Shown: positions 1-64,000 of the stretch, piece by piece
Position numbering within the stretch: the first letter of the stretch is position 1
Layout: every line of letters starts with the position of its first letter
Assembly (NCBI RefSeq): GCF_003790525.1
Contig: NZ_CP033635.1
DNA from: Escherichia coli
Lineage (GTDB): Bacteria; Pseudomonadota; Gammaproteobacteria; Enterobacterales; Enterobacteriaceae
Reading direction: 5' to 3' (one strand)
DNA length: 64,000 nucleotides
The notes under the pieces: generated by a model
Seen by the model: only the letters and a program-made list of their open reading frames with translations
Told to the model about the DNA's origin: nothing
Databases searched by the model: none
Position numbers and translations under genes: made by a program

Positions 1-293
1 ATGACAAAGAACGCTCGGTGCTGATCTTTGTGCGTCGCGATAAAGAGGGTAACGAAATCATCGTTGCCAGTAACTTTACTCCGGTGCCGCGTCATGATTA
101 TCGCTTCGGCATTAACCAGCCGGGTAAATGGCGTGAGATCCTCAATACCGATTCCATGCACTATCACGGCAGTAATGCAGGCAATGGCGGCACGGTACAC
201 AGCGATGAGATTGCCAGCCACGGTCGTCAGCATTCACTAAGCCTGACGCTACCACCTCTGGCCACTATCTGGCTGGTTCGGGAGGCAGAATGA
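1..293 (+). CDS. glgB: 1,4-alpha-glucan branching enzyme, C-terminal fragment (5' end lies outside the window)
   Basis: Open frame runs from the window edge to a stop at 291-293; C-terminal peptide ...[16 protein letters not shown]; sits immediately upstream of glgX as in the glg operon; stop overlaps the glgX start. Confidence 0.8.
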
Positions 294-2263
294 CACAACT
301 CGCCATTGGCAAACCCACTCCCCTCGGCGCGCATTACGACGGTCAGGGCGTCAATTTCACACTTTTCTCCGCTCATGCCGAGCGGGTAGAGCTGTGTGTC
401 TTTGACGCCAATGGCCAGGAACATCGCTATGACTTGCCAGGGCACAGTGGCGACATTTGGCACGGTTATCTGCCGGATGCGCGTCCGGGTTTGCGTTATG
501 GTTATCGCGTTCATGGCCCCTGGCAACCCGCCGAGGGGTATCGCTTTAACCCGGCGAAGTTGTTGATTGATCCTTGCGCGCGGCAAATTGACGGGGAGTT
601 TAAAGATAACCCGCTGCTACACGCCGGTCATAATGAACCTGACTATCGCGACAACGCCGCCATTGCGCCGAAATGCGTAGTGGTGGTTGATCACTATGAC
701 TGGGAGGATGATGCCCCGCCGCGCACGCCGTGGGGCAGCACCATCATTTATGAAGCCCATGTCAAAGGATTAACGTACCTGCACCCGGAGATCCCGGTCG
801 AGATCCGTGGCACTTATAAAGCCCTGGGGCATCCGGTGATGATCAACTATTTGAAACAGTTGGGCATTACCGCGCTGGAACTGCTGCCGGTGGCGCAGTT
901 TGCCAGCGAACCACGCCTGCAACGTATGGGTCTAAGTAACTACTGGGGTTATAACCCGGTGGCGATGTTTGCGCTGCATCCGGCGTATGCCTGCTCCCCA
1001 GAAACGGCGCTGGATGAGTTTCGCGATGCAATCAAAGCACTGCATAAAGCGGGTATCGAAGTCATTCTTGATATCGTGCTCAACCATAGTGCGGAACTGG
1101 ACCTCGACGGTCCGTTATTCTCTCTGCGTGGGATCGACAACCGTAGCTATTATTGGATAAGAGAAGACGGCGATTATCACAACTGGACCGGTTGTGGCAA
1201 CACGCTCAATTTGAGTCATCCGGCGGTAGTGGATTATGCCAGCGCTTGCCTGCGTTATTGGGTAGAAACCTGCCACGTCGATGGTTTCCGCTTTGATCTG
1301 GCGGCAGTCATGGGCCGTACGCCAGAGTTCCGTCAGGATGCGCCGTTGTTTACCGCTATCCAGAACTGCCCGGTGCTCTCGCAGGTGAAGTTAATTGCTG
1401 AACCGTGGGATATTGCTCCTGGTGGTTATCAGGTGGGAAATTTCCCGCCGCTGTTTGCCGAGTGGAACGATCATTTCCGCGATGCTGCCCGTCGTTTCTG
1501 GCTTCATTATGATTTGCCTCTGGGGGCGTTTGCCGGGCGTTTTGCTGCCTCCAGCGATGTTTTTAAACGTAATGATCGTCTGCCGAGTGCCGCGATTAAT
1601 CTCGTCACCGCGCATGACGGTTTTACGCTTCGCGACTGCGTTTGCTTCAACCATAAACACAATGAAGCAAACGGAGAAGAAAATCGCGACGGGACCAACA
1701 ACAATTACAGTAACAATCATGGTAAAGAAGGGTTAGGCGGTACTCTTGACCTGGTTGAACGGCGTCGCGACAGCATTCACGCCCTGTTAACAACGTTGTT
1801 GCTCTCCCAGGGTACGCCGATGTTACTGGCCGGTGACGAACATGGTCACAGCCAGCATGGCAATAACAATGCCTACTGTCAGGATAACCAATTAACCTGG
1901 TTGGACTGGTCGCAGGCAAGCAGTGGTTTAACCGCATTTACCGCCGCGTTAATCCATCTGCGCAAGCGCATTCCCGCTTTGGTGGAGAATCGCTGGTGGG
2001 AAGAAGGCGACGGCAATGTCCGTTGGCTAAATCGATATGCTCAACCTTTAAGCACGGATGAGTGGCAAAACGGGCCGAAACAGCTGCAAATTCTGCTCTC
2101 GGATCGCTTTTTGATCGCAATTAACGCCACGCTTGAGGTAACAGAGATTGTTTTACCTGCTGGGGAGTGGCACGCCATTCCCCCATTCGCTGGAGAGGAT
2201 AACCCAGTGATTACGGCTGTCTGGCAGGGACCTGCACACGGATTGTGTGTGTTCCAGAGATGA
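290..2263 (+). CDS. glgX: glycogen debranching enzyme (657 aa)
   Basis: Full-length ORF; GH13 catalytic motifs (GFRFDLA, EPWD); position between glgB and glgC. Confidence 0.95.
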
Positions 2264-2280
2264 TAAAAAAGGAGTTAGTC

Positions 2281-3576
2281 ATGGTTAGTTTAGAGAAGAA
2301 CGATCACTTAATGTTGGCGCGCCAGCTGCCATTGAAATCTGTTGCCCTGATACTGGCGGGAGGACGTGGTACCCGCCTGAAGGATTTAACCAATAAGCGA
2401 GCAAAACCGGCCGTACACTTCGGCGGTAAGTTCCGCATTATCGACTTTGCGCTGTCTAACTGCATCAACTCCGGGATCCGTCGTATGGGCGTGATCACCC
2501 AGTACCAGTCCCACACTCTGGTGCAGCACATTCAGCGCGGCTGGTCATTCTTCAATGAAGAAATGAACGAGTTTGTCGATCTGCTGCCAGCACAGCAGAG
2601 AATGAAAGGGGAAAACTGGTATCGCGGCACCGCAGATGCGGTCACCCAAAACCTCGACATTATCCGCCGTTATAAAGCGGAATACGTGGTGATCCTGGCG
2701 GGCGACCATATCTACAAGCAAGACTACTCGCGTATGCTTATCGACCACGTCGAAAAAGGCGCACGTTGCACCGTTGCTTGTATGCCAGTACCGATTGAAG
2801 AAGCCTCCGCGTTTGGCGTTATGGCGGTTGATGAGAACGATAAAATTATCGAATTCGTTGAAAAACCAGCTAACCCGCCGTCAATGCCGAACGATCCGAG
2901 CAAATCTCTGGCGAGTATGGGTATTTACGTCTTTGACGCCGACTATCTGTATGAACTGCTGGAAGAAGACGATCGCGATGAGAACTCCAGCCACGACTTT
3001 GGCAAAGATTTGATTCCCAAGATCACCGAAGCCGGTCTGGCCTATGCGCATCCGTTCCCGCTCTCTTGCGTACAATCCGACCCGGATGCCGAGCCGTACT
3101 GGCGCGATGTGGGTACGCTGGAAGCTTACTGGAAAGCGAACCTCGATCTGGCCTCTGTGGTGCCGGAACTGGATATGTACGATCGCAATTGGCCAATTCG
3201 CACCTACAATGAATCATTACCGCCAGCGAAATTCGTGCAGGATCGCTCCGGTAGCCACGGGATGACCCTTAACTCACTGGTATCCGGCGGTTGTGTGATC
3301 TCCGGTTCGGTGGTGGTGCAGTCCGTTCTGTTCTCGCGCGTTCGCGTGAATTCATTCTGCAACATTGATTCCGCCGTATTGTTACCGGAAGTATGGGTAG
3401 GTCGCTCGTGCCGTCTGCGCCGCTGCGTCATCGATCGTGCTTGTGTTATTCCGGAAGGCATGGTGATTGGTGAAAACGCAGAGGAAGATGCACGTCGTTT
3501 CTATCGTTCAGAAGAAGGCATCGTGCTGGTAACGCGCGAAATGCTACGGAAGTTAGGGCATAAACAGGAGCGATAA
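2281..3576 (+). CDS. glgC: glucose-1-phosphate adenylyltransferase (431 aa)
   Basis: Track ORF 2245-3576; start trimmed to ATG 2281 ([17 protein letters not shown]...), giving the canonical length; nucleotidyltransferase motif GGRGTRL. Confidence 0.95.
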
Positions 3577-5009
3577 TGCAGGTTTTACATGTATGTTCAG
3601 AGATGTTCCCGCTGCTTAAAACCGGCGGTCTGGCTGATGTTATTGGGGCATTACCCGCAGCACAAATCGCAGACGGCGTTGACGCTCGCGTACTGTTGCC
3701 TGCATTTCCCGATATTCGCCGTGGCGTGACCGATGCGCAGGTAGTATCCCGTCGTGATACCTTCGCCGGACATATCACGCTGTTGTTCGGTCATTACAAC
3801 GGGGTTGGCATATACCTGATTGACGCGCCGCATCTCTATGATCGTCCGGGAAGCCCGTATCACGATACCAACTTATTTGCCTATACCGACAACGTATTGC
3901 GTTTTGCGCTGCTGGGGTGGGTTGGGGCAGAAATGGCCAGTGGGCTTGACCCATTCTGGCGTCCTGATGTGGTGCATGCGCACGACTGGCATGCAGGCCT
4001 TGCGCCTGCGTATCTGGCGGCGCGCGGGCGTCCGGCGAAGTCGGTGTTTACTGTGCACAACCTGGCCTATCAAGGCATGTTTTATGCACATCACATGAAT
4101 GACATCCAATTGCCATGGTCATTCTTTAATATTCATGGGCTGGAATTCAACGGACAAATCTCTTTTCTGAAGGCCGGTCTGTACTATGCCGATCACATTA
4201 CGGCAGTCAGTCCAACCTACGCTCGCGAGATCACCGAACCGCAGTTTGCCTACGGTATGGAAGGTCTGTTGCAACAGCGTCACCGTGAAGGGCGTCTTTC
4301 CGGCGTACTGAACGGCGTGGACGAGAAAATCTGGAGTCCAGAGACGGACTTACTGTTGGCCTCGCGTTACACCCGCGATACGTTGGAAGATAAAGCGGAA
4401 AATAAGCGCCAGTTACAAATCGCAATGGGGCTTAAGGTTGACGATAAAGTGCCGCTTTTTGCAGTGGTGAGCCGTCTGACCAGCCAGAAAGGTCTCGACC
4501 TGGTGCTGGAGGCCTTACCGGGTCTTCTGGAGCAGGGCGGGCAACTGGCGCTACTCGGCGCGGGCGATCCGGTGCTGCAGGAAGGTTTCCTTGCGGCGGC
4601 AGCGGAATACCCCGGCCAGGTGGGCGTTCAGATTGGCTATCACGAAGCATTTTCGCATCGCATTATGGGCGGCGCGGACGTCATTCTGGTGCCCAGCCGT
4701 TTTGAACCGTGCGGCTTAACGCAACTTTATGGATTGAAGTACGGTACGCTGCCGTTAGTGCGGCGCACCGGTGGGCTTGCTGATACGGTTTCTGACTGTT
4801 CTCTTGAGAACCTTGCAGATGGCGTCGCCAGTGGGTTTGTCTTTGAAGATAGTAATGCCTGGTCGCTATTACGGGCTATTCGACGTGCTTTTGTACTGTG
4901 GTCCCGTCCTTCACTGTGGCGGTTTGTGCAACGTCAGGCTATGGCAATGGATTTTAGCTGGCAGGTCGCGGCGAAGTCGTACCGTGAGCTTTACTATCGC
5001 TTGAAATAG
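3576..5009 (+). CDS. glgA: glycogen synthase (477 aa)
   Basis: [22 protein letters not shown]... with KTGGL motif; ATG overlaps the glgC stop (TAATG). Confidence 0.95.
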
Positions 5010-7475
<2,466 letters not shown>

Positions 7476-7488
7476 GTTCGCTAAAAAA

Positions 7489-7520
7489 CAGAACGGGGCC
7501 AAAAGGTCCCGTTTTTTTTC
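7489..7520 (+). terminator. rho-independent terminator downstream of glgP
   Basis: Imperfect GC-rich hairpin (acggggcc aaaa ggtcccgt) followed by T8 at 7512-7519. Confidence 0.6.
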
Positions 7521-7591
7521 GCCTTTATTTAGGAAAAGTGTCCAGAGGGGGCGAGGGTTATCGGGGAGTATAATTTCGCCATTCAGCAAGA

Positions 7592-9109
7592 ATGGAAAGA
7601 ATAATGCAAAACGGAAAATGGATTTTGACCTCGCTGGTAATGACTTTTTTTGGCATCCCCATACTGGCGCAATTTTTGGCAGCGGTTGTTGCCATGCTGG
7701 GGGCCGGGCTTGCCGCTATTTTTGATGTTTGCAATTTACTCTTTACGCCAACAATTTATCTTCTACTCAACGTCTTTATGCTGACGCTGGGCGCATTACT
7801 GCTATTTTTCTCTGGGCGAGTGTGGGCGGGCGATAGCGCACCAGAAAACAGAGAAATAGCCGCCTGGCGACAATGTCTTTTTTTAGTTCCCGCTTTATTA
7901 ACCCTGGTTGGCTGGATAATCACGCTACATCTGGCAGATTATCAATTTCGCCAGATGGTTTCAGGTTGGTTGGCAAACCTTATGCTTCCCTGGTTGGGCG
8001 TTTTTACAGTCTCATTCGTCGGTGGTGAGTACTGGTGGATAGTCATTATTCCCGTTGGCGCGCATATCAGTTTTTCACTGGGATACGGCTGGCCGACCAG
8101 ACACCCTTTAACCGGCACCTCCGGTCTACGTTGCCGTAATTTACTTCTGTTCATTCTTCTCTTACTGGGTATTGTCGCTGGTTATCAGGCTTATTTATAT
8201 AAACAGCTTAATCCCGGCGTCGGTGTGCGTGAAAATATTGATACCTGGGCCTGGCGACCCGATAAACTTAATAATCAACTGACGCCACTGCGTGGTAAAC
8301 CACAAATTCAATTTACGCAAAACTGGCCGCGACTCGATGGCGCTACGGCGGCGTACCCCATTTATGCCTCTGCATTTTATGCATTAAGTGTAATACCAGA
8401 GGATTTTCACGTTTGGGATTATCTGGATAACTCTCGTACGCAAGAAGCATATAACAAAATCGTTAAGGGCGATGCTGATATTATTTTCGTGGCGCAACCT
8501 TCCGATGGGCAAAAAAAACGCGCTGAGAAATCGGGCGTCACTTTGCTGTACACGCCATTTGCCCGTGAAGCGTTTGTTTTCATCGTCAATGCGGATAATC
8601 CGGTTAATTCCCTGACTGAACAACAAGTGCGTGACATTTTTAGTGGCGCAATTACCAACTGGCGCACGGTTGGCGGTAACGATCAGGAGATCCAGACCTG
8701 GCAACGCCCGGAAGACTCTGGCAGCCAGACAGTGATGCAATCGCAGGTCATGAAAAATGTCCGCATGATCTCGCCGCAGGAAACCGAAGTGGCAAGCATG
8801 ATGGAGGGAATGATTAAAGTCGTTGCCGAATACCGTAATACAAACAACGCAATAGGCTACACCTTCCGCTATTACGCAACACAAATGAATGCCGATAAAA
8901 ATATAAAACTGCTAGCGATTAACGGTATTGCACCGACTGCGGAAAATATTCGTAACGGCAAATATCCGTATATCATCGATGCCTTTATGGTAACGCGGGA
9001 AAATACTACGTCAGAAACACAAAAACTGGTCGAATGGTTTTTAACGCCGCAGGGACAGAGTCTGGTGGAAGATGTGGGCTATGTGCCGCTGTATCCAACA
9101 ATGAAATAA
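7592..9109 (+). CDS. membrane-anchored PstS-like (phosphate-binding-protein fold) protein: N-terminal polytopic TM domain plus C-terminal PBP domain
   Basis: 505-aa ORF (a second ATG at 7604 has a better-spaced GGAAAG RBS). Residues 1-210 carry about 5-6 hydrophobic helices; the C-terminal 270 aa show PstS-like motifs (AAYPIYASAFY, RPEDSGSQTVM, AIGYTFRYYA) that align with E. coli PstS (FPAPVYAKWA, DGSGTSFVFTSY, AIGYVEYAYA). Possible -10 TATAAT at 7568-7573. Confidence 0.7.
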   Translation: MERIMQNGKWILTSLVMTFFGIPILAQFLAAVVAMLGAGLAAIFDVCNLLFTPTIYLLLNVFMLTLGALLLFFSGRVWAGDSAPENREIAAWRQCLFLVPALLTLVGWIITLHLADYQFRQMVSGWLANLMLPWLGVFTVSFVGGEYWWIVIIPVGAHISFSLGYGWPTRHPLTGTSGLRCRNLLLFILLLLGIVAGYQAYLYKQLNPGVGVRENIDTWAWRPDKLNNQLTPLRGKPQIQFTQNWPRLDGATAAYPIYASAFYALSVIPEDFHVWDYLDNSRTQEAYNKIVKGDADIIFVAQPSDGQKKRAEKSGVTLLYTPFAREAFVFIVNADNPVNSLTEQQVRDIFSGAITNWRTVGGNDQEIQTWQRPEDSGSQTVMQSQVMKNVRMISPQETEVASMMEGMIKVVAEYRNTNNAIGYTFRYYATQMNADKNIKLLAINGIAPTAENIRNGKYPYIIDAFMVTRENTTSETQKLVEWFLTPQGQSLVEDVGYVPLYPTMK

Positions 9110-9134
9110 CGCTCGAGAGAAAGGAATCAGCGCA

Positions 9135-10127
9135 ATGAATAAATTCACCGGTGTTTTACTATTAGGTACGGCGCTACTGGCGGGATGTGTCGACCGGGAA
9201 GGGTACTATAACAGCGTCAGGGAAGAAGACAGCCATGGACTGACGTCTCTGCGGGGGCAACCTGAATTACGTTACAACGATGATTGGTCAAGATGGCCGA
9301 GAGTGTACGGCGCTACAGCCTTATACCCGCTGTATGCCTCCGCGTATTATGAATTAGTACCCGAGCCAAAAGATAAGGATCGAACCTCGCTGGCCTGGCA
9401 GGCGTATGGTTTGCAACAAACCCGAACAGCTGAAGCCTACGATAGTCTGATTAAGGGTACCGCGACGGTTATTTTTGTTGCACAACCGTCGGAAGGACAG
9501 AAAAAACGTGCAGAAGAAGCAGGTGTTAAACTCAAATATACCGCTTTCGCCCGCGAAGCCTTTGTCTTTATCGTTGATATCAAAAACCCGGTTAATTCAC
9601 TTAGCGAACAGCAGGTCAAAGACATTTTTAGCGGTAAAGTGAGTCGCTGGAATAAAGTGGGCGGCGGTGACGAAAGTATAAAAGTCTGGCAGCGGCCAGA
9701 AGATTCTGGAAGCCAAACGGTTATGAAGGGACTGGTTATGCAAGATACTCCAATGCTGCCAGCCAAAAAATCCACTGTTATCGATCTTATGGGCGGTTTA
9801 ATTACCGAAGTCGCCGACTACCAAAATACACCATCTTCTATTGGATACACCTTCCACTATTACGTCACACGTATGAATGACAATATGCTCAAAATGCGCA
9901 AACAGATCAAACTGCTGGCTATAAATGGCGTTGCACCTACAGAGGAAAATATCCGTAACGGCACTTATCCGTACATAATTCATGCTTATATGGTGACGCA
10001 CGAAAACCCTACGCTGGAAACGCAGAAATTCGTCGACTGGTTTTTAAGCCCGCAGGGACAGCAATTGGTAGAGGATGTGGGCTATGTGCCGATTTATGAC
10101 GCATCATCCGAATCATCAGGACAATAA
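9135..10127 (+). CDS. PstS-like substrate-binding lipoprotein, tandem paralog of the upstream gene
   Basis: 330-aa ORF; lipoprotein signal MNKFTGVLLLGTALLAGC (lipobox LAGC); mature part colinear with and clearly similar to the C-terminal domain of ORF 7592-9109 (ALYPLYASAYY, RPEDSGSQTVM, SIGYTFHYYV). Confidence 0.7.
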   Translation: MNKFTGVLLLGTALLAGCVDREGYYNSVREEDSHGLTSLRGQPELRYNDDWSRWPRVYGATALYPLYASAYYELVPEPKDKDRTSLAWQAYGLQQTRTAEAYDSLIKGTATVIFVAQPSEGQKKRAEEAGVKLKYTAFAREAFVFIVDIKNPVNSLSEQQVKDIFSGKVSRWNKVGGGDESIKVWQRPEDSGSQTVMKGLVMQDTPMLPAKKSTVIDLMGGLITEVADYQNTPSSIGYTFHYYVTRMNDNMLKMRKQIKLLAINGVAPTEENIRNGTYPYIIHAYMVTHENPTLETQKFVDWFLSPQGQQLVEDVGYVPIYDASSESSGQ

Positions 10128-10129
10128 AG

Positions 10130-10730
10130 ATGAATAAAATCAGACTTTATATTCCTCCGTTAATTCTTGGTTTTGTTATTGTGCCGTTGTTGGTGTGGCC
10201 GACGGTGGTTGCTCTGGCTGCTTGTGTTATCACGCTGAGTTTTATGGGAGAAATACTGTTCTCTATCCCGCTCATGTTCAGGCGTATTTCACTTCTGGAA
10301 TTCCAACTTGGGTTATTGGCTGAATATGCACTTTTTTTTTCTGTGCCATGTGTTGCGTTGGTTGGCAATTTTCTTGCAGAGCTCAATCTGAACTGAAAAG
10401 CAGACTCCATTGTTGGTTGGTATTTGCACCAGTTTATTTCTGGTTGCTCCTGTGGAATATCATTTTCTATGTCGCGCCAGCGCAAATTGCTTTGCTGGAA
10501 AATATGCGCAATTTCTTTCTGACCATTGTCTGGTTACCCCTGAATTTTTTCAATTTGGGTCTCAGCCGTGGACTGACTTTATCGGTCCGATAAGCGCCCA
10601 GCTTGGTTTTGCATTGGGATATTATTGCCAGTGGCGTAGCAAAAATAGAAGTCAGAGGAAGAAGTGGGGCGAGTGGGTAATGTGTCTGAGTTTTGTTACG
10701 TTGGGTATGATTGCGTGGGCTTTGCGGTAA
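10130..10730 (+). pseudogene. small integral membrane protein gene split over three reading frames (likely frameshift-inactivated), translationally coupled to the upstream PstS-like gene
   Basis: Three overlapping hydrophobic ORFs in three different frames (10130-10396, 10348-10593, 10410-10730). A T9 homopolymer at 10332-10340 sits exactly where restoring one T would join frame 1 to frame 2; a second one-base shift is needed before 10593 (a T6 run lies at 10545-10550). ATG 10130 is 2 nt after the upstream stop. Confidence 0.45.
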
Positions 10731-10855
10731 TTCCTTGAATCAAAAAGTAGGTCAGATTGTTGACGAAGTGCGCTTTGTTTATGCCGGATGCTGCGTGAAC
10801 GCCTTATTTTGTCTACAAAATCATGCAAATTCAATATATTGCATAAACCACGTAG

Positions 10856-10880
10856 GCCTGATAAGCGTAGCGCATCAGGC
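10856..10880. repeat. REP (repetitive extragenic palindrome) element, followed by a T7 run
   Basis: gcctgataagcgtagcgcatcaggc is a typical enterobacterial REP palindrome; T-run at 10883-10889 could terminate plus-strand transcripts. Confidence 0.5.
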
Positions 10881-10897
10881 AGTTTTTTTGTTTATCA

Positions 10898-10921
10898 TCA
10901 GTCTCAGGTCAGATTGAAATC
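10898..10921 (-). terminator. perfect inverted repeat downstream of glpD (candidate glpD terminator hairpin)
   Basis: ggtcagat tgaa atctgacc, 24 nt beyond the glpD stop; no strong U-tract on the glpD strand, so function is uncertain. Confidence 0.35.
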
Positions 10922-10944
10922 TGACCTGGCCACCTTACGTTAAT

Positions 10945-12450
10945 TTACGACGCCAGCGACAACTTCTGCTGCGTATACTCCACCAGCCACTGACTCACAC
11001 GAGATTGTTGATCCGCATTTAGCCACATGCCTTGTTTTGTGCGACGCCACAGGGCATCGTCGGCGCGACGGACCCATTCGTGATCCACCAGGTATTTCAG
11101 TTCCGCTTCGTAGAACTCATGACCGAAATCCTCCCCGAGGTCGCTTATCGCCCCCGCATTGCCGAGCAGCAGTTCGCTGTTGCTGCCGTAAGTGCGCGCG
11201 TAGTGACGTGCCAGCGATTCAGTCAGGAACGGGTAACGGCGGCGCAGGCGAGCGGCATAATCGTCGCGATCGCCTTCAATGGCACCACCCGGCAGCACGC
11301 TCTCTTTCGTCCACGCCGGGCCAATACCCTGATAATACGGCGTTAGTTTTTCCAGCGCATGTTCCGCCAGTTTGCGGTAGGTGGTCAGCTTACCGCCGAA
11401 TACCGACAGCAGCGGTGCTTTGCCGTTTTCGTCATGGATATCAAGGGTGTAATCACGGGTAATTGCCTGCGGCGAGTCGGACTCATCATCACACAGCGGA
11501 CGCACGCCGGAGTAAGTCCAGACGATATCGTCACGGCTTAGCTGCTTTTTAAAGTGCGTGTTATACACTTTCAGCAGGTAATTGATTTCACTCTCTTCAA
11601 TCTTCACGGCTTTCGGATCACCTTTGTATTCCACATCGGTGGTGCCGATGATGGAAAACTCGTCCATCCACGGGATCACGAACACAATACGTTTATCTTC
11701 GTTTTGCAGAATGTAGGCTTGCTTCTGGGTATGCACGCGTGGCACCACAATATGGCTGCCTTTGATCAGGCGAATGCCATAAGGTGAAGGCAGATGCATC
11801 CCGTCGTCGAAAAATTGTTTCACCCACGGGCCGGTGGCGTTCACCAGGCCGCGCGCCTGCCAGGTGTATTTTTTGCCGGTATCGATATCTTCTGCTTCCA
11901 CAATCCACAGGCCGTTTTCGCGGCGAGCAGAAGTGGCACGAGTACGAGTAAGCACTTCACCGCCTTTACGTACCACCATCTGGGCGTTGGCGAGTACCAG
12001 ACGGGCGTCGTCTACCCAACAGTCAGAATATTCGAATCCGCGCTTAATTTCCGGTTTTAACACTGAGTTTGCGCCAAAACGCAAACCGGTTGATCCCGGC
12101 AGGCTGGTGCGTTTACCCAGATGATCGTACATAAACAGACCAATGCGAATCATCCACGCCGGGCGCAGATGCGGACGATGTGGCAGGCGAAAACGCATCG
12201 GGAAGGCGATATGCGGAGCCATTTTCAGCAACACTTCACGTTCAGCCAGCGCCTCGCTGACCAGGCGGAATTCATAGTGCTCAAGGTAGCGCAGGCCACC
12301 GTGAATGAGTTTTGAACTGGCGGAAGAGGTCGCGCAAGCGAGATCCTGCGCCTCCAGCATCAGCACGGATAAACCGCGTCCAGCGGCGTCTGCCGCGATA
12401 CCAGCACCATTGATGCCGCCACCTATCACAATCAGATCTTTGATTTCCAT
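10945..12450 (-). CDS. glpD: aerobic glycerol-3-phosphate dehydrogenase (501 aa)
   Basis: Track ORF extends to 12465; start trimmed to the Met of MEIKDLIVIGGGINGAGIAADAAGRG (FAD-binding GxGxxG). Confidence 0.95.
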   Translation of the reverse strand: MEIKDLIVIGGGINGAGIAADAAGRGLSVLMLEAQDLACATSSASSKLIHGGLRYLEHYEFRLVSEALAEREVLLKMAPHIAFPMRFRLPHRPHLRPAWMIRIGLFMYDHLGKRTSLPGSTGLRFGANSVLKPEIKRGFEYSDCWVDDARLVLANAQMVVRKGGEVLTRTRATSARRENGLWIVEAEDIDTGKKYTWQARGLVNATGPWVKQFFDDGMHLPSPYGIRLIKGSHIVVPRVHTQKQAYILQNEDKRIVFVIPWMDEFSIIGTTDVEYKGDPKAVKIEESEINYLLKVYNTHFKKQLSRDDIVWTYSGVRPLCDDESDSPQAITRDYTLDIHDENGKAPLLSVFGGKLTTYRKLAEHALEKLTPYYQGIGPAWTKESVLPGGAIEGDRDDYAARLRRRYPFLTESLARHYARTYGSNSELLLGNAGAISDLGEDFGHEFYEAELKYLVDHEWVRRADDALWRRTKQGMWLNADQQSRVSQWLVEYTQQKLSLAS

Positions 12451-12561
12451 GCTGCCCTCATTCACTTTCGTTAAAGTTCATAAATGTTCGTTATCGAACA
12501 TATTAGCAAAGAATCGCGCTTTGGGTAACATTGAAAAAACATTTTAGAGTGATATGTATAA

Positions 12562-12966
<405 letters not shown>

Positions 12967-12998
12967 CGCTTTATACTGTCCCCTTTTGTGTGGAATAA

Positions 12999-13841
<843 letters not shown>

Positions 13842-13857
13842 TTCCAGGGATTTAGAA

Positions 13858-14616
13858 ATGAAACAAACACAACGTCACAACGGTATTATCGAACTGGTTA
13901 AACAGCAGGGTTATGTCAGCACCGAGGAGCTGGTAGAGCATTTCTCCGTTAGCCCGCAGACTATTCGCCGCGATCTCAACGAGCTGGCAGAGCAAAACCT
14001 GATCCTGCGCCATCATGGCGGTGCGGCGCTGCCTTCCAGTTCGGTTAATACGCCGTGGCACGATCGCAAGGCCACCCAGACCGAAGAAAAAGAGCGCATC
14101 GCCCGCAAAGTGGCGGAGCAAATTCCCAATGGCTCGACGCTGTTTATCGATATCGGCACCACGCCGGAAGCGGTGGCGCACGCGCTGCTTAATCACAGCA
14201 ATTTACGCATTGTGACCAACAATCTCAACGTCGCTAACACGCTGATGGTAAAAGAGGATTTCCGTATCATTCTTGCCGGTGGCGAATTACGCAGCCGCGA
14301 TGGCGGGATCATTGGCGAAGCAACGCTCGATTTTATCTCCCAGTTCCGCCTTGATTTCGGCATTCTGGGGATAAGCGGCATCGATAGCGACGGCTCGCTA
14401 CTGGAGTTCGATTACCACGAAGTTCGCACCAAACGCGCCATCATTGAGAACTCGCGCCACGTTATGCTGGTTGTCGACCACTCAAAATTTGGCCGTAACG
14501 CGATGGTCAATATGGGCAGTATCAGCATGGTAGATGCCGTCTACACCGACGCCCCGCCGCCAGTAAGCGTGATGCAGGTGCTGACGGACCACCATATTCA
14601 ACTGGAGCTGTGCTGA
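13858..14616 (+). CDS. glpR: glycerol-3-phosphate regulon repressor, DeoR family (252 aa)
   Basis: MKQTQRHNGIIELVKQQGYVSTEELVEHFSVSPQTIRRDL (DeoR HTH); start trimmed from track ORF 13807. Its 3' end overlaps the convergent rtcR 3' end by 19 nt. Confidence 0.9.
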   Translation: MKQTQRHNGIIELVKQQGYVSTEELVEHFSVSPQTIRRDLNELAEQNLILRHHGGAALPSSSVNTPWHDRKATQTEEKERIARKVAEQIPNGSTLFIDIGTTPEAVAHALLNHSNLRIVTNNLNVANTLMVKEDFRIILAGGELRSRDGGIIGEATLDFISQFRLDFGILGISGIDSDGSLLEFDYHEVRTKRAIIENSRHVMLVVDHSKFGRNAMVNMGSISMVDAVYTDAPPPVSVMQVLTDHHIQLELC

Positions 14617-16196
14617 TCCTGCACGGCTTCCCACGTCAGATTAAAACGCGCCAGGTATTTGCGTAGCCGATCCGCGTCGTTGACGCTGGCTTTCCCCTGG
14701 CGCGAAACGTCAAAAAGCTGGCGTCCGGCAGCGGAAAGCGACTTTGCCTGCCGGCAGATAGCTATAACATGTTCCAGTTGCATACGGTCAAAGAGGTCGA
14801 TGTTTTCTGCCTCAGCGCCCAGCAACGCCGTAAGCGCGGAAGGACGACTCTCCTGCCAGTTATAGCGCAGACGGTTTATCTCATCTCCAACCACTTCCAG
14901 AGTGATGCGTCCGCTAGTGGCAAAGGTTGCCATTCGCGTGACGCTGGCAGAAAGCTCGCGAAAGTTACCGCGCCATGCCGCCTGAGATGATGTTGCAAAG
15001 GCCAGCCAGGCGCGCCGCGCTTCGGTGTTAAAACGCACGCTGTCGCCGGTAAGTGAGGCGTGGCGCTCCACTTCATAATCCAGGTTAGGTTCAATATCTT
15101 CCTGGCGCTGGCGTAGCCCCGGCAGGGTGAAGGTCCAGAGATTGATCCGCGCGTACAGATCTTCGCGGAATTTGCCTTCGGCAACCAGCTGACGCAAATC
15201 GCGCACCGTTCCGGCGATCAGCTGAAAGTCGCTACTCACCTGGCGATCGCTGCCAAACGGATAAAAGGTTTTCTCTTCAATGGCTTTCAGCAGCATTGCC
15301 TGTTCGTCTGCGCCCAGTTCGCCAATCTCATCAAGAAATAACATCCCGCCGTTGGCGCTGCGTAATAATCCTTCCCGCGACTCCCGCGCCCCGGTAAACG
15401 CGCCTTTCACATGACCAAACAGCGCTGACATGGCGGTATCGCCGCGCAGAGTGGCACAGTTCACCTCCACAAACGCGCCGCTAAACTGATGCCGCGCCTG
15501 TTTTAACTCGAAGATGCGTCGTGCCAGAAACGACTTTCCCGCACCGGTTGGGCCGTTGAGCAGGATCGGTGCGCGGGATTTGATCGCCACTTTTTCGATC
15601 TGCTCAATCATGCGGTTGAAGTGGGCGTTACGCGTGGCAATGCCGGACTTAAGAAAATCGAGCGTTTGCTGGCGTTCCTCGGCAAAGCGGCTGGCGATGG
15701 CGTTATAACGGCTTAAATCGAGATCGATAATCGTCACTTCACCTGCACCGCGCGGCTGTTCTTTTTTACGCGGTGGCGAAGATTGTATTAACCTGGCGGG
15801 CAGGTAACGTGCTTCCGCCAGCAGAAACCAGCAAATCTGCGCGACGTGGGTACCGGTGGTGATGTGAATTAAATAGTCTTCTTTATCAGGTTCGAACGCG
15901 TAACCACGGGCGAAATCATGCAGGCAGGCGTAAACCTCCTCGAAATCCCATGGGTTATGCAGTTCAATCTCAACGCCCACCACTTTTGTTTCTGGCGAAA
16001 CATTGGCGATATCGCGTTTAAGCGTTTCAAACAGCGAGCGTGAGCGGGCGTCGTGCAACAATTCCAGTCGATTGATGACTAACGATTCTTGCTGGCATAG
16101 ACAGAGTGACGGACGCCATTTTGACCAGCGCTGACTGCCGCGCCCGGCATAATCCAACACCGTTCCGACAAAACCAAAAGCCACTGTTTTACGCAT
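14598..16196 (-). CDS. rtcR: sigma-54-dependent transcriptional activator of rtcBA (532 aa)
   Basis: AAA+ sigma-54 activator domain ([14 protein letters not shown] motif) with a C-terminal HTH; divergent from rtcB. Confidence 0.95.
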
Positions 16197-16329
16197 CTTA
16201 GATATCCTTATAAAAGACGATATTTCATTATCGGTAAATTGGCTTTGCGGGAAATCTCCGTTTACGGACGTAAAGATTTAATCTATTAAAAACAATGAAT
16301 TAAAAAATTAAGCTGCTTAATTAATTTTC

Positions 16330-16346
16330 TGGCACGACGGTTGCAA
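16330..16346 (+). promoter_or_regulatory. sigma-54 (-24/-12) promoter of rtcBA
   Basis: cTGGCACgacggTTGCAat matches the TGGCAC-N5-TTGCA consensus, about 40 nt upstream of the rtcB ATG and next to the sigma-54 activator gene rtcR. Confidence 0.7.
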
Positions 16347-16383
16347 TTATCTGGACAGCAAACAACGAAAAGAGAAAAATAAA

Positions 16384-17610
16384 ATGAATTACGAATTACT
16401 GACCACTGAAAATGTCCCGGTAAAAATGTGGACCAAAGGCGTACCGGTAGAAGACGATGCGCGTCAGCAACTGATAAATACGGCGAAGATGCCGTTTATT
16501 TTCAAACATATTGCGGTAATGCCTGATGTACATCTGGGTAAAGGTTCCACCATTGGTAGCGTGATCCCAACCAAAGGAGCGATTATTCCGGCGGCGGTGG
16601 GGGTAGATATCGGTTGTGGAATGAACGCGCTGCGTACCGCGTTAACGGCGGCTGACCTGCCTGAAAACCTGGCGGAGCTGCGTCAGGCGATTGAAGCTGC
16701 CGTGCCGCATGGGCGTACCACAGGCCGTTGTAAACGTGATAAAGGCGCATGGGAAAAACCGCCTGTTAACGTCGATGCGAAATGGGCTGAGCTTGAAGCC
16801 GGTTATCAGTGGTTAACGCAAAAATATCCGCGTTTCCTTAATACCAATAACTATAAACACCTGGGAACGCTGGGAACGGGTAACCACTTTATTGAAATTT
16901 GCCTTGATGAGTCGGATCAGGTGTGGATTATGCTGCACTCCGGTTCACGCGGAATTGGTAATGCCATCGGGACTTACTTTATCGATCTGGCGCAAAAAGA
17001 GATGCAGGAAACACTTGAAACGTTGCCATCGCGTGACCTGGCGTACTTTATGGAAGGTACGGAATATTTTGACGATTACCTGAAAGCGGTGGCCTGGGCG
17101 CAGCTTTTTGCCAGCCTTAACCGCGATGCGATGATGGAAAACGTGGTAACGGCGTTGCAGAGCGTTACGCAGAAAACGGTAAGACAGCCACAAACGCTGG
17201 CGATGGAAGAGATCAACTGTCACCACAACTATGTGCAAAAAGAACAGCACTTTAGCGAAGAGATCTATGTGACGCGTAAAGGCGCGGTGTCTGCTCGTGC
17301 TGGTCAATATGGAATTATTCCCGGTTCGATGGGGGCGAAAAGCTTTATTGTCCGTGGGCTGGGAAATGAAGAGTCGTTCTGTTCGTGCAGCCACGGTGCC
17401 GGGCGGGTAATGAGCCGTACTAAAGCGAAAAAACTGTTCAGTGTGGAAGACCAAATTCGTGCCACCGCGCATGTGGAATGCCGTAAAGATGCCGAAGTGA
17501 TCGACGAAATCCCGATGGCGTATAAAGATATTGATGCGGTGATGGCGGCACAAAGCGATCTGGTGGAAGTTATCTATACCCTGCGTCAGGTGGTGTGCGT
17601 AAAAGGATAA
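16384..17610 (+). CDS. rtcB: RNA-splicing ligase RtcB (408 aa)
   Basis: Full-length ORF with conserved RtcB metal-binding His/Cys motifs (GNHF, HSGSRG, CSHGAGR). Confidence 0.95.
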   Translation: MNYELLTTENVPVKMWTKGVPVEDDARQQLINTAKMPFIFKHIAVMPDVHLGKGSTIGSVIPTKGAIIPAAVGVDIGCGMNALRTALTAADLPENLAELRQAIEAAVPHGRTTGRCKRDKGAWEKPPVNVDAKWAELEAGYQWLTQKYPRFLNTNNYKHLGTLGTGNHFIEICLDESDQVWIMLHSGSRGIGNAIGTYFIDLAQKEMQETLETLPSRDLAYFMEGTEYFDDYLKAVAWAQLFASLNRDAMMENVVTALQSVTQKTVRQPQTLAMEEINCHHNYVQKEQHFSEEIYVTRKGAVSARAGQYGIIPGSMGAKSFIVRGLGNEESFCSCSHGAGRVMSRTKAKKLFSVEDQIRATAHVECRKDAEVIDEIPMAYKDIDAVMAAQSDLVEVIYTLRQVVCVKG

Positions 17611-18630
<1,020 letters not shown>

Positions 18631-18643
18631 TATAAAGATGTAA

Positions 18644-18667
18644 GCCGGATCCGACGTATTATCCGGC
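18644..18667. terminator. inverted repeat between the convergent rtcA and malT 3' ends (candidate bidirectional terminator)
   Basis: gccggat ccgacgtatt atccggc. Confidence 0.45.
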
Positions 18668-18672
18668 TAAAC

Positions 18673-21384
<2,712 letters not shown>

Positions 21385-21862
21385 TCACTTCACTGTGGAA
21401 TATGAGGAAATATTATTTTTTTTGCGCTTCGTAATTAATGGTTATAAGGTCGGCCAGAAACCTTTCTAATGCAAGCGATGACGTTTTTTTATGTGTCTGA
21501 ATTTGCACTCTGTCACAATTCCAAATCTTTATTAATGACTCACCTAAAACGACGCTGATCCAGCGTGAATGCTGGGTTGTACGGTATTTTCCTTATGTTC
21601 ATCAGTTTCATTTAAGCAAGGGTTTCTTCTTTATCCCTGATGAAAGTGCCATCTAAAAAGATGATCTTAATAAATCTATTAAGAATGAGATGGAGCACAC
21701 TTGATATTTTACTTATGAAACTGTTTCACTCCTTTACTTAATTTATAGAGTTACCTTCCGCTTTTTGAAAATACGCAACGGCCATTTTTTGCACTTAGAT
21801 ACAGATTTTCTGCGCTGTATGGCATTGATTTGCTGCTAATCCTGTGGTTTGCACTAGCTTTA

Positions 21863-21880
21863 AGTGGTCGAGATCACATT
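21863..21880. promoter_or_regulatory. candidate CRP-binding site in the malT-malP divergent region
   Basis: aaGTGGTcgagaTCACAtt resembles TGTGA-N6-TCACA; both mal promoters are known to be CRP-dependent. Confidence 0.3.
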
Positions 21881-21884
21881 TCCT

Positions 21885-21935
21885 TGCTCATCCCCGCAAC
21901 TCCTCCCTGCCTAATCCCCCGCAGGATGAGGAAGG
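21885..21935 (+). promoter_or_regulatory. malPQ promoter region with MalT-box hexamers
   Basis: GGATGA at 21924-21929, its reverse complement TCATCC at 21888-21893, and TCCTCC (reverse complement of GGAGGA) at 21901-21906, 70-110 nt upstream of the malP ATG. Confidence 0.5.
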
Positions 21936-21976
21936 TCAACATCGAGCCTGGCAAACTAGCGATAACGTTGTGTTGA

Positions 21977-24394
<2,418 letters not shown>

Positions 24395-24403
24395 GGAAGC
24401 TCG

Positions 24404-26488
24404 ATGGAAAGCAAACGTCTGGATAATGCCGCGCTGGCGGCGGGGATCAGCCCCAATTACATCAATGCCCACGGTAAACCGCAGTCGATTAGCGCCGAAA
24501 CCAAACGGCGTTTGCTTGACGCGATGCATCAACGTACCGCCACGAAAGTGGCGGTAACGCCAGTCCCGAATGTCATGGTTTATACCAGCGGCAAAAAAAT
24601 GCCGATGGTGGTGGAGGGCAGCGGCGAATATAGCTGGCTGCTGACCACCGAAGAAGGAACGCAGTACAAAGGCCATGTAACGGGGGGCAAAGCGTTCAAT
24701 CTACCGACGAAGCTGCCGGAAGGTTATCACACGCTGACACTCACCCAGGACGACCAGCGTGCTCATTGCCGGGTGATTGTGGCACCGAAACGCTGTTACG
24801 AACCGCAGGCGTTGCTGAACAAACAAAAGCTGTGGGGGGCCTGCGTTCAGCTTTATACGCTGCGATCGGAAAAAAACTGGGGTATTGGGGATTTTGGCGA
24901 TCTCAAAGCGATGCTGGTGGATGTGGCAAAACGTGGCGGGTCGTTCATCGGTCTGAACCCGATTCATGCGCTCTATCCGGCAAATCCGGAAAGTGCCAGC
25001 CCGTATAGCCCGTCTTCTCGCCGTTGGCTGAATGTGATTTATATCGACGTTAACGCCGTTGAAGATTTCCATCTTAGCGAAGAGGCTCTGGCCTGGTGGA
25101 AGTTGCCGACCACGCAACAGACGCTGCAACAGGCGCGGGATGCCGACTGGGTCGATTACTCCACGGTTACCGCCCTAAAAATGACAGCATTACGAATGGC
25201 GTGGAAAGGTTTCGCGCAACGTGATGATGAACAGGTGGCCGCGTTTCGCCAGTTTGTTGCAGAGCAAGGCGACAGCCTGTTCTGGCAGGCGGCGTTTGAC
25301 GCACTACATGCCCAGCAAGTGAAAGAGGACGAAATGCGCTGGGGCTGGCCTGCATGGCCAGAGATGTATCAGAACGTGGATTCACCAGAAGTGCGCCAGT
25401 TCTGCGAAGAACATCGTGATGACGTCGATTTTTATCTCTGGTTGCAGTGGCTGGCTTACAGCCAGTTTGCCGCCTGCTGGGAGATAAGCCAGGACTATGA
25501 AATGCCGATTGGCTTGTATCGTGATCTGGCCGTTGGTGTAGCAGAAGGTGGGGCAGAAACCTGGTGCGACCGTGAACTGTATTGCCTGAAAGCGTCGGTT
25601 GGCGCGCCGCCGGATATCCTCGGCCCGTTGGGGCAGAACTGGGGATTGCCGCCAATGGACCCGCATATTATCACCGCGCGTGCCTATGAACCGTTTATCG
25701 AGCTGTTGCGTGCCAATATGCAAAACTGCGGCGCATTACGAATTGACCATGTGATGTCGATGCTGCGTTTGTGGTGGATACCGTATGGCGAGACGGCGGA
25801 TCAGGGGGCATATGTTCACTATCCAGTGGATGATCTGCTCTCGATTCTGGCACTCGAAAGTAAACGTCATCGCTGCATGGTGATTGGTGAAGATCTCGGT
25901 ACCGTACCGGTAGAGATTGTCGGTAAGCTGCGCAGCAGCGGTGTGTACTCCTACAAAGTGCTCTATTTCGAAAACGACCACGAGAAGACATTCCGCTCAC
26001 CGAAAGCGTACCCAGAGCAGTCGATGGCGGTTGCGGCGACACACGACCTGCCTACGCTACGCGGCTACTGGGAGAGCGGGGATCTAACGCTGGGCAAAAC
26101 GCTGGGGTTGTATCCGGATGAAGTGGTACTGCGCGGTCTGTATCAGGATCGCGAACTGGCGAAGCAAGGACTACTGGATGCTCTGCATAAATATGGTTGT
26201 CTGCCAAAACGTGCCGGGCATAAGGCATCGTTGATGTCGATGACGCCGACGCTGAATCGTGGCTTACAGCGCTACATCGCCGATAGCAACAGCGCCCTGT
26301 TAGGACTACAGCCAGAAGACTGGCTGGATATGGCGGACCCGGTAAATATTCCCGGCACCAGTTACCAGTATAAAAACTGGCGGCGCAAGCTCTCCGCAAC
26401 GCTTGAGGCGATGTTTGCCGATGATGGCGTGAACAAGTTGCTGAAGGATTTGGACAGACGGCGCAGAGCGGCAGCGAAGAAGAAGTAG
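24404..26488 (+). CDS. malQ: 4-alpha-glucanotransferase / amylomaltase (694 aa)
   Basis: Full-length ORF immediately after malP. Confidence 0.95.
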   Translation: MESKRLDNAALAAGISPNYINAHGKPQSISAETKRRLLDAMHQRTATKVAVTPVPNVMVYTSGKKMPMVVEGSGEYSWLLTTEEGTQYKGHVTGGKAFNLPTKLPEGYHTLTLTQDDQRAHCRVIVAPKRCYEPQALLNKQKLWGACVQLYTLRSEKNWGIGDFGDLKAMLVDVAKRGGSFIGLNPIHALYPANPESASPYSPSSRRWLNVIYIDVNAVEDFHLSEEALAWWKLPTTQQTLQQARDADWVDYSTVTALKMTALRMAWKGFAQRDDEQVAAFRQFVAEQGDSLFWQAAFDALHAQQVKEDEMRWGWPAWPEMYQNVDSPEVRQFCEEHRDDVDFYLWLQWLAYSQFAACWEISQDYEMPIGLYRDLAVGVAEGGAETWCDRELYCLKASVGAPPDILGPLGQNWGLPPMDPHIITARAYEPFIELLRANMQNCGALRIDHVMSMLRLWWIPYGETADQGAYVHYPVDDLLSILALESKRHRCMVIGEDLGTVPVEIVGKLRSSGVYSYKVLYFENDHEKTFRSPKAYPEQSMAVAATHDLPTLRGYWESGDLTLGKTLGLYPDEVVLRGLYQDRELAKQGLLDALHKYGCLPKRAGHKASLMSMTPTLNRGLQRYIADSNSALLGLQPEDWLDMADPVNIPGTSYQYKNWRRKLSATLEAMFADDGVNKLLKDLDRRRRAAAKKK

Positions 26489-26500
26489 AGTGCGGTTGAT

Positions 26501-26521
26501 GCCGGATGCGATGCATCCGGC
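26501..26521. terminator. palindrome between the convergent malQ and gntT 3' ends
   Basis: gccggatgc gatgcatccggc, a near-perfect inverted repeat. Confidence 0.45.
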
Positions 26522-26532
26522 AGTCAGTGTTA

Positions 26533-27849
26533 TCAAATCACCATATTCAGCAGCAGACAGCCTACCAGACCGCACACCGAGATAATGGTTTCCAGCATCG
26601 ACCAGGATTTGATGGTCTCGCCGATAGTCAGGTTAAAGTACTCTTTGAACAACCAGAAGCCCGGATCGTTCACGTGAGAGAAAATCACACTACCGGAACC
26701 AACCGCAATAACCATCAGCTCCGGGCTAACACCCGTCGTTGCAATCAGCGGTGCCGCGATACCACCCGCAGTGATTGCCGCAACGGTTGCGGAACCCAGC
26801 GCGATACGCAGTACGGCAGCAATCGACCAGGCCATCAGCAGCGGAGAAATGTTGGTTTCGTGCATCATGGAAGCAATGTATTTGTCCACGCCGCTGTCTA
26901 CCAGCACCTGCTTGAACGCACCGCCACCACCGATAATCAACAGCATCATCGCAATGATTTTGATGGAAGAAACCAGCGTGTCGTTAATCTGATCCATTGA
27001 ACGACCACGGTTCAGACCAAAGGTGAACATCGCAATCAGTACGGCAATCAGCGTAGCCATTACCGGGTCACCGAGGAACTCCGCTACCGGCAGGAAAGCG
27101 TGACCTTTCGGCAGGATCATTTCGGCAATCGCACGCATCGCCATCAGCACTACCGGCACCAGAGAGGTCCAGACGCTGACGCCAAAGCTCGGCATCTCTT
27201 CTTCGCTGAAGGTTTTCGCGCTGTACAGACCTTCCGGGATCGGCTTATCGATACCTTTCAACACGCGAGCGTAAACCGGACCGGCGAGAATCACGGTCGG
27301 GATTGCCAGAATAGTCCCGTACAGCAGAGTTTTACCCATATCGGCATTGAAAATGGTGGCAATCGCAGTCGGACCCGGATGCGGTGGCAGGAAGCCGTGG
27401 GTCACAGACAGTGCAGCCGCCATTGGTACACCAACATACAGCAGTGGAATATTCGCGGAAGCCGCGATGGTAAACACCAGCGGCAGCATCAGCACGAAAC
27501 CCACTTCATAGAACAGGGCAAAACCAACGGTAAAACCGGTCAGTACCACCGCCCACTGGATGTGTTTTTTACCAAATTTAGCAATCAGCGTGGTGGCGAT
27601 ACGTTGTGCGCCACCGCAGTCTGCCAGCATTTTGCCCAGCATCGCGCCAAAACCCATGATCAGGGCAAGGCTACCGAGCGTTCCGCCGACACCGGCTTTG
27701 ATGGAGCCAATAACTTTATCCAGCGGCATCCCTTGCATTAATCCAACAGCAAGCGCCACGAGGACGAGAGCGATGAAACCGTTCATTTTGAAGCGGATCA
27801 TCAGGAGCAACAACAAGATTACACCGATAGCAACAATGACTAATGGCAT
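26533..27849 (-). CDS. gntT: high-affinity gluconate:H+ symporter (438 aa)
   Basis: Polytopic GntP-family permease (MPLVIVAIGVILLLLLMIRFKMNGFIALVL...). Confidence 0.9.
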   Translation of the reverse strand: MPLVIVAIGVILLLLLMIRFKMNGFIALVLVALAVGLMQGMPLDKVIGSIKAGVGGTLGSLALIMGFGAMLGKMLADCGGAQRIATTLIAKFGKKHIQWAVVLTGFTVGFALFYEVGFVLMLPLVFTIAASANIPLLYVGVPMAAALSVTHGFLPPHPGPTAIATIFNADMGKTLLYGTILAIPTVILAGPVYARVLKGIDKPIPEGLYSAKTFSEEEMPSFGVSVWTSLVPVVLMAMRAIAEMILPKGHAFLPVAEFLGDPVMATLIAVLIAMFTFGLNRGRSMDQINDTLVSSIKIIAMMLLIIGGGGAFKQVLVDSGVDKYIASMMHETNISPLLMAWSIAAVLRIALGSATVAAITAGGIAAPLIATTGVSPELMVIAVGSGSVIFSHVNDPGFWLFKEYFNLTIGETIKSWSMLETIISVCGLVGCLLLNMVI

Positions 27850-28004
27850 GATTTACCTGGCCTTTCATTTGTTATGGGTAACGTCAATTTTCTGACGACA
27901 AACTCTAATTATCCCAATCGGGAACAGAGATATTGCGGCACCACGACTGATACCCACTAAAACTAATTATTGTAGTCAGATGTCAGGAGTATGTTTGGTA
28001 CCCA

Positions 28005-28022
28005 CGTGAATGATACGGGTAA
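28005..28022 (-). promoter_or_regulatory. candidate GntR operator upstream of gntT
   Basis: Minus-strand ATGTTACCCGTAT resembles the GntR operator half-site ATGTTACC; a second similar motif (gttatgggtaac) lies at 27872-27884. Confidence 0.3.
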
Positions 28023-28153
28023 CATCTGGCGTTTGAGAATCACCAGAGCGGGGTAAATTTAAATTATGAGAGGTTGGTCATATTATCGCGGGGAAACGAA
28101 GGGAGGGATTTGCCAAAGCAATGCAGCGCCAACGTCTGGCACATGTTCAACGT

Positions 28154-28209
<56 letters not shown>

Positions 28210-28785
28210 TTAGTAGTAGGAGTGTTCGCCGCGCTGGTGTTCGGTGAGATCGCGCACACCTTTCAGCTCCGGGAATTCGTTTAGCAGCTGCTTCTCGATC
28301 CCTTCTTTCAGCGTCACATCGACCATGGAACAACCGTTACAGCCGCCACCAAATTGCAGAATGGCGTAACCGTCTTCGGTGATTTCCATCAGCGAAACGC
28401 GACCACCGTGACCAGCCAGTTGCGGGTTGATCTGCGACTGCAGCATATACTCAACGCGCTCCATCAGCGGCGCATCGTCTGCGACTTTACGCATTTTGGC
28501 GTTAGGCGCTTTCAACGTTAACTGGGAACCCAACTGGTCGGTAACAAAGTCGATCTCTGCATCTTCCAGGTAAGGAGCGCTTAACTCATCAACATACGCG
28601 GTCAGCAGGTCAAATTTCAGGGCAGTGTCGGTGGCTTCCACAGCATCCGGCGGACAATAAGAAACGCCACATTCAGCGTTAGGCGTGCCAGGGTTAATCA
28701 CAAATACGCGGATTTGTGTCCCTTCTTCCTGATTTGCCAGCAGTTTGGCAAAGTGCGCTTGTGCAGCATCGGAAATACGGATCAT
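28210..28785 (-). CDS. nfuA: Fe-S cluster carrier protein NfuA (191 aa)
   Basis: [44 protein letters not shown]... with C-terminal Nfu CxxC (GGGCNGCSM). Confidence 0.9.
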
Positions 28786-28843
28786 AGTAATGGCCTAATA
28801 GTTGACTATTTTAGTTGGTTATAATACGCCCATCATCGAGGCT

Positions 28844-30335
<1,492 letters not shown>

Positions 30336-30363
30336 GTGGCTTTTGAAATGGCGAGACAGAACT

Positions 30364-31242
30364 TTACTGACTCGCCGCAGCCAACTCTTCTTCTGACACC
30401 CCGGTAAAACGCATGATGTCCGCAAGAGGGACTCCGGATTCAAGCATTATTTTTGCTATATGCAAGGCTTTGGATTGTTCCCCCTCTTGCCGCAATCTTT
30501 CCGCAATAGTCATTAAGCTCTCCTTGTGTTTCGGTGAATGTTCGGCAACGCCGTCGATAAAATCGTTAAAACGTACCGCATCGCCGGTTTGCAAGATGTA
30601 ATTAAACAGCCCTTTGATTTGTCTGTCATTAGCGTATCCACTACTTAATAAGCAGGCCATTTGCTCTACCAGCCCCATCAGATCGCGTTGACGTATATGT
30701 TTTTGAATTAGCTCCAGCAGCGCCATGCGCCGGTGCTGCATGATTTCATCATCAGGCATGACAGTGACATCAATCAGCGGAAATGCAGAGGCATAAAGCT
30801 GCCTTGCCAGTTTGGGATCGGCGAAACAATCCAGCCAACACAGTGAATAGGGATAGGGGCTTTCAATGCCGTGGTAAAACAACAATGGCACCACCATCGG
30901 CAACGTTTTGTATCCGGCATCCAGGTGATTTTGCATTGCGGCAATAGCGTAACGCATCATGCGAAATGCGATCAGTTTGTTTGAGGTGCTTTGATGTTCA
31001 ATCAGACAATAGATGTATCCTGGTCCTTGTTCCGTTTTCACCGACCACAGCACATCGGAATAGCTTTCACGCAGATCGTCATCAATAAAGCTGCTCGACT
31101 CCAGCTTGAGGGTTTTCATATCACAGAGCGCGTGAATGGGTGCCGGTAAATGAAACGCAAGAAAATCGCGTGCCGTCTCCGGTTGGCGTAAAAAGAGTTT
31201 GAACAGCGCATCGTGTGGGGTGGAACTCTGCTTTTTGCTCAT
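30364..31242 (-). CDS. rpnA: Rpn-family recombination-promoting nuclease / transposase_31-like protein (292 aa)
   Basis: [28 protein letters not shown]... typical Rpn (YhgA-like) N-terminus. Confidence 0.85.
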
Positions 31243-31444
31243 GGCGTTCCTTCACCTGTTGTTTGAATGCCGCGACTCTACGCGCCACTCAACACCTGTG
31301 CATTAGCGAGTTTTTATCCCTGCGAGACGCTTTCAGAGGAACTTGCGCCGTGCTGCAAGGGTTACATTTTTATGGAAAGCCGCACGCAAAAAAGCCCGGA
31401 TGCAAACGCATACCGGGCTTTTCAAAACAGGCGATGGAGTATGG

Positions 31445-31681
31445 TTAACGCAGCGCCCACCACTCGCGCAGACAGGCTTTGCCTTCCGGGCAGCTTTTAC
31501 AACTGCCAGAGAGGCAGCCGTCAGGTTCTTCCTGAATCCGCACGGCTTTGCCCATGCTTTCCAGCTGTTGCAGCATGGCGTTAATCATTGGCTGCGGAGT
31601 GTTCAATGTCTGGCTTATCTGGGCCGCTTCCATACGGCCCCGTAACGCCAGCAAATCACGCACCTGAATAAGTGAAGCCAT
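31445..31681 (-). CDS. feoC: ferrous iron transport protein FeoC (78 aa)
   Basis: [24 protein letters not shown]... winged-helix protein with a C-terminal Cys cluster; overlaps the feoB stop. Confidence 0.85.
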
Positions 31682-34002
31682 TAATGGCAATCACCGGTGG
31701 TGCTGGCTGCGCAGCAACTGCTTACCGACTTGCGGGTTGCCAGCAGTTCGATATCCACCCGGCTACGCGCGCGGCGCAGCAGACCGATAACCACGATGTT
31801 AAACAGGATAACCGCCAGAATGCACACCAGGCTGTAAGTTGGGTGCTGACTGTAGCTGGCGACCTGATAGAACAATGTTGCCAGTGAGTAAGCGATATTC
31901 AGCCCCCACAGGATGGAGAAGCCCATCCAGCCACGGCTTGATTCACGGGCGATAGCCCCCATCACCGAGATGCACGGTACATACAGCAGGACGAAAATCA
32001 GGTAGCTGTATGCGGCAGCTGCGCTACCGAATTTCTGATCCATCACGCCCATCGCCCCGGTACCCATTTCGCCGTCGCCTTTGCTGGCTTCAATGGGGTT
32101 CATCAGTACGCTAAGGCTGAAGGTGTCTTTCAGGCTCTGCCAGGTTTCATCTATCGCACTGAACAGCTCTTCACCGAGGTTAAACTCTGCCGGATTGAAC
32201 TCTTCGTCCTGAATATTTTCTGCGGTGTAGAGGGTGTTGAGCGTACCCACTACCACTTCTTTCGCCATGGCACCTGTAAACAGGCCAACCGTTGCCTGCC
32301 AGTTATCTTCATGCACGCCAATTGGCTTGAAGACCGGGGTGATCACCCGGCTGACGGACGCCAGCGCCGAGTCGTTGATGTTATCGACGATTTTCCCGCT
32401 CAGCGAGAAGCTGTTGAAAGCGCTCAGGAAAATGCTGACGATGATAATCACTTTACCAGCACGCAGAACGAAGCCTTTCAGACGCTGCCAGGTCTGGATA
32501 ATCAGGCTTTTAACGTGTGGTACATGATAGACCGGCAACTCCATGACAAACGGCGTCGCTTCACCGCGCATGATGGTGTACTTGAGCATCAGGCCAGTCA
32601 GCACCGCCATCACGATACCCAGCATATACAGCGAGAAGACCGCCAGCGCACCGTTCTGCCCGAAGAAAGCAGCCGCAAATACGGCGAAGATAGCCAGACG
32701 CGCGCCGCAGGACATAAACGGTGCCATCATGATGGTCATCAGACGTTCACGCGGTGCATCAAGCGTACGTGCGCCCATTACCGACGGTACGTTACAACCG
32801 AAACCAACGATCAGCGGTACAAAGGATTTCCCCGGCAAGCCCAGCGCCTGCATCAGACGGTCCATCACAAACGCCGCACGCGCCATATATCCGGAGTCCT
32901 CGAGGAAGGAGAGGAACAGGTACATCATGCCGATCTGCGGCACCAGTGGCAGCACGGTGTTAATACCGCCGCCCAGGCCCTGGGCGAGGAAGATAGTCAG
33001 CCAGTCCGGGAAGTGGAGCGTGTAGCCAATCCACTGAATACCATGCACAAATAGCGCCACGGAGCCGACGTCAAACAGCGGCTGTAACGCCCCGCCGATG
33101 TTGATAGCCAGCAGGAACATCAGGTACATCACAAAGAGGAAAATCGGCAGACCGAGGAAACGGTTGAGCACGATTTTATCTACCGCAGTGGTGAAACGGC
33201 TGGGTTCTGCCGTCAAGGTGTTGCTTACCACATCACAGATAGCAGCAATGCACTGGTAACGCGCATCGGCAATGTGCAGCGCCGGATCGTCCATCTCATT
33301 ACGCAGACGGGCGAGGGCGGCATCAAGATGCTGCGACGCTTCACCGGCGTAGGCGCGGCTGTAGATATCGCCTTCCAGCATTTGCAGACCCAGCCAGCGA
33401 CGTTGTTTCAGCGGGATGTCGGAAGGCATCACTTTTGCCAGTGAATCTGCTTCGTTGAGTAGCGGCTGTGCGTAATGCACCAGTTCCACATTCTCGTTAG
33501 CTTTATAGCGATCAATCGCCAGCTTGAGCGCTTCAATACCGCGACCACGGGTTGAAACCAGCGGGATCACCGGGCAGCCAAGACGCGCCGACAGAGCATC
33601 AATTTCAATACGAATATTTTGCTTCTCGGCAATGTCGAGCATGTTCAGCGCCACGATGCAGGGAATGCCGAGTTCCAGCAGTTGCAGCGTCAGGTACAGG
33701 TTACGCTCAAGGTTAGACGCATCCACCACGTTAATCAGCAGGTCGGCGTCGCCACTCAGAATATAGTGACAGGCGATTTGCTCATCGAGCGAGGTCTGCG
33801 ATGAGATGGTGGTCAGAGAATAGGTGCCAGGCAGGTCCACCAGGGTGACCTGATGATCGGTGGTGGAGAATTGCCCTTCTTTACGTTCGACGGTAACGCC
33901 AGCCCAGTTACCTACACGCTGACGTGCGCCAGTGAGCTGGTTAAATAAGGTTGTCTTGCCAGAATTTGGATTACCAATTAAGCCAATGGTTAATTTTTTC
34001 AT
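31681..34002 (-). CDS. feoB: ferrous iron transporter FeoB (773 aa)
   Basis: N-terminal G-domain (GNPNSGKTT) plus a polytopic membrane domain; start trimmed to [10 protein letters not shown]. Confidence 0.95.
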
Positions 34003-34018
34003 TGTTGTTATCACCGTA

Positions 34019-34246
34019 TTAACAGGAAACCGCTTCCACTTCTAATAAGGCCAGATCTTTTTTGCGTAATACCAGGCTCACACGACGGGTTTCGATATGA
34101 ATGGGGTCGCCGAGTGGAGCGACGCGCACCACATTAAAAGAGGAGCCAGGTAACATGCCAAGAGAAAGCAGTTTTTGGCGATATGCCGGGCTGATTTCAC
34201 GGGAAAAGCCAGTGATTTTCCACGCAGTATCTGGAGTGTATTGCAT
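34019..34246 (-). CDS. feoA: ferrous iron transport protein FeoA (75 aa)
   Basis: Small SH3-like FeoA ORF directly upstream of feoB. Confidence 0.9.
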
Positions 34247-34355
34247 AGGTGCCTACTTGTTTCTCATTAACTGGATAACTACCTCATGGGGCGTTTGACA
34301 GCGACATGAGACCAGATGATTTGCCAACGAAGGAGAGATTAAATAATCAACAGTA

Positions 34356-34374
34356 CAATGATAATGAGAATGGT
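34356..34374. promoter_or_regulatory. candidate Fur box in the feoABC promoter
   Basis: caATGATAATGAGAATGGt matches about 12 of 17 positions of the Fur consensus GATAATGATAATCATTATC, about 110 nt upstream of feoA. A TTGAT-N4-CTCAA FNR-like motif lies at 34436-34449. Confidence 0.4.
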
Positions 34375-34575
34375 TTCTATCAGCAATACTTAAAATGTGT
34401 GTGAATGTTGGTTTGAATAATAATCTGACTCAATGTTGATATGGCTCAAGGTTATATCGCAGCGAAAATATAATTCGCATGACGAATTATTAGGGCTGGT
34501 TAATGTTTAATTAAGGTTTCAGTTGTTAATGAAATGATAAATATTAACGGGATATATTATGAGTTTGCTTGTGGA

Positions 34576-34603
34576 ATAAAAAGGCCGGAGATATTCTCCG
34601 GCA
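34576..34603 (-). terminator. rho-independent terminator downstream of tex
   Basis: Hairpin ggccggag atatt ctccggc with an A-run on the plus strand (a U-run on the minus-strand transcript). Confidence 0.5.
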
Positions 34604-34683
34604 CTTTTATGTCAGGCAAGGCGTTCGTTGCCAGATGTGGCGTGAACGCCTAATCGCGCAGGTTTAGGGGCCAGTCCGGGCGT

Positions 34684-37005
34684 TTAACGTTTTTTGCCCA
34701 TTGCCGCCGCCAGCGCATCCATCATCGCGCTATTACCGGCAGGCTGCGCTTCACGCCCACGCGGTTTGGCTGCCGGGCGGTTGTTCTGCGGACGTTCATT
34801 ACCGCCGCCGCGACGAGCGTTGGTTTCGCCAGGCTGCTCGTCCAGACGCATAGTCAGGGCGATACGTTTGCGCTGAAGATCCACTTCCAGCACTTTCACC
34901 TTCACAATATCGCCCGCTTTCACCACGGTATGCGGATCTTCCACAAACTTGTTCGACAATGAAGAGATGTGAACCAGGCCGTCCTGATGAACGCCAATAT
35001 CGACAAACGCGCCAAAGTTGGTGACGTTGGTCACCGCACCTTCGAGGATCATACCCGGTTGCAGGTCGTTCATCGTTTCGACGCCATCGGCAAACTGAGC
35101 GGTTTTAAATTCCGGACGCGGATCGCGACCCGGTTTTTCCAGCTCTTTGATGATGTCAGTTACCGTCGGTACACCGAATTTTTCATCAGTAAAGTCAGAC
35201 GCTTTCAGGTTACGCAACTCGCTGCTGTTACCCATCAGATCTTTCAGTGCCTGCTGTGTTGCTGCCAGAATGCGTTCCACCACCGGATAGGCTTCCGGGT
35301 GGACGGTAGACGCGTCCAGCGGGTTATCACCATGGTTAATGCGCAAGAAGCCCGCGCACTGCTCGAAGGCTTTCGGCCCCAGACGGCTCACTTTCAGCAG
35401 TTGCTGACGGTTCTGGAACTGACCGTTCTCATCGCGCCAGGCAACGATGTTTTGCGCCATCATGCGCGTCAGGCCCGCCACGCGAGTTAACAGCGGAACA
35501 GAAGCGGTGTTGAGATCGACGCCAACGGCGTTTACGCAGTCTTCTACTATTGCGTCCAGTTTGCGGGCCAGTTGCGTCTGGCTGACGTCATGCTGATACT
35601 GACCTACGCCGATAGATTTCGGATCGATTTTCACCAGCTCCGCCAGCGGATCCTGCAAACGGCGGGCTATAGACACCGCGCCACGCAGCGAAACGTCGAG
35701 ATCCGGGAACTCCTGTGCTGCCAGCTCGGAAGCCGAGTAAACCGACGCGCCAGCTTCGCTGACGATCACTTTCTGCGCGGTCACTTTCGGGAACTGCTTC
35801 TGCACGTCGAGATAGAAACGCTCGGTTTCGCGGGAAGCTGTACCGTTGCCGATCGCCACCAGTTCAACGTTATGCTTTTCACACAGGGCAGCAACGGTCA
35901 TCGCTGCTTTTGCGGCTTGTCCGGTATGTGGATAAATGGTATCGGTCGCCACCAGTTTGCCAGTTGCATCGACCACCGCTACTTTTACCCCGGTACGCAG
36001 ACCCGGATCGAGGCCCATCGTTGCACGCAGTCCGGCTGGGGCCGCCATCAGCAGATCGTGCAGGTTACGGGCAAAGACGTTGATTGCTTCATCTTCCGCG
36101 CGTTCGCGCACGGTGCCCATCAGTTCGGTTTCCAGATGCATCAGCACCTTGATGCGCCACGTCCAGCTCACCACGCCTTTGCGCCAGCTATCCGCCGGGG
36201 CATTGTTCAGGCGCAGGCCAAGGTGATCCATGATGATTTGCTCGCAATAGCTCTCTTTCGGCGGCTCTTCGAACTGCGGATCGGCATTCAGCGAAAGCTG
36301 AAGTATGCCTTCGTTACGCCCACGGAACATCGCCAGCGCGCGGTGAGAAGGCACCGTGGATAGCGGTTCGTGATGATCGAAATAGTCGCGGAATTTCGCC
36401 CCTTCCTCTTCTTTACCGCTCACCACCGTCGAAACCAAATGCGCGTTCTTCCACAGATAATCACGCACTTTTGCCAGCAGCGCGGCATCTTCGGCAAACC
36501 GTTCCATCAGGATATAGCGCGCGCCGTCCAGCGCGGCTTTGGTATCTGCCACGCCTTTATCTGCATCAACATATTGTGCAGCCGCGACTTCTGGCGTGTG
36601 TGACGGATCGCTCCACAGCAGGTCAGCCAACGGCTCAAGCCCTGCTTCAATGGCGATTTGCCCGCGGGTGCGGCGTTTAGGTTTGTAGGGTAGGTAGAGG
36701 TCTTCGAGTTCGGTTTTGCTTAAGGTGGCGTTGATGGCCTTCGCCAGATCATCGGTGAGTTTGCCTTGCTCGGAAATGGATTTGAGGATCGCCTGACGCC
36801 TCTCTTCCAGCTCGCGCAGATAGCTCAGACGCGTTTCCAGATTACGCAGCTGCGTGTCATCCAGACCGCCGGTGATTTCCTTACGATAACGTGCGATAAA
36901 CGGCACGGTATTCCCTTCGTCAAGCAGGCGAACGGCAGCGTCAACCTGTTCCGGGCGCGCCTGAATTTCACCCGCAATAATGCGGCAGAACGAATCATTC
37001 ATCAT
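34684..37005 (-). CDS. tex: transcription accessory protein Tex (773 aa, S1 RNA-binding domain)
   Basis: Full-length ORF with a YqgF/RuvC-like fold, HhH and C-terminal S1 domain ([21 protein letters not shown]). Confidence 0.9.
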
Positions 37006-37101
37006 GGTTTGAGTTCATCTTTTCGGATCAAAAATCAGGGGATAGTTATACGGACTGGCTGGCAAAAATGCCAGCCATCGGCAGGAGGTTAAGACTCTTC
37101 C

Positions 37102-37578
37102 TTACGGTTTCACGTACTCGATAGCATTAACATACCAGCTCGCTTCCCCGGCAGGGGTATTCACCACCGCCAGATCGCCGACTTCTTTTTTCAGCAATGC
37201 GCGGGCCATCGGGGAATCGATAGAGATGTAATCTTTACGGCCAAAAATTTCATCGTAGCCGACAATACGGAAACGGTGAGTCACGCCATCGTCGTTTTCA
37301 ATCTCCACCCACGCGCCAAAAAAGACTTTGCCTTCCTGCTGCGGGGAGTAATCGACGATTTTGAGATTTTCCATGCATTTAGTGAGATAGCGCACGCGAC
37401 GGTCGATTTCACGCAGGCGCTTTTTATTATACTGATAGTCAGCATTTTCGCTGCGGTCGCCCAAACTTGCGGCCCAGGTCACTTTCTTTGTGACCTCCGG
37501 GCGTTCTTCACGCCAGAGATAATTAAGCTCTTGTTTGAGTTTTTCATACCCTTCCCGGGTAACCAGGGGCGTTTTCAT
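37102..37578 (-). CDS. greB: transcript cleavage factor GreB (158 aa)
   Basis: MKTPLVTREGYEKLKQELNYLW...; start trimmed from track ORF 37614. Confidence 0.9.
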   Translation of the reverse strand: MKTPLVTREGYEKLKQELNYLWREERPEVTKKVTWAASLGDRSENADYQYNKKRLREIDRRVRYLTKCMENLKIVDYSPQQEGKVFFGAWVEIENDDGVTHRFRIVGYDEIFGRKDYISIDSPMARALLKKEVGDLAVVNTPAGEASWYVNAIEYVKP

Positions 37579-37805
37579 CTCGTTGATTCCCTTTGTCTGT
37601 TTGATAATGCGCACATTGGGTATAACGTGATCATATCAACAGAATCAATAATGTTTCGCCGAATAAATTGTATACTTAAGCTGCTGTTTAATATGCTTTG
37701 TAACAATTTAGGCTGAAATTCATACCAGATTTAGCTGGTGACGAACGTGAGCTTTTTTAAGAATACACGCTTACAAATTGTTGCGAACCTTTGGGAGTAC
37801 AAACA

Positions 37806-39874
<2,069 letters not shown>

Positions 39875-39877
39875 ATA

Positions 39878-39908
39878 AAACGGGAGGTGAAGGTGCCTCC
39901 CGTTTTTA
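39878..39908 (+). terminator. rho-independent terminator of ompR-envZ
   Basis: Hairpin cgggagg tgaaggtg cctcccg followed by T5; the stop codon of the minus-strand ORF 39906-40202 lies inside the T-run. Confidence 0.65.
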
Positions 39909-40202
39909 GATTGTTTTCAATTGATTGATAATGAAAGGATTCGCTTGCAAAAGCAGGAGCAATTTTCGGGGTGCTCCGGTAGGCTGACGGCGTTTGGTTT
40001 CCCAGCTTTTGACCAGGTCATAACTTACCCCTACGGCGACAGCAAAATCTTGCTGACGTAAACCCGTTGCTTCACGGATCGCTTTTACATCGATTTCGCT
40101 AAAAGTATGGACGTGCTCTGGTTCTGGCGTTTCTTCACCCTTTTCGATGCGTACCATTTCTTCTGCGCTGGCAAGAAGATCAGCAAATAATTCATCTTTC
40201 AT
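39906..40202 (-). CDS. putative antitoxin, helix-turn-helix (XRE / HigA-2-like) DNA-binding protein (98 aa)
   Basis: Small acidic ORF immediately downstream of a toxin-like gene; central-to-C-terminal segment GLRQQDFAVAVGVSYDLVKSWETKRRQPTGAPRKLLLLL resembles an HTH antitoxin module; absent from the compact envZ-pck junction I expect in E. coli K-12. Confidence 0.6.
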   Translation of the reverse strand: MKDELFADLLASAEEMVRIEKGEETPEPEHVHTFSEIDVKAIREATGLRQQDFAVAVGVSYDLVKSWETKRRQPTGAPRKLLLLLQANPFIINQLKTI

Positions 40203-40260
40203 CTGTTTTCAATGCCTCCGTTGACATTTCGGCCATGGTGGAATTTGTGGAGCTTCAACA

Positions 40261-40578
40261 TTAAAGCAGCTTCTCGGACAATAGTTTCAATGCCTTTCTT
40301 TGTTCTTCTGTTAAATCATCCTGTTCATTTTTAGGATAAATCAACGCCAGATAAATTCGGCCATTGCGTGTTACGTTGTAATAAATTATCCGAGTGCCAC
40401 CCCGTTTCCCCATTCCAGAACGGTTCCAGCGAATTTTTCTAAAACTGCCTGTGCCTGCGATAATGTCACCGGCAGTGGGATCTTGAATGAGTAGTTCCTG
40501 AAAAGCCCGGAACTCATCATCAGGTAGCAATAACTGGCGGCGTTTGCTAAATCCTTGTAGTTCAATAAAGGTGAACAT
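40261..40578 (-). CDS. putative type II toxin, RelE/ParE superfamily (HigB-2 / Gp49-like), 105 aa
   Basis: Signature GTGSFRKIRW...GKRGGTRIIYY...YLALIYPKNEQDDLTEEQ closely matches my recollection of HigB-2/Gp49-family toxins; toxin-first gene order with a 58-nt gap to the downstream HTH gene; AT-rich relative to flanking core genes. Confidence 0.6.
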   Translation of the reverse strand: MFTFIELQGFSKRRQLLLPDDEFRAFQELLIQDPTAGDIIAGTGSFRKIRWNRSGMGKRGGTRIIYYNVTRNGRIYLALIYPKNEQDDLTEEQRKALKLLSEKLL

Positions 40579-40641
40579 AATGCATCCTGCGGTCTATTGA
40601 TAATTATAAGTGTACCGTGTACATATTGGTAGCTAATTAGA

Positions 40642-40674
40642 TAAAAAAACCCCTTATCCGTTTGGATAAGGGGT
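40642..40674 (-). terminator. rho-independent terminator of pck
   Basis: Hairpin ccccttatcc gtttg gataagggg with an A8 run on the plus strand (U-run on the pck transcript), about 20 nt after the pck stop. Confidence 0.6.
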
Positions 40675-40692
40675 CAATGAGATATCAGCTGA

Positions 40693-42315
40693 TTACAGCT
40701 TAGGACCTGCCGCTACCAGCGCGGCACCCGCAGGGGTGTCGGTGTATTTATCAAAGTTGTCGATAAACAGTTTCGCCAGGGTTTCGGCTTTTTCCTGCCA
40801 CTGTTCCGGGGAAGCGTAGGTGTTACGCGGATCGAGGATCTTCGTGTCTACGCCCGGCAGTTCGGTTGGGATCGCCAGGTTAAACATCGGCAGAGTGAAG
40901 GTTTCTGCGTTATCCAGCGAACCGTTGAGGATGGCGTCGATAATGGCGCGGGTATCTTTAATCGAGATACGTTTGCCAGTGCCGTTCCAGCCGGTGTTAA
41001 CCAGATACGCCTGCGCGCCTGCCGCCTGCATACGTTTCACCAGCACTTCTGCGTACTGAGTTGGGTGCAGCGACAGGAATGCCGCGCCGAAGCAGGCGGA
41101 GAAGGTTGGCGTCGGTTCGGTGATGCCGCGCTCTGTACCAGCCAGTTTGGCGGTGAAGCCAGAGAGGAAGTGGTACTGGGTTTGATCGGCAGTCAGACGA
41201 GAAACCGGCGGCAGCACGCCGAAAGCATCAGCAGTCAGGAAGATAACCTTAGTTGCGTGGCCCGCTTTGGACACCGGCTTAACGATGTTTTCAATGTGAT
41301 AGATAGGATAAGAAACGCGGGTGTTCTCGGTTTTTGAACCATCATCAAAGTCGATAGAACCATCTTCACGCACGGTGACGTTTTCCAGCAGCGCATCACG
41401 ACGGATAGCGTTGTAGATTTCAGGTTCCGCTTCTTTCGACAGCTTGATAGTTTTTGCGTAGCAGCCGCCTTCAAAGTTAAACACGCCGTCATCGTCCCAG
41501 CCGTGTTCGTCATCGCCAATCAGGCGACGTTTCGGGTCGGTGGAAAGGGTGGTTTTACCGGTGCCGGAAAGGCCGAAGAACACCGCAACATCGCCTTTCT
41601 CACCAACGTTGGCGGAGCAGTGCATAGAAGCGATACCTTTCAGCGGCAGCAGGTAGTTCATCATTGAGAACATCCCTTTCTTCATTTCGCCGCCGTACCA
41701 GGTGCCGCCAATCAGCTGCATGCGCTCGGTCAGGTTAAACGCCACGAAGTTTTCGGAGTTCAGACCCTGTTCTTTCCACTGCGGGTTAGTGCACTTCGCG
41801 CCGTTCATAACGATAAAGTCTGGTTTGAAACCTGCCAGCTCTTCATCGCTCGGGCGAATAAACATGTTTTTGACAAAATGCGCCTGCCAGGCCACTTCGG
41901 TGATGAAACGGACGGAAAGACGAGTATCCGGGTTCGCACCACAGAAAGCGTCGACAACGAACAGACGTTTGCCGGAAAGCTGTTTGGTCACCAGGCCTTT
42001 AAGATGCTGCCAGGTTTCCGGAGAGAGAGGTTTGTTGTCGTTCTTACCTTTGCCTTTGTCTGCCCACCAGAAAGTATCGCGAGTGGTATCGTCACGGACG
42101 ATATACTTATCTTTTGGTGAACGACCGGTGAAGATCCCGGTATCGACGGCAACGGCACCCAGATTAGTTAACACCCCGCGCTCATAACCTGTCAGGCTCG
42201 GATCGAGCTCTTCCTGATACAGCAGGTCGTAGCTTGGGTTGTAAACGATATCATGTACGTCACTGATACCATAAGCCTCGAGTTCTTGCGGGGTCAAACC
42301 ATTGTTAACGCGCAT
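40693..42315 (-). CDS. pck: phosphoenolpyruvate carboxykinase (ATP), 540 aa
   Basis: [36 protein letters not shown]...; kinase P-loop GLSGTGKTT; start trimmed from track ORF 42384. Confidence 0.95.
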
Positions 42316-42433
42316 TTCACTGCTCCTTAGCCAATATGTATTGCCTGAATAGTAAAGTCTTTTTGGGGGTGTTAACCGCGACAAGGCTCATAGATTTACG
42401 TATCTGGAGAAATTCATATTTGACAAAAAACTC

Positions 42434-42449
42434 CGTGATTCCTGTCACG
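42434..42449. promoter_or_regulatory. candidate CRP site in the pck / yhgE divergent region
   Basis: cGTGAttcctgTCACg matches TGTGA-N6-TCACA at 8 of 10 core positions; pck is known to be cAMP-CRP activated. Confidence 0.35.
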
Positions 42450-42693
42450 AAACGGTTGCTATTATCGCAGAAATAGCATTTTAGGTGTGGAAAATGTTCT
42501 CAAAAGGTTAAATCTTGGTTTATATGGCGGGAATATTGTGAGTGGAATCGCATTCCTGAATGAAATTGATGCAAATTCAATCGGTAAAGTATCGATTCAC
42601 CACGCTAACTTTTTTTGATTATTTTCTGAAAAAAGCAAAATACTACGGCCTGGATGCGATAATTAACCCACTTTTTGATTCTGGATAACTAAC

Positions 42694-44418
42694 ATGGATA
42701 GCGTTGAACTTTCACCCGCAACACGTTGGGGGATGATTGCTACCGGATTACTTCAGGGTCTGGTTTGCTACCTGCTGATCGCCTGGCTTGCAGGAAAAAA
42801 TCTCAGTTGGATTGTTTATGGCGTGCCTGCGACCGTCGCGTTTTCATCCGTTTTACTCTTCTCCGTGATCTCCTTTAAACAGAAGCGCCTTTGGGGATGG
42901 CTGGCGCTGGTGTTTATTGCCACGCTAGGGATGAGCGGTTGGCTAAAGTGGCAAATTGATGGCATGACCCCCTGGAGAGCTGAAAAGGCGATTTGGGATT
43001 TTGGCTGCTATCTGCTGCTGATGGCAATGTTGTTGCTACCGTGGATACAACAAAGCCTTCGCATCCGCAATGACAGTAGCCGCTATCGCTATTTTTACCA
43101 GTCAGTATGGCATAACGTACTTATATTACTGGTGATTTTTCTCGCCAATGGCCTGACGTGGCTGGTGCTTTTACTGTGGAGTGAGTTGTTTAAACTTGTT
43201 GGCATCACGTTTTTCAAAACGCTCTTTTTTGCAACCGACTGGTTTATTTATCTAACGTTAGGTCTGGTTACCGCGCTGGCGGTGATCCTCGCGCGAACAC
43301 AGTCACGTTTAATCGACTCTATTCAAAAGTTGTTCACGTTAATCGCCACGGGGTTGCTGCCGTTAGTATCATTGCTAACCCTGATGTTTATTATCACCCT
43401 GCCGTTTACGGGCCTGAGCGCGATTTCTCGCCACATCTCCGCCGCTGGGTTGCTGTTAACGCTGGCCTTTTTGCAATTGATCTTAATGGCTATTGTCCGC
43501 GATCCGCAAAAAGCGTCACTTCCCTGGACGGGGCCGTTGCGTTGCCTGATTAAAACCGCTCTGCTGGCTGCTCCGCTGTATGTGTTCGTCGCCGCCTGGG
43601 CGTTATGGCTGCGGGTCGCTCAGTACGGCTGGACTGTCGACCGCTTGCAGGGCGCGCTGGCGGTGCTGGTGTTACTGGTATGGTCGCTGGGGTATTTTGT
43701 CAGTATCGTCTGGCGTAAAGAGCAAAACCCTCTTGTTCTTCAGGGCAAAGTGAACCTTGCGGTTTCGTTATTGGTGTTGGTAATACTGGTGCTTCTTAAT
43801 TCGCCGGTGCTGGATAGTATGCGCATTAGTGTGAACAGTCATATGGCGCGTTATCAGAGCGGCAAAAACACGCCAGACCAGGTAACTATCTACATGCTCG
43901 AACAGAGCGGTCGCTATGGACGTGCGGCGCTTGAGTCGCTGAAAAGCGATGCCGGGTTTATGAAAGACCCGAAACGCGCGCGGGATCTGCTGATGGCGTT
44001 AGATGGAGAGCAACATCTTCAGGAACAGGTATCGGAAAAAGTATTAGCCGATAATGTGTTAATTGCCCCAGGTTCTGGTAAACCGGATGCGACATTCTGG
44101 TCGGCCTTAATCCAGGATCGCTTTAACGTGATGACCTGTATTGAAAAAGACGCCTGCGTACTGGTCGAGCAAGATCTGAATAGTGATGGTCAGGCGGAGC
44201 GGATCCTGTTTGCTTTTAATGATGACAGAGTCATTGTCTATGGCTTTGACTCAGATAGAAAAGAATGGGACGCGCTTGATATGAGTTTACTTCCGCGCCA
44301 AATAACGAAAGAAAAATTACTCGCTGCTGCGAAGGATGGAAAGCTGGGGACGAGGCCTAAAGCGTGGCGCGATCTGACGGTAGATGGTGAAACGCTGGAA
44401 ATAAACTTAAGTAAGTGA
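42694..44418 (+). CDS. yhgE: polytopic inner-membrane protein YhgE (574 aa)
   Basis: Long multi-TM ORF in the conserved position between pck and hslO. Confidence 0.8.
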
Positions 44419-44479
44419 CAACGCTTTTAACGGATACGACGCTGTATCTGACCAAAATAACTTGCGATTTATTTCATAG

Positions 44480-44504
44480 GCCTGGTAAGCGCAGCGCATC
44501 AGGC
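44480..44504. repeat. REP element between yhgE and hslO
   Basis: gcctggtaagcgcagcgcatcaggc; a second hairpin (ccggcagag ccc tctctgccgg) lies at 44521-44542. Confidence 0.5.
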
Positions 44505-44551
44505 CATTACGTCGTAAAATCCGGCAGAGCCCTCTCTGCCGGACATACTCA

Positions 44552-45430
44552 TTAATGAACTTGCGGATCTGCCGGAGACGCGTTGTTGCGGATTTCAGCA
44601 ATATCCATCGCATTGAACAGATAGTGGTTACCGCAGTAATCACAATGCATGTCAATTTCGCCATCTTCCGCCAGGATGCTATCGACTTCTTCATCCGGCA
44701 GCGTTTTTAGCGCGTCGGCGCAACGTTCACGCGAGCAGGTGCATTTGAACTCCACATCCTGCGGATCGTAAACCGTCACCTCTTCTTCGTGATACAAACG
44801 CCACAACACTTCGTTTGCCGGTAAGGTCAGCAGTTCTTCGGTTTTGATGGTTTCGGTTAGCGTCGCCAGGTGGTCAAAGTCGTCCTGCTGGGCATTTTGC
44901 GCAGGCATTACCTGCAACAACATACCGCCTGCAGCCGGTTTGCCGTCTACGTCGCCGGTGCGAATAAACAGGCGCGTCGGCAACTGTTCAGAACGCATAA
45001 AGTAATCTTCCAGGCAGGCCGCCAGGGTATCACCTTCCAGACCCACCACGCCCTGATAGCGTTCGCCTTCGCTTGGGGTGATGGTGATCACCACGTAACC
45101 ATTGCCGACCAGCGTTTTCAGGTCGGCATTTTCTGGAATTTCGCCCTGCACGCGCGCTACACCGCGCATCTGCTGGTTGTTGTTACCGTTAATAACCGCC
45201 AGATTCATCGGACCGTCGCCTTGCAGCTGTACGGTGATATCACCATCAAACTTCAACGTAGCGGTTAACAGGCTGGTCGCAACCAGCAGTTCTGCCAGCA
45301 CGTTTTTAACGGGCTGCGGATAATCGTGATTCTCAAGGATCTGTTGCAGGGTTTCCGAAACGGTTACCAGTTCGCCGCGAACGGCAAAGTTTTCAAACAG
45401 ATAGCGATGTAATTGGTCATGTTGCGGCAT
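44552..45430 (-). CDS. hslO: redox-regulated chaperone Hsp33 (292 aa)
   Basis: C-terminal zinc centre CTCSRERC...CDYCGNHY; start taken at MPQHDQ (track ORF begins two codons earlier, at 45436). Confidence 0.9.
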
Positions 45431-45454
45431 AATCATCTCTCTTGCAGGTGACAG

Positions 45455-45856
45455 TTATTCACTGTCGCCGTGTTTAAATCGTAACAGGTCGCGGCGCTCT
45501 TTTTTGTCCGGGCGTCGGTCCGGATGCGGCATGGTTAAGGCATTAAGTTTACGTGCCAGCGCCATTTTTTCGCGTTTCTCTACACTTTCCGCAGTCTCTT
45601 CATACAGCAAGGCTGCCTCGCTGGCGGGGCGACGCTGTTCAGTAATCGCCTTTACAATCACCGTGCGTTCGTCATTTCCCTGGCGCAGAGTGAGCGTGGC
45701 ATTCAGCTCGACGATTTTGCTTGGCTTGCTGCGCTGCCCGTTGTAATGCACCTTACCGCCTTCAATCATTTCACGGGCCAGCGCGCGGGTTTTATAAAAA
45801 CGGGCAGCCCATAGCCATTTATCCAGTCGAACCTCAACAGCAGGTTTTTCTTTCAT
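45455..45856 (-). CDS. hslR: ribosome-associated heat shock protein Hsp15 (133 aa)
   Basis: S4-like RNA-binding ORF directly upstream of hslO (VRLDKWLWAARFYKTRALAREMIEGGKVHYNGQ). Confidence 0.9.
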   Translation of the reverse strand: MKEKPAVEVRLDKWLWAARFYKTRALAREMIEGGKVHYNGQRSKPSKIVELNATLTLRQGNDERTVIVKAITEQRRPASEAALLYEETAESVEKREKMALARKLNALTMPHPDRRPDKKERRDLLRFKHGDSE

Positions 45857-45866
45857 GGCATCTCCT

Positions 45867-46535
45867 TCACATTAGCGAGGGGATCAGGCGGCGGTAGTCA
45901 TTCAGTGACGGATGGCGTTGATACTGTTTCTCGGCAATCCCGGAGTCAGGATTAGTCACACCGAGGCAGTAACGAATACCAAATTGCGCGGCAGCATCGA
46001 GAATCGCTTCGCTGTCATCAATAAACAGCGTTCTTTCAGCTTTAAGACCCGTAGCTTCGGCCACCGCATGCCATAACCGCTGATCCTCTTTCGGATAACC
46101 AAATGTGTGGGTGGAAAGTAATAAATCAAGGTGTGCGTCCAGACCGGTATGCTCAAGTTTTACCGCCAGGTTGTGCGGATGCGCATTGGTGAGCAAAATT
46201 CGCTGCTTACCGCTGGCTTTCAGTGCCTCAAGAAACGGAATGGTATCTTCACGCAGTACGGCGCGCGGTCCCATCTCGGTGGTCATCGCACAGATATCCA
46301 GACCCAGTTGCTCACTCCAGTAATCAAGACAGTACCAGTTTAGCGTATGCTGTACGTCGTGATATTGCTGGCGCATATATTCCATCGCTTCCTGTGGCGT
46401 AACCCCGTTTTTCGCGCCCCATGTTTCAGGCACCAGCTTTTGCCAGAAATAGTTATCGAAGGCGAGGTCGAGCAACGTGCCGTCCATATCCAGCAGAACG
46501 GTATCTACGTCCTGCCAGGCAATGTTGATATGCAT
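45867..46535 (-). CDS. yrfG: HAD-family GMP/IMP nucleotidase (222 aa)
   Basis: HAD motif I LLDMDGTLLD; start trimmed to MHINIAWQDVDT (track ORF starts at 46580). Confidence 0.85.
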   Translation of the reverse strand: MHINIAWQDVDTVLLDMDGTLLDLAFDNYFWQKLVPETWGAKNGVTPQEAMEYMRQQYHDVQHTLNWYCLDYWSEQLGLDICAMTTEMGPRAVLREDTIPFLEALKASGKQRILLTNAHPHNLAVKLEHTGLDAHLDLLLSTHTFGYPKEDQRLWHAVAEATGLKAERTLFIDDSEAILDAAAQFGIRYCLGVTNPDSGIAEKQYQRHPSLNDYRRLIPSLM

Positions 46536-46599
46536 GAGGGAAATCTCCAGAGTGAAGCAATTTGCGCGACAGGGTAGCATAACCTGCCGCGCAAACGTG

Positions 46600-48735
46600 T
46601 TATTCGATAAGGCTTTCTGAAGGGGTGATCAGTTGCGGGTTCAGGCAGCTTTCATAATAGGCCTGAATCTTCATCATGCGAGTGCGATGACGCTGGTAAC
46701 GACGCCAGGCCTGTACGCCATTATAAATGGCGCTACCCAGCATCGTCAGTAGCAGCAGCGTGGTGCTGAGATAGCGCCACAGGCCGGAACGATCCGGGAT
46801 CGGATGAAGGCCAATATGCTGCGTACCATTGGCGTCAGTGAAGATTTTTGTGACGATACCTTCGGCGTTAAACGGCGTATGCATCAGCATTTGTGCCAGT
46901 TTCTGGAAAGCGTTCCACTGTTCTTGCGGCGGGTAGTCGTAAAGTGATGCCGAAGGCCAGGGCTGATCAACAAAATCGCTGCCTTCGTCGCTGACAATCA
47001 GGAATCCACCGGGGGCCGGACTGTTTAGTGATTGTGCCGCTCGCGCCGTTTCATGCGTGATAAACGGCGCGGTGGAGGTTGCCACCAGGTTATCCAGTGA
47101 TTCCGCACTCACCGGGCGTAATAACACATTCACGCCATCGAGTTTCCCGGCGTTGGCGCGTTTTACCAGCGCGTCCCAGTCTTTACTGTTGCCGAGATTG
47201 ACCAGCGCATTTTTCAGTCGCACACAGTCATCTTTGGCAGAACATAAATCCGCTGTCTTCAGTACAATGTCGCCAAAATCATCAAGCAATACCATGCCGG
47301 ATTTTTGAATTGCTGAACGTAATGAGGCGCTGACGCGAGATTCATCTTCCGGTTTAGGGTGCAGCTGGCGATTAACTGCTTCGGTCAAAGCCGTCGCTTT
47401 GTTGACCAGTTCAGATTCTGGTAATGGCAATGAGCGGGCGTCATTCCAGATGATCTGCGAGCAGTCAAACGGTAAAAAAGGTGAATTGGTTTTCGCGCTC
47501 CAGGTTCCGGAAGTGCGAATATTACACATTCCCGTACCGCTAATACGCAATGTATCGCCAACCCGCACGCCAGCGTCAGCCAGTTGTTTTACGCTGGTGG
47601 CTTCAATGGTCTGTGCGCCTTTCATCCACGAGAGGGTGAATTTCAGCGGCATATCCAGCGGGATCCAGAATAACAGCATAAACAGCACCAGCAGCGAGCC
47701 CGCAGCGATAATCGTACTGCGCAGCCAGTGCTGTAACGGAAAGTTTTTTACTTCATCATGCAGCGAAAGATATCGCCCCTGACGCACTACGTGGCGGTCG
47801 AGATAGATATCGATATCGGTTTGTTGACCAAGATCCTGAGCAATGTAGGGCTGCCAGTGTGCGGGATAGACCAGGTCGATAATACCGAGTGAAATATTGT
47901 TGATCTGTTCCTGATCGTTTTCGCCAAACAATCCCCAACGACGGGGTGTGCCGCGTAGACAATGAATTTCCCGCAGGGAGGATTTTGCCGGGGGCGCGAA
48001 TAGCCCCCACAGTCCTGCGCCCAGCAGCAGTAACGCGCCGCCTGCCAGCCACGGAACAAATACATCCGGGGTAATCAGGCAGAAAAAGAACATCAGGAAG
48101 GAGGCTACAATCAGCAACGCTTCGCGCAGCCCGCGCGGACGACTTAGCGCATACTCTTCGTGCGTTTCTTTGCGAATATTGAGTAGCTCGATTTGCTCAC
48201 TCTCTTCCCCGCGAATCGACGCCTGTGTTGACGGAACAGGTTGCAAGGCATAGCCGCGAGTTTCCTGCATGTACTCCTGCAGCGTATGACCGTTGAGTGA
48301 AATAACCAGCGGCAGCGAATCGGTATGAATCAGTTCAACGGTATTCTCATCGTTGATGTACTGCTCCCAGAAAGGGGGCAGGTGGACTTCTACCGAATCG
48401 AGGTAGTAACGCCATTTATTCGGATCGTCGGTAGAGATGCCGTAACGCGTGATAGCGTGTGTTAGCATCATGACGTTGTTGCTTTCGGCATTCAGCGCCA
48501 GAGAGATCGGTGCCGCGCTGGCTCCCGTTGGGCCAGGCACCTGTAATACCTGCGTCAGGCTCTCAAGATAATTTTCAACGGCGCTACGTTCTTCAGGTGT
48601 GAGTTTGCGCGTTTGCGCGTCTGCGAAAGCGTTGGTCCAGGGCAGTTGACGCCGTCTGGATCGCACTTTTATCAGCCATCCCGCAAGTAGTGAGCAGGCC
48701 AGCAAAGCAGCTAAAAAAATCACAATGGTGCTCAT
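46600..48735 (-). CDS. igaA: inner-membrane regulator of the Rcs phosphorelay, IgaA (711 aa)
   Basis: Full-length ORF with N-terminal TM segments and large soluble domains; conserved position next to yrfG. Confidence 0.85.
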   Translation of the reverse strand: MSTIVIFLAALLACSLLAGWLIKVRSRRRQLPWTNAFADAQTRKLTPEERSAVENYLESLTQVLQVPGPTGASAAPISLALNAESNNVMMLTHAITRYGISTDDPNKWRYYLDSVEVHLPPFWEQYINDENTVELIHTDSLPLVISLNGHTLQEYMQETRGYALQPVPSTQASIRGEESEQIELLNIRKETHEEYALSRPRGLREALLIVASFLMFFFCLITPDVFVPWLAGGALLLLGAGLWGLFAPPAKSSLREIHCLRGTPRRWGLFGENDQEQINNISLGIIDLVYPAHWQPYIAQDLGQQTDIDIYLDRHVVRQGRYLSLHDEVKNFPLQHWLRSTIIAAGSLLVLFMLLFWIPLDMPLKFTLSWMKGAQTIEATSVKQLADAGVRVGDTLRISGTGMCNIRTSGTWSAKTNSPFLPFDCSQIIWNDARSLPLPESELVNKATALTEAVNRQLHPKPEDESRVSASLRSAIQKSGMVLLDDFGDIVLKTADLCSAKDDCVRLKNALVNLGNSKDWDALVKRANAGKLDGVNVLLRPVSAESLDNLVATSTAPFITHETARAAQSLNSPAPGGFLIVSDEGSDFVDQPWPSASLYDYPPQEQWNAFQKLAQMLMHTPFNAEGIVTKIFTDANGTQHIGLHPIPDRSGLWRYLSTTLLLLTMLGSAIYNGVQAWRRYQRHRTRMMKIQAYYESCLNPQLITPSESLIE

Positions 48736-49054
48736 GCTTTCCCCATCTTACTTAGTCTGTCAGGCGTGGTCAGTCGCACCGGACACAATACATGATTCTG
48801 CGGTTGGCTATCGGCAAGCGTGGAGTTTAACTTGAGCATCATTAAGCACATCACAGTAACCGCTGATCATAGCAAACCCTCTGAAGGCGGAATATCAGCA
48901 AATTCCTGGAGTTATTTCAACCTATTGACTTTTAATTTGATTTGAGGATGATTATTTAATAAGTTACATAAATGTAAATAACATGCAATTCACATTGCCG
49001 AAAGCGTGTCCGATATCGCACAATAACCGCTGATTTCACAGCATAGATCCCACG

Positions 49055-49615
49055 ATGAGCAAATCATTACAAAAACCCACCATTCTGAATGTTGAAACTG
49101 TAGCCCGTTCACGACTGTTTACCGTCGAAAGCGTGGATCTGGAGTTCAGCAATGGCGTGCGGCGTGTTTATGAACGAATGCGTCCAACCAACCGGGAAGC
49201 GGTGATGATTGTGCCGATTGTGGACGATCACCTGATCCTGATCCGCGAATACGCAGTGGGAACGGAATCCTACGAATTAGGTTTTTCGAAAGGATTAATT
49301 GATCCGGGTGAAAGCGTCTACGAAGCCGCTAACCGCGAGCTAAAAGAAGAAGTGGGATTTGGTGCGAACGATCTGACTTTTTTGAAGAAGCTCAGCATGG
49401 CGCCGTCTTACTTTTCCAGCAAAATGAATATCGTGGTAGCGCAAGATCTCTATCCGGAATCGCTGGAAGGCGATGAGCCAGAGCCGCTACCACAGGTGCG
49501 CTGGCCGCTGGCGCATATGATGGATTTGCTGGAAGATCCTGACTTCAATGAAGCGCGTAATGTCAGCGCGCTGTTCCTCGTGCGCGAATGGTTGAAGGGG
49601 CAGGGGCGGTTGTAA
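49055..49615 (+). CDS. nudE: ADP compounds hydrolase (Nudix), 186 aa
   Basis: Nudix-box region GLIDPGESVYEAANRELKEEVG. Confidence 0.9.
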   Translation: MSKSLQKPTILNVETVARSRLFTVESVDLEFSNGVRRVYERMRPTNREAVMIVPIVDDHLILIREYAVGTESYELGFSKGLIDPGESVYEAANRELKEEVGFGANDLTFLKKLSMAPSYFSSKMNIVVAQDLYPESLEGDEPEPLPQVRWPLAHMMDLLEDPDFNEARNVSALFLVREWLKGQGRL

Positions 49616-49628
49616 ATGCGTGAAGTTT

Positions 49629-49653
49629 GCCTGATGCATAATGCTTATCAGGC
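49629..49653. repeat. REP-like palindrome downstream of nudE
   Basis: gcctgatgcataatgcttatcaggc. Confidence 0.4.
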
Positions 49654-49755
49654 CTGTGCGGCTCCTGCAATATATTGATTTTTCTAGATGTTGCCAGACG
49701 GGTAAAGTGTTCACGCCGTATCCGGTATAAACAAAGTGCACTTTGTCAGCAAACA

Positions 49756-49779
49756 GAAAAAGGCGCCGAAGCGCCTTTT
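49756..49779. terminator. bidirectional rho-independent terminator between nudE and mrcA
   Basis: aaaaa ggcgc cgaa gcgcc ttttt: hairpin with an A-run on one side and a T-run on the other, 4 nt from the mrcA stop. Confidence 0.6.
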
Positions 49780-49782
49780 TAA

Positions 49783-52335
49783 TCAGAACAATTCCTGTGC
49801 CTCGCCATTATCGATAATGGTCGTTCCCACCTCGTGCACCGCCTGTTGTGTCGGCTGCGTACCTTCGATGAAATACTCTTCGCGGCTGTTGCCACCATTA
49901 GCTAACTGCCCGGTGCTGCGATCGATATTCACCGTCACAATACCCGGCGGCGGCGTCAGCGGCTGCTCCGGCACACCTTCAAGAACGGCTTTCATATAAG
50001 CGTCCCATGCAGGCTGGGCACTCTTGGCACCGCCTTCGTAACCTGAGATCTGATCTTTAATCGCTCCAGAAGCCGTTGTATGACCGAGATTACGACGGTG
50101 ATCATCAAAGCCAATCCAGACCGAGGTCACAACGCCCGGACCGTAACCCGAGAACCACGCATCTTTCGAACTGTTAGTGGTACCCGTTTTTCCGCCTATA
50201 TCATGCCGTTGTAAATCACGACCTGCTCGCCAGCCAGTACCCTGCCAGCCTGGTTCACCAAAAATATTGGTGTTCAAGGCACTCTTAATCAGGAATGCCA
50301 GCGGTGTGTTGATGACGTGCGGTGCGTACTCCTGCGCGCCAGTCTTCGCCACTAACGCCTGATTTGCCTGCTCCAGCTGCGGCATTGGTACAGAAACATT
50401 CTGCTGCTCGCGGGAGATAGCGACATCTTCAACATCGTTATTTTCCAGAACGTTCGATTTCTGCGTATCACCGTAAATCACCGGAATATCGCATTCCGGG
50501 CAGGCTACTTTCGGTTTCGCTTCGAAAATCACGCCGCCCTGATCGTTTTCAATTTTGCTGATAAACCACGGGTCCACCAGGAAGCCGCCGTTCGCCATGA
50601 CCGCGTAGCCACGCGCCACCTGCATTGGGGTGAAGGACGCTGAACCCAGCGCCAGCGATTCGGTGTGGACAATGTTTTGTGCCGGGAAGCCGAAGCGTTG
50701 CAGATATTCTGCAGCGTAGTCGACGCCCATCGCCCGCATTGCGCGTACCATCACCACGTTTTTCGACTGACCCAGCCCCTGACGTAAGCGAATTGGACCA
50801 GCATATTGTGGCGGCGAGTTTTTCGGCTGCCAGTCAGAACCGGCACCTGCGTCCCAGCGAGAAATTGGCACATCGTTCAACATACTTGCCAGCGTCAGAC
50901 CTTTATCCATCGCCGCGGTGTAGAGGAACGGTTTGATGTTGGAACCCACCTGACGCAGTGCCTGGGTGGCGCGGTTAAACTTGCTCTGATTGAAATCAAA
51001 GCCACCGACCAGCGCCATAACGGCACCGTTTTGCGGATTGATCGACACCAGCGCCGAGTTCACTTCCGGCACTTGTGCCAGCCACCATGCATCGCCAACC
51101 TGACGAACCCAGATTTGCTGACCCGTTTGCAAAACATCGGTCACTTTACGCGGCGTCGGTCCCTGCTGAGTATCCGAACGGTAAGGACGCGCCCAGCGAA
51201 CGCCTTCCATACTCAATGCGACGGTCGACCCGTCCGCCAGCATCGCCGTCGCTTCCTGAGGATTGGCGCTGGTGACTGCGGCAGGCAGCAGAGGACCATA
51301 GGTCGGCAGCGCCTTCAACGTATCGGTAATCTTGTTGTTATCCCACGCCGATTCGCCCACTTTCCACAGCACATTTGCCGGGCCGCGATAGCCGTGGCGC
51401 ATGTCGTAGTCCAGCACGTTATTACGTACTGCCTGCTGTGCGGCCTGCTGTACTTTGCGGGTGATGGTGGTGTAAATGCGATAACCGTCTTCATAGGCAC
51501 TTTCGCCATAACGGTTATACATCTCCTGGCGCACCATTTCGCTCAGGTACGGCGCAGAGAAAACAATCTCCGGCGCGTGATAGTTAGCGTTAATCGCCTC
51601 AGTGTGTGTCTGATCGAACTGTTGTTGGGTGATATACCCTTCATCCAGCATCCGCGACAGTACGACGTTACGCCGCGCGACGGCACGATCCATTGAGTAG
51701 AGCGGATTAAAGGTGGAAGGCGCTTTCGGCAGCCCGGCTATCACCGCCATTTCGTTCAGCGTCAGTTGGTCGACCGTTTTACCGAAATAGACTTGTGCCG
51801 CAGCACCGACACCATAGGCGCGGTAACCGAGGTAAATCTTGTTCAGATAAAGCTCGAGGATCTCGTCTTTCGTCAGCAACTGTTCAATGCGAATCGCGAG
51901 GAAGACTTCCTTAATCTTACGCATCAGCGTGCGTTCTGGACTGAGGAAGAAGTTTCTCGCCAGCTGCTGGGTAATGGTACTCGCCCCTTGTGACGCGTGG
52001 CCGGAGAACAGCGCCACACTTGCCGCACGGAAGATCCCCACCGGGTCAACGCCGTGATGCTCGTAGAAGCGGCTGTCTTCCGTCGCGATAAAGGCTTTCA
52101 CCATCTCCGGCGGGATTTGATCCAACGTAACCGGAATACGACGTTTCTCACCGTATTGAGCAATCAGCTCGCCATCGGCGCTGTAAATCTGCATCGGAAT
52201 TTGCAGGCGAACATCTTTTAATGTCGCCACATCCGGCAGTTGTGGCTCGATGTAGCGGTATAGGCCATAAATCGAGCCTGCTCCCAGCAGAATGCAACAG
52301 ACTGCAAGGATCAAAAAATACTTTACGAACTTCAC
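49783..52335 (-). CDS. mrcA: penicillin-binding protein 1A (850 aa)
   Basis: Glycosyltransferase and transpeptidase motifs (SxxK ...SNIKPF..., KTGTT); N-terminus at a GTG codon (VKFVKYFLILAV) rather than the upstream ATG at 52359 used by the ORF track. Confidence 0.9.
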   Translation of the reverse strand: MKFVKYFLILAVCCILLGAGSIYGLYRYIEPQLPDVATLKDVRLQIPMQIYSADGELIAQYGEKRRIPVTLDQIPPEMVKAFIATEDSRFYEHHGVDPVGIFRAASVALFSGHASQGASTITQQLARNFFLSPERTLMRKIKEVFLAIRIEQLLTKDEILELYLNKIYLGYRAYGVGAAAQVYFGKTVDQLTLNEMAVIAGLPKAPSTFNPLYSMDRAVARRNVVLSRMLDEGYITQQQFDQTHTEAINANYHAPEIVFSAPYLSEMVRQEMYNRYGESAYEDGYRIYTTITRKVQQAAQQAVRNNVLDYDMRHGYRGPANVLWKVGESAWDNNKITDTLKALPTYGPLLPAAVTSANPQEATAMLADGSTVALSMEGVRWARPYRSDTQQGPTPRKVTDVLQTGQQIWVRQVGDAWWLAQVPEVNSALVSINPQNGAVMALVGGFDFNQSKFNRATQALRQVGSNIKPFLYTAAMDKGLTLASMLNDVPISRWDAGAGSDWQPKNSPPQYAGPIRLRQGLGQSKNVVMVRAMRAMGVDYAAEYLQRFGFPAQNIVHTESLALGSASFTPMQVARGYAVMANGGFLVDPWFISKIENDQGGVIFEAKPKVACPECDIPVIYGDTQKSNVLENNDVEDVAISREQQNVSVPMPQLEQANQALVAKTGAQEYAPHVINTPLAFLIKSALNTNIFGEPGWQGTGWRAGRDLQRHDIGGKTGTTNSSKDAWFSGYGPGVVTSVWIGFDDHRRNLGHTTASGAIKDQISGYEGGAKSAQPAWDAYMKAVLEGVPEQPLTPPPGIVTVNIDRSTGQLANGGNSREEYFIEGTQPTQQAVHEVGTTIIDNGEAQELF

Positions 52336-52454
52336 TGGAAATTTCCCATTTAGTTTCATTTGGGCAGTTTATAAACAAACGCGCGGTAGTATAAAGGCAA
52401 GCCAGACGCATTGATATACCCGTCAGAGTGACGGGTGATAAGGAGATCATCACA

Positions 52455-53234
52455 ATGGCATTTAAGATCTGGCAAATTGGTTTGCATTTACAACAGCAAG
52501 AAGCGGTAGCGGTTGCGATCGTGCGGGGCGCAAAAGAATGCTTTTTGCAACGCTGGTGGCGGTTGCCGCTGGAGAATGACATTATCAAAGATGGGCGGAT
52601 TGTTGATGCGCAGCGGCTGGCTAACACGTTGTTACCGTGGAGCCGCGAACTGCCGCAGCGTCATCACATTATGTTGGCGTTTCCCGCCAGTCGCACATTA
52701 CAGCGGTCATTTCCGCGCCCGTCGATGTCCCTTGGTGAGCGGGAGCAAACGGCCTGGCTGTCCGGGACGATGGCCCGTGAACTGGATATGGATCCGGACT
52801 CCCTGCGCTTCGATTACAGCGAAGACTCACTCAGTCCCGCCTATAACGTGACTGCCGCGCAAAGCAAAGAGCTGGCAACGCTGCTTACTCTGGCAGAAAG
52901 GTTGCGTGTTCATGTTAGCGCGATCACCCCGGATGCCAGTGCATTACAGCGATTCCTGCCTTTTTTACCTTCTCATCAGCAATGTCTGGCCTGGCGTGAT
53001 AACGAACAGTGGCTGTGGGCGACGCGCTATCGCTGGGGGCGCAAACTGGCGGTGGGGATGACTAGCGCGAAGGAGCTGGCGGCAGCGTTATCCGTTGATC
53101 CCGAAAGCGTCGCGCTATGTGGCGAAGGCGGATTTGATCCCTGGGAGGCCGTTTCTGTTCGTCAGCCGCCGCTACCGCCGCCAGGTGGAGACTTTGCCAT
53201 CGCGCTGGGGCTGGCGCTAGGGAAGGCGAACTGA
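52455..53234 (+). CDS. hofM: type IV pilus/competence assembly protein HofM (PilM-like), 259 aa
   Basis: MAFKIWQIGLHLQQQEAVAVAIV...; first gene of the five-gene overlapping hof cluster, divergent from mrcA. Confidence 0.8.
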   Translation: MAFKIWQIGLHLQQQEAVAVAIVRGAKECFLQRWWRLPLENDIIKDGRIVDAQRLANTLLPWSRELPQRHHIMLAFPASRTLQRSFPRPSMSLGEREQTAWLSGTMARELDMDPDSLRFDYSEDSLSPAYNVTAAQSKELATLLTLAERLRVHVSAITPDASALQRFLPFLPSHQQCLAWRDNEQWLWATRYRWGRKLAVGMTSAKELAAALSVDPESVALCGEGGFDPWEAVSVRQPPLPPPGGDFAIALGLALGKAN

Positions 53235-53773
53235 TGAACCCGCCAATTAATTTTTTGCCCTGGCGACAGCAACGCCGGACCGCTTTTCTGCGTTTCTGGT
53301 TGCTGATGTTCGTTGCGCCTCTGCTGCTGGCCGTCGGGATTACGCTAATAATGCGTCTGACAAGCAACGCCGAAGCACGCGTAAACGCCGTTTTGCTTCA
53401 GGCGGAACAACAACTCGCTCGCAGCTTACAGATAACGAAACCACGTTTGCTGGAGCAACAGCAGTTACGCGAACAGCGTTTGCAAAGGCAGCGCCAGCGA
53501 CAATTTACCCGCGACTGGCAATCTGCGCTGGAAGCACTGGCGGCGCTTTTACCCGAGCACGCCTGGCTGACAACGATAAGCTGGCAGCAGGGAACGCTGG
53601 AGATCAAGGGGCTGACAACAAGCATTACCGCGTTAAACGCACTAGAAACGTCACTCCGCCAGGATGCATCTTTTCATCTCAATCAGCGGGGGGCCACGCA
53701 GCAGGATGCGCAGGGACGCTGGCAATTTGAGTATCAGTTAACAAGGAAGGTTAGCGATGGACATGCTCTTTGA
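53234..53773 (+). CDS. hofN: HofN (PilN-like), 179 aa
   Basis: Single N-terminal TM segment then coiled-coil region; start overlaps the hofM stop. Confidence 0.8.
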   Translation: MNPPINFLPWRQQRRTAFLRFWLLMFVAPLLLAVGITLIMRLTSNAEARVNAVLLQAEQQLARSLQITKPRLLEQQQLREQRLQRQRQRQFTRDWQSALEALAALLPEHAWLTTISWQQGTLEIKGLTTSITALNALETSLRQDASFHLNQRGATQQDAQGRWQFEYQLTRKVSDGHAL

Positions 53774-54197
53774 CTGGTGGTTCGCCGCATCACCCCGCCT
53801 CCGCCAGCTTTGCTGGGCATTCTGGTTGATGATGTTAGTTACGCTCATTTTTCTGTCATCGACACACCAGGAAGAGAGCGACGCATTAATTCGACTACGG
53901 GCGAGTCATCACCAGCAGTGGGCCGCACTGTATCGCCTGGTAGACACCACTTCCTTCAGCGAAGAAAAAACGCTGCCCTTTTCGCCACTGGATTTTCAGT
54001 TGCCCGGCGCGCAACTGGTTTCCTGGCATCCATCCGCGCAGGGAGGTGAGTTGGCGTTGAAAACGCTGTGGGAAGCAGTGCCGTCGGCATTTACACGGCT
54101 GGCAGAGCGCAACGTCAGCGTGAGCCGTTTTTCGTTAAGCGTGGAAGGTGATGATCTTTTGTTCACGCTACAACTGGAGACGCCGCATGAGGGGTAA
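53757..54197 (+). CDS. hofO: HofO (PilO-like), 146 aa
   Basis: Overlapping ORF in conserved operon position. Confidence 0.75.
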   Translation: MDMLFDWWFAASPRLRQLCWAFWLMMLVTLIFLSSTHQEESDALIRLRASHHQQWAALYRLVDTTSFSEEKTLPFSPLDFQLPGAQLVSWHPSAQGGELALKTLWEAVPSAFTRLAERNVSVSRFSLSVEGDDLLFTLQLETPHEG

Positions 54198-54591
54198 ACG
54201 CTGGTTGTTGGCAGGTATTGCATTGTGCCTTTTAACCGGTATGCGTGACCCTTTTAAACCGCCGGAAGATCTATGCCGGATTAGCGAACTTAGCCAGTGG
54301 CGCTATCAGGGGATAGTAGGGCGAGGCGAGCGCATCATCGGTGTAATAAAAGACGGGCAAAAGAAATGGCGACGGGTGCAGCAAAACGATGTGCTGGAAA
54401 ACGGCTGGACAATTTTACAGCTGACGCCAGACGCACTAACGCTGGGAACCGGAACAAACTGCGAACCGCCACAATGGTTGTGGCAACGGCAAGGAGATAC
54501 AAATGAAGCAATGGATAGCCGCACTACTGTTGATGCTGATACCCGGCGTACAGGCGGCAAAGCCGCAAAAAGTGACACTGATGGTGGATGA
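54187..54591 (+). CDS. hofP: HofP (PilP-like lipoprotein), 134 aa
   Basis: MRGKRWLLAGIALCLLTGM...; start trimmed from track ORF 54148. Confidence 0.7.
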   Translation: MRGKRWLLAGIALCLLTGMRDPFKPPEDLCRISELSQWRYQGIVGRGERIIGVIKDGQKKWRRVQQNDVLENGWTILQLTPDALTLGTGTNCEPPQWLWQRQGDTNEAMDSRTTVDADTRRTGGKAAKSDTDGG

Positions 54592-55741
54592 CGTTCCGGT
54601 AGCTCAGGTGTTGCAGGCGCTGGCTGAACAGGAGAAGTTGAACCTGGTGGTGTCGCCAGACGTCAGCGGTACGGTGTCGTTACATCTAACAGATGTTCCC
54701 TGGAAGCAGGCACTACAAACTGTAGTGAAAAGCGCCGGACTGATAACGCGCCAGGAGGGCAACATTCTCTCAGTGCATTCCATTGCCTGGCAGAATGACA
54801 ATATCGCCCGTCAGGAAGCGGAGCAGGCGCGGGCGCAGGCAAATCTGCCGCTGGAAAATCGCAATATTACTCTGCAATACGCCGACGCCGGAGAGCTGGC
54901 GAAAGCTGGGGAGAAGCTACTGAGTGCCAAAGGGAGTATGACCGTCGATAAACGCACCAATCGCCTTTTGCTGCGAGATAACAAAACGGCGTTAAGCGCC
55001 CTTGAACAGTGGGTAGCGCAAATGGATCTGCCGGTCGGGCAAGTTGAGCTGTCGGCGCATATTGTCACCATTAATGAAAAAAGTTTGCGTGAGTTAGGCG
55101 TGAAATGGACGCTGGCCGATGCGCAACAAGCTGGTGGCGTTGGGCAAGTCACCACGCTTGGCAGCGACCTCTCCGTAGCGACGGCGACAACGCATGTCGG
55201 TTTTAACATTGGGCGTATCAACGGACGTTTGCTGGATCTTGAGCTTTCTGCGCTCGAACAAAAACAGCAGCTGGATATTATCGCCAGTCCGCGTCTGCTG
55301 GCCTCACATCTTCAGCCTGCCAGCATTAAACAGGGGAGCGAAATTCCATATCAGGTTTCCAGCGGGGAAAGTGGCGCGACGTCGGTGGAATTTAAAGAGG
55401 CCGTCCTGGGGATGGAGGTCACGCCCACGGTGTTACAAAAAGGTCGCATCCGGCTGAAATTACACATCAGCCAGAACGTTCCGGGGCAGGTGCTACAGCA
55501 GGCCGATGGCGAAGTGCTGGCGATTGATAAGCAGGAGATCGAAACGCAGGTCGAGGTCAAAAGCGGAGAAACGTTGGCGCTGGGCGGCATTTTTACCCGT
55601 AAAAATAAATCGGGTCAGGATAGCGTACCGTTGCTTGGCGACATTCCCTGGTTCGGGCAATTATTTCGTCATGACGGAAAAGAAGATGAACGACGCGAGT
55701 TAGTGGTGTTTATCACGCCACGACTGGTTTCCAGTGAGTAA
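54503..55741 (+). CDS. hofQ: outer-membrane secretin HofQ (412 aa)
   Basis: Signal peptide plus secretin C-domain (GETLALGGIF...VVFITPRLV). Confidence 0.85.
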   Translation: MKQWIAALLLMLIPGVQAAKPQKVTLMVDDVPVAQVLQALAEQEKLNLVVSPDVSGTVSLHLTDVPWKQALQTVVKSAGLITRQEGNILSVHSIAWQNDNIARQEAEQARAQANLPLENRNITLQYADAGELAKAGEKLLSAKGSMTVDKRTNRLLLRDNKTALSALEQWVAQMDLPVGQVELSAHIVTINEKSLRELGVKWTLADAQQAGGVGQVTTLGSDLSVATATTHVGFNIGRINGRLLDLELSALEQKQQLDIIASPRLLASHLQPASIKQGSEIPYQVSSGESGATSVEFKEAVLGMEVTPTVLQKGRIRLKLHISQNVPGQVLQQADGEVLAIDKQEIETQVEVKSGETLALGGIFTRKNKSGQDSVPLLGDIPWFGQLFRHDGKEDERRELVVFITPRLVSSE

Positions 55742-56141
55742 ACAGCCGTAAAAGCGGTAATGTTTTTACGCTGAACGTGTTTCATCTATTTGACGCGCGC
55801 AGGTATTTAGCATACAAGGAGTACCGATTTGAGAGTTGGTGCTCTTCGCTGCCTGCGTTCCATGATGATGATTTATCATTCAGGCGGCATTTTGCTGTCT
55901 TTTTTACGCTAATCTTACCCGGTGATTTATCGCCAGAGCGGTGGTAGCAAGGCAGCGCGCTTGCAGCGACCAGATATGCAGAGGGATGGGTGATTTATTC
56001 AGTTGCCAAACCCGCTGGAGTATTGAGATAATTTTCAGTCTGACTCTCGCAATATCTTATGAGGTTTCAGTTCATGTCCTGCGGCGCTCTCTGAGCGAAG
56101 CGGGTTTATCATTAACGAATAGTCTTAGTAGTACCGAAAAA

Positions 56142-56663
56142 ATGGCAGAGAAACGCAATATCTTTCTGGTTGGGCCTATGGGTGCCGGAAAAAGCACTAT
56201 TGGGCGCCAGTTAGCTCAACAACTCAATATGGAATTTTACGATTCCGATCAAGAGATTGAGAAACGAACCGGAGCTGATGTGGGCTGGGTTTTCGATTTA
56301 GAAGGCGAAGAAGGCTTCCGCGATCGCGAAGAAAAGGTCATCAATGAGTTGACCGAGAAACAGGGTATTGTGCTGGCTACTGGCGGCGGCTCTGTGAAAT
56401 CCCGCGAAACGCGTAACCGTCTTTCCGCTCGTGGCGTTGTCGTTTATCTTGAAACGACCATCGAAAAGCAACTTGCACGCACGCAGCGTGATAAAAAACG
56501 CCCGTTGCTGCACGTTGAAACACCGCCGCGTGAAGTTCTGGAAGCGTTGGCCAATGAACGCAATCCGCTGTATGAAGAGATTGCCGACGTGACCATTCGT
56601 ACTGATGATCAAAGCGCTAAAGTGGTCGCAAACCAGATTATTCACATGCTGGAAAGCAACTAA
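56142..56663 (+). CDS. aroK: shikimate kinase I (173 aa)
   Basis: [25 protein letters not shown] (P-loop); the track ORF beginning at 55941 is an upstream over-extension. Confidence 0.95.
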
Positions 56664-56719
56664 TTCTGGCTTTATATACACTCGTCTGCGGGTACAGTAA
56701 TTAAGGTGGATGTCGCGTT

Positions 56720-57808
56720 ATGGAGAGGATTGTCGTTACTCTCGGGGAACGTAGTTACCCAATTACCATCGCATCTGGTTTGTTTAATGAACCAGCTTCA
56801 TTCTTACCGCTGAAATCGGGCGAGCAGGTCATGTTGGTTACCAACGAAACCCTGGCTCCTCTGTATCTCGATAAGGTCCGCGGCGTACTTGAACAGGCGG
56901 GTGTTAACGTCGATAGCGTTATCCTCCCTGACGGCGAGCAGTATAAAAGCCTGGCTGTACTCGATACCGTCTTTACGGCGTTGTTACAAAAGCCGCATGG
57001 TCGCGATACTACGCTGGTGGCGCTTGGCGGCGGCGTAGTGGGCGATCTGACCGGCTTTGCGGCGGCGAGTTATCAGCGCGGTGTACGTTTCATTCAAGTC
57101 CCGACGACGTTACTGTCGCAGGTCGATTCCTCCGTTGGCGGCAAAACTGCGGTCAACCATCCCCTCGGTAAAAACATGATTGGCGCGTTCTACCAGCCTG
57201 CTTCAGTGGTGGTGGATCTCGACTGTCTGAAAACGCTTCCCCCGCGTGAGTTAGCGTCGGGGCTGGCAGAAGTCATCAAATACGGCATTATTCTTGACGG
57301 TGCGTTTTTTAACTGGCTGGAAGAGAATCTGGATGCGTTGTTGCGTCTGGACGGTCCGGCAATGGCGTACTGTATTCGCCGTTGTTGTGAACTGAAGGCA
57401 GAAGTTGTCGCCGCCGACGAGCGCGAAACCGGGTTACGTGCTTTACTGAATCTGGGACACACCTTTGGTCATGCCATTGAAGCTGAAATGGGGTATGGCA
57501 ATTGGTTACACGGTGAAGCGGTTGCTGCGGGTATGGTGATGGCGGCGCGGACGTCGGAACGTCTCGGGCAGTTTAGTTCTGCCGAAACGCAGCGTATTAT
57601 AACCCTGCTCACGCGGGCTGGGTTACCGGTCAATGGGCCGCGCGAAATGTCTGCGCAGGCGTATTTACCGCATATGCTGCGTGACAAGAAAGTCCTTGCG
57701 GGAGAGATGCGCTTAATTCTTCCGTTGGCAATTGGTAAGAGTGAAGTTCGCAGCGGCGTTTCGCACGAGCTTGTTCTTAACGCCATTGCCGATTGTCAAT
57801 CAGCGTAA
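56720..57808 (+). CDS. aroB: 3-dehydroquinate synthase (362 aa)
   Basis: Full-length ORF with the NAD-binding [14 protein letters not shown] region. Confidence 0.95.
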
Positions 57809-57899
57809 CAACAAGAAAGGTCAGGCCGCTTATCAAGCGGTCTATTAGCTTCAGGTTAATTGCAACGTGGTAAGCATTAACCTTTTAGTGGGGTGTTAA

Positions 57900-59186
57900 A
57901 TGGATGAATTCAAACCAGAAGACGAGCTGAAACCCGATCCCAGCGATCGTCGTACTGGTCGTTCTCGTCAATCTTCTGAACGTTCTGAGCGTACTGAACG
58001 TGGCGAACCGCAGATCAATTTTGATGATATTGAACTTGATGACACTGACGATCGCCGTCCGACTCGTGCGCAAAAAGAGCGCAATGATGAGCCGGAAATC
58101 GAAGAAGAAATTGACGAATCCGAAGATGAAATCGTGGATGAAGAGCGCGTAGAGCGTCGTCCGCGTAAGCGCAAAAAAGCAGCCAGTAAACCCGCTTCTC
58201 GTCAGTATATGATGATGGGGGTCGGCATTCTGGTTCTCCTACTGTTGATCATCGGTATCGGTTCTGCGCTAAAAGCCCCCTCGACCTCTTCCAGCGATCA
58301 AACCGCGTCTGGCGAGAAGAGTATTGATCTTGCAGGCAATGCGACCGATCAGGCGAATGGTGTGCAGCCAGCGCCGGGAACCACGTCTGCGGAAAATACT
58401 CAGCAGGATGTTTCTCTGCCGCCGATCTCTTCTACGCCGACTCAAGGGCAAACCCCGGCGGCAACGGATGGTCAACAACGTGTTGAAGTGCAGGGTGACC
58501 TGAACAATGCGCTGACCCAGCCACAAAATCAGCAACAGTTGAATAATGTGGCGGTCAATTCCACGTTGCCGACTGAACCCGCGACGGTCGCGCCTGTTCG
58601 CAATGGCAATGCATCGCGTGACACGGCGAAAACGCAAACCGCTGAACGTCCGGCCACTACGCGTCCAGCTCGCCAGCAGGCGGTGATTGAACCGAAAAAA
58701 CCGCAAGCAACCGTGAAAACGGAGCCGAAGCCGGTAGCACAGACGCCGAAGCGTACTGAACCAGCTGCTCCTGTGGCAAGCACGAAGGCACCGGCTGCGA
58801 CCTCTACGCCAGCACCAAAAGAGACCGCAACTACGGCTCCAGTACAGACGGCATCCCCGGCGCAAACCACGGCAACACCAGCCGCTGGAGGGAAGACCGC
58901 AGGTAATGTGGGTTCGTTGAAATCGGCACCGTCCAGCCATTACACTCTGCAGCTGAGCAGTTCCTCTAACTACGACAACCTGAACGGTTGGGCGAAGAAA
59001 GAGAATCTGAAAAACTACGTTGTCTATGAAACGACGCGTAATGGTCAGCCGTGGTATGTCCTGGTTTCTGGCGTGTACGCTTCGAAAGAAGAGGCGAAAA
59101 AAGCGGTATCTACATTGCCAGCCGATGTCCAGGCCAAAAACCCGTGGGCGAAACCGCTGCGTCAGGTACAGGCCGATCTGAAGTAA
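57900..59186 (+). CDS. damX: cell-division protein DamX (428 aa; SPOR domain)
   Basis: Acidic N-terminus, single TM segment, long Pro/Thr/Ala/Gln-rich linker and C-terminal SPOR domain; precedes dam. Confidence 0.9.
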
Positions 59187-59292
59187 TCAAGGTTATCTCC
59201 CGCAATGGTTTATCATCGCGGGAGTTGCCTGAAGCGCTGGATGCTGTCGGAGCTTTCTCCACAGCCGGAGAAGGTGTAATTAGTTAGTCAGC

Positions 59293-60129
59293 ATGAAGAA
59301 AAATCGCGCTTTTTTGAAGTGGGCAGGGGGCAAGTATCCCCTGCTTGATGATATTAAACGGCATTTGCCCAAGGGCGAATGTCTGGTTGAGCCTTTTGTA
59401 GGTGCCGGGTCGGTGTTTCTCAACACCGACTTTTCTCGTTATATCCTTGCCGATATCAATAGCGACCTGATCAGTCTCTATAACATTGTGAAAATGCGTA
59501 CTGATGAGTACGTACAGGCCGCACGCGAGCTGTTTGTTCCCGAAACAAATTGCGCCGAGGTTTACTATCAGTTCCGCGAAGAGTTCAACAAAAGCCAGGA
59601 TCCGTTCCGTCGGGCGGTACTGTTTTTATATTTGAACCGCTACGGTTACAACGGCCTGTGTCGTTACAATCTGCGCGGTGAGTTTAACGTGCCGTTTGGC
59701 CGCTACAAAAAACCCTATTTCCCGGAAGCAGAGTTGTATCACTTCGCTGAAAAAGCGCAGAATGCCTTTTTCTATTGTGAGTCTTACGCCGATAGCATGG
59801 CACGCGCAGATGATGCATCCGTCGTCTATTGCGATCCGCCTTATGCACCGCTGTCTGCGACCGCCAACTTTACGGCGTATCACACAAACAGTTTTACGCT
59901 TGAACAACAAGCGCATCTGGCGGAGATCGCCGAAGGTCTGGTTGATCGCCATATTCCTGTGCTGATCTCCAATCACGATACGATGTTAACGCGTGAGTGG
60001 TATCAGCGCGCAAAATTGCATGTCGTCAAAGTTCGACGCAGTATAAGCAGCAACGGCGGCACACGTAAAAAGGTGGACGAACTGCTGGCTTTGTACAAAC
60101 CAGGAGTCGTTTCACCCGCGAAAAAATAA
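59293..60129 (+). CDS. dam: DNA adenine methyltransferase (GATC), 278 aa
   Basis: N6-MTase motifs ([11 protein letters not shown]-binding region, DPPY catalytic motif). Confidence 0.95.
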
Positions 60130-60146
60130 TTCTCAAGGAGAAGCGG

Positions 60147-60824
60147 ATGAAACAGTATTTGATTGCCCCCTCAATTCTGTCGGCTGATTTTGCCCGCCTG
60201 GGTGAAGATACCGCAAAAGCCCTAGCAGCTGGCGCTGATGTCGTGCATTTTGACGTCATGGATAACCACTATGTTCCCAATCTGACGATTGGGCCAATGG
60301 TGCTGAAATCCTTGCGTAACTACGGCATTACCGCCCCTATCGACGTACATCTGATGGTGAAACCCGTCGATCGCATTGTGCCTGATTTCGCTGCCGCTGG
60401 TGCCAGCATCATTACCTTTCATCCAGAAGCCTCCGAGCATGTTGACCGCACGCTGCAACTGATTAAAGAAAATGGCTGTAAAGCGGGGCTGGTATTTAAC
60501 CCGGCGACACCGCTGAGCTATCTGGATTACGTGATGGATAAGCTGGATGTGATCCTGCTGATGTCCGTTAATCCTGGTTTCGGCGGTCAGTCTTTCATTC
60601 CTCAAACACTGGATAAACTGCGCGAAGTACGTCGTCGTATCGACGAGTCTGGCTTTGACATTCGACTGGAAGTGGACGGTGGCGTGAAGGTGAACAACAT
60701 TGGCGAAATCGCTGCGGCGGGCGCGGATATGTTTGTTGCTGGTTCGGCAATCTTCGACCAGCCAGACTACAAAAAAGTCATTGATGAAATGCGCAGTGAA
60801 CTGGCAAAGGTAAGTCATGAATAA
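60147..60824 (+). CDS. rpe: ribulose-phosphate 3-epimerase (225 aa)
   Basis: [21 protein letters not shown]... Confidence 0.95.
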
Positions 60825-61575
60825 GTTTGAAGATATTCGCGGCGTCGCTTTTGATCTCGACGGTACGCTGGTGGACAGTGCTCCTGGCTTGGCTACCGCA
60901 GTAGATATGGCGCTGTATGCGCTGGAGTTGCCCGTCGCAGGTGAAGAACGCGTTATAACCTGGATTGGTAACGGCGCAGATGTTCTGATGGAGCGCGCAT
61001 TGACCTGGGCGCGTCAGGAACGTGCGACTCTGCGTAAAACAATGGGTAAACCGCCCGTTGATGACGACATTCCGGCAGAAGAACAAGTACGTATTCTGCG
61101 TAAACTGTTCGATCGCTACTATGGCGAGGTTGCCGAAGAGGGGACGTTTTTGTTCCCGCACGTTGCCGATACGCTGGGCGCATTGCAGGCTAAAGGCCTG
61201 CCGCTAGGTCTGGTCACCAACAAACCGACGCCGTTCGTCGCGCCGCTGCTCGAAGCCTTAGATATCGCCAAATACTTCAGCGTGGTAATTGGTGGTGATG
61301 ATGTGCAAAACAAAAAACCGCATCCGGACCCGCTGTTACTGGTGGCTGAGCGGATGGGAATTGCTCCACAACAGATGCTGTTTGTTGGCGACTCACGCAA
61401 TGATATTCAGGCAGCAAAAGCGGCAGGTTGCCCATCAGTTGGCTTAACCTACGGATATAACTACGGCGAGGCTATCGATCTCAGCCAGCCTGATGTAATT
61501 TATCAGTCTATAAATGACCTTCTGCCCGCATTAGGGCTTCCGCATAGCGAAAATCAGGAATCGAAAAATGACTAA
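60817..61575 (+). CDS. gph: phosphoglycolate phosphatase (252 aa)
   Basis: HAD motif [10 protein letters not shown]; start overlaps the rpe 3' end. Confidence 0.9.
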
Positions 61576-62572
61576 GCCCATCGTTTTTAGTGGCGCACAG
61601 CCCTCAGGTGAATTGACCATTGGTAACTACATGGGTGCGCTGCGTCAGTGGGTAAACATGCAGGATGACTACCATTGCATTTACTGTATCGTTGACCAAC
61701 ACGCGATCACCGTGCGCCAGGATGCACAGAAGCTGCGTAAAGCGACGCTGGATACGCTGGCCTTGTATCTGGCTTGTGGTATCGATCCTGAGAAAAGCAC
61801 CATTTTTGTTCAGTCCCACGTGCCGGAACATGCGCAGTTAGGCTGGGCACTGAACTGCTATACCTACTTCGGCGAACTGAGCCGCATGACGCAGTTTAAA
61901 GATAAATCTGCGCGTTATGCCGAGAACATCAATGCTGGTCTGTTTGACTATCCGGTGCTGATGGCTGCGGACATCCTGCTGTATCAAACTAATCTGGTAC
62001 CGGTGGGTGAAGACCAGAAACAGCACCTGGAACTGAGCCGCGATATCGCCCAGCGTTTCAACGCGCTGTATGGCGATATCTTTAAAGTGCCGGAGCCGTT
62101 TATTCCGAAATCCGGCGCGCGCGTAATGTCGCTGCTGGAGCCGACCAAAAAGATGTCCAAGTCTGACGATAACCGCAATAACGTTATCGGCCTGCTGGAA
62201 GATCCGAAATCGGTAGTGAAGAAAATCAAACGTGCGGTCACTGACTCCGACGAGCCGCCGGTAGTTCGCTACGATGTGCAGAACAAAGCGGGCGTTTCCA
62301 ACCTGCTGGATATCCTTTCTGCGGTAACGGGCCAGAGCATCCCGGAACTGGAAAAACAGTTCGAAGGCAAGATGTATGGTCATCTCAAAGGCGAAGTGGC
62401 TGATGCCGTTTCCGGTATGCTGACTGAATTGCAGGAACGTTATCACCGTTTCCGCAACGATGAAGCCTTCCTGCAACAGGTGATGAAAGACGGCGCGGAA
62501 AAAGCCAGTGCACACGCTTCTCGTACGCTGAAAGCGGTGTACGAAGCGATTGGTTTTGTGGCGAAGCCGTAA
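61568..62572 (+). CDS. trpS: tryptophan--tRNA ligase (334 aa)
   Basis: Class I aaRS motifs (HIGN-type TIGNYMG and KMSKS); start overlaps the gph 3' end. Confidence 0.95.
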
Positions 62573-62590
62573 TTTAACATTAATGCCAAA

Positions 62591-62614
62591 AACCGGGGAA
62601 ACCCGGTTTTTTTA
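62591..62614 (+). terminator. rho-independent terminator of the aroK...trpS gene string
   Basis: Hairpin ccggg gaaa cccgg followed by T7. Confidence 0.7.
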
Positions 62615-62731
62615 TCCTCATTTGCAATAATCCGAAAAAATGTGAAGCACCTCGCCGTTTCCACATCTCACAGTTGCCACTTATCTTCATTTTAATGAAG
62701 ATATAAACATTCATTTTATTGAAAATATATT

Positions 62732-63637
62732 ATGCGTCGAACGTTTATCAAAAAAGAAGGCGTCGTTATCACGACACTGGCCCGTTATTTGTTGGGTGAA
62801 AAGTGCGGTAATCGACTGAAAACCATAGATGAGCTGGCAACTGAATGCCGTTCATCGGTTGGCCTGACGCAGGCCGCGTTGAAAACGCTGGAATCAAGCG
62901 GAGCGATACGGATTGAACGCCGTGGGCGCAATGGCAGTTATCTGGTCGAGATGGATAACAAAGCATTGCTGACTCATGTAGATATCAACAATGTGGTGTG
63001 CGCGATGCCCTTGCCCTATACCCGTTTGTACGAAGGCCTGGCGAGCGGATTGAAAGCTCAGTTTGATGGTATTCCTTTTTACTATGCGCATATGCGCGGC
63101 GCGGATATTCGCGTGGAGTGTTTACTTAACGGCGTGTATGACATGGCGGTTGTTTCCCGACTGGCGGCGGAAAGTTATCTCACGCAAAAAGGCTTATGCC
63201 TCGCGCTGGAGTTGGGGCCGCACACCTACGTTGGCGAGCACCAGTTGATTTGCCGTAAAGGCGAGTCCGCAAACGTGAAGCGCGTGGGGCTGGATAACCG
63301 TTCGGCGGATCAGAAAATCATGACCGATGTCTTTTTTGGCGATAGTGATGTGGAACGTGTCGATCTCTCTTATCACGAGAGTTTACAACGCATTGTTAAA
63401 GGCGATGTCGATGCGGTGATCTGGAACGTGGTGGCGGAAAACGAACTGACCATGCTGGGATTAGAAGCGACGCCGCTCACAGACGATCCGCGATTTTTAC
63501 AGGCCACCGAAGCCGTGGTTTTGACGCGAGTCGATGATTACCCGATGCAACAATTGCTGCGTGCAGTTGTTGATAAACAGGCCCTGCTTGCCCATCAACA
63601 ACGAGTGGTCAGTGGGGAACAGGAACCCAGTTATTAA
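62732..63637 (+). CDS. yhfZ: uncharacterised regulator-like protein YhfZ (301 aa)
   Basis: Full-length ORF in the position I expect for yhfZ, downstream of trpS; N-terminal HTH-like segment. Confidence 0.7.
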   Translation: MRRTFIKKEGVVITTLARYLLGEKCGNRLKTIDELATECRSSVGLTQAALKTLESSGAIRIERRGRNGSYLVEMDNKALLTHVDINNVVCAMPLPYTRLYEGLASGLKAQFDGIPFYYAHMRGADIRVECLLNGVYDMAVVSRLAAESYLTQKGLCLALELGPHTYVGEHQLICRKGESANVKRVGLDNRSADQKIMTDVFFGDSDVERVDLSYHESLQRIVKGDVDAVIWNVVAENELTMLGLEATPLTDDPRFLQATEAVVLTRVDDYPMQQLLRAVVDKQALLAHQQRVVSGEQEPSY

Positions 63638-63653
63638 ACGAAAGGCATCTGAA

Positions 63654-64000
63654 ATGGAAACCAGACTCAACCTGCTTTGCGATGCAGGCGTTATTGATAA
63701 GGACATCTGCAAAGGCATGATGCAGGTCGTCAACGTACTGGAAACAGAGTGTCATCTACCGGTGCGCAGCGAGCAAGGAATGATGGCGATGACACATATG
63801 GCGAGCGCACTGATGCGCAGTCGCCGCGGTGAAGAAATAGAGCCGCTGGATAACGAATTGCTGGCAGAACTGGCGCAATCCAGCCACTGGCAAGCCGTTG
63901 TGCAATTGCATCAGGTGTTGTTGAAGGAATTTGCACTGGAAGTTAACCCGTGTGAAGAAGGCTATTTGCTGGCCAACCTTTATGGATTATGGATGGCTGT
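63654..64000 (+). CDS. yhfY: YhfY-like PRD-domain protein, N-terminal part (3' end outside the window)
   Basis: Open frame from ATG 63654 to the window end (METRLNLLCDAGVIDKDICKGMMQVV...); not in the ORF track because it has no stop inside the window. Confidence 0.55.
   Translation, partial: METRLNLLCDAGVIDKDICKGMMQVVNVLETECHLPVRSEQGMMAMTHMASALMRSRRGEEIEPLDNELLAELAQSSHWQAVVQLHQVLLKEFALEVNPCEEGYLLANLYGLWMA

Follow-up and report, generated by a model that had tools for sequence, protein, structure and literature searches.

PstS-like proteins and a family-specific membrane domain encoded at the polymorphic glgP-glpD locus of Escherichia coli

Two PstS-like binding proteins are encoded between glgP and glpD in the Escherichia coli genome analyzed here, and automated annotation names such genes 'PstS family phosphate ABC transporter substrate-binding protein'. 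The question raised by this locus is whether its products belong to phosphate uptake or to some other process in the cell envelope. In Salmonella Typhimurium, where the interval between glgP and glpD likewise carries a PstS-like member of this family (SL1344_3495/SL1344_3494), the function has been called enigmatic, the orthologs have been termed 'remnants of a transporter complex', and deletion of the operon that holds them caused no notable fitness change in mice (J Bacteriol 2025, PMC12445098).

Gene content and boundaries of the island

The window, i.e. the whole stretch of 64,000 nucleotides that was analyzed, is 100% identical to E. coli SMS-3-5 over positions 7400-11000, and the RefSeq annotation of the glgP-glpD interval gives the same gene set as our reading of the open reading frames (Table 1). 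The interval contains a 505-aa fusion of a multi-TM and a PstS-like domain (gene 1), a 330-aa PstS-like lipoprotein (gene 2), a frameshifted membrane gene of about 200 aa (gene 3) and a REP pair, all found where the preliminary description had placed them. As that description had also held, the unit is AT-richer than its flanks (GC 0.462, compared with 0.516 for glgP and 0.550 for glpD) and closed by REP elements. Neither the ORF list nor the RefSeq annotation contains an ABC permease or ATPase gene within the interval, which agrees with the earlier view of these genes as orphan binding proteins.

Behind glgP, a candidate intrinsic terminator was read by eye. It is absent from the output of a terminator consensus scan, and as predicted it would likely part the island from glgP transcription. 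At the other end, the units GCCGGATG...CATCAGGC at 10783-10880 are imperfect palindromes of about 35 bp arranged in inverted pairs, as expected of REP/BIME elements. A query that includes this segment matches at a median of 18 places in each genome, short matches being confined to 10751-10905, and an Rfam ES036 match (43.6 bits) lies inside the pair at 10817-10859.

Table 1. Features of the glgP-glpD interval, in window coordinates
Feature	Position	Strand	Basis or remark
glgP	5028-7475	+	ORF list
Candidate glgP intrinsic terminator	7484-7517	+	Stem ACGGGGCC/GGTCCCGT, loop AAAA, then T8; read by eye
Gene 1, 505 aa	7592-9109	+	ORF; Pfam PBP_like_2; AF2 model; Foldseek
Gene 1 membrane domain, six predicted helices	7592-8230	+	
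GGGCGAGTG, left copy (9-bp microhomology of K-12-type deletion)	7814-7822	+	blastn breakpoints, junction sequence
Gene 2, 330 aa	9135-10127	+	ORF; Pfam; lipobox; NJ tree
Gene 3, pseudogene of a six-TM protein of about 200 aa	10130-10730	+	Alignment to intact alleles; hhalign; RefSeq note 'frameshifted'
Gene 3 frameshift 1	10332-10340	+	T9 run, T7 in intact alleles (+2 T)
Gene 3 frameshift 2	10545-10550	+	T6 run, T7 in intact CLSC36 allele (-1 T)
GGGCGAGTG, right copy (microhomology of K-12-type deletion)	10667-10675	+	blastn breakpoints, junction sequence
Inverted REP pair (BIME-like)	10776-10885	.	AT-rich central spacer, then T-run; dispersed repeat DNA
glpD	10945-12465	-	ORF list

Two modules, fused or split, and their binding cleft

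Gene 1, for which RefSeq gives the start at 7601 and which has in-frame ATG codons at 7592 and 7604, consists of an N-terminal multi-TM domain (about residues 1-206) and a C-terminal PstS-like binding domain (about residues 245-505). The Pfam family PBP_like_2 (PF12849) matched residues 249-485 of gene 1 (E 5e-31) and residues 94-306 of gene 2 (E 5.5e-29). The AF2 model of gene 1 (pLDDT 89.7, pTM 0.80) has the two-lobe binding-protein fold; its best Foldseek match was the phosphate-bound PstS 4gd5_A (E 2e-14, target-normalised TM-score 0.78), and all next-ranked matches were PstS proteins, so that the PstS/PBP_like_2 fold suggested for these genes is borne out. The fold of the membrane domain is confined to its own family and matched no known fold or Pfam family.

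The N-terminus of gene 2, MNKFTGVLLLGTALLAGC followed by VD, comprises a signal peptide and the lipobox LLAGC, which satisfies the pattern L-[AS]-[GA]-C. Valine at position +2 suggests Lol sorting to the outer membrane, and the gene 2 product is therefore probably anchored there. Aligned over 286 aa, the two binding domains share 59% identity (E 2e-119), and the paralogy that had been taken as a local duplication thus stands. A recent local copy does not: gene 2 is as distant from gene 1 (61% identity) as from its Klebsiella ortholog (60%), and it belongs to a separate enterobacterial lipoprotein clade, monophyletic in an NJ tree, together with Rhs-linked copies (65-67% identity) and Salmonella-type copies (81-84%), so the term 'local duplication' is misleading.

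Only 2 bp separate the gene 2 stop from the start of gene 3, which appears in the ORF list as three overlapping fragments between 10130 and 10730. Compared with the intact 199-aa gene of strain CLSC36, gene 3 carries two homopolymer frameshifts, and since the frameshifted sequence is 100% identical in at least 25 other complete genomes, both are lineage-fixed. In hhalign, gene 3 matched the membrane domain of gene 1 with a probability of 98.5% (E 2.4e-14 global, 7e-13 local; controls, E 0.005-0.05). Gene 3 and this domain are paralogs, a relationship missed when gene 3 was recorded earlier, correctly, as a small frameshifted membrane gene; the island therefore carries the two modules twice, fused in one copy and split in the other. 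An uncharacterised 174-aa E. albertii protein in AFDB50 matched the membrane-domain model (target-normalised TM-score 0.79) and is presumably a gene 3 homolog. We are highly confident of this two-module architecture, in which a binding domain of PstS fold occurs either fused to or split from a six-helix membrane domain that is specific to the family.

A species-representative genome set yielded 516 relatives in this orphan, membrane-anchored family. Among 79 loci that were read, nearly all encode 3-7 N-terminal TM segments followed by the binding domain; no neighbour is conserved among these loci, and pstCAB adjoins none of them. Outside Enterobacteriaceae the gene stands by itself in ordinary chromosomal surroundings. 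Behind one Leclercia ortholog lies a gene for a PPK2 polyphosphate kinase. OpuA- and GlnPQ-type ABC importers also carry fused substrate-binding domains, their membrane part being an ABC permease with an ATPase partner. In gene 1, too, an N-terminal polytopic segment tethers the binding domain to the membrane, but this segment has no linked ATPase and no counterpart among known folds.

With PstS of the PstSCAB system (PDB 4GD5/4Q8R, 4N13, 4EXL), its closest match in sequence and structure, the island family shares the type II binding-protein fold and the anion-binding loops GAT..., ...T... and R-x3-S-G-S, but the island proteins do not stand beside pstCAB, and a six-TM domain accompanies them either as a fusion or as a partner. 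The phosphate contacts of E. coli PstS, which we take to be T10, F11, S38, D56, R135, S139, G140 and T141, correspond in the island proteins to T, A (a backbone contact), T, A, R, S, G and S, as mapped via the 4Q8R alignment rather than by superposition. Whether the phosphate-coordinating residues are conserved, a question raised in the preliminary description, has a divided answer: seven of the eight contacts are kept or conservatively replaced, and D56 alone is lost, to Ala. The cleft positions are the same in 15 tabulated representatives, Rhs-linked copies included, with Ala or Val at the Asp56 equivalent; the Thr/Thr/Arg/Ser-Gly-Ser set is invariant from Sporosarcina through E. coli, and WQRP and GY[TS]F[RH]YY are extra invariant residues specific to the family. 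On balance, the invariant set makes it somewhat probable that the cleft binds a phosphate-type anionic group, despite the change from Asp to Ala. A role in phosphate binding, as once suggested for these genes, is nonetheless unproven: the NCBIfam model TIGR02136 (PstS family) scored 124.8 bits for gene 1 and 122.5 bits for gene 2 against a cut-off of 206.6 bits, TIGR00975 (PstS equivalog) scored 18 bits against a cut-off of 205, and the best Pho-box candidate in 7476-7600 agreed with the 18-bp consensus at 10 of 18 positions, a consensus scan being a weak test.

Polymorphism and selection at the locus

A survey of 5,426 complete genomes detected the SMS-3-5 form of the island in 882, the junction of the K-12 yzgL stub in 1,261 and unrelated cassette genes replacing the lipoprotein in 2,952. 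The island is accessory, as had been proposed, and most E. coli, K-12 included, have either lost the locus or carry a replacement. The suggestion that K-12 yzgL derives from this unit in its intact form also proved right. The K-12 allele arose by a 2.8-kb deletion between the two GGGCGAGTG copies, as determined from blastn breakpoints and the junction sequence, and yzgL (b3427) is a deletion chimera at the identical locus, in which the 5' end of gene 1 (its first ~230 bp) is joined out of frame to the 3' end of gene 3 and both binding domains are missing.

Between alleles, genes 1-3 have dN/dS values of 0.10-0.30 at dS 0.3-0.9 (0.07-0.08 for the glgP tail), and these alleles are under purifying selection. 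Genes 1 and 2 are still intact in the lineage that has lost gene 3, and strain TA054 carries three tandem paralogs at the locus. Cassette alleles of E. coli and Klebsiella have YbbD-head and DUF4279 genes of immunity-array type in the lipoprotein slot, DUF4279 being a described immunity family. In the Salmonella glgP-glpD locus that was read, the fused protein is followed by a YbbD-family gene, unlike the lipoprotein and membrane-domain pair of the E. coli island, and in Salmonella the PstS-like gene shares an operon with an Fe-ADH gene, controlled by an IclR-like repressor and neighboured by xylonate genes, all of which the E. coli island lacks.

Rhs-linked relatives and the role of the island

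Relatives of gene 2 were found next to polymorphic-toxin genes in two enterobacterial settings. In a T6SS locus of E. albertii, Hcp, VgrG and an Rhs protein with a C-terminal (CT) domain are followed by a PstS-like lipoprotein and then by the next Rhs gene, with no other ORF in the gap; the Rhs gene preceding the lipoprotein is frameshifted. In Salmonella (L016, L021-24), an orphan DPLGL-CT ORF precedes a PstS-like lipoprotein within an orphan toxin/immunity array of PAAR, HExxH, Ntox34 and HEAT modules. The CT domain is a polymorphic-toxin domain, represented by 215 clusters, that ends Rhs/YD proteins 1,300-2,400 aa in length, and it appears to be a new toxin domain, putatively membrane-acting. 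The homologs at 65-67% identity lie directly 3' of, and co-oriented with, a toxin CT, which the window genes do not. Of 71 metagenomic loci with this toxin family, 39 have a gene for a protein of about 100 aa with 2-5 TM segments downstream of the toxin, and none has a PstS-like gene there, so the pairing of toxin and PstS-like gene rests on the two enterobacterial loci. The link of the family to polymorphic-toxin loci was not noticed in the preliminary description.

Some immunity proteins against T6SS/Rhs effectors are periplasmic proteins or lipoproteins, e.g. the Tli and Tai classes. The relatives of gene 2 resemble them in being lipoproteins of outer-membrane type whose genes come straight after an Rhs toxin domain, but the window carries no toxin, the usual partner of the toxin family is the small membrane protein, and literature searches found no PstS-fold immunity protein. 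Because relatives of gene 2 occupy the slot of a toxin antidote, envelope defence rather than phosphate uptake may be the role of the locus. The island represents one allele of an old and highly polymorphic locus. We consider it quite possible, if short of an even chance, that its PstS-like envelope proteins work independently of ABC transporters and have a protective function. Gene 1 would hold a ligand on the periplasmic side of the inner membrane and gene 2, as a lipoprotein binding domain, beneath the outer membrane, in both cases without import; gene 3 corresponds to just the membrane domain and is inactive in this lineage. Envelope protection in inter-bacterial competition is the most likely role, although it is speculative and proposed with some reserve. 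The lineage of gene 2 in the Rhs immunity slot and the immunity-type cassettes in the same slot of the island suggest a more specific version, which is doubtful: PstS-fold lipoproteins may form an unrecognised immunity class against a new, membrane-acting Rhs/T6SS toxin domain, with the island, in its fused, split and multi-copy variants, as a chromosomal depot of orphan modules. Through the cleft, invariant from Firmicutes to E. coli, these modules would then either inactivate the toxin or withhold its phosphorylated ligand.

Several observations speak against a protective role. A toxin HMM search turned up neither toxin genes nor their remnants, whether in the window or in any of the glgP-glpD islands, and searches with PADLOC and PHROGs gave no match. 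The standalone ordinary contexts outside Enterobacteriaceae suit housekeeping-type binding better than conflict, a simple toxin-binding immunity protein would not usually keep its cleft as strictly as the Rhs-linked copies do, and to these may be added the lack of PstS-like genes at the 71 metagenomic toxin loci, the Leclercia PPK2 gene and the mouse result in S. Typhimurium (PMC12445098). Some of this would suit accessory phosphate or oxyanion receptors, which would capture their ligand in the periplasm for handover to chromosomal PstCAB or Pit, or report it to a sensor, a scavenging or sensing role of the kind considered in the preliminary description. The PBP_like_2 matches, a phosphate-bound PstS as best structural match, the seven contacts kept or conservatively replaced, the PPK2 neighbour and a standalone gene conserved across phyla all fit such receptors, but we rate them as unlikely: pstCAB adjoins none of the 79 loci, the NCBIfam scores and the Pho-box scan were poor, the Asp56 equivalent is replaced in all 15 representatives, most E. 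coli do without the locus, and a mere anchor needs less than a conserved six-TM domain.

The frequent loss alleles, and alleles as divergent as those observed in spite of purifying selection, could also be read as escape from exploitation, if a toxin or phage used the membrane-fused protein as target or receptor and the lipoprotein copies served as soluble decoys. The lipoprotein copies do share their cleft with the membrane form and adjoin a toxin; no toxin or phage is known as a user, PHROGs and PADLOC being negative, and whole-domain dN/dS gives no sign of diversifying selection, which leaves this reading distinctly improbable. Least probable of all, and very unlikely in our estimate, are functionless remnants of a decayed transporter operon drifting to loss. 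The gene 3 pseudogene, the K-12 stub and the missing partner genes are what such decay would leave, and it was the proposal made for Salmonella together with a deletion lacking a fitness effect (PMC12445098). The dN/dS range across very old alleles, a cleft invariant across phyla, the same orphan architecture in hundreds of species and the survival of genes 1 and 2 where gene 3 is lost are at odds with drift.

The 'PstS family phosphate ABC transporter substrate-binding protein' label is probably misleading for this family, because its members lie outside Pst loci in all loci read, always bring a membrane anchor of their own and have lost the Asp that confers phosphate selectivity. The analysis gives the exact origin of the K-12 pseudogene yzgL and newly defines a widespread orphan family, combining a multi-TM anchor with a PstS-like domain, as well as an apparently new toxin domain. 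If the Rhs-toxin link is true, a new fold would be added to those of immunity proteins, and there would be an explanation for why few loci in E. coli have diverged as far or been remodelled as often as this one, although it lies between two operons of core metabolism.

Layout of the glgP-glpD island and its alleles

The island between glgP and glpD carries three genes, all in the same orientation: gene 1, for a multi-TM segment fused to a PstS-like domain, gene 2, for a PstS-like lipoprotein, and gene 3, a frameshifted membrane-protein gene. Across 7400-11000 the window is 100% identical to SMS-3-5, and the same island genes are found in the RefSeq annotation. Each element of the island as it was observed in the preliminary description was borne out by the ORFs, the RefSeq annotation, the repeats and the GC content, which at 0.462 makes the island AT-richer than glgP (0.516) and glpD (0.550), as had been stated. 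The coordinates are listed in the table below.

Coordinates of the features in the window and at loci (L-numbers) read in other genomes
Feature	Sequence	Coordinates	Details
glgP	window	5028-7475	+ strand
Match to Rfam 'ylbH leader'	window	7482-7586 (+)	22.9 bits, gathering score 50, E 0.074
Putative glgP terminator	window	7484-7517	hairpin + T8; read by eye, absent from the consensus-scan list
Gene 1	window	7592-9109	505 aa; RefSeq start 7601
GGGCGAGTG, first copy	window	7814-7822	in gene 1
Gene 2	window	9135-10127	330 aa; 25 bp downstream of gene 1
Gene 3, broken	window	10130-10730	start 2 bp beyond gene 2 stop
GGGCGAGTG, second copy	window	10667-10675	in gene 3
Inverted REP pair	window	~10776-10885	
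Match to Rfam ES036 (CssrF) sRNA	window	10817-10859 (+)	43.6 bits, gathering score 37.6
glpD	window	10945-12465	convergent
YbbD-family locus	L002 (E. coli Ecol_517)	2224-3704	
YbbD-family locus	L008 (Salmonella)	7564-8109	
YbbD-family locus	L009	7838-8958	
Fused paralog, more distant	L013 (Salmonella)	5001-7193	498 aa
Fused ortholog	L014/L015 (Leclercia)	6625-8138	
PAAR-Rhs gene, split	L018 (E. albertii)	3759-7896	overlapping ORFs 3759-6767 and 6718-7896
CT toxin domain	L018 (E. albertii)	7500-7896	~130 aa
CT toxin domain	L021 (Salmonella)	9950-10396	~130 aa
Expanded island	L019/L020 (TA054)	4988-11064	

Two Rfam models matched the non-coding parts of the island. The ES036 match covers the spacer at the centre of the REP pair together with the inner arm, and may mean no more than that the model derives from a BIME copy. 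The weak 'ylbH leader' match covers the glgP terminator and the region upstream of gene 1 and is probably due to chance.

A total of 5,426 complete E. coli genomes were used for a census of the alleles. The SMS-3-5-type arrangement, with 80% or more of its length covered, was found in 882 of them, in agreement with the earlier proposal that the island is accessory. In 2,952 genomes a 255-aa cassette gene replaces the lipoprotein gene, with a 236-aa gene additionally present in 2,326 of these, and the K-12 yzgL junction occurs in 1,261; the three forms together comprise 94% of the genomes. The two cassette proteins have no match in Pfam. The 255-aa gene ends in ~10 codons for YDASSESPGK, the tail of the lipoprotein gene being YDASSESSGQ; this end is what has been kept of the lipoprotein gene that was replaced, and the lipoprotein form is therefore ancestral to the cassette alleles.

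In the K-12 form, 2.8 kb have been deleted between the two GGGCGAGTG copies, one in gene 1 and the other in gene 3, leaving a chimeric ORF of 93 codons. The exact origin of yzgL, the small K-12 pseudogene, is newly established here, and the suggestion that an island of this kind was its ancestor is upheld. Mild repression of yzgL by Cpx was recorded in an array study of 2009 (PMC2731931); a pattern search found no CpxR-box upstream of gene 1.

The island alleles are old, with dS between alleles of 0.3-0.4 in genes 1 and 2 and of up to 0.88 in gene 3, as compared with 0.07-0.08 in the final 375 bp of glgP. For the final 354 bp of glpD (10945-11300), dS between strains is 0.17-0.38, so that the deep alleles seem to reach into the 3' end of glpD and not into glgP. 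In E. coli TA054 the site contains a tandem of three PstS-like paralogs: its expanded island holds a 141-aa gene, a 516-aa fused protein, two further PstS-like paralogs of 307 or 248 aa and of 326 aa and then, ahead of glpD, three small genes of 120, 235 and 142 aa. The island is one allele of a very polymorphic, already annotated accessory locus and is not new in itself; the glp-glg region has been described as a structural hotspot in a 2026 typing paper (PMC13185298).

Binding domains and membrane domains of the three genes

Six membrane helices are predicted in the N-terminal ~206 residues of the gene 1 protein, followed by a linker and a PBP_like_2 domain (Pfam, residues 249-485, E 5e-31). 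The gene 2 protein is a lipoprotein, whose signal peptide ends in LLAGC, with a PBP_like_2 domain at E 5.5e-29, and the domain of gene 1 is 59% identical to gene 2 over 286 residues. The Pfam matches sustain the assignment of both proteins to the PstS/PBP type in the preliminary description. Solved phosphate-binding proteins were the best structural matches of the gene 1 AlphaFold model (pLDDT 89.7, pTM 0.80), with the phosphate-bound 4gd5 from Clostridium perfringens as the top match (target-normalised TM-score 0.78). Both genes are labelled 'PstS family phosphate ABC transporter substrate-binding protein' by PGAP; they reach just 122-125 bits with the NCBIfam PstS-family model, below its cut-off of 206.6, and naming them as phosphate ABC transporter components is not supported.

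When the binding domains were placed in a neighbour-joining tree, built without bootstrap, all lipoprotein forms fell into one clade nested within the enterobacterial membrane-fused forms. Gene 2 shares 81-84% identity with lone lipoproteins located after glgP in the Salmonella-type locus and 65-67% with Rhs-linked lipoproteins. Its identity to gene 1 (61%) is about that to the Klebsiella fused ortholog (60%), and with its place in a separate lipoprotein clade the local duplication claimed earlier is not a recent one.

Compared with the intact 199-aa gene of CLSC36, gene 3 of SMS-3-5 has two additional T residues at 10332-10340 (T9 vs T7) and lacks one at 10545-10550 (T6 vs T7). The 240-bp segment with the frameshifts recurs at 100% identity in at least 25 further complete genomes and at 99% or more in 163. 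Because these at least 25 genomes were independently sequenced and share the identical double frameshift, sequencing error was rejected as the cause; the frameshifts are genuine changes that one lineage has fixed.

The family profile of gene 3 aligned over its full length with the profile of the gene 1 membrane domain (hhalign probability 98.5%, E 2.4e-14 global and 7e-13 local; controls, 0.046 for the reversed sequence and 0.005 for GlpG). Gene 3 thus duplicates the membrane domain of gene 1, a relationship previously unrecognised. Two modules are therefore each present twice in the island, one copy fused, with the membrane domain before the binding domain, and one split in reverse order, with the lipoprotein binding domain followed by the membrane domain by itself. 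A 174-aa uncharacterised E. albertii protein, which matches the domain model structurally (target-normalised TM-score 0.79), is presumably a homolog of gene 3.

The wider PstS-like family and its cleft

When one genome per species was scanned for the two family signatures, P-x-[DGN]-SGSQT-[VIA]-M and [SA][IL]GY[TS]F[RH]YY, 516 relatives were found. Among the 79 best loci, almost every protein consists of an N-terminal multi-TM segment and then the binding domain. By hydrophobicity count, the Bacillota homologs (~385 aa) have 3-4 TM segments, and those of Proteobacteria, Campylobacteraceae, Actinomycetota and others (~480-580 aa) have 4-8. Homology of the Bacillota 3-TM anchor to the proteobacterial six-TM domain was not established, the alignment being limited to the last helix and linker (E 3.7e-4). 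Clustering of the neighbours in the 79 loci found no pstCAB and nothing recurrent beyond the enterobacterial glg/glp synteny, so that the earlier view of orphan proteins with no ABC partner holds for these standalone family genes; a recurrent 'ABC ATPase' cluster was rejected as unrelated ABC proteins at varying distances.

The phosphate contacts of E. coli PstS, which we take to be T10, F11, S38, D56, R135, S139, G140 and T141, were mapped by alignment and not by superposition. The aligned positions are identical in 15 of 15 representatives from Sporosarcina to E. coli, with T for T10, A for F11, T for S38, R for R135, S for S139, G for G140 and S for T141; the D56 equivalent is Ala, with Val in one of the 15. 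For the PstS-like family as a whole, the predicted PstS-type fold and anion-type cleft are well supported. We newly define here a phylum-spanning orphan family with a membrane anchor, a PstS-like domain and Ala at the Asp56 position.

The Leclercia fused ortholog is followed after 128 bp by a PPK2 polyphosphate kinase gene, the sole phosphate-metabolism neighbour among the loci read, and then by a CcdB-type toxin-antitoxin pair. Some Salmonella have family members at several loci, since the second, more distant fused paralog at L013 stands as an insert with ruvC on one side and a Peptidase_C92 (permuted papain-like) gene on the other.

Cassette genes, an Rhs toxin domain and possible function

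In other alleles the glgP-glpD slot holds array-type cassettes. The fused gene is followed in K. oxytoca by a gene with a faint match to DUF4279, a described immunity family, and by a YbbD_head gene, and in Salmonella by a full-length YbbD-family gene. YbbD-family proteins beside the fused gene combine a conserved ~45-residue N-terminal 'head' with unrelated tails (E. coli, 236 aa; Klebsiella, 234 and 139 aa; Salmonella full-length, 181 aa with one TM segment), and the E. coli 236-aa cassette protein has just the 45-residue head in common with the YbbD family. This head-plus-tail layout resembles, by analogy, that of polymorphic cassette proteins.

An E. albertii contig has the order TssB, Hcp, VgrG, PAAR-Rhs, PstS-like lipoprotein and next Rhs gene. 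The Rhs protein closes with DPLGL and, after it, a 131-aa C-terminal (CT) domain, and the lipoprotein starts 84-105 bp past the Rhs stop with no other ORF in the gap. In this assembly the PAAR-Rhs gene is frameshifted and split into two overlapping ORFs; it is a pseudogene, or the assembly is wrong there. The same CT domain is carried in Salmonella enterica by an orphan ORF starting MIDPLGL, with 65% identity to that of E. albertii and a PstS-like lipoprotein 217 bp downstream, in an array of Rhs-core fragments, a PAAR fragment, an HExxH toxin with its lipoprotein, an Ntox34 fragment with a HEAT protein, and a second PstS-like lipoprotein.

The CT domain matched neither Pfam nor NCBIfam and had 215 clusters at E ≤0.001 in a 50%-identity library, many of them at the extreme C-terminus of 1,300-2,400-aa proteins, with two of these proteins confirmed as Rhs/YD. 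Its invariant residues include His27-Thr28, SWGN, GW, Asp61, His100, Asn102 and N-C-K-x-E, and the NCK motif at a helix start presumably recalls permuted papain-like lipid enzymes of the LRAT/PLAAT type. It is a genuine, unnamed polymorphic-toxin domain.

The gene directly after the toxin encodes a ~100-aa protein with 2-5 membrane helices in 39 clear cases among 71 metagenomic loci of the toxin family and likewise in two distant Rhs proteins. The toxin would act at the membrane, because such a protein is its usual downstream partner. A PstS-like gene never follows the toxin in the two distant Rhs proteins or the 71 metagenomic loci, and a PstS-like partner is therefore an enterobacterial peculiarity of two loci. 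Neither the ~100-aa membrane immunity proteins of the toxin family nor a Salmonella 108-aa membrane protein proved to be kin of the gene 1/gene 3 membrane domain (hhalign E 0.007-0.8, control level). A toxin HMM search found no toxin or toxin remnant in the window or any glgP-glpD island, and the E. albertii toxin DNA had no blastn match in the 5,426 E. coli genomes.

The lipoprotein lineage is newly assigned here to the slot that an immunity gene takes behind a new Rhs toxin domain; literature searches found no PstS-like or PstS-fold immunity protein. If the Rhs-linked lipoproteins are immunity proteins, they probably act through the binding site common to the family, since they retain the full cleft signature.

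The S. Typhimurium orthologs SL1344_3495 and SL1344_3494 lie in an operon repressed by an IclR-like regulator and have been termed possible remnants of a transporter complex; deletion of the operon is reported to have no notable effect on fitness (PMC12445098, 2025). Simple decay of the genes, in favour of which stands the broken gene 3 of the window, is nevertheless very improbable: dN/dS between alleles is 0.10-0.30 throughout, which indicates purifying selection on the island genes. Phosphate scavenging or sensing, with a cleft that aligns to the PstS contacts and Ala in place of Asp56, has perhaps one chance in a few; the region upstream of gene 1 contains nothing that resembles a Pho-box (10/18 at best in a pattern search). 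A receptor or decoy role is less likely again, and PADLOC and PHROGs gave no meaningful match for all island proteins and the alternative cassette proteins. The reading that we tentatively place before these is that the PstS-like proteins are putative binding proteins of the envelope that work without an ABC transporter and probably serve for protection.

Follow-up and report, generated by a model that had tools for sequence, protein, structure and literature searches.

A gene between glgP and glpD of Escherichia coli SMS-3-5, here termed ORF1, raises the question of what a PstS-type binding domain does when it is joined to a polytopic membrane domain and stands apart from any Pst transporter. 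Its RefSeq product (WP_122991685.1) is named 'PstS family phosphate ABC transporter substrate-binding protein', an ordinary name that hides the fact that half of the protein is an unrecognised membrane domain, that no transporter goes with it and that it belongs to a multi-phylum family. An earlier note on the window, by which we mean the whole stretch of 64,000 nucleotides analysed here, had described a PstS-like domain behind a multi-helix hydrophobic N-terminal part. This is borne out: the four hydrophobic stretches that it quoted are present (residues 11-44, 54-73, 96-114 and 184-203), and the Pfam domain PBP_like_2 (PF12849) spans residues 249-485 (E 5e-31).

We give about an even chance to the reading that ORF1 is an inner-membrane protein of an old uncharacterised family, which would serve, docked at the membrane and independent of ATP, as a self-contained receptor for a phosphate-type oxyanion or phosphoryl group and act via its own membrane domain; the docking and the relay are what we infer. 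Our searches of the literature on yzgL, fused or orphan PstS-type proteins, PBP_like_2/PF12849, Sll0540, ybbD and STM3527/STM3528 (which we take to be the Salmonella LT2 tags of these genes) returned nothing on function, and no ligand, partner or phenotype is reported there for the ORF1 family.

Table 1. Features of the ORF1 locus, in coordinates of the window
Feature	Position	Strand	Description
Intrinsic terminator-like hairpin and U-run	7490..7519	+	just 3' of the glgP stop codon
ORF1	7592..9109	+	505 aa from ATG 7592; membrane domain and PstS-type binding domain
TM helix 1 (predicted)	7619..7723	+	~residues 10-44; invariant P23; in to out; AF2 with hydropathy and charge of 74 homologs
TM helix 2 (predicted)	7748..7816	+	~residues 53-75; followed by K/R-rich cytoplasmic loop 75-93 (conserved G75-x-x-W, R93)
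TM helix 3 (predicted)	7868..7933	+	~residues 93-114; invariant W108; AF2, charge profile, conservation
Short periplasmic-side helices (predicted)	7946..8023	+	residues 119-144; AF2 helices 119-122, 125-130, 132-144; conserved P133-W134
TM helix 4 (predicted)	8036..8092	+	~residues 149-167; followed by K/R-rich cytoplasmic loop 166-183
TM helix 5 (predicted)	8138..8203	+	~residues 183-204; invariant Q199; in to out, into the periplasmic linker
Ordered linker (predicted)	8204..8326	+	residues 205-245; near-invariant E214, P223, L230; pLDDT 79-96 in the full-length model
PstS-type class-II binding domain	8327..9094	+	residues ~246-501; Pfam, PDB profile, Foldseek
ORF2, lipoprotein paralog of the binding domain	9135..10127	+	330 aa; lipobox LLAG-C18, +2 Val (read from the translation)
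ORF3, stand-alone paralog of the membrane domain	10130..10730	+	third gene of the islet; pseudogene here

ORF1 is a full-length gene under purifying selection

The islet that begins with ORF1 is separated from the glg operon by a terminator-like hairpin with an 11-bp stem (-17.3 kcal/mol, z -3.5), a stability that none of 200 shuffled sequences equalled in RNA folding. RefSeq starts the frame at an ATA codon (7601); with the alternatives ATG 7592 and ATG 7604, the uncertainty over the start is confined to the first five codons.

Such uncertainty, together with the frameshifted state of the adjoining ORF3 in this strain, might suggest that the true start lies downstream of the hydrophobic region, or that the gene is a non-functional remnant. 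The case of K-12 points the same way: there the yzgL coding sequence, at the same glgP-glpD site, comprises only the first ~74 codons of ORF1 (TM1 and TM2), and this pseudogene is the 5' remnant of the ORF1 gene, the remainder of which has been lost along with the remainder of the islet. Against this, 3347 of 5426 complete E. coli genomes (~62%) carry one intact copy of ORF1, SMS-3-5 also keeps the full gene, and full-length proteins recur in other genera and phyla, the homologs from other genera having 490-517 residues and 36-55% identity (alignments A1/A2). Both halves of the protein are under purifying selection, with a dN/dS of 0.21-0.24 between E. coli alleles for the TM part. AlphaFold modelling, one of the checks that the earlier note proposed, yielded confident AF2 models of the entire chain (pLDDT 89.9, pTM 0.80) and of the TM domain by itself (pLDDT 90.9, pTM 0.87). 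An artefact or a decaying gene is thus already contradicted by the conservation data and has, in our estimate, next to no probability; a start downstream of the hydrophobic region is not needed. Although the family occurs in the majority of complete E. coli genomes, K-12 has only the yzgL stump, and this absence of the full gene is probably why the family has never been studied.

A PstS-type binding domain with partly retained pocket motifs

The closest relatives of the C-terminal domain are phosphate binders. In PDB sequence and profile searches it matches 4q8r and 4gd5 (1e-19 to 1e-25), and the top 33 Foldseek matches of ORF1 in the PDB are all phosphate-binding proteins, among which E. coli PstS occupies ranks 24-26 with ~17% identity to the ORF1 domain in the structural alignment. 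Among the NCBIfam models, TIGR00975 gives no match to ORF1, while TIGR02136 scores 124.8 bits with ORF1 and 122.5 bits with ORF2, both under its curated cut-off of 206.6.

The domain carries the motifs G250-A-T-A, T283, A301-Q-P-S304 and R372-P-E-D-S-G-S-Q379. In a profile alignment to the phosphate-bound 4gd5, T252, T283, R372 and S376-G377-S378 line up with the motifs GSTS, SS and R...SGT; within that same alignment the Ser of GSTS is replaced by A251, the Arg of ASR by P303 and the Arg of SGTR by Q379. All these positions, conserved and swapped alike (T252, A251, T283, P303, R372, S376-G377-S378 and Q379), are invariant or nearly so within the ORF1 family, and the motifs of the anion pocket are strictly kept from phylum to phylum. 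With P303 and Q379 in place of two Arg of the nearest phosphate binder of solved structure, the ligand may be something other than free phosphate.

Neither pstC, pstA, pstB nor any permease gene is found within ~6 kb of the ORF1-type genes in E. coli, Klebsiella, Salmonella, Limnobaculum, Leclercia and Brachymonas, and no sequence matches the Pho box consensus at up to 3 mismatches anywhere in the 64-kb window, the region upstream of ORF1 included. Judged from its sequence and gene context, ORF1 does not serve a Pst ABC transporter as binding subunit; the sub-threshold TIGR02136 score and the missing pstCAB neighbours set it apart from the classical Pst system.

Predicted topology and conservation of the membrane domain

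Residues 1-206 constitute a polytopic membrane domain. AF2 places helices at residues 2-47, 53-81 and 87-114, short ones at 119-144, and further helices at 149-169 and 177-206. Across 74 homologs, loops rich in K+R (the N-terminus, 75-93 and 166-183) alternate with loops poor in them (45-53 and 115-124). Taken together, the model and the loop charges fit a topology with the N-terminus in, the C-terminus out and five crossings. The binding domain is predicted to be periplasmic because the loop charges give this N-in, C-out orientation, and segment 119-144 is not counted as a crossing because they require the chain to cross an odd number of times from residue 115 to residue 166. The membrane domain of five to six helices envisaged in the earlier note hence takes the form, in AF2, of five spanning helices plus the short segment 119-144, and a cleavable signal peptide alone is ruled out by the predicted crossings. 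Likewise, the permanent link to a multi-helix domain sets ORF1 apart, as a membrane-attached protein, from binding proteins that are free or lipid-anchored.

The best-conserved motif of the membrane domain, I-P-V-G-x-Q/H-x-x-F-x-L-G-Y, lies in TM helix 4 and recurs in the stand-alone paralog ORF3 (GPISAQLGFALGYY). It forms part of a signature of the long-form proteins that ORF1 holds throughout: a Pro in helix 1, G-x-x-W-x-R after helix 2, a periplasmic P-W, P-V-G-x-Q-x-x-F-x-L-G-Y in helix 4 and W-Q in helix 5. Conserved charged or polar residues such as an anion pathway would typically have are limited to R93, where helix and cytoplasm meet, and two Gln.

Sequence searches did not connect this domain to any described family. 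Pfam gave only noise (e.g. Tetraspanin, E 0.03) for ORF1, for the TM domain alone and for residues 1-240 of 38 homologs; no NCBIfam family and no solved structure matches it; and PADLOC reports no match for ORF1-3 or the neighbouring genes. When the TM domain alone was run with phmmer against 1.8 billion representatives, it retrieved the same family only, mostly as fragments, and a profile search with the TM domain (alignment A3) likewise recovered fragments and no new architecture. Its only recognised companion domain is PBP_like_2, and otherwise it occurs alone. ORF1 has no cytoplasmic output domain, no family member has any other Pfam domain, and the chain ends at the periplasmic domain, its predicted cytoplasmic segments being the N-terminal ~9 residues and the loops 75-93 and 166-183 of at most 19 residues.

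It could be argued that the membrane domain is a mere anchor and that ORF1 is a spare, tethered phosphate binder which feeds PstCAB or modulates PhoR. The kinship of its PBP domain to phosphate-binding proteins favours such a role, and PstS is known to interact with other membrane proteins, as with CtpL in Pseudomonas aeruginosa (PMC8050422). However, a five-helix domain that several phyla conserve, that has invariant residues and of which a stand-alone paralog exists far exceeds what anchoring needs, for which a lipobox suffices, as in ORF2. Further, a TIGR02136-type domain only ~17% identical to E. coli PstS makes docking on E. coli PstCA doubtful, and neither a Pho box nor pst genes are nearby. 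We consider this role distinctly unlikely. Rather, the comparative evidence indicates a role beyond anchoring for the membrane domain, because it is conserved across phyla, contains the invariant P23, W108 and Q199 and the PVGxQxxFxLGY helix, never joins another recognised domain and has a paralog kept as a separate gene.

An old family in a variable enterobacterial islet

The fused form is found at full length in many Enterobacterales, in Betaproteobacteria (Brachymonas/Saezia) and in Bacillota, Actinomycetota, Planctomycetota and Synergistota, and against the enterobacterial TM profile, TM domains from the other phyla reach 99.8% probability (E 1e-28) over 203 columns. Short-form Bacillales relatives of ~380-400 aa share no detectable anchor with ORF1 (hhalign probability 17.6%). 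As judged from this spread of homologs, the fused family is old and widespread and not a recent E. coli fusion.

ORF2 is 59% identical to residues 230-501 of ORF1 and similar to no other part of it, in line with the earlier observation that the TM domain does not resemble the lipoprotein paralog. The history then suggested, duplication followed by domain fusion, does not hold: the fusion is old and multi-phylum, and in an NJ tree of the PBP domain, built without bootstrap, the lipoprotein paralogs group as one clade that falls among the enterobacterial fused proteins. It is therefore more likely, on this tree, that the lipoprotein form is the derived one and arose by loss of the membrane domain. 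The idea that the ORF2 signal peptide is a relic of TM helix 5 was rejected, since its local alignment score of 24 was equalled in 285 of 1000 shuffles.

The TM domain also exists as a stand-alone gene, as the earlier note had proposed to check. The ORF3 family aligns with the ORF1 membrane domain in hhalign (96.8%, E 2e-10; score 67 versus 17-24 for reversed and shuffled controls), is confined to Escherichia and matches no Pfam family. In this strain ORF3 has gained 2 bp in a T-run near 10335 and lost 1 bp near 10551 (DNA alignment A4), and RefSeq labels it 'frameshifted'; the intact protein of other strains (e.g. strain 350) has 200 aa. It is kept in strains that lack both PBP genes at the locus, so the two modules need not always work together.

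In Enterobacteriaceae the ORF1 gene sits in a hyper-variable islet, of the type that collects orphan effector and immunity genes. This setting lends some support to the notion that the fused gene and its lipoprotein paralogs protect the envelope by neutralising or excluding a toxin that acts in the periplasm or on the membrane. The islet has a cassette-like build and is highly divergent (88-92% identity versus 97.8% in glgP, with a dS of ~0.3), and in other strains unrelated genes take the position of ORF2; two cassette proteins from such strains, of 236 and 255 aa, have no Pfam match. YbbD-type genes come after the fused gene in Salmonella, Klebsiella and E. coli E10, while the Salmonella lipoprotein paralogs neighbour an HExxH protein and lipoprotein pair, an Ntox34 fragment and a YibA-like HEAT protein. 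Outside Enterobacteriaceae, by contrast, the family is single-copy amid housekeeping genes and has no toxin context. The purifying selection on both domains and the lack of PADLOC matches or of any cognate toxin also argue against immunity, and the strict conservation of the anion-pocket motifs fits ligand binding better than toxin binding. We hold an immunity-type function to be very unlikely.

Gene neighbourhoods point to no shared partner

For a wider view of the context we fetched 79 loci from species-representative genomes, ~65 of which were analysable, and clustered the ORFs within 6 kb all-against-all. No neighbour is generally recurrent in these ~65 loci, pstCAB included, and the largest cluster is a mixture of ABC ATPases at scattered distances; at the loci examined no ABC ATPase or kinase accompanies the ORF1-type genes. 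Short-form relatives directly follow a membrane histidine-kinase-like gene or an XRE-type regulator (Paenibacillus, Psychrobacillus/Sporosarcina), whereas no long-form locus has a signalling neighbour. A sensor or transport accessory, as the earlier note put forward, would be a putative role: neither an output domain nor a conserved partner turned up.

A substrate-binding protein permanently coupled to a conserved polytopic domain, with neither ATPase nor permease next to it, could also be a new binding-protein-dependent secondary transporter or channel, in which the five-helix and probably oligomeric domain would be the translocation path for the ligand caught by the PstS-like domain. The nearest analogies are the TRAP, TTT and TAXI-GltS systems, and new pairings of binding protein and membrane component continue to emerge (PMC12344293). 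PPK2 provides a weak link to phosphate metabolism, as it is the next gene downstream in Leclercia and lies 3 kb upstream in Brachymonas, but the linkage is limited to these 2 contexts and was not recovered in the neighbour clustering. Five helices are also few for a transporter, and the membrane part has none of the conserved charged or hydroxyl residues expected for phosphate conduction. A transporter of this kind accordingly seems unlikely.

A possible membrane-docked receptor

In the receptor reading, the binding domain would lie docked on the periplasmic face of the protein's own membrane domain and, in this position, capture a phosphate-type oxyanion or phosphoryl group from the periplasm. 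That face is predicted to bear the conserved W108, P133-W134, W148 and Q199, while E214 belongs to the linker. The membrane domain might then relay the event within the membrane, either to a partner protein or by handing over the ligand, such that ORF1 would be a docked receptor and not a freely diffusing shuttle. The two domains and the ordered linker between them are modelled with a pTM of 0.80, which suggests a fixed arrangement of the domains in the model. Cytoplasmic loops of at most 19 residues leave no obvious route for inward signalling. Several features count against a receptor: few anion-pathway residues, short loops, P303 and Q379, no Pho box, a TM paralog that occurs without PBPs and the hyper-variable islet.

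A bolder proposal, to which we assign only a small chance, is that the five-helix and PstS-like domains together constitute an unrecognised ATP-independent machine that acts on a phosphorylated ligand on the outer side of the cytoplasmic membrane. This might be a new class of binding-protein-dependent transporter, or a device for lipid phosphates (polyprenyl phosphate, phospholipid), with the head group gripped by the phosphate pocket and the tail by the helices.

If the two halves cooperate as the receptor reading has it, ORF1 would represent a new coupling of a binding protein to a membrane domain, or a new route of phosphate-related sensing or uptake; if it is a spare tethered PstS, the result would be an ordinary one. 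The question is directly testable in a genetically tractable organism.

Comparison with known systems

The C-terminal 260 residues of ORF1 share the class-II fold of PstS of the PstSCAB transporter and have their best sequence and structure matches in its TIGR02136 branch (4gd5/4q8r of Clostridium perfringens, 1twy of Vibrio cholerae and 9l8j, Sll0540). The pocket motifs are partly kept, with G-A-T-A for G-S-T-S, T283 for S and R372...S-G-S for R...S-G-T, whereas Pro and Gln replace the Arg of ASR and SGTR in 4gd5. Unlike PstS, ORF1 has a 206-residue polytopic domain in place of a signal peptide or lipobox (a lipobox being present only in ORF2), falls under the TIGR02136 cut-off (124.8 versus 206.6 bits) and has no pstC, pstA or pstB near any locus examined.

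In ABC importers of the OpuA/GlnPQ type the substrate-binding domain is fused to the permease, and as in ORF1 a receptor covalently joined to a polytopic membrane domain cannot diffuse off. These importers have a BPD_transp-type permease with its EAA loop and an ATPase, while ORF1 has neither a permease signature nor an adjacent ABC ATPase; in addition, the membrane domain of ORF1 precedes the binding domain and has only five predicted helices.

The TRAP (DctPQM), TTT (TctABC) and TAXI-GltS systems, which are binding-protein-dependent secondary transporters (PMC5812351, PMC12344293), resemble ORF1 in pairing a periplasmic binding protein with a non-ABC, ATP-independent membrane component, with the proviso that transport by ORF1 is hypothetical. 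They differ in their binding proteins, the ORF1 domain being of the PstS type and not DctP, TctC or TAXI, and the ORF1 membrane domain has no fold match to DctQM, TctAB or GltS.

Binding proteins that signal, such as PstS on the chemoreceptor CtpL (PMC8050422), set a precedent for a PstS-type domain that acts outside a transporter. Sensor kinases, chemoreceptors and cyclases have a cytoplasmic output domain, in contrast to ORF1 with its short loops, and the short-form relatives beside signalling genes have a membrane anchor not detectably homologous to that of ORF1 (17.6%). YzgL of K-12 is the same gene as ORF1, cut to its first ~74 codons.

The fused protein and its genomic setting

ORF1 encodes a polytopic membrane domain followed by a PstS-type binding domain. 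Its 505-codon reading frame and the four hydrophobic stretches quoted in the earlier note are all present in the window, and its N-terminal half is coding and shares the frame of the remainder. Pfam places a PBP_like_2 domain at residues 249-485 (E 5e-31) and returns no significant match before residue 240. ORF2, the lipoprotein paralog, aligns to residues 230-501 only (59% identity), which bears out the earlier claim that the membrane domain has no similarity to it. Three in-frame start candidates are available, and doubt over the start is confined to the first five codons. Full-length relatives of 490-517 aa (36-55% identity) are found in E. albertii, Klebsiella, Salmonella, Intestinirhabdus, Phytobacter, Leclercia, Leminorella, Limnobaculum/Budvicia and Brachymonas. 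Of 5426 complete E. coli genomes, 3347 carry ORF1 as a single intact copy, and dN/dS between E. coli alleles is 0.21-0.24 in the membrane half and 0.09-0.27 in the binding half; K-12-type genomes retain only the first ~235 bases of the gene as yzgL, which alone is left in the glgP-glpD interval of K-12. That ORF1 is an artefact or a decaying gene appears to us highly improbable.

The window is chromosomal DNA of E. coli SMS-3-5 (100% identical across 3469 bases), and its gene order is glgX-glgC-glgA-glgP, the three-gene islet (ORF1-ORF3), glpD on the opposite strand and glpE-glpG-glpR. Directly 3' of the glgP stop codon, RNA folding places a stable hairpin with a U-run (-17.3 kcal/mol, z -3.5), and the islet is therefore probably a separate transcription unit.

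Coordinates of the islet and of features at comparison loci from other genomes
Feature	Locus	Position	Length	Remarks
ORF1 (+)	window	7601-9109 (RefSeq)	502 aa	RefSeq: PstS family phosphate ABC transporter substrate-binding protein
ORF1 start candidates	window	7592; 7601; 7604		ATG; ATA codon (RefSeq); ATG with GGAAAG before it
TATAAT hexamer	window	7569-7574		upstream of ORF1; no obvious -35 element
ORF2 (+)	window	9135-10127	330 aa	RefSeq: same name as ORF1
ORF3 (+)	window	10130-10730		RefSeq: frameshifted 'hypothetical protein'
glgP-glpD cassette site	window	7476-10944		compared with L003, L004, L005, L095
PPK2 gene, Leclercia	L012/L013	7625-8449		128 bp downstream of fused homolog
PPK2 gene, Brachymonas	L010	2074-2979		~3 kb upstream of fused homolog
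YbbD-type gene, Klebsiella	L006	7838-8958		after fused gene
YbbD-type gene, Salmonella	L008	7564-8109		after fused gene
YbbD-type gene, E. coli E10	L003	3147-3857		after fused gene
Salmonella enterica island	L014	1-12993		contig DBHMGN010000006.1

An unrecognised membrane-domain family

The membrane domain constitutes an unrecognised family. Pfam had no matching family for it, whether ORF1 or 38 homologs were searched, and NCBIfam had none either; a search of residues 1-228 against 1.8 billion representative proteins recovered the ORF1 family alone. Foldseek against AFDB50 retrieved only proteins of the same architecture, including Bacillota at 15-23% identity, and a few ~200-aa stand-alone proteins, past which the scores collapse. 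AlphaFold2, run on a 74-sequence alignment, modelled full-length ORF1 with a pLDDT of 89.9 and pTM of 0.80 (90.9 and 0.87 for the membrane domain by itself), with helices at 2-47, 53-81, 87-114, 149-169 and 177-206 and three short ones in 119-144. Across the 74 homologs Lys and Arg are enriched at the N-terminus (1.8 in ~6 residues) and in loops 75-93 (3.4) and 166-183 (4.3), and are scarce in loops 45-53, 115-124 and 143-148. From hydropathy, charge and the model, the sole consistent topology is predicted to be N-in with five crossings, segment 119-144 periplasmic and the binding domain outside; the lipoprotein nature of ORF2 agrees with this last placement. The conserved positions of the homolog alignments (P23, G75, R93, W108, P133, W148 and Q199, with E214 in the linker, and the helix 4 motif PVGxQ/HxxFxLGY) lie for the most part in the periplasmic half, and these alignments contain no invariant acidic, basic or hydroxyl residue within the membrane.

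The domain also occurs as a stand-alone gene, a possibility raised in the earlier note: ORF3, the third gene of the islet, is its paralog. BLASTP is marginal (E 0.008); when profiles are compared, the match reaches 96.8% probability (E 2e-10, score 67, 160 collinear columns), against scores of 17.5 for a reversed profile and 22-24 for ten block-shuffled ones. The ORF3 protein has no Pfam match and is restricted to Escherichia; other strains encode it intact, at 200 aa. Relative to the intact strain 350 gene (200 aa), the SMS-3-5 copy is a pseudogene, with 2 bp gained in a T-run near 10335 and 1 bp lost near 10551.

A variable islet and its neighbours

In Enterobacteriaceae the fused gene heads a variable, hyper-divergent islet. 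Between E. coli strains, compared over window positions 7476-11444, identity is 90.6% for ORF1, 91.5% for ORF2 and 87.8% for ORF3 (97.8% in the final 500 bp of glgP, 93.6% at the glpD 3' end), dS within ORF1 is ~0.3, and the SMS-3-5 allele is rare (of 4635 matching genomes, only 25 reach 99% identity). The stretch between glgP and glpD is a cassette site: in some strains ORF2 is replaced by a 236-aa protein with a YbbD-like N-terminal 45 residues and a 255-aa protein lacking any Pfam match, while others carry a fimbrial operon in place of ORF1 and retain this pair plus a 201-aa membrane protein. The right junction of the E10-type cassette falls within the last ~10 codons of ORF2, and both ORFs end with ...YDASSES... 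ORF3 is not tied to the lipoprotein ORF2, since it is kept both where two unrelated genes stand for ORF2 and where the fimbrial operon stands for ORF1.

YbbD-type genes often follow the fused gene. Proteins that differ in their C-terminal parts carry the first ~45 residues of YbbD, and in Klebsiella the YbbD head forms a separate ORF, suggesting that this gene is polymorphic and modular; the head begins with a lipobox-like LTAC. In the Salmonella enterica island, two lipoprotein paralogs of the binding domain share the locus with an Ntox34 fragment, a Sel1-like protein, a YibA-like HEAT protein (PRK09687, 388 bits), several further lipoproteins and a 135-aa HExxH protein that has a lipoprotein after it, a layout typical of orphan effector/immunity islands. 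Such enterobacterial islets suggest an immunity or protection role for ORF1; PADLOC found nothing in the islet and neighbouring genes, and we consider this role improbable.

Across the loci examined, no pstC, pstA, pstB or other permease, ATPase, kinase or regulator gene is a consistent neighbour of the family, and no Pho box was found in the window. That ORF1 belongs to a new binding-protein-dependent transporter is unlikely in our estimate, and slightly less likely still is that it is merely a tethered spare PstS serving PstCAB or PhoR. Lineage-specific hints come from the PPK2 (polyphosphate kinase 2) genes of Leclercia and Brachymonas and from two neighbours of a shorter form of the protein, which has a different anchor of 2-4 helices: in Paenibacillus (L036, L044, L072) it directly follows, with overlapping start, a ~430-aa polytopic histidine-kinase-like gene, and in Psychrobacillus/Sporosarcina (L045, L053, L054, L056, L073) a 150-aa XRE-type HTH protein precedes it by 17 bp. 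The Brachymonas fused homolog overlaps the ruvB end by 11 nt, and P0115, a distant homolog from Salmonella, sits as an insertion between ruvC and a yebB-like gene.

Phyletic distribution and order of the forms

Scanning one genome per species with a pattern recovered over 579 relatives of the binding domain. ORFs were reconstructed at the 79 loci retained, almost all with an N-terminal multi-helix extension, in two size classes. The long form (~485-520 aa, extension of ~230-260 residues) occurs in Pseudomonadota, Bacillota, Actinomycetota, Planctomycetota and Synergistota, and the short form (~380-400 aa, extension of ~125-145 residues) mainly in Bacillales. Compared with the enterobacterial membrane-domain profile, the long-form extensions of other phyla match at 99.8% probability (E 1e-28, 203 columns); the short-form extensions, at 17.6%, do not.

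The earlier proposal of duplication followed by fusion runs opposite to this evidence. The fused form crosses phyla, and a genuine lipobox is confined to proteins of Escherichia, Salmonella and their close relatives. A neighbour-joining tree built on the binding domain groups the lipoproteins in one clade nested among enterobacterial fused proteins, with the more distant fused proteins of Salmonella (P0115), Leclercia, Leminorella, Budviciaceae, Brachymonas and other phyla branching outside. As this tree carries no support values, it is only suggestive of the fused form being the older. Descent of the ORF2 signal peptide from helix 5 could not be shown. A 350-aa Superficieibacter electus protein (P0066) is a fused homolog truncated at its 5' end, with a lipobox-like helix-5 remnant (LVLSGCYAAWQ), and hints at a route from the fused to the lipoprotein form.

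A proposed mechanism and comparison with PstS

The polytopic membrane and PstS-type domains stay fused or adjacent across long evolutionary distances, with no transporter alongside, and we rate ORF1 as a PstS-type binding protein with a novel, conserved membrane partner domain. We propose that the binding domain rests on its own membrane domain at the periplasmic face, as the ordered linker and the pTM of the AlphaFold2 model suggest, that it would close on a phosphate-type oxyanion or phosphoryl group, and that the membrane domain might convey the outcome within the membrane. We give this composite roughly even chances, our weight lying mostly on what the protein is and less on the last step; we see a small chance of the protein being a new class of binding-protein-dependent membrane machinery. 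Literature searches found no functional study of an ORF1-type protein, and the architecture, the membrane-domain family and the stand-alone paralog appear undescribed so far. While the sequence itself is already deposited, its database name fits one half only and implies a transporter absent here.

The binding domain belongs to the PstS world, yet is an outlier there: ORF1 scores 124.8 bits with TIGR02136 against a cut-off of 206.6. Among PDB sequences, it is matched best by the phosphate binders 4q8r/4gd5 (1e-19 for the single sequence, 1e-25 for the family profile), and the first 33 Foldseek matches in the PDB are all phosphate-binding proteins. In the profile alignment, the GSTS, SS, ASR and R...SGTR motifs of phosphate-bound 4gd5 correspond to GATA, TP, AQP and R...SGSQ in ORF1, which retains one Thr, one Thr/Ser, the Arg and the Ser-Gly-Ser turn and has Pro and Gln at two Arg positions of 4gd5. 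The ORF1 motif residues are invariant or nearly so across the family, indicating a defined pocket under selection, the ligand of which could differ from free phosphate.

Follow-up and report, generated by a model that had tools for sequence, protein, structure and literature searches.

What is encoded by a stretch of DNA in which three overlapping hydrophobic open reading frames (ORFs) occupy three different frames? Positions 10130–10730 of the window, the whole 64,000-nucleotide stretch of Escherichia coli DNA analyzed here, pose this question. A reading of the letters alone (hereafter the sequence-only reading) had proposed three answers, with no preference among them: a membrane-protein gene broken by homopolymer slippage, a phase-variable gene, or an intact gene hidden by a sequencing or assembly error. 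The segment 10100–10760 is 100% identical to the chromosome of E. coli SMS-3-5 (NC_010498.1), and the ORFs belong to a small islet composed as follows.

5028–7475 and 10945–12465: glgP and the oppositely oriented glpD, respectively, which flank an islet of three genes (ORF list and RefSeq).
7592–9109, plus strand: upstream gene 1, ~505 amino acids (aa), RefSeq start at 7601, with an N-terminal polytopic membrane domain of ~215 aa (hydropathy).
9135–10127, plus strand: upstream gene 2, an intact 330-aa lipoprotein (WP_001032210.1) with the lipobox LLAG|C and a PstS-like periplasmic binding domain.
10130–10730, plus strand: third islet gene, now a pseudogene, whose intact form codes for a polytopic membrane protein of 199 aa; RefSeq ECSMS35_RS27290 ("hypothetical protein, frameshifted").

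The RefSeq coordinates of the pseudogene are identical to those of the sequence-only reading, and its length is 601 bp compared with 600 bp for the intact allele. The translational coupling to gene 2 noted from the sequence was also borne out: the stop codon of gene 2 (TAA, 10125–10127) is followed by AG and then by the ATG at 10130, leaving a gap of 2 nt, and an AGGA lies 9 nt upstream of this ATG. All three ORFs are hydrophobic, and both T tracts lie exactly where they had been placed. The ORFs, the two lesions and the native-frame segments that the lesions separate are listed below.

10130–10396, plus strand: ORF 1, 88 aa, in a frame of its own.
10348–10593, plus strand: ORF 2, 81 aa, in a frame different from those of ORFs 1 and 3.
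10410–10730, plus strand: ORF 3, 106 aa, in a frame different from those of ORFs 1 and 2.
10130–10331, plus strand: native-frame segment 1 (residues 1–67), the sole part still translated from the coupled start.
10332–10340, plus strand: lesion 1, a T9 tract that is T7 in intact alleles (+2), at codons 68–71 (LFF) within the second hydrophobic helix.
10341–10544, plus strand: native-frame segment 2, in the frame of ORF 2, about residues 71–138 of the intact protein.
10545–10550, plus strand: lesion 2, a T6 tract that is T7 in intact alleles (−1), at codons 139–141 (NFF).
10551–10730, plus strand: native-frame segment 3, in the frame of ORF 3, about residues 141–199 of the intact protein and the stop.

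Translation from the native start runs off-frame past T9 and ends at the stop 10394–10396, giving an 88-aa product. Lesion 2 removes the most conserved motif of the family, GPISAQLGFALGYYCQW, together with the last helix. The T9 tract is the longest homopolymer in the window, and base composition alone leads one to expect such a tract (mean of 1.48 in shuffled sequence). Because the tract on its own is unremarkable in this respect, the case rests on comparison across genomes.

Intact alleles of the gene are present in other E. coli strains. In strain SCU-301 (99.4% nucleotide identity), the locus is a single 600-bp ORF of 199 aa (WP_022646217.1) with T7 at both tracts, and the intact O157:H7 and U15A alleles code for 200 aa (WP_000981061.1) and 201 aa (WP_001033839.1), respectively. 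These orthologues stand at 71–99% protein identity, and their lengths agree with the ~200 aa predicted for an intact form. A four-way alignment showed that SMS-3-5 and SCU-301 differ in length only at T9/T7 (+2) and T6/T7 (−1), in line with the proposed frame junction at T9 and a second one-base shift downstream. Resetting both tracts to T7 produced a 199-aa protein whose lone difference from that of SCU-301 is A84T. The two T-tract indels are the only lesions, which supports the first of the three proposed answers, a pseudogene formed by homopolymer slippage. The suggestion that one extra T would carry frame 1 into frame 2 is arithmetically sound, as T10 and T7 are equivalent modulo 3, but the natural intact state is T7/T7 and not T10. 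Alleles of the gene do not all preserve the T tract: in the alignment, O157-type alleles have interrupted tracts (TTTTCTT and TTTTTCG), and site 2 of U15A reads TTTTTCC.

These comparisons also bear on whether the three hydrophobic ORFs, of 81–106 aa, are genuinely separate small membrane-protein genes. Orthologues from E. coli, E. albertii, E. marmotae and a distant relative from a metagenome each form one collinear ORF, 184–201 aa in length, and the two-frame layout is absent from every orthologue examined. The gene is thus conserved in E. albertii, E. marmotae and the distant relative, which is 35% identical. Neither ORF 2 (ATG 10348) nor ORF 3 is preceded by a Shine-Dalgarno sequence. Among intact alleles, dN/dS was 0.18–0.27 in the single joined frame versus 0.8–1.2 in a control frame, indicating that the intact alleles are under purifying selection and form a real coding gene. 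We therefore give three separate genes a negligible probability.

The alleles are also far apart at synonymous sites. Synonymous divergence between SMS-type, O157-type and U15A-type alleles ranges from 0.31 to 0.77, with nucleotide identity down to about 79%. Judged from these sequences, such divergence is unusual for E. coli and is consistent either with allelic lineages of great age or with alleles brought in through recombination, the region being a known hotspot.

The frequency of each tract length was determined by exact-context megablast with 88–93-nt queries, for which the identity band of at least 99% corresponds to identical sequence. The database comprised 5,426 complete E. coli genomes, 306 of which carry the SMS-type allele family. 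At tract 1 (10332–10340), these 306 genomes include 156 with T9, 143 with T7, six with T8 and one with T10; at tract 2 (10545–10550), 163 have T6 and 143 have T7. No single-lesion intermediate was found in this census, and a synthetic T7/T6 query returned no perfect match, the best being the T8/T6 strain SC516 at 99.7%. From the matching totals and the absent T7/T6 match, we infer that the population splits into intact T7/T7 and broken Tn/T6 genomes.

Could a homopolymer error in the SMS-3-5 record mask an intact gene? Both lesions do lie in homopolymers, the classic sites of sequencing and assembly errors, and the gene has no further lesion. However, the identical T9 context (156 complete genomes) and T6 context (163) come from unrelated projects, hosts and countries, and the counts separate T7/T7 from Tn/T6 genomes with no mixed state between them. 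The T9/T6 genomes were obtained by many laboratories from humans, dogs, gulls, chickens, a pangolin, river water and wastewater. Independent records are annotated as frameshifted as well, and this applied to each inspected record with T9/T6, T8/T6 or T10/T6. The same lesions in ~160 independent genomes rule out a sequencing artifact, and the error proposed by the sequence-only reading has practically no chance of being the explanation.

All combinations with T6 encode truncated products, of 88 aa for T9/T6, 86 aa for T8/T6 and 154 aa for T10/T6. The T10/T6 state was verified in strain 23AR0303, the sole T10 genome, and it does not restore the full protein. We also considered T8/T6, with a net length change of 0, as a compensated allele and rejected it, since a stop in the intervening frame limits its product to 86 aa. 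Judged by the protein alleles of gene 2 and glpD, the six T8 genomes represent three or more flanking haplotypes, and at least two of these haplotypes also occur with T9. This distribution indicates that the lengthened run is slightly unstable or prone to assembly error, and in some of the seven T8/T10 genomes the tract length may be a homopolymer error of long-read assembly. T7 (143 exact matches per tract) and T6 (163) were both free of length variants. In the U15A-type family (2962 genomes), the exact T7 context was found 802 times and T8 0 times, and the sampled matches were all of T7 length. A recurrent T8 frameshift in this family, an idea that came from a 136-aa cluster (P0065), was accordingly discarded after 0 exact matches among the 2962 complete genomes.

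The census speaks equally to a slipped-strand phase-variable (contingency) gene, in which the T tract would toggle the protein ON and OFF within populations. A simple-sequence repeat, T9, is present inside the coding region, and runs of nine A or T have been described as hypermutable (PMC1088944). The tract does vary, with six T8 and one T10 among the 163 T6 genomes and T8 on several flanking backgrounds. Yet every one of the variants in the T6 lineage is truncated, so that all states are OFF; the T6 tract has no length variant; T7 is invariant at both tracts, and exact T8 is lacking from the 2962-genome sister family. The repeat is not conserved either, being interrupted in O157-type alleles. 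A lineage that varies without an ON state, and a gene that does not vary where it is ON, do not fit a contingency locus. Phase variation, which the sequence-only reading had offered as an option, is thus not supported, and we consider it extremely unlikely.

Expression might instead be rescued by recoding, with RNA polymerase slippage on T9 (U10 or U7 transcripts) or ribosomal frameshifting restoring the frame and permitting low-level expression. In many bacteria, RNA polymerase begins to slip efficiently once a run of T or A is nine long (PMC1088944). The T9 tract reaches this length, some U10 or U7 transcripts from it are plausible, and one additional U would bring segment 2 into frame with segment 1. 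However, the T6 tract, 205 nt downstream, is too short for efficient slippage, and the best product would be 154 aa long, lacking both the final helix and the conserved GPISAQLGFALGYY motif. Nor is the two-frame layout conserved, the orthologues being single ORFs with T7 or an interrupted tract. Functional rescue by slippage is unlikely, and recoding as an account of the locus is very unlikely.

Collectively, our results make it highly probable that 10130–10730 is a genuine, vertically inherited pseudogene broken by two homopolymer slippage indels. An intact collinear orthologue, indels that are not multiples of three, independent assemblies carrying them and selection on the ancestral gene, all features of a frameshifted pseudogene, are found together here. 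In the proposed course of events, the ancestor would have encoded a 199-aa, all-helical inner-membrane protein with 4–6 predicted transmembrane helices, as the last gene of an operon-like islet. In the SMS-3-5 lineage, replication slippage would then have turned its two T7 tracts into T9 (+2) and T6 (−1). A ribosome starting at the coupled ATG 10130 would now make 70 native residues, change frame in T9 and stop after 88 residues, and the downstream frame segments, which have no ribosome-binding site, should go untranslated. An N-terminal fragment of 88 aa could still be synthesized and may have a residual role. After the death of the gene, the T9 length would have drifted slightly, to T8 and T10 on several haplotypes, with no state that restores the protein.

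We then consider the islet to which the pseudogene belongs. Gene 1 carries a C-terminal PBP_like_2 domain at residues 249–485 (Pfam PF12849, 5e-31), and gene 2 scores 122.5 bits against TIGR02136, under the cut-off of 206.6. No ABC ATPase is encoded among the three genes between glgP and glpD. PADLOC returned 0 defense-model matches for all islet proteins, and a promoter and terminator scan of 7400–11000 gave counts not above those in shuffled sequence.

Several elements were noted in the intergenic sequences. The REP-like region between the pseudogene and glpD contains an Rfam match to the ES036 (CssrF) sRNA at 10817–10859 on the plus strand, above the gathering score (43.6 bits, E 9e-7). Just past the glpD stop, at 10905–10928, lies a perfect 11-nt inverted repeat, CAGGTCAGATT / AATCTGACCTG, with a 2-nt loop; a third copy of its arm is found at 10749–10758, right behind the pseudogene stop. 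These arms may be terminator or REP-type elements. A T8 run at 7512–7519 lies between glgP and gene 1, about 75–90 nt upstream of the gene 1 start.

The islet differs between strains, and the glgP–glpD region has been described as structurally variable, as 'hotspot A' (PMC13185298). The middle gene is swappable: SMS- and O157-type islets carry the PstS-like lipoprotein (9135–10127 here), and U15A-type E. coli and the distant metagenomic relative carry an unrelated protein of 255–278 aa (L004:3261-4028; L008:121-957) that has no match in Pfam, NCBIfam or PADLOC. The last ~10 codons (YDASSESSG) are common to both sides of the swap junction. On the contig of the distant relative, a PstS-like C-terminus is followed by a 278-aa protein, 49% identical to the U15A middle gene, and then by the membrane protein. 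Since the same arrangement recurs outside E. coli in a relative of only 35% identity, the membrane gene belongs with the islet, in agreement with the single unit of genes proposed from the sequence. The further proposal that it is a partner of PstS-like proteins holds in part: the gene is a member of the islet, but its immediate upstream neighbor is interchangeable, and for the majority of E. coli as well as the distant relative it is the unrelated 255–278-aa protein. In K-12, yzgL corresponds to the first 74 codons of gene 1 (L009:1616-1837 in K-12 ER2796; ~7601–7820 of the window), and everything else in the islet has been lost by deletion, the membrane-protein gene with it.

Gene 1 shows variation of its own. 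It contains an A8 run at 8511–8518, and some database proteins, such as P0145 (26 members), match gene 1 as far as 'QPSDGQK' and continue beyond A8 in the frame of the spurious ORF 8472–8615 ('NALRNRASLCC...'). This switch of frame means that A8 is frameshifted in other strains, and homopolymer breakage seems to be recurrent across the islet. Between SCU-301 and SMS-3-5, ~30 dense SNPs at 7791–7963 are confined to part of the gene 1 membrane domain, where strain 4069 matches SMS-3-5; a second SNP block, at 8941–9055, is specific to strain 4069. The pattern of the two blocks suggests small recombination patches in the islet.

The intact membrane protein was further characterized by prediction and homology searches. 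As the sequence-only reading supposed, it has the character of a membrane protein, being hydrophobic and predicted all-helical with about 4–6 membrane-spanning segments. Its most conserved motif across the family is GP(I/L)SAQ(L/S)GFALGYY. Querying Pfam gave no match at E 0.001 or better, NCBIfam gave none near a cut-off, and a profile search of the PDB identified no relative. A profile search of 1.84 billion representatives yielded only 43 matches, nearly all of them fragments of the same Escherichia gene. Outside Escherichia (E. coli, E. albertii and E. marmotae), the only homolog is one 35%-identical metagenome protein, P0107; for this sole true distant relative, no relatives of its own were found. 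AlphaFold2 run on the 10-sequence alignment gave a model that is unusable (pLDDT 51, pTM 0.37).

A possible relative lies within the islet itself. BLASTP aligned the 199-aa protein with the membrane domain of gene 1 at 23% identity over 185 residues (E 0.65), and a comparison of profile to single sequence improved this to E 7.7e-4. Profile–profile alignment with hhalign (domain at 7592–8240) gave a probability of 73% and E 3e-5 over 158 collinear columns, a moderate score from profiles built on shallow alignments (Neff about 1.7). The two share a GxxxxFxLGY motif, and the gene 1 membrane domain matches no Pfam family. The 199-aa protein is therefore a probable free-standing paralogue of that domain. 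By its sequence and gene context, the intact protein would probably be an inner-membrane subunit that works alongside the islet's periplasmic binding proteins. Because it has no similarity to permeases and no ATPase gene lies nearby, we infer that it is not an ABC permease. Our search of the literature on yzgL and on glgP/glpD/PstS turned up a 2026 paper naming the region a structural hotspot but no study of function.

Loss of the gene has been repeated, and it might be adaptive instead of neutral decay. The losses in question are the double frameshift in ~160 genomes, truncated forms in other allele backgrounds and the islet deletion in K-12; the swapping of middle-gene cassettes and the deep allelic divergence point in the same direction. 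On this reading, which we regard as very unlikely, the islet would be an uncharacterized, Escherichia-restricted envelope module made up of a membrane-tethered orphan PstS-like binder and a small membrane subunit paralogous to part of it. Antagonistic or diversifying selection would act on the module, for instance if phages or colicins target it.

For annotators, the frameshift flag on the SMS-3-5 gene is correct: it needs neither "repair" as a sequencing error nor listing as phase-variable. The T9/T6 allele provides a clean marker of a lineage represented by about 160 complete genomes, and an example of a homopolymer that grows and destabilizes after selection on the gene is lost. The intact protein represents an uncharacterized, nearly Escherichia-only family tied to orphan, membrane-tethered PstS-like proteins in a known hotspot. 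The significance of the pseudogene itself is small, as it is ordinary and already annotated.

Simple-sequence contingency loci, such as those of Neisseria, Haemophilus and Campylobacter, undergo phase variation through homopolymers. The SMS-3-5 gene resembles them in that slippage has altered the length of a homopolymer within the coding sequence and so moved the frame. It differs from them in that its lineage has no ON state and carries a second, fixed lesion, and in that the tract of the intact gene is short and stable (T7) and not conserved across alleles.

Genes that use transcriptional slippage at 9A or 9T runs include those of IS elements and Thermus dnaX (PMC1088944). Similar to these, the SMS-3-5 gene has nine sense-strand T at a frame junction. 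Its T9, however, is a recent lineage-specific expansion that is not conserved, and the second frameshift blocks a full-length product.

Both upstream islet genes share PstS-like (PBP_like_2 / TIGR02136-like) binding domains with the PstS/PstCAB transporter. In contrast to that system, the islet scores under the family cut-off and contains neither a permease nor an ATPase, its membrane protein resembles neither PstA nor PstC, and gene 1 joins the binding domain to a polytopic membrane domain of its own.

The closest counterparts are at the locus itself. RefSeq ECSMS35_RS27290, with the same coordinates, and its intact orthologues represent the same locus, and no difference was found; the pseudogene call is thus already in RefSeq, and what is new here is the exact lesions, their population frequencies and the exclusion of both a sequencing error and an ON/OFF switch. 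The yzgL pseudogene of K-12 is the same islet decaying at the glgP–glpD junction. K-12 lost the membrane gene by deletion, whereas SMS-3-5 keeps all three genes, the third lost by two point indels.

Follow-up and report, generated by a model that had tools for sequence, protein, structure and literature searches.

The closest described relatives of the element analysed here are the BIME-1 units, also called RIB (reiterative IHF BIME) or RIP (repetitive IHF-binding palindromic) elements. A BIME-1 is defined by a Y and a Z1 REP arranged around a long L linker, in which an IHF site is often present (PMC3333891; PMC1187871). Such units are found at the 3′ ends of convergent units, and their presence or absence varies between strains (PMC3333891; PMC1187871). 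REPs located between convergent genes have been proposed to serve as bidirectional terminators or as blocks to decay (bioRxiv 10.64898/2026.03.23.713779), and stable stem-loops without a U-tract can define Rho-dependent transcript ends by blocking exonucleases (PMC6061677). BIME-1 units also resemble REPINs, which are mobilised by RAYT/TnpA-REP proteins (IS200/IS605-like Y1 transposases), in that an inverted REP doublet acts as a unit. The TnpA-REP protein of E. coli cleaves BIMEs in vitro (PMC3333891). Transposition of the IS200/IS605 type produces no large target duplication (PMC2817692), and REPs have been stated in a review to be without the signatures of MITEs (PMC3184786).

We examined one such element downstream of glpD in a stretch of Escherichia coli DNA of 64,000 nucleotides (hereafter the window), in which positions 7300-11100 match E. 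coli SMS-3-5 (NC_010498.1) at 100% identity. A first-pass annotation had labelled two REPs in this interval, and the label is correct in that both belong to the known REP/BIME family. Judged by sequence, positions 10753-10906 are one BIME-1 (RIB/RIP) of ~153 bp, and the REPs are not separate elements. The flagged element is of an ordinary, already known kind. When all observations are considered jointly, it is very probable that the site holds a BIME-1 unit which was inserted into the glpD terminator with duplication of the terminator hairpin, and that the neighbouring palindrome serves as a 3′ stem-loop. The features on which this reading rests are collected in Table 1.

Table 1. Features of the glgP-glpD interval, in window coordinates
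Feature	Position	Strand	Sequence or basis
glgP	5028-7475	+	RefSeq annotation
Two PstS-family genes	7592-9109, 9135-10127		RefSeq; both match Pfam PBP_like_2
Frameshifted hypothetical membrane gene, last of the PstS-like operon	end 10730; stop codon 10728-10730	+	RefSeq
3′ end of the last gene, PstS-like operon	10693-10730	+	left type-A/type-B switch at ~10693
Ancestral glpD terminator U-tract	10738-10748	-	AATCAAAAAGT; on the glpD strand ACUUUUUGAUU
Remnant AGGT of the left 22-nt hairpin copy	10749-10752	.	alignment with outgroups
Left outer arm of BIME-1	10753-10781	+	CAGATTGTTGACGAAGTGCGCTTTGTTTA; imperfect inverted repeat of the right arm
Y-type REP, decayed	10782-10816	+	TGCCGGATGCTGCGTGAACGCCTTATTTTGTCTAC; family consensus and orthologue comparison
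L linker	10817-10851	+	IHF-like site ATTCAATATATTG at 10829-10841; exact 20-mer TGCAAATTCAATATATTGCA
Z1-type REP with GTAG head	10852-10880	+	GTAGGCCTGATAAGCGTAGCGCATCAGGC; palindromic core 10856-10880
Right outer arm of BIME-1	10881-10906	+	AGTTTTTTTGTTTATCATCAGTCTCA; T7 at 10883-10889
Palindrome	10905-10928	.	CAGGTCAGATT-GA-AATCTGACCTG; 10906-10927 is the right, intact hairpin copy
glpD stop codon	10945-10947	-	right switch point between type A (BIME) and type B (REP-free)
glpD	10945-12465	-	RefSeq

The organisation of the element is that of the described family. Its Y REP, L linker, and Z1 REP occur in this order, with the two REPs in opposite orientation and an IHF-like site in the linker, and they form a single extragenic unit of 153-154 bp (~150 bp in the family as described). 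Nothing essential sets it apart from BIME-1. The differences are that the Y unit of SMS-3-5 is decayed and that the right arm has T7 rather than the family consensus TTTTGCGTTTG, a lineage variant that is also present in E. albertii. The Z1 REP has the GTAG head, lies between two stop codons, folds with -12.9 kcal/mol, and is invariant across six Escherichia orthologues and the same in most paralogues. The Y REP agrees with TGCCGGATGCGGCGTGAACGCCTTATCCGGCCTAC in its position and in its 5′ half. It carries five substitutions relative to the family consensus, and four fall within CTTATCCGGCCTAC (here CTTATTTTGTCTAC); its 3′ stem half is destroyed in SMS-3-5, leaving no REP hairpin fold. The K-12, E. 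albertii, and E. whittamii orthologues all retain an intact Y REP. The IHF-like site has one mismatch to WATCAANNNNTTR, and the linker is probably bound by IHF.

Comparison with other copies supports the same assignment. The left arm is kept in dozens of unrelated copies and in the paralogue at fepA-entD, which is 87% identical over 10751-10905. A scan for the exact linker pattern found 86 stretches in other genomes, and most matches in Escherichia and Pseudocitrobacter share both arms; full-length copies at other loci measure 152-154 bp. Neither the REP core nor the linker was matched by chance in shuffled sequences (0 matches). The RefSeq annotation has no feature at the BIME-1 position, and in the MG1655 record neither glpD-yzgL nor fepA-entD has a listed repeat feature. 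Elsewhere in the window, there is another REP-like core at 44480-44504 (GCCTGGTAAGCGCAGCGCATCAGGC, two mismatches) and a weak linker-like match at 49666-49685 (three mismatches). We also observed that positions 10852-10960, which span the Z1 REP through the glpD stop, are identical to the E. albertii sequence (L102 3740-3850), including T7 and GGCCACC; several of these positions differ in K-12, E. marmotae, and E. whittamii. This identity between SMS-3-5 and E. albertii could reflect ancestral polymorphism or introgression.

All four features flagged in the first-pass annotation exist, but two coordinate sets and one description needed correction. The full REP core (GCCTGATAAGCGTAGCGCATCAGGC) lies exactly where it was claimed, followed by AG and then by T7. 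The partial REP is present, but it does not begin and end at about 10775-10800 (Table 1). Likewise, the palindrome exists and is perfect, but it does not lie at 10898-10921 and its arrangement is 11-2-11 rather than 8-4-8. When folded, it forms 10-11 pairs with a 4-nt loop, and it is separated from the glpD stop codon by 17 nt. The 11-bp direct repeat AGGTCAGATTG is real, with one copy at 10749-10759 as reported and the second at 10906-10916 rather than 10897. Among 1000 first-order Markov simulations of region 10650-11000, an exact direct repeat of at least 11 nt arose in 1.2%, and a perfect hairpin with arms of at least 11 nt arose in 0.2%. Across the window, AGGTCAGATTG with no more than one mismatch occurs 4 times, as compared with 0.85 expected.

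The arrangement of the repeat and the palindrome becomes understandable when other Escherichia lineages are considered. In E. albertii and E. marmotae the sequence runs AAAAGT-AGGTTAGATTGAAATTTGACCT-CAGATTGTTGAC...CAGTCTC-AGGTCAGATTGAAATCTGACCT, with the 22-nt hairpin on both sides of the element and one full hairpin copy still directly adjoining the U-tract. The two E. albertii copies (L102 3619-3640 and 3794-3815) are identical at 20 of 22 nt. Exactly 18 nt of the left copy are missing in E. coli, E. whittamii, Escherichia sp. E1V33, and MOD1-EC7003, and the deletion is bounded by T(C/T)AGATTG in the hairpin arm and by T plus CAGATTG at the junction between hairpin and element. What remains in the window is AGGT; joined to the element's first 7 nt, it makes up the left copy of the 11-bp repeat, and the second copy of that repeat is carried in the left arm of the palindrome. 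Collapsing the repeat yields a stem-loop followed by ACUUUUUGAUU, which is a conventional terminator with a folding energy of -12.6 kcal/mol. The features of an intrinsic terminator are complete in this reconstructed pre-insertion sequence only, and the U-tract is now 157 bp from the terminator stem.

These comparisons point to the following history. In an ancestor of Escherichia, a BIME-1 was inserted beside the stem-loop of the glpD intrinsic terminator, parting the stem-loop from its U-tract. The whole target hairpin AGGTCAGATTGAAATCTGACCT (22 nt) was duplicated in the process, with one copy placed on each side of the element, as happened at most other BIME-1 sites. The right copy was kept and is represented today by the perfect palindrome, and the left copy lost 18 nt by slippage between two TCAGATTG repeats in E. 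coli, E. whittamii, Escherichia sp. E1V33, and MOD1-EC7003. Because the 18-nt loss leaves AGG plus the element's own TCAGATTG, the 11-bp direct repeat brackets the element. It was the duplication of hairpins at other BIME-1 loci, described below, that led to the prediction of a lost left copy at glpD, and the outgroups confirmed it. By this history, the REPs entered a terminator long ago and are not a recombination scar.

Several details of this site deserve mention. With respect to the direction of glpD transcription, the BIME-1 is located upstream of the hairpin; elsewhere, many loci have a T-run after the right-hand hairpin copy instead. The 5′ arm of the hairpin holds TCAGATTG, 8 nt that also result when the junction T is joined to the element terminus, CAGATTG. 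We regard the sharing of this sequence by target hairpin and element end as an unexplained coincidence, roughly 1 in 10^4. A general role for CAGATT as a target motif was considered and discarded, given that only one of the other BIME-1 right flanks scanned (L009) has CAGATT, which is about what chance would provide. We also rejected two other origins of the palindrome, namely truncation of a tandem element and template switching within the quasi-palindromic element; the tandem-dimer idea was dropped because the outgroup sequences make the simpler history of hairpin duplication sufficient. The palindrome, which is the right-hand copy, has been wholly lost in E. whittamii. A scan of metagenome contigs with AAAAGTNGGYYAGATTKAAATCTGRCCTG for the type-A empty site gave 0 matches. 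In E. coli isolate 648 (ST648; NZ_OW967966.1, L095 360-425), which is otherwise identical to the window, a 34-bp tandem duplication spans the right end of the element and the palindrome, with CATCAGTCTCAGGTCAGATTGAAATCTGACCTGG present twice.

Hairpin duplication is not confined to glpD. The sequences just outside the two BIME-1 arms are often direct repeats, and what is repeated is the hairpin of an intrinsic terminator, 17-29 nt long. Our survey of flanks covered about 30 loci among L008-L093, and also L084 7600-7960, L096 300-430, L097 300-790, L098/L099, and L100/L101. An exact flank match of at least 9 nt was found for 12 of 32 units, as compared with 0.5% of cross-locus controls. When mismatches were allowed, flank duplication exceeded the 99th percentile of the cross-locus controls at 18 of 30 distinct loci. 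In sequence, the element is CAGATTG...CAGTCTCA, placed after the hairpin and one to three T. Furthermore, natural empty sites are segregating in E. coli at three loci, each with a single hairpin. At yccJ-agp and lpdA-yacH, the empty site has one hairpin and the occupied site has a hairpin on both sides. At yqjF-yqjG, the empty site likewise has one hairpin, and occupied sites have one unit with two hairpins (Escherichia sp. E1V33) or two units with three hairpins (E. coli N96). The argG-side locus of E. whittamii (L064) has no orthologous left flank in E. coli and so provides no pair of empty and occupied sites.

Arrays of these units were also observed. Tandem arrays of hairpin and element are present at yqjF-yqjG in N96 (L097), where the order is hairpin-element-hairpin-element-hairpin, and in L087. 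In L071, L074, and L075 there are BIME arrays of several copies, with 2-5 linker matches at each locus. The sequences of the tandem arrays suggest amplification after insertion.

Some of the properties listed above are reminiscent of MITEs, such as the Correia element with its IHF site. Like these elements, BIME-1 units are short and non-coding, sit between direct copies of the target, and have an IHF site (predicted here). Inverted repeats, duplication, and pairs of empty and occupied sites at three loci other than glpD were all found. The terminal inverted repeats (CAGATTGTTGACAAA versus the reverse complement of the right end, GAGACTGATGACAAA) are imperfect, with 12 of 15 positions matching by eye. 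Unlike the duplications made by MITEs, those around BIME-1 (17-29 nt) are not of fixed length but are set by structure, namely the whole terminator hairpin. BIME-1 units are also unlike IS200/IS605 elements in being flanked by hairpin-sized duplications, and therefore the mechanism or the enzyme would have to differ. We tentatively propose, with more doubt than confidence, that BIME-1 units might be structure-targeted mobile elements that insert at the base of a terminator hairpin and duplicate the whole hairpin (17-29 nt, the length being set by the stem-loop), with tandem amplification able to follow. Neither RAYT nor IS200-type transposition would be expected to leave such a mark. We found no description of hairpin duplication around BIME-1 in the searchable literature; papers from the 1990s may report it.

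Regardless of how the element arrived, published data from K-12 indicate what the glpD 3′ region does at present. Term-seq of MG1655 cells grown in LB to an OD of 0.4 places a ‘primary’ glpD 3′ end at 3563562, which is 4 nt past the palindrome stem (Adams et al. 2021, PMC7815308, supplementary file 1), and a second 3′ end on the glpD strand at 3563685, just past the Y REP (PMC7815308). The equivalent window positions are 10901 (minus strand) and 10777. These data come from K-12, which has a palindrome with one mismatch and an intact Y REP, and not from SMS-3-5. On the glpD strand, the palindrome stem has a folding energy of -15.9 kcal/mol (z = -3.4). It is not an intrinsic terminator, in that the stem is present and there is no T-run on either strand. 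In K-12, the glpD mRNA ends, or is trimmed back to, 4 nt past the palindrome, which acts as a protective 3′ stem-loop without a U-tract, and RNAs that read through end after the Y REP. By analogy with K-12, we infer that the palindrome has the same role at the 3′ end in SMS-3-5. The second stop, after the Y REP, is probably weaker in SMS-3-5 because the stem of the Y REP is broken.

A stable stem that lacks a U-tract and lies just upstream of a mapped 3′ end is also what characterises the REPs and stem-loops known to stabilise Rho-dependent transcripts. The difference is that the first protective stem at glpD would be an orphaned terminator stem and not a REP. The published table of Rho scores has no entry for either glpD 3′ end. 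The Z1 REP and the T7 behind it could act as a terminator of the PstS-like operon on the plus strand; their predicted structure comprises a stem of -12.9 kcal/mol, AG, and U7. A simple scan for promoters and terminators made no call there, probably because the stem is imperfect. The same scan reported one weak stem, located inside the decayed Y REP, and did not call the palindrome.

The glpD 3′ end exists as two types in E. coli. Type A, with the BIME and the palindrome, is found in 2369 of 5426 complete genomes, and type B, which is free of REPs, is found in 3017 of the same 5426. The two were compared by setting window positions 10693-10945 against L003 6610-6705, L005, and L094 4135-4229. 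A megablast query with window positions 10650-10800 matched only 879 genomes because of sequence divergence, and this left-junction query was left out of the counting. The type-B end is a hairpin, GCCCGGTTGC-ACTTC-GCAACCGGGC, that constitutes a canonical GC-rich terminator of -21.3 kcal/mol and is unrelated to type A. Because the type-A end is present in all five other Escherichia lineages examined, the operon and the BIME are taken to be ancestral. Among the lineages examined, type B was seen in E. coli alone, and from this distribution the clean-terminator allele appears to be derived or imported.

The genes next to this end also vary. K-12 has lost 2.84 kb by an internal deletion between ~10-nt repeats (GGGCGAGTG; window 7816-7825 and 10657-10666), with endpoints at 7825 and 10666 within the first and last genes. 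The product annotated as yzgL (L002 2225-2506) consists of the first ~234 nt of the 505-aa PstS-like gene and the last ~65 nt of the membrane gene, and by this composition it is a fusion remnant and not a gene in its own right. The last operon gene (window 10130-10730) is a RefSeq pseudogene in SMS-3-5, where it is frameshifted; ECOD1, E. albertii, and E. marmotae have an uninterrupted version of 199-201 aa. Pfam gives no match for this gene, and the only named homologues found are in Escherichia. In APEC O1 (L003 1-4391) and AF39 (L004 2835-7669), a chaperone-usher fimbrial operon replaces the PstS-like genes and sits between glgP and hypothetical genes. The AF39 fimbrial operon is broken up by IS3-family and IS4-family elements.

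It was originally suggested that the REP cluster, bordering a glgP-glpD island, is a hotspot for recombination and insertion and that this may explain why the site varies among strains. There is some basis for such a view, given that, within the E. coli genome, BIME-rich regions are enriched in strain-specific ‘loops’ (PMC1187871) and that the recognised structural hotspots include the glp-glg region (PMC13185298). One class of deletions, AF39-like and represented by 229 of 5426 genomes, does have its right end at 10769 in the left arm of the BIME, and the 34-bp tandem duplication of the single ST648 isolate lies beside the palindrome. The other breakpoints on the glpD side are elsewhere, and for most breakpoints the suggestion does not pass the test set for it in the first-pass annotation. 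When boundaries were compared across strains, the switch points proved to be at 10693 and 10945 and the deletions at 10666 and 10709 (the latter linked to IS1). None of these, nor the K-12 endpoint at 7825, is at a REP; 10666, 10693, and 10709 are inside the last gene and 10945 is in the glpD stop codon. Furthermore, no REP is present at this end in 3017 of the 5426 genomes, and the three type-B genomes examined have three gene contents, namely the fimbrial operon (APEC), PstS with three hypothetical genes (TW11681), and the two PstS genes of the window (ECOD1). As gene content differs among genomes without REPs, it assorts independently of them. The supposed REP-bounded island is an ancestral operon that, like the BIME, is older than the species, with the last gene, BIME, and glpD in the same order in E. 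albertii, E. marmotae, E. whittamii, Escherichia sp. E1V33, and MOD1-EC7003. The notion that this BIME-1 marks or causes the adjacent variable gene block is largely unsupported, and we consider a hotspot explanation of the strain variation improbable.

Two other readings concern the parts of the element. The palindrome and the 11-bp repeat might be independent of the REPs, with the palindrome serving as an ordinary terminator or as an operator for a protein and the repeat being a chance match. A repeat of this length arises by chance in about 1% of simulations of the 351-bp region, which is not vanishingly small, and the palindrome is stable on both strands. However, the outgroups reveal that the repeat is what is left of a 22-nt duplication placed precisely around the element; 18 of 30 loci share this architecture, and the palindrome has no T-run on either strand. 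The palindrome is presumably also unlike the GlpR operator consensus. We therefore give independent origins almost no credence. The linker, over 10817-10859, might instead be a functional small RNA gene with incidental REPs, in keeping with its match to the Rfam family RF02751 (ES036, CssrF), where 43.6 bits exceed the gathering score of 37.6, and with a weak sigma-70-like match at 10812-10840. That promoter evidence does not surpass what shuffled sequence gives (2 matches versus 1.1 expected), and the K-12 table of 3′ ends lists none there on that strand, as both ends in the interval are on the glpD strand. The same Rfam model matches the BIME-1 units at fepA-entD, at yqjF-yqjG, and in other species, and it scores above the gathering threshold on unrelated copies (L006, L025, L031, L055, L065, and L097). 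Because it matches unrelated BIME-1 linkers, the family is a dispersed repeat and not a single sRNA locus, and a small RNA gene at this site seems very improbable. The reading that accommodates these observations remains a BIME-1 unit inserted into the glpD terminator.

The annotation question at this site is settled by one ordinary repeat together with an orphaned glpD terminator stem, rather than by an island boundary. For the type-A allele, which is carried by ~44% of E. coli genomes, there is now a concrete account of how the glpD mRNA may end; the remaining 56% have a clean GC-rich terminator. Types A and B thereby make up a natural two-allele system in which the effects of REP/BIME sequences on 3′ end formation and on glpD expression can be compared. 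If our proposal for structure-targeted insertion is true, then the arrival of a BIME-1 uncouples a terminator stem from its U-tract on one side. If the bracketing of BIME-1 copies by duplicated hairpins is a new observation, it bears on the long-open question of how REPs and BIMEs spread; empty sites still segregate in E. coli.

Follow-up and report, generated by a model that had tools for sequence, protein, structure and literature searches.

The closest described relative of the locus considered here is rtcR/rtcBA of Escherichia coli K-12 (b3422, b3421, and b4475), which was reportedly first described, together with the original mapping of its promoter, by Genschik et al. in 1998 (J Biol Chem 273:25516). 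Like rtc, the pspF/pspABCDE system combines a divergent gene for an enhancer-binding protein with a sigma-54 operon. In the Psp system, the enhancer overlaps the region upstream of the activator gene itself, and looping is assisted by IHF. The two systems, between which a parallel has been drawn (PMC9650030), differ in that PspF lacks a sensor domain and is under the control of PspA, whereas RtcR has a CARF domain responding to RNA ends and to RtcA/RtcB. In Salmonella Typhimurium, rtcR is divergent from rsr-yrlBA-rtcBA, which is preceded by the sigma-54 promoter TGGCACGCTGGTTGCAAT (PMC3844500; PMC7790460); the activator logic is the same as in E. coli, but the Ro60 homolog gene rsr and Y RNAs are placed between promoter and rtcB. 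A Salmonella-like insertion is also indicated in Intestinirhabdus and Superficieibacter by YrlA matches and by the gap between promoter and rtcB, rsr itself not having been checked there by protein search.

Within the 64 kb stretch of E. coli DNA that was analyzed (the window), the gene order is glpG-glpR, rtcR, rtcBA, and malT, as in K-12. The locus can be identified because it matches E. coli SMS-3-5 at 100% over 4.3 kb, where the genes are annotated as rtcR, rtcB, and rtcA, and because it is collinear with K-12. Neighbors, orientation, the 17-nt sigma-54 element, and the predicted 28-nt leader are the same as in K-12, and the ORF lengths of rtcR, rtcB, rtcA, and glpR equal the K-12 and SMS-3-5 annotations. 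Differences from K-12 consist of a 4–6% nucleotide divergence, with 17, 7, and 12 amino acid changes in RtcR, RtcB, and RtcA (96.8, 98.3, and 96.5% identity; nine of the RtcR changes fall within the CARF domain), of an rtcR/rtcB spacer of 187 instead of 188 nt, and of an intact glpR, whereas that of MG1655 is a 758-nt frameshifted pseudogene. Unlike in Salmonella, rtcB directly follows the promoter, and an Rfam scan of positions 12500–21500 (E <= 1) gave no matches, so that Y RNAs and other known RNAs are absent from this segment. As judged from its sequence, the locus is almost certainly a complete and presumably functional copy of the canonical Rtc module. It is, with its sigma-54 promoter and its activator, already known and ordinary, and the present copy contains no new feature. 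The initial annotation had described a divergent rtcR/rtcBA arrangement with three full-length genes at 14598–16400; the layout is indeed that of the characterized K-12 locus and the three ORFs are intact (Table 1), and the range covers rtcR and the promoter, but the operon extends to 18630.

Table 1. Features of the rtcR–rtcBA locus and its borders (positions in the window).
Feature	Coordinates	Strand	Remarks
glpR, DeoR-family glycerol-3-phosphate regulon repressor	13858..14616	+	252 aa, intact
glpR/rtcR convergent CDS overlap, 3' ends	14598..14616	.	19 nt, from ORF coordinates
10-bp G+C-rich hairpin across glpR stop codon	14604..14630	.	no U tract on either strand
rtcR, sigma-54 enhancer-binding activator	14598..16196	-	532 aa, full length
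RtcR AAA+ sigma-54 interaction domain, aa 187-354	15135..15638	-	Pfam PF00158, E = 9.5e-51
RtcR N-terminal CARF-type regulatory domain, aa 2-185	15642..16193	-	Pfam PF06956, E = 2e-84
Candidate RtcR enhancer (UAS), palindrome CGATA-N6-TATCG	16218..16233	.	-138 to -123 from predicted rtcB start
Putative IHF-like site AAACAATGAATTA	16290..16302	+	-66 to -54; one mismatch to WATCAANNNNTTR
Sigma-54 promoter CTGGCACGACGGTTGCA	16329..16345	+	GG -25/-24 = 16331-16332; GC -13/-12 = 16343-16344
Predicted rtcBA start C16356 and 28-nt leader	16356..16383	+	19 bp downstream of motif center
rtcB, RNA 3'-phosphate/2',3'-cyclic phosphate to 5'-OH ligase	16384..17610	+	408 aa, full length
rtcA, RNA 3'-terminal phosphate cyclase	17614..18630	+	338 aa, full length
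8-bp hairpin AGCCGGAU/AUCCGGCU, REP-like	18643..18668	.	in 42-nt spacer between convergent rtcA and malT

Family models and sequence motifs agree with these assignments. RtcR aligns with the NCBIfam equivalog NF038308 over residues 1–527 (843.7 bits, cutoff 650), and in Pfam the RtcR/CARF and Sigma54_activat domains are followed by an AAA lid at residues 362–442. The Walker A sequence GPTGAGK (residue 215, nt 15534–15554), the GAFTGA loop (residue 265, nt 15387–15404), and the Walker B stretch MLFLDE (residues 285–290) are all present. Beyond residue 442 Pfam gives no match to an HTH domain, and the same region lies within the NF038308 alignment. A sequence search of the PDB with RtcR matched only the AAA+ domains of other activators and no structure of an RtcR CARF or DNA-binding domain; a regulatory function of the CARF domain is known from the literature (PMC7790460; PMC9650030). 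RtcB contains the full-length Pfam domain PF01139 (residues 29–408, 445.7 bits) with the guanylylated histidine and the metal ligands (D75, C78, H168, H185, H281, and H337), H337 having been mutated elsewhere as the catalytic residue (PMC5175333); it falls below the cutoffs of the NCBIfam RtcB-family models, which describe other RtcB subfamilies. RtcA reaches 771.9 bits with NF003247 (cutoff 333, equivalog level) and possesses His308, the position of the adenylylated histidine, at which H308A is a catalytic mutant (PMC5175333). The rtcA gene begins 3 nt past the rtcB stop codon according to the RefSeq start, and a second in-frame ATG is located at 17611. The glpR product carries HTH_DeoR and DeoRC domains (Pfam) and scores 552.8 bits with NCBIfam NF008154 (cutoff 331). 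From the 96.5–98.3% identity to the characterized K-12 proteins, the present copy may be expected to have cyclase and ligase activity as well and to be induced by damaged RNA.

Positions 16330–16345 read TGGCACGACGGTTGCA, i.e., TGGCAC-GACGG-TTGCA, with A as the next base at 16346. This is the exact consensus, with the GG and GC doublets 10 bp apart, and nowhere else does the window match TGGCACN5TTGCW without a mismatch. The element is located in the rtcR/rtcB gap directly upstream of rtcB and 132 nt from the divergent rtcR. With a sigma-54 matrix built from 41 other verified ChIP-seq sites (range 8.0–21.7, median 15.9 bits), it scores 17.2 bits, above the median of the verified sites and higher than any other of the about 128,000 positions in the window. 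CTGGCACGACGGTTGCA is base for base the K-12 ChIP-seq site OS35, which is bound by sigma-54 (FAT 17) and whose promoter is experimentally confirmed according to EcoCyc (PMC4591121). The element has remained the same as in K-12 within a spacer that carries seven substitutions and one indel. Of 18 RtcR loci from distant phyla, ranging from Escherichia to Desulfovibrio, 17 have a sigma-54 site of 12.9–18.9 bits at 126–196 nt upstream of rtcR. The promoter that the initial annotation had proposed for rtcB is thus confirmed, chiefly by its position, its identity to a ChIP-bound site, and its conservation; the matrix score and the predicted start, on which the annotation might have failed, are also in its favor. 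The predicted rtcBA start agrees with that given for K-12 rtcB, 28 nt before the ATG, which was likewise predicted at a fixed 19 bp and not mapped (PMC4591121), and A at -1 and C at +1 fit the ApC primer used on the native promoter (PMC9650030). The leader contains a weak Shine-Dalgarno sequence, AAGAGA, at 16370–16375. Despite its near-consensus sequence the native promoter is very weak in vitro (PMC9650030), and other inputs to rtcBA exist, since under some conditions induction does not depend on RtcR (table in PMC9650030).

According to the literature, both an upstream enhancer and an IHF site exist at the rtc promoter, the latter described in PMC9650030. The candidate for the enhancer is the palindrome CGATA-N6-TATCG, situated 22–37 nt upstream of the rtcR ATG, which occurs once in the window vs. 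0.05 times expected and is invariant across four enterobacterial genera in which the surrounding spacer diverges. The motif was defined post hoc, after inspection of the sequences. N6-spaced GATA/TATC palindromes adjoin rtcR in 8 of 14 non-redundant loci as compared with none in 2000 shuffles, and the palindrome falls into a 175-nt fragment with RtcR-dependent reporter activity (PMC5175333). Being close to the rtcR start, it could alternatively be a promoter or operator element of rtcR, or it could serve from enterobacteria to Pseudomonas both as rtcBA enhancer and as autoregulatory operator of rtcR, which would be a milder novel reading. A sigma-70 scan for an rtcR promoter on the minus strand of the rtcR/rtcB spacer found none; that GATAAT, the complement of 16228–16233, is the -10 element of rtcR is a guess. 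As for the putative IHF-like site, perfect matches are present at the same offset in Iodobacter, Accumulibacter, and three Pseudomonas (center 33–35 nt before the -24 motif). The spacing of rtcR start, candidate enhancer, IHF-like site, and -24 element is remarkably constant. Two other repeats of the spacer were set aside. The palindrome AATTAAGC-T-GCTTAATT (16306–16322) is not regarded as functional, since it owes its perfect symmetry to one base change found in this allele alone, K-12 and other Escherichia having GCTTATTT. The repeat TTTACG-GA-CGTAAA (16261–16274) is disfavored as enhancer. Its left arm plus spacer, TTTACGGAC, is common to most Escherichia (GTTACG in K-12), but its right arm CGTAAA occurs only in the present window, K-12, and Escherichia sp. 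E1V33, whereas E. albertii, E. whittamii, and Escherichia sp. MOD1 have another sequence there; other enterobacterial genera lack the repeat.

Taken with published work (PMC9650030; PMC5175333; PMC7790460), these elements suggest the following course of events, for which sigma-54 and RtcR dependence, signal, and enzyme activities are adopted from K-12 and Salmonella, gene identities, motifs, promoter identity and conservation, and the glpR overlap are read from the present DNA, and the exact positions of enhancer, IHF site, and start in the present strain are predicted. Transcribed leftward, rtcR would supply an activator with an N-terminal CARF-type sensor, a central AAA+ domain contacting sigma-54, and a C-terminal DNA-binding region, in which the sensor would keep the ATPase inactive at rest. 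RNA damage would generate the inducing signal, for which tRNA fragments with 2',3'-cyclic phosphate ends have been described in K-12 and Salmonella, RtcA and RtcB themselves also binding the CARF domain, and RtcR would then oligomerize on the upstream enhancer, possibly the above palindrome. DNA bent by IHF, perhaps at the IHF-like site, would bring RtcR to the closed complex of sigma-54 RNA polymerase at the promoter, and ATP hydrolysis would lead to the open complex and to transcription from near C16356. From the rtcBA mRNA the two enzymes would be made, RtcA presumably converting RNA 3'-phosphate ends to 2',3'-cyclic phosphates and RtcB joining 3'-phosphate/2',3'-cyclic phosphate ends to 5'-OH ends.

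It is highly improbable that the match upstream of rtcB is a chance or inert sigma-54 site and that rtcBA is driven by another, e.g., sigma-70 type, promoter. Matrix score alone is not decisive, because 30 of the 200 windows of 64 kb that were simulated (15%; p about 0.15 per 64 kb) contain a position with 17.2 bits or more, and the count of one-mismatch consensus matches in the window (5 vs. 3.7 expected) is not significant. The majority of sigma-54 binding sites in E. coli lie inside genes and are inactive (PMC4591121), some rtcBA reporters are induced independently of RtcR, and a weak sigma-70-like match, TGGACA-17-AAAAAT, is present at 16352–16380. However, that match has only 9 of 12 positions and is found once vs. 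0.8 times expected from shuffled sequence, and reporter activity in K-12 and Salmonella needs RtcR and sigma-54. The weight of the promoter call lies in position and orientation, in identity to the ChIP-bound, confirmed K-12 site, and in conservation across taxa. There is similarly very little to recommend the view that the locus looks intact yet is functionally decaying in the present lineage. The rtc genes have diverged from K-12 by 4.2–6.1%, more than the flanking genes (1.8–2.6%), and of 5426 complete E. coli genomes 569 (about 10%) are without promoter plus rtcB, for which reason the earlier label of expected core biology, although it fits the known K-12 arrangement, is slightly too strong. 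Almost all of this loss goes back to one shared 3.2 kb deletion, the junction of which is present in 565 genomes; there are two independent deletions, and both retain the 3' end of rtcR. Against decay of the present copy, its genes carry no stops or frameshifts, all catalytic and ATPase motifs are in place, the promoter element is unchanged, and the substitutions are mostly synonymous (97 nt vs. 17 aa in rtcR, 52 nt vs. 7 aa in rtcB).

The overlap of the 3' ends of glpR and rtcR on opposite strands, which the initial annotation had put at 19 nt, is confirmed; it is the same in K-12 (8849–8867 of the K-12 sequence compared) and SMS-3-5, and tblastn end points place it in four other Escherichia and in K. 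oxytoca. That it leaves no room for separate terminators, hence the potential for transcriptional interference, seems a reasonable inference. A search for intrinsic terminators at 14300–18900 yielded four vs. 6.2 expected, with none at the overlap, on either strand, or right after rtcA. The stable hairpin straddling the glpR stop codon (-16.4 kcal/mol; z = -2.8 in its 121-nt context) is identical in K-12 and E. albertii. From overlap, hairpin, and the lack of a canonical terminator one might suppose that glpR and rtcR regulate each other by antisense transcription, but this is doubtful. Equally unlikely is the wider proposal that such transcription damps the partner gene, which, if true, would link control of the glycerol-3-phosphate regulon to inducibility of the RNA-repair operon. 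The overlap is kept in Escherichia and Klebsiella and in both rtc deletions; however, retention in the deletions is not evidence of coupling, because they must spare the glpR stop codon anyway. Furthermore, in compact bacterial genomes convergent genes frequently overlap by a short stretch, glpR and rtcR are both weakly expressed regulators, the 3' arm of the hairpin varies in other Escherichia, and a literature search found no relevant work on this overlap. At the other end of the operon, the rtcA/malT hairpin (-12.2 kcal/mol on the plus strand, z = -2.0; -16.6 on the minus strand, z = -2.5), whose stem is conserved in K-12, is possibly a shared 3' end element.

As a discovery the rtc locus matters little, since it has been studied since 1998. 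It serves rather as a positive control, in which a real sigma-54 promoter and an operon without defects were correctly recognized by reading of the sequence alone. By-products that may be of use to those working on Rtc are a concrete candidate for the site bound by RtcR, which is conserved among widely separated taxa, the constant spacing of the promoter region, and the shared 3.2 kb deletion. Because this deletion is carried by roughly a tenth of the complete E. coli genomes, at least one successful lineage of the species can do without Rtc.

The window is E. coli chromosome, and its segment 14400-18700 is 100% identical to that of strain SMS-3-5 and of some two dozen further complete genomes, in which a DeoR/GlpR regulator, rtcR, rtcB, rtcA, and malT are annotated. 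The initial annotation had described an intact textbook rtc locus, and its observation is borne out and its interpretation supported. The three rtc genes are full length, with neither stop codons nor frameshifts, and their functional motifs are in place, i.e., Walker A (GPTGAGK), the sigma-54-contacting GAFTGA loop, and Walker B in RtcR, His337 and the metal-binding residues in RtcB, and His308 in RtcA. Family assignments are firm, as RtcR reaches 843.7 bits with its NCBIfam equivalog (cutoff 650), RtcA 771.9 bits (equivalog cutoff 333), GlpR 552.8 bits (equivalog cutoff 331), and RtcB 445.7 bits with a Pfam model covered over the whole domain.

Features of the rtc region and of comparison loci (window coordinates unless a locus is named)
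Feature	Coordinates	Strand	Remarks
Third-best sigma-54 match	7970-7986	+	14.7 bits
Second-best sigma-54 match	10362-10378	+	15.2 bits
glpG	13011-13841	+	276 aa
glpR	13858-14616	+	252 aa
rtcR	14598-16196	-	532 aa
Hairpin at glpR stop codon	14604-14630		10 bp, -16.4 kcal/mol
Candidate enhancer	16218-16233		CGATA-N6-TATCG
Candidate IHF-like site	16290-16302		AAACAATGAATTA, -66 to -54
Perfect palindrome	16306-16322		AATTAAGC-T-GCTTAATT, 8 bp
Promoter element	16329-16345	+	CTGGCACGACGGTTGCA; TGGCAC-GACGG-TTGCA at 16330-16345
rtcB	16384-17610	+	408 aa
rtcA	17614-18630	+	338 aa; second in-frame ATG at 17611
REP-like hairpin	18643-18668		8 bp
malT	18673-21378	-	901 aa
glpR/rtcR overlap, K-12 (L001)	8849-8867
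tRNA-like gene, Accumulibacter (L009)	1784-1851
tRNA-like gene, Pseudomonas sp. GD03944 (L010)	3137-3209
Non-adjacent promoter/rtcB or RNA features, related RtcR locus L007	1433-1674
Same, related RtcR locus L018	1343-1716
Same, related RtcR locus L013	874-1322

Gene set, order, orientation, and lengths match those of K-12 MG1655, with 17, 7, and 12 residue differences in RtcR, RtcB, and RtcA, respectively, whereas glpR, intact here, is a 758-nt frameshifted pseudogene in the MG1655 reference record. Divergence from K-12 is two- to threefold higher in the rtc genes than in their neighbors (4.2-6.1% versus 1.8-2.6% for glpG and malT) and is mostly synonymous. At 99% identity or more over 14400-18700, this allele is matched by only 25 records. 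Weak codon constraint, or an allele that is old or imported, may account for this.

The sigma-54 promoter proposed upstream of rtcB and divergent from rtcR is the sole exact TGGCACN5TTGCW match in the window. In the weight-matrix scan proposed with the initial annotation, the matrix being built from 41 K-12 sigma-54 sites bound in ChIP-seq (PMC4591121 Table 1) with the rtcB site excluded, it scores 17.2 bits, the highest of about 128,000 window positions and above the median of verified sites (15.9 bits). However, this score alone proves nothing, since among 200 simulated 64 kb windows 30 had a match as good or better. What settles that the promoter is more than a chance match is its position, its identity to a known site, and its conservation. 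The gap immediately before rtcB in which it lies measures 187 nt, and the sigma-54 activator gene rtcR starts 132 nt away. In K-12 the same 17-mer constitutes site OS35, at which sigma-54 was bound in vivo (fold above threshold 17) and which EcoCyc marks as experimentally confirmed (PMC4591121). The element itself does not differ from K-12, in contrast to the spacer around it, where there are 7 substitutions and 1 indel. In an unbiased set of 18 loci, obtained with RtcR protein as query against 100,044 species genomes, 17 have a sigma-54 site (12.9-18.9 bits) divergent from rtcR, at 126-196 nt from the start of that gene; they come from Escherichia, Klebsiella, Iodobacter, Accumulibacter, Pseudomonas, one Calditrichia genome, and several Desulfobacterota. 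By the rule of 19 bp after the motif centre (PMC4591121), rtcBA transcription is predicted to start at C16356, which gives a 28-nt distance to the rtcB ATG, as listed for K-12 (PMC4591121), and A16355/C16356 is consistent with the ApC primer for the native promoter in vitro (PMC9650030). Despite its sequence, the native promoter is described as very weak in vitro, and some rtcBA-inducing conditions are independent of RtcR (PMC9650030). The two next-best matrix matches fall within genes, one a frameshifted hypothetical and one of the PstS family, on an insert of about 3.5 kb between glgP and glpD, for which the SMS-3-5 annotation gives two PstS-family genes and the frameshifted gene.

Regulation has been described in publications on K-12 and Salmonella, from which, and not from the window, the following mechanism is taken. 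The 2',3'-cyclic phosphate ends produced by RtcA are joined to 5'-OH ends by RtcB. Deletion of the RtcR CARF domain renders rtcBA expression constitutive; this domain is bound in Salmonella by tRNA fragments with 2',3'-cyclic phosphate ends and in E. coli by RtcA and RtcB, both of which are required for activation in vivo, and RtcR at an upstream activating sequence, aided by an IHF site, acts on sigma-54 polymerase at -24/-12 (PMC5175333, PMC7790460, PMC9650030).

Phylogenetic footprinting of the rtcR-rtcB spacer over four enterobacterial genera was used to place these upstream elements and revealed only two conserved islands, one consisting of the promoter and part of the leader, the other adjoining rtcR and including the invariant palindrome CGATA-N6-TATCG. 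We propose this palindrome, whose centre is some 130 nt before the predicted start, as a candidate RtcR enhancer because it lies in a conserved island, is unique in the window (1 observed versus 0.05 expected), recurs near rtcR, and falls inside a 175-nt fragment giving RtcR-dependent reporter activity (PMC5175333). With a motif defined post hoc, after data inspection, 8 of 14 non-redundant loci, Pseudomonas and Accumulibacter among them, have a GATA/TATC palindrome of the same 6-nt spacing at 7-34 nt from the start of rtcR; the other 114 kb of these loci are almost free of such palindromes, and none of 2000 shuffles reaches the 8-locus count. Lying so close to rtcR, the palindrome could equally be an operator of rtcR itself. 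Besides this candidate enhancer, a second upstream candidate is the IHF-like site, which has one mismatch to the IHF consensus; Iodobacter, Accumulibacter, and three Pseudomonas have a perfect consensus at the same offset. Just upstream of the -24 element, a perfect palindrome has been created by one allele-specific substitution, K-12 and other Escherichia reading GCTTATTT.

The 19-nt overlap of the glpR and rtcR coding sequences on opposite strands, noted initially, follows from the ORF ends and is exactly the same in K-12; tblastn end points give it also for four other Escherichia species or lineages and Klebsiella oxytoca. A scan of both strands around the overlap gave no canonical intrinsic terminator, and the hairpin spanning the glpR stop codon, identical in K-12, lacks a U tract and has a 3' arm that varies in other Escherichia. 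Transcriptional interference, as had been suggested initially, is therefore possible. A literature search on it returned nothing relevant. At the other end, the REP-like hairpin in the 42-nt spacer between the convergent rtcA and malT could serve both genes. Of the 200-nt bins compared with K-12, this spacer diverges the most (87.5%), but its hairpin stem is conserved.

In several related RtcR loci, unlike in this E. coli, rtcB does not immediately follow the sigma-54 promoter. Upstream of rtcB, Intestinirhabdus and Superficieibacter carry YrlA Y RNAs, in which they resemble the Salmonella rsr-yrlBA-rtcBA operon, and the Calditrichia locus has YrlA and tRNA-like genes. A tRNA-like gene of Pseudomonas sp. 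GD03944 follows the promoter at about 120 nt; the one in Accumulibacter is some 170 nt farther off.

Within E. coli, promoter and rtcB are present in 4857 of 5426 complete genomes and absent from 569 (about 10%). In 565 of these the deletion junction is the same, at a 10-nt microhomology that is imperfect and ends in CATG; about 3,246 bp (~14978-18223) are gone, with the promoter and rtcB as well as three quarters of rtcR and 60% of rtcA, leaving the 3' 399 nt of rtcR and the 3' 420 nt of rtcA (compared with the retrieved loci L024 and L023). In strain SCPM-O-B-8794 the deletion is another one (about 14691-18490). The system described here was already known, and its form is the standard one for E. 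coli, as the term textbook implied, but the rtc locus is not universal in the species, as core would require.

Follow-up and report, generated by a model that had tools for sequence, protein, structure and literature searches.

Enteric bacteria import ferrous iron chiefly through Feo, a system that also plays a part in gut colonisation and virulence; that Fur and FNR control it jointly has been established since 1993. The question raised by the DNA upstream of feoABC in the 64,000-nucleotide stretch of Escherichia coli DNA analysed here (hereafter the window) is where the two regulators sit with respect to the promoter, and whether the motifs recognisable there are working sites. A preliminary description made from the letters alone had placed a Fur-like 19-mer (34356-34374) and an FNR-like motif (34436-34449) in the feo leader. 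We conclude, with a probability of roughly 0.9, that the region is a sigma-70 feoABC promoter under joint oxygen and iron control. Control of this kind is already known biology, as the preliminary description had said in speaking of iron- and anaerobiosis-responsive regulation and as published K-12 Fur and FNR data support. The output of the present analysis is a precise promoter map in this strain's coordinates (Table 1), and the FNR site, the Fur operator and the spacing between them were shown to be conserved across about nine genera.

The operon is read on the minus strand of the window, a point on which the preliminary description had to be corrected, and the stretch 34247-34683 is the yhgF-feoA intergenic region, read from right to left. 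The limits given earlier for the feoABC upstream region were borne out by the neighbouring genes: the feoA ATG lies at 34246 and the yhgF stop codon ends at 34684, with feoA ending at 34019 and feoB extending down to 31681. All 437 bases of the region are 100% identical to E. coli SMS-3-5, and the RefSeq annotation of this identical sequence gives the gene order greB, yhgF (Tex family), feoA, feoB, feoC. The intergenic region was found in 5425 of 5426 complete E. coli genomes.

Published K-12 positions were carried over to the window through a gap-free alignment that runs from the terminator hairpin to feoA, the promoter-proximal 340 bp. The feoA ATG of K-12 lies at 3540163 in NC_000913.3, and positions were converted as window position = 34246 + (3540163 - position in NC_000913.3). 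For the FNR 14-mers of nirB and feoA, the coordinates listed by Myers et al. (2013) are each 1978 below those in NC_000913.3, which gave the offset between older and newer K-12 coordinates. The K-12 feoABC system (Kammler, Schon and Hantke 1993; Myers 2013; Seo 2014; Gao 2023) occupies the same locus with the same gene order, greB-yhgF-feoABC, and its Fur operator, -35 and -10 hexamers and FNR half-sites are identical to those of the window. Between 34356 and 34449, SMS-3-5 departs from K-12 at two bases alone, one in the FNR spacer and the other near 34403 (near -52); elsewhere K-12 differs in two bases at -3/-4, shortly before the start, and the REP element beside yhgF differs by 19 bp. None of these differences touches a recognised contact position.

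Mapping of K-12 transcripts (Mendoza-Vargas et al. 2009) placed a 5' end 105 nt before the feoA ATG, with the -35 hexamer within GTATTGCTG and the -10 hexamer within ATTATCAT. This start rests on one K-12 454 read, and its SMS-3-5 position, 34351, is a transfer by sequence. The ArcA site that Park et al. (2013) gave as -191 to -171 implies the same start within 1 nt. With this start, the best Fur register lies at -27 to -9 and the FNR site is centred at -91.5, so both motifs are promoter elements upstream of 34351 and not, as the preliminary description had it, parts of the leader. A generic promoter scan missed the feo promoter, TTGCTG and TATCAT falling below its rule; its sole candidate, at 34529-34558 on the plus strand, was weak and no better than expected by chance.

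Table 1. Positions, in the window, of the elements of the feoABC control region
Feature	Position	Strand	Evidence
Entire feoABC control region (yhgF (tex)-feoA intergenic region)	34247..34683	-	ORF list and RefSeq annotation
feoA coding sequence, first feoABC gene	34019..34246	-	ORF list and RefSeq annotation
feoA 5' untranslated leader	34247..34350	-	Start site and ATG
Transcription start (G), at -105 from the feoA ATG	34351..34351	-	K-12 454 read, transferred by gap-free alignment
-10 hexamer TATCAT, 17-nt spacer from -35	34358..34363	-	Mendoza-Vargas 2009; conserved in 29 taxa
-35 hexamer TTGCTG	34381..34386	-	Mendoza-Vargas 2009 sigma-70 assignment; TTG invariant across 29 taxa
Fur operator, overlapping Fur sites 6 bp apart	34354..34384	-	Fur matrix, ChIP-exo, Chen 2007, conservation
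In-phase Fur register	34354..34372		13/19 consensus matches
In-phase Fur register	34360..34378		13/19 consensus matches
In-phase Fur register	34366..34384		11-12/19 consensus matches
RstA/OmpR-like motif CCAACAttcaCACACA, -45 to -60	34396..34411	-	Named by Gerken 2020
Upstream Fur-like box, about -68 to -86, weak and unproven	34419..34437	-	6.9 bits; Chen 2007
FNR binding site TTGAGCCATATCAA, centre at -91.5 relative to the start (class-I-type position)	34436..34449	-	Matrix, K-12 ChIP-seq site, conservation
ArcA site TTGTTAATGAAATGATAAATA (plus-strand reading), -172 to -192	34523..34543	-	Park 2013 supplement, Gerken 2020; sequence identity
Two-way terminator hairpin ending yhgF transcription	34584..34602	both	Terminator scan

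The FNR-like motif was present where it had been described. It reads TTGATATGGCTCAA on the plus strand and TTGAGCCATATCAA on the feo strand, and 9 of its 10 half-site positions match the consensus. We scored it with a matrix built from 62 ChIP-bound K-12 FNR sites of Myers et al., with feoA left out. At 15.4 bits it ranked first in the 64-kb window and outscored 40% of the training sites (range 11.9-21.8 bits, median 15.7); about 0.3 hits this good are expected per 64 kb, with P=0.006 per 437-bp sequence of the same composition. The next-best matrix matches in the window were TTAAGCTGAATCAA at 19025-19038 (12.2 bits) and CTGATTGAAATCAA at 50986-50999 (12.0 bits). A search with the consensus allowing one mismatch found 5 matches in the window against 2.1 expected; such a match is unremarkable, and a consensus-only search is uninformative by itself. 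Furthermore, Myers et al. (2013) gave TTGAGCCACATCAA as the predicted site under the K-12 FNR ChIP-seq peak at feoA (PatSer 14.6). This 14-mer maps exactly onto 34436-34449 and differs in one spacer base, T in SMS-3-5 and C in K-12.

The Fur-like 19-mer at 34356-34374, CAATGATAATGAGAATGGT, was partly correct: it holds the true core GATAATGAGAAT (34360-34371), but the best classical register lies 4 bp to the right, at 34360-34378. Read against the classical 19-bp consensus GATAATGATAATCATTATC, the 19-mer as first placed matches at just 4-5 of 19 positions, that is, it is out of phase. Three in-phase registers (Table 1) follow one another at 6-bp intervals, as is usual for overlapping Fur sites, and the best of them runs through the spacer and into the -10 hexamer as far as its fourth base. 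The Fur matrix comprised 18 sites from 14 K-12 promoter regions, feoA left out, taking the best site per whole promoter region; its ryhB training site is probably wrong, since the sequence stretch used lacked the ryhB promoter. With this matrix, 34360-34378 scored 14.1 bits and ranked first in the window, against a training median of 16.1. By chance, 64 kb would yield about 0.46 Fur hits this good; at the local 34% G+C, P is 0.037 per 334 bp, which makes the score no more than moderately unusual for such AT-rich DNA. The second-best intergenic match, at 34530-34548 (9.5 bits, rank 7 in the window), overlaps the ArcA/OmpR site and is probably a chance match (P about 0.28 in the AT-rich stretch).

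The position of the operator agrees with published binding data. The K-12 Fur ChIP-exo footprint, seen in iron-replete cells only (Seo 2014; Gao 2023), converts to 34351-34384 (-33 to +1) and encloses the 19-mer of the preliminary description, just as the FNR ChIP-seq site coincides with the FNR position given there. The precision of the ChIP-exo position is uncertain, the ryhB entry of the same table looking about 100 bp off after conversion. In that table (PMC10164565 Supplementary Dataset 2, K-12 ChIP-exo), the converted ryhB, fecR/fecE and yncE peaks lie inside coding sequences, and the gene labels partly look shifted by one row. Use of ChIP-exo coordinates as Fur training data was dropped, the converted ryhB, fecA and yncE peaks lying inside coding regions at least about 100 bp from known promoters. 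Chen et al. (2007) predicted overlapping Fur sites of 10.9 and 13.4 bits at feoA and a separate site of 10.5 bits; mapped to the window, the 13.4-bit site is centred at 34366, the 10.9-bit site at 34372 and the 10.5-bit site at about 34425. In their model the single-dimer 9-1-9 sites are offset by 3 bp to each side of a classical box, and this geometry puts the centre of the classical box at 34369, the same as for the best register found here. The 19-mer first described is centred at 34365, no more than 1 bp from the centre of the strongest single-dimer site of Chen et al. (2007). According to the same authors, no Fur nuclease footprint exists at the feoA promoter, and no FNR footprint at this promoter was found in the literature either.

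A further Fur-like box, which the preliminary description missed together with the ArcA/OmpR site further upstream, lies at 34419-34437 and corresponds to the 10.5-bit site of the Chen 2007 model. It might be a working second operator, at which Fur would block FNR or the contact between FNR and polymerase, so that repression would be partly anti-activation. The box overlaps the FNR 14-mer by 2 bp, and its AAATTAWT core is kept in Escherichia, Citrobacter, Enterobacter, Leclercia, Trabulsiella and Yokenella; moreover, Chen et al. (2007) report two Fur boxes marked at feo by Kammler et al. (1993). The box reaches, however, just 6.9 bits with our matrix, about 1.1 such matches being expected by chance in the AT-rich stretch, the core is not kept in Klebsiella or Raoultella, and the ChIP-exo table lists one feoA footprint, with no separate peak for this box. 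We therefore regard a second operator here as unlikely, and take the overlapping sites over the spacer and the -10 hexamer as the Fur operator.

Next, the arrangement was compared across genera. A degenerate pattern of FeoA residues 8-25 found 32 loci in Enterobacteriaceae genomes, one of which had too little upstream sequence, leaving 31 usable. FNR and Fur matrix matches, each above 8 bits, were paired in 29 of the 31, carrying nine genus names; one of the 29 stands for the SMS-3-5-like E. coli relative set. The centre-to-centre distance between the FNR and Fur sites was 73.5 bp in 23 loci and 72.5 bp in 6, counts that include the added window sequence, and the predicted feoA leader varied from 32 to 107 nt in length. 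The block from -35 to -10 had a mean column identity of 0.94 (20 of 29 columns invariant), and the FNR half-sites likewise 0.94 (7 of 10 columns). Identity was 0.65 between the FNR site and -35 (2 of 49 columns invariant), 0.48 in the 30 bp upstream of the FNR site (0 of 30) and 0.58 in the first 25 nt of the leader (0 of 25). Conserved blocks between diverged flanks are the footprint expected of two working sites under constrained spacing. More speculatively, feo, with its strict 73.5-bp spacing between FNR and promoter across genera, would serve as a natural model for long-range activation by FNR of the class I type.

Three loci, those of Klebsiella sp. BIGb0407 (L020), an uncultured Enterobacteriaceae bacterium (L027) and Entomohabitans teleogrylli (L029), were without an FNR-Fur pair at 72.5 or 73.5 bp; in two of them the FeoA N-terminus diverges (MKLLPNS...), and about 125 bp separate the Fur box from a strong FNR-like site. 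Predicted feoA leaders in Enterobacter and Leclercia (L022, L024, L033, L035-L037) are just 32-37 nt long, those of Escherichia, Citrobacter and Klebsiella about 100-107 nt, and the roughly 70 nt from GGCAAATCATC to GAGAAAC (34259-34325, minus strand) look like an insertion or deletion in the leader.

A stretch directly after the start, GTTGATTATTTAAYCT (34350-34335, minus strand; +2 to +17 of the feoA mRNA), was kept in 14 of the 29 taxa. Its holders are Escherichia, Citrobacter, Enterobacter, Leclercia and Yokenella, even where the leader has lost about 70 nt, and do not include Klebsiella or Raoultella. The stretch scores below 4 bits with the Fur matrix. That it is an undescribed start-proximal element, acting as an extra operator (say, extended Fur binding or the unplaced NagC site) or in control at the RNA level, seems quite improbable. 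No structured leader emerged when the 105-nt leader and the first 15 coding nucleotides (34232-34351) were folded against shuffles (z=-0.10).

Most natural FNR-activated promoters are of class II, with FNR at -41.5. By this rule FNR would serve a second promoter whose start lies near 34401, some 41.5 bp downstream of the FNR site. The cells used to map the known start were probably below maximal FNR activation, and two promoters are reported for Yersinia pestis feo. A start near 34401, however, would have AACCAA (34413-34408) at -12 to -7, a poor -10 element, and the stretch between the FNR site and -35 in which it would lie is the poorly conserved one (0.65), while the conserved promoter and the FNR site stand at a fixed distance from each other in the 29 taxa. 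We consequently rejected a class II FNR promoter near 34401, for which no plausible -10 element and no conservation speak, as very improbable. The probability that both motifs are functionless chance matches in AT-rich intergenic DNA is negligible, since, common as Fur-like words are in such DNA and unremarkable as one-mismatch FNR consensus matches are by themselves, each motif is the top matrix match in 64 kb, in vivo binding is reported on near-identical K-12 DNA and both stand at a fixed spacing across about nine genera with their flanks diverging, so that ChIP data and conservation exclude chance.

For the sigma-70 promoter under joint oxygen and iron control, the following mechanism is proposed. 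RNA polymerase would use TTGCTG (34386-34381) and TATCAT (34363-34358), separated by the 17-nt spacer, and start at about 34351. In the absence of oxygen, FNR with its iron-sulfur cluster would bind TTGAGCCATATCAA at -91.5 and activate from upstream; to judge from position alone, it may contact the C-terminal domain of the alpha subunit in the manner of class I activators. ArcA and OmpR sites at about -172 to -192 would add to the activation. When iron is plentiful, Fe(2+)-Fur dimers on the overlapping sites from -33 to +1 would cover the spacer and the -10 hexamer, a position from which Fur would occlude RNA polymerase from the promoter. K-12 is where FNR and Fur have been shown to bind in vivo, where the start was mapped and where expression was found to depend on Fur and FNR; all of this is transferred here on the strength of sequence identity. 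Activation of feo by FNR and ArcA is stated in PMC3688515 and PMC4676285, and the latter limits Fur repression of feoA-lacZ to anaerobic growth. Repression shows mainly under anaerobiosis, since the promoter depends on FNR and ArcA. Myers et al. saw no clear FNR effect under iron-replete conditions, which they attributed to masking by Fur.

Comparison with other promoters places feo among known types. In class I FNR and CRP promoters the activator lies near -61, -71, -82 or -92; feo, with its site at -91.5 and the distance fixed across genera, is similar, and a contact with alpha at feo is what we infer from this likeness. The classical Fur-repressed promoters fepA-fes, fepD-entS, fhuF and cirA also have overlapping Fur sites 6 bp apart over -35/-10, bound in iron-replete cells only. 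Compared with these, the feo site is weaker (14.1 bits against the training median of 16.1), and its repression is mainly anaerobic. In Yersinia pestis the same operon, feoABC, has a Fur site over a promoter. Two promoters are described there, one of them Fur-repressible; the authors found that its DNA has no significant similarity to that of the E. coli region, and fnr and arcA mutations were without effect.

Further elements lie upstream of the promoter and around it. The ArcA site (34523-34543) contains the ATCAtttcattAACA motif, and in the gel-shift assay of Gerken (2020) the fragment with this motif was the only one shifted by OmpR; a fragment carrying only the RstA/OmpR-like motif was not shifted. 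At -45 to -60, ACATTCCGTCACAT is well conserved in Citrobacter, Enterobacter, Leclercia and Yokenella and resembles the Salmonella feo RstA box; the same columns in E. coli hold the diverged CAACATTCACACAC. An Rfam scan of the region returned sub-threshold matches only. Among these, STnc390, a Salmonella sRNA candidate for which a literature search found no paper, was rejected at 34550-34616 on the plus strand (29.6 bits against a gathering score of 50), its aligned part being approximately the terminator hairpin at 34584-34602, and naRNA4 (21.7 bits against 59.5) was explained by a REP element. This REP-type element, at 34612-34668, lies between the yhgF stop codon and the terminator and has 19 more bases in K-12 than in SMS-3-5; most E. 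coli variation of the intergenic region sits in it. Finally, in the urine isolate E. coli EC488 (NZ_CP109874.1, locus L050 at 3124-3876), the intergenic region stops after the terminator and is followed by IS1 and rtcB, and the feo promoter and feoABC appear to have been deleted.

Follow-up and report, generated by a model that had tools for sequence, protein, structure and literature searches.

Gene content of the pckA-envZ junction

The DNA analysed here (the window) is a stretch of 64 kb that is 100% identical to the chromosome of Escherichia coli SMS-3-5 (NC_010498.1). In it, envZ (38522-39874, + strand) and pckA (- strand, stop at 40693) flank two minus-strand genes, referred to below as the cassette. 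The toxin gene (higB2-like, 40261..40578, - strand, 105 aa) comes first and is followed, after an intergenic spacer of 58 nt (40203-40260), by the antitoxin gene (higA2-like, nadS in RefSeq, 39906..40202, - strand, 98 aa). envZ and pckA are separated by 818 bp, compared with 75 bp in MG1655. The first-pass annotation, made from the sequence alone, had put these distances at about 820 bp with two small minus-strand genes and at less than 100 bp without a gene in K-12; both figures were borne out, the reading frames lie where it had placed them, and the same genes are absent from K-12. Its description of a toxin-first, AT-rich pair with a 58-nt gap was equally accurate (GC content 0.41-0.48 for the cassette, versus 0.55-0.59 for envZ/pckA), and the toxin peptide motifs that it quoted are present in the 105-aa product.

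The pair is already named by both RefSeq and Prokka: in the RefSeq annotation of SMS-3-5, the toxin (WP_000493757.1) is a "type II toxin-antitoxin system RelE/ParE family toxin" and the antitoxin (WP_000650976.1) is "nadS, NadS family protein". Judging from the strong purifying selection on both sequences across genera, the two reading frames are real genes and not chance occurrences. Literature searching turned up no experimental work on the E. coli pckA-envZ pair.

The cassette is a lone islet amid core genes, outside any defence island. No integrase or transposase genes were detected within 3 kb on either side or in the whole 64-kb window, and neither phage genes beside the cassette nor target-site duplications, terminal repeats, flanking direct or inverted repeats or att-like repeats around it were found. 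Searching the intergenic regions against Rfam gave sub-threshold matches only, all on a terminator, and no RNA element.

Identification of the toxin and antitoxin

On the grounds of sequence and modelled structure, the 105-aa protein is a HigB-2-type toxin of the RelE/ParE superfamily, predicted to cleave mRNA in a ribosome-dependent manner. Its only Pfam match was PF06296 (E 5.6e-6, 27 bits, residues 44-104), the family to which Vibrio cholerae HigB-2 is assigned in a recent preprint (bioRxiv 10.1101/2025.01.28.635273), and the precomputed Pfam assignment of all the close homologues is PF06296 too. Alignment with the PDB sequence of V. cholerae HigB-2 covered residues 3-100 of 105 (E 5e-24) at approximately 48% identity (42-48% in structural alignment). 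The HigB-2-type, RelE/ParE-superfamily assignment of the first-pass annotation was thus upheld by profile, alignment and fold; its Gp49 label was abandoned, as the profile search returned no PF05973 at E <= 10. The active-site residues of VcHigB2 were established by mutagenesis as Arg51, Arg64, Tyr82 and Lys84 (PMC5416850), and their counterparts R50, R63, Y81 and K83 are invariant in an alignment of 25 sequences. Residue 62, the neighbour of the catalytic R63, is T in the SMS-3-5 toxin, in contrast to I62 in every other Escherichia allele sampled.

The structure was modelled with AlphaFold as a toxin-linker-antitoxin fusion (pLDDT 80.8; of the five models, only one was confident). The best PDB matches of this model were HigB2 chains and the HigA2 C-terminal domain (CTD). 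The toxin part was predicted as a RelE-like fold with a C-terminal helix and superimposed on HigB2 chains with TM-scores of 0.80-0.87 (rmsd 1.5-2.6 Å), and the C-terminal domain of the antitoxin matched the HigA2 CTD with TM-scores of 0.77-0.84.

By the same kinds of evidence, the 98-aa protein is an antitoxin of the HigA-2/NadS type, predicted to neutralise the toxin. It passed the NCBIfam NadS model NF041265 (75.1 bits for a cut-off of 60, residues 5-96), matched the Pfam families HTH_31 (3.6e-5) and HTH_3 (8e-5) and aligned with V. cholerae HigA-2 over its full length (E 5e-5), which agrees with the XRE/HigA-2-type helix-turn-helix (HTH) antitoxin proposed at first. Its N-terminus, the predicted neutralising region, can be aligned with residues 4-36 of HigA2 and hardly varies between orthologues; in the confident fusion model, residues 3-20 form a helix and residues 31-34 a strand (pLDDT ~90). 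The predicted XRE HTH domain occupies the C-terminus. Of the base-contacting residues of V. cholerae HigA2 (R68, E71, N72, R77), only R77 is kept, the others being substituted (R68 to D, E71 to K, N72 to S). Because three of the four contact residues and the half-site spacing of the predicted operator differ, the DNA-binding geometry of the crystal structure is not directly transferable to this protein; to judge from the sequence, the changed contacts and operator alter the predicted specificity and not the family membership.

E. coli YiaG (NCBIfam PRK10072) also aligned with the antitoxin over its full length (E 4e-18), and resembles an orphan HigA2-like HTH protein; it is not known to have an adjacent toxin. 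Identity of the antitoxin with YiaG was rejected, since the score of 65.5 bits does not reach the curated cut-off (110). The K-12 "nadS" mentioned in PMC12350097 was likewise discarded as the same gene, having no DNA similarity to the cassette antitoxin, and a literature search for the origin of the name NadS gave nothing relevant.

Transcription and translation signals

Upstream of the toxin gene, a -10 element TATAAT (40603..40608, - strand) was predicted from the sequence and aligns with -10-like hexamers of the orthologues. The corresponding -35 element, placed by alignment of the upstream regions, is the predicted weak hexamer TACCAA (40626..40631, - strand), which matches the consensus at two of six positions and is TTGATT or TTGAxx in orthologues; owing to this weak -35, the promoter was not called by a consensus promoter scan.

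The 17-nt spacer between the two elements contains a 13-bp palindrome, TGTAC-N3-GTACA (40611..40623), predicted to be the HigA2/NadS operator. GTAC-N3-GTAC palindromes lie upstream of all 23 orthologous loci inspected (as TGTAC-N3-GTACA in most), within surroundings that are not conserved, and a paralogue on an IncF plasmid has the same architecture (24/24 loci in all). The motif occurs once in the 64 kb, where 0.02 matches were expected. An imperfect 28-bp palindrome over the -10 element was also considered as operator, but the 13-bp site, which is conserved phylogenetically, was preferred to it. The 13-bp operator is a concrete prediction, with a half-site spacing unlike that of the crystallised V. 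cholerae complex.

For translation of the toxin, a Shine-Dalgarno sequence AGGA (40585..40588, - strand) was read from the sequence 6 nt 5' of the ATG, and a CAGG(A/G) block is kept at this place in most orthologues. The putative antitoxin ribosome-binding site GGAGG (40215..40219, - strand) lies within the 58-nt spacer, 12 nt 5' of the ATG. Orthologues have spacers of anything from -4 to 85 nt, so that apart from this site the spacer shows no conservation.

Intrinsic terminators were located with a terminator scan. A bidirectional hairpin common to envZ (+) and the cassette (-) lies at 39877..39906 (-19.1 kcal/mol, z -4.8 on the + strand; -17.8 kcal/mol, z -6.6 on the - strand), and the nadS stop codon (39906-39908) sits inside its T/A tract; this hairpin is found in the K-12 empty site too. 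The pckA terminator (40641..40675, - strand; 12-bp stem, 4-nt loop, U7; -21.8 kcal/mol, z -5.6) is positioned between pckA and the predicted cassette promoter. It is missing from the K-12 empty site, is kept in the E. coli carriers and has equivalents in Citrobacter and Kluyvera. The first-pass annotation had asked whether expression is affected by read-through from either neighbour; with these two predicted structures on its sides, the operon appears insulated from pckA and envZ, and read-through looks unlikely.

Occurrence in Escherichia and other genera

The cassette was found in 1,328-1,330 of 5,426 complete E. coli genomes (~24.5%), as one chromosomal copy each and at the pckA-envZ junction every time. 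The same junction is occupied by the cassette in Escherichia albertii, Citrobacter and Kluyvera, and orthologues in other Enterobacterales are at other sites. Recombination mosaics were observed in strain A7 and in E. albertii. The cassette is an accessory islet without mobility genes that is spread and lost by homologous recombination of the pckA/envZ flanks. Of the initial proposal that the cassette was inserted and horizontally acquired, the accessory status stood, as did exchange by flank recombination among E. coli strains and with E. albertii; since the site is occupied in Citrobacter and Kluyvera too, the difference between the two strains could stem from loss in K-12 as well as from gain in SMS-3-5. 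Alignment of the 45-nt K-12 spacer with both strands of the cassette revealed no deletion scar (score 16, shuffle mean 17.6), and a spacer without a cassette remnant is compatible with gain as well as with loss.

Two apparent exceptions were artefacts. A third allele in HS-02 and BS-04, where the match consisted of the last 45 nt of nadS only, was homopolymer assembly noise in a normal cassette, and a plasmid copy with 99% identity (NZ_OL790696.1) proved to be a chromosome of 4.8 Mb that PLSDB wrongly lists among the plasmids.

Divergence of the cassette between E. coli lineages was 0.3-2.2%, versus 1-4% for the neighbouring core genes; this is at the low end of the core-gene range and not clearly outside it, and a recent sweep is not claimed. 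Between genera, dS was at least 1.25 and often saturated for the cassette, versus 0.76-0.94 for the flanks, a contrast that on ~100 codons is too noisy to decide on vertical co-inheritance with the flanks. At the pckA-envZ junction, a second islet, of 2.8 kb, is present in E. albertii; possibly the junction is a hot spot of recombination where small islets are captured.

Selection and decayed alleles

Across genera, dN/dS was 0.04-0.13 for the toxin and approximately 0.01 for the antitoxin, with saturated synonymous sites, and both genes are therefore under strong purifying selection. The antitoxin is the more conserved protein in every comparison (85-96% amino-acid identity, versus 69-83% for the toxin, in Enterobacterales). 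In type II toxin-antitoxin (TA) pairs, the antitoxin is expected to be less constrained than the toxin; the pattern here is the reverse.

An inactivated allele, of the type found in the probiotic Nissle 1917, is present in about 8% of carriers, which makes the module dispensable. It combines a dead toxin, with a nonsense codon at position 22 (~104-107 genomes), with a 7-nt deletion that damages promoter and operator. Decayed toxins beside intact antitoxins were also found in Kluyvera sichuanensis, Phytobacter ursingii, Photorhabdus bodei and others. Paralogous pairs with ~50% identity are carried by IncF plasmids in E. coli.

Function of the locus

Two small co-oriented genes, one predicted promoter, a predicted operator and a protein antitoxin make up what the first-pass annotation had recognised as a type II TA module. 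Taking these sequence features together with the structural model and the analogy to V. cholerae, the locus is very probably an intact, autoregulated type II TA operon of the HigB-2/HigA-2 family. The single promoter would give a bicistronic mRNA, toxin then antitoxin, ending at the terminator hairpin shared with envZ. By comparison with V. cholerae HigBA2, the toxin would enter the ribosomal A site and cut translated mRNA by means of R50, R63, Y81 and K83; the antitoxin would dimerise through its C-terminal XRE HTH domain, and its ~35 N-terminal residues, disordered when free, would fold on the toxin into a helix and a strand and switch it off. From footprinting, the antitoxin, with or without toxin, would occupy the single TGTAC-N3-GTACA site and repress the operon. 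The biological role could be addiction/stabilisation, a stress response or phage defence, or the cassette could be a purely selfish element.

Abortive-infection phage defence as the main selected role, instead of addiction or stress response, is an unlikely but not far-fetched alternative. Toxins of the RelE/ParE superfamily have been proposed as anti-phage toxins (bioRxiv 10.1101/2025.01.28.635273), and patchy accessory distribution with recombinational turnover is typical of defence genes. Against this, the toxin had no matches in PADLOC-DB and the antitoxin only generic HTH matches, the islet stands alone between core genes, and a search for phage-challenge data found none.

Somewhat less probable is that NadS/HigA2 is kept for a toxin-independent role, either cross-neutralising plasmid HigB-2 or regulating other GTAC-N3-GTAC sites. 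The suggestion comes from its non-synonymous evolution, roughly 10-fold slower than that of its toxin within Enterobacterales, and from its repeated survival after toxin decay, and plasmid-borne HigB-2 paralogues circulate in E. coli and Klebsiella. In a stricter form, to which we give slightly less credence still, the cassette would be a decaying remnant with an inactive toxin, in which NadS persists either to regulate transcription or to counteract plasmid HigB-2 as an "anti-addiction" antitoxin. The greater conservation of the antitoxin throughout Enterobacterales, the repeated toxin decay beside it and the IncF paralogues all fit such a remnant. However, the SMS-3-5 toxin frame is intact with all its catalytic residues, toxins are under purifying selection across genera, and the operator motif is present just once in the window. 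Damage to promoter and operator in the Nissle allele suggests that the operon is decaying as a whole and that NadS is not being retained, and the strong constraint is already accounted for by the HigA2 N-terminus, which in V. cholerae both binds the toxin and adds to operator affinity (PMC11006873).

A Gp49 (PF05973, phage-derived) toxin in a prophage remnant is very improbable: the cassette proteins matched PHROGs of unknown function (phrog_5869, 7.6e-34; phrog_2104, 7.8e-28) and a few phage records encode homologues with 31-43% identity, but Pfam yields PF06296 alone, the flanks are devoid of the phage hallmarks listed above, and homologues occur in 9 of 50,697 phage records versus 903 plasmid records.

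The intact TA operon remains the preferred reading, and the pair is a known one, real but ordinary, with a family, structure and mechanism that are well described. Its clean natural presence/absence polymorphism, with carriage by about one quarter of E. coli and an allele that is intact in SMS-3-5 but dead in Nissle 1917, suits tests of the effect of chromosomal TA modules on the host.

Relation to characterised systems

The closest characterised system is V. cholerae HigB-2/HigA-2 (VCA0468/0469; PDB 5JA8, 5JAA, 5J9I, 8A0X). Both systems share the toxin-first operon, and all four catalytic residues of the toxin are kept along with its IIYY "sliding" strand. The antitoxins have the same length and, from sequence, the same predicted layout, with a neutralising region of helix plus strand at the N-terminus and a dimerising XRE HTH domain at the C-terminus, and in both the operator is placed (here by prediction) between -35 and -10 with TGTAC/GTACA half-site cores. 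Unlike the toxins, the antitoxins are just ~25-30% identical, in addition to the replaced base contacts, and the operator is TGTAC-N3-GTACA here versus TGTACGC-N5-GCGTACA in V. cholerae, which sets the GTAC cores apart by N3 versus N9. In V. cholerae, the module is part of the superintegron; the cassette has a core gene on either side.

More distant than the V. cholerae pair is the plasmid-borne HigBA2 of Acinetobacter baumannii pAB120, of which the toxin is by experiment an RNase and the antitoxin represses the promoter with the toxin as co-repressor (PMC5906591); it is a member of the same PF06296-type family, with 38-41% identity to Acinetobacter plasmids in tblastn. K-12 RelE/RelB and HigB/HigA (YgjN/YgjM) belong to the same RelE/ParE superfamily and would by analogy share the general mechanism, ribosome-dependent mRNA cleavage. 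RelE was matched by the model with TM-scores of 0.6-0.7, but K-12 RelE and HigB belong to other Pfam families (PF05016 and PF05015) with other antitoxin folds or layouts, and DNA similarity of the cassette to these K-12 pairs was not detectable.

Chromosomal orthologues (a RelE/ParE toxin with NadS) are found in Klebsiella, Citrobacter, Kluyvera, Leclercia, Edwardsiella, Budvicia and E. albertii, with toxins 69-83% and antitoxins 77-96% identical to those of the E. coli cassette (99% and 100% in E. albertii), and they share its gene order and operator motif. At other chromosomal sites, the orthologues have two operator copies ~31 bp apart and often a terminator hairpin of their own; the pckA-envZ version has the proximal operator only and, in Escherichia, has lost its own terminator and uses that of envZ.

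Layout and composition of the pckA-envZ locus

The window was identical (100%) to the E. coli SMS-3-5 chromosome NC_010498.1. The stop codons of envZ (39874, + strand) and pckA (40693, - strand) were separated by 818 bp, occupied by two minus-strand ORFs: a toxin ORF of 105 aa (40261-40578) and, downstream of it after an intergenic gap of 58 nt, an antitoxin ORF of 98 aa (39906-40202). The GC content was 0.41-0.48 in the cassette vs 0.55-0.59 in the flanks. In strain MG1655, the same junction measured 75 bp and was gene-free. The factual elements of the first-pass annotation (gap length, two minus-strand ORFs, spacer, low GC and the empty K-12 junction) were thus all correct.

Cassettes of this kind are known, and this one already carries an annotation. 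RefSeq names the pair ('type II toxin-antitoxin system RelE/ParE family toxin' and 'nadS, NadS family protein'). 'HigB-2/HigA-2' has also been listed in E. coli isolates by Prokka-based papers (e.g. PMC10304320). Among the papers searched, none reported experiments on the E. coli pckA-envZ locus.

Identity of the toxin and of the antitoxin

The toxin had been proposed to be of the Gp49/HigB-2 type. The HigB-2 part was borne out; the Pfam scan gave one match, PF06296 'RelE' (E 5.6e-6), and no Gp49 match. PF06296 is the family of V. cholerae HigB-2 (bioRxiv 10.1101/2025.01.28.635273), which was matched over essentially the full length of the toxin (residues 3-100, E 5e-24) in a comparison with all PDB sequences. 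Alanine substitution of HigB2 Arg51, Arg64, Tyr82 or Lys84 lowers activity 170- to 3000-fold (PMC5416850); the aligned equivalents in the SMS-3-5 toxin, R50, R63, Y81 and K83, were invariant across 25 aligned toxins, from Escherichia to marine gammaproteobacteria. Codon 62 (40393-40395), adjoining catalytic Arg63, encodes Thr in SMS-3-5; this residue was Ile in E. albertii and in five other E. coli alleles examined, V, I or L in other orthologues and Ser in V. cholerae.

The proposed XRE/HigA-2-type antitoxin was likewise supported: the protein scored 75.1 bits against the NCBIfam NadS model (curated cut-off 60), carried an HTH_31/HTH_3 C-terminal domain and aligned end-to-end with V. cholerae HigA-2 (E 5e-5). 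For structure modelling, a toxin-linker-antitoxin fusion was used, with 22 orthologous toxin and antitoxin pairs in the paired alignment. One of the five models reached a pLDDT of 80.8 and the remaining four were poor; the top PDB matches of the former were HigB2 chains (TM 0.80-0.87, rmsd 1.5-2.6 Å) and the HigA2 C-terminal domain (TM 0.77-0.84). In this single confident model, the antitoxin was predicted with high confidence to form a helix at residues 3-20 and a strand at residues 31-34.

Promoter, predicted operator and terminators

The 130 nt preceding the toxin start were lined up for 23 orthologous loci, and just two blocks proved to be conserved: a CAGG(A/G) Shine-Dalgarno and a GTAC-N3-GTAC palindrome (TGTAC-N3-GTACA at most loci). 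The palindrome (TGTACCGTGTACA, 40611-40623), the predicted operator, occurred once in 64 kb (0.02 expected by chance) and lay within the promoter spacer, whose 17 nt separate a perfect -10 (TATAAT, 40608-40603, - strand) from a weak -35 (TACCAA). In orthologues located elsewhere on the chromosome and in an IncF plasmid paralogue, the operator was present twice, at a distance of about 31 bp and on either side of the -35; the pckA-envZ version had the proximal copy only.

Read-through from the neighbouring genes had been raised as a question, and terminators were found on both sides of the operon. A pckA terminator (40675-40641, - strand; 12-bp stem, U7, -21.8 kcal/mol) was located between pckA and the toxin-antitoxin promoter. 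On the other side, the nadS stop codon lay within the tract of the bidirectional envZ hairpin (39877-39906), so this hairpin ends the toxin-antitoxin operon too. In K-12, the same single hairpin serves both envZ and pckA. The Rfam search gave no match above threshold.

Distribution and history of the junction

The cassette was accessory: of 5,426 complete E. coli genomes, 1,328 carried it (two further genomes were garbled assemblies), always as a single chromosomal copy at the pckA-envZ junction with 97.5-100% identity. Strains HS-02 (L046:960-1546) and BS-04 were rejected as a distinct allele: homopolymer runs filling the cassette region, annotated in these 'complete' assemblies as a 177-aa hypothetical protein, are an assembly/polishing artefact. 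The PLSDB entry NZ_OL790696.1 ('plasmid unnamed', L048) was rejected as a plasmid copy, since it is a misfiled 4.8-Mb chromosome with the pckA-cassette region. In the cassette carrier E. coli A35 (L041:4290-5915), pckA was annotated as frameshifted, which may be a sequencing error.

Close orthologues (toxin identity 69-83%) were chromosomal in many Enterobacterales. The pckA-envZ junction was also occupied in E. albertii, three Citrobacter species and Kluyvera ascorbata, and retained the antitoxin alone in Kluyvera sichuanensis; unrelated sites were used in Klebsiella, Pseudescherichia, Leclercia, Edwardsiella, Budvicia and others. Paralogous toxin and NadS pairs are borne by E. coli conjugative plasmids: the pair of the IncFIB/IncFII plasmid pEC190759_1 (L047:1366-2160; RelE/ParE toxin and NadS, 50% and 48% identity) had two AGTAC-N3-GTACT operators flanking the -35. 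Such a pair could conceivably cross-talk with the chromosomal module.

No integrase, IS element or flanking repeats were found at the cassette, and no cassette remnant was detectable in the K-12 spacer. Movement of the cassette is illustrated by two recombination mosaics. Strain A7 was K-12-like on the envZ side (6 differences/1,875 nt) and in distal pckA (4 differences/1,317 nt), and carried the cassette with 590 nt of the pckA 3' end (32 differences). E. albertii was 97.5-99.3% identical to SMS-3-5 across the 3'-terminal 320 nt of pckA and onwards up to and including nadS, vs 91-93% in the rest of pckA and envZ, with a dS of 0.03-0.07 for the cassette vs 0.33 for pckA. The nadS/envZ-terminator boundary was one breakpoint in both mosaics. 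Between genera, synonymous divergence was too saturated for cassette and flanks to be compared.

The pckA 3' 600 nt (40693-41290), within which these two independent tracts terminate, differed by 3-5% between E. coli lineages vs 1-2% in remaining pckA. In E. albertii NBRC 107761 (L009:4674-8030), the last ~245 nt of envZ and the terminator were duplicated, adjoining the cassette, and short pckA-like fragments lay nearby; the envZ-end copies enclosed a 2.8-kb islet with four putative ORFs (213, 176, 179 and 211 aa), a second insertion at this junction. A further small accessory difference within the window was seen at 7601-10730, where the SMS-3-5 glpD-glgP interval held two genes for PstS-family substrate-binding proteins, plus a hypothetical gene with a frameshift; in K-12 this interval presumably contains nothing but a pseudogene remnant (yzgL).

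Toxin decay and antitoxin constraint

Toxin codon 22 was a nonsense codon in ~104-107 of the 1,328 cassettes, including that of Nissle 1917 (L039:3855-4281, equivalent to 40261-40692). In this type of allele, a 7-nt deletion removed one operator half-site and cut the promoter spacer to 10 nt, and NadS was intact and identical in protein to that of SMS-3-5. The K. sichuanensis toxin (L038:4001-4377) was reduced to 17 codons and that of Phytobacter ursingii (L037) was truncated, each with a full-length antitoxin by tblastn. At three loci (L033, L035 and L036; Photorhabdus bodei, Enterobacteriaceae bacterium B14 and Photobacterium ganghwense), the toxin appeared as two split or overlapping tblastn segments, which suggests frameshifts, beside a full-length antitoxin match.

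Within Enterobacterales, the antitoxin was always better conserved (85-96% identity vs 69-83% for the toxin), with a dN/dS of ~0.01 vs 0.04-0.13. Synonymous sites were saturated, so the constraint is on the protein rather than on the nucleotide sequence. The HigA2 N-terminus both neutralises the toxin and contributes to operator affinity (PMC11006873), and this double duty suffices to explain the strong constraint. A toxin-independent role of the antitoxin is improbable.

Comparison with characterised HigBA2 systems

The cassette belongs to the HigB-2/HigA-2 (PF06296 and NadS) family, and its toxin is not of the Gp49 family. All computable family features were found, except that the DNA-recognition residues and the spacing of the operator are not identical; these differences concern specificity and leave family membership intact. 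Beyond the anatomy and homology documented here (sequence, catalytic residues, fold), the mechanism is modelled on V. cholerae and A. baumannii HigBA2: the toxin would cleave mRNA in a ribosome-dependent manner, the NadS N-terminus would fold onto it and neutralise it, the TGTAC-N3-GTACA site would be the place of autorepression, and antitoxin depletion would release the toxin.

The helix and strand modelled in NadS correspond to elements that V. cholerae HigA2 adopts only in the toxin-bound state (PMC5416850). The footprinted V. cholerae operator, TGTACGC-N5-GCGTACA, starts just past the -35 and extends across the -10 (PMC11006873), and the placement of the predicted E. coli operator agrees with it. 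The TGTAC/GTACA cores are common to both sites, but their spacing differs (3 nt in E. coli, 9 nt in V. cholerae). Of the four residues through which V. cholerae HigA2 contacts bases, NadS keeps R77 and differs at the other three (R68->D, E71->K, N72->S), which is consistent with the different operator spacing.
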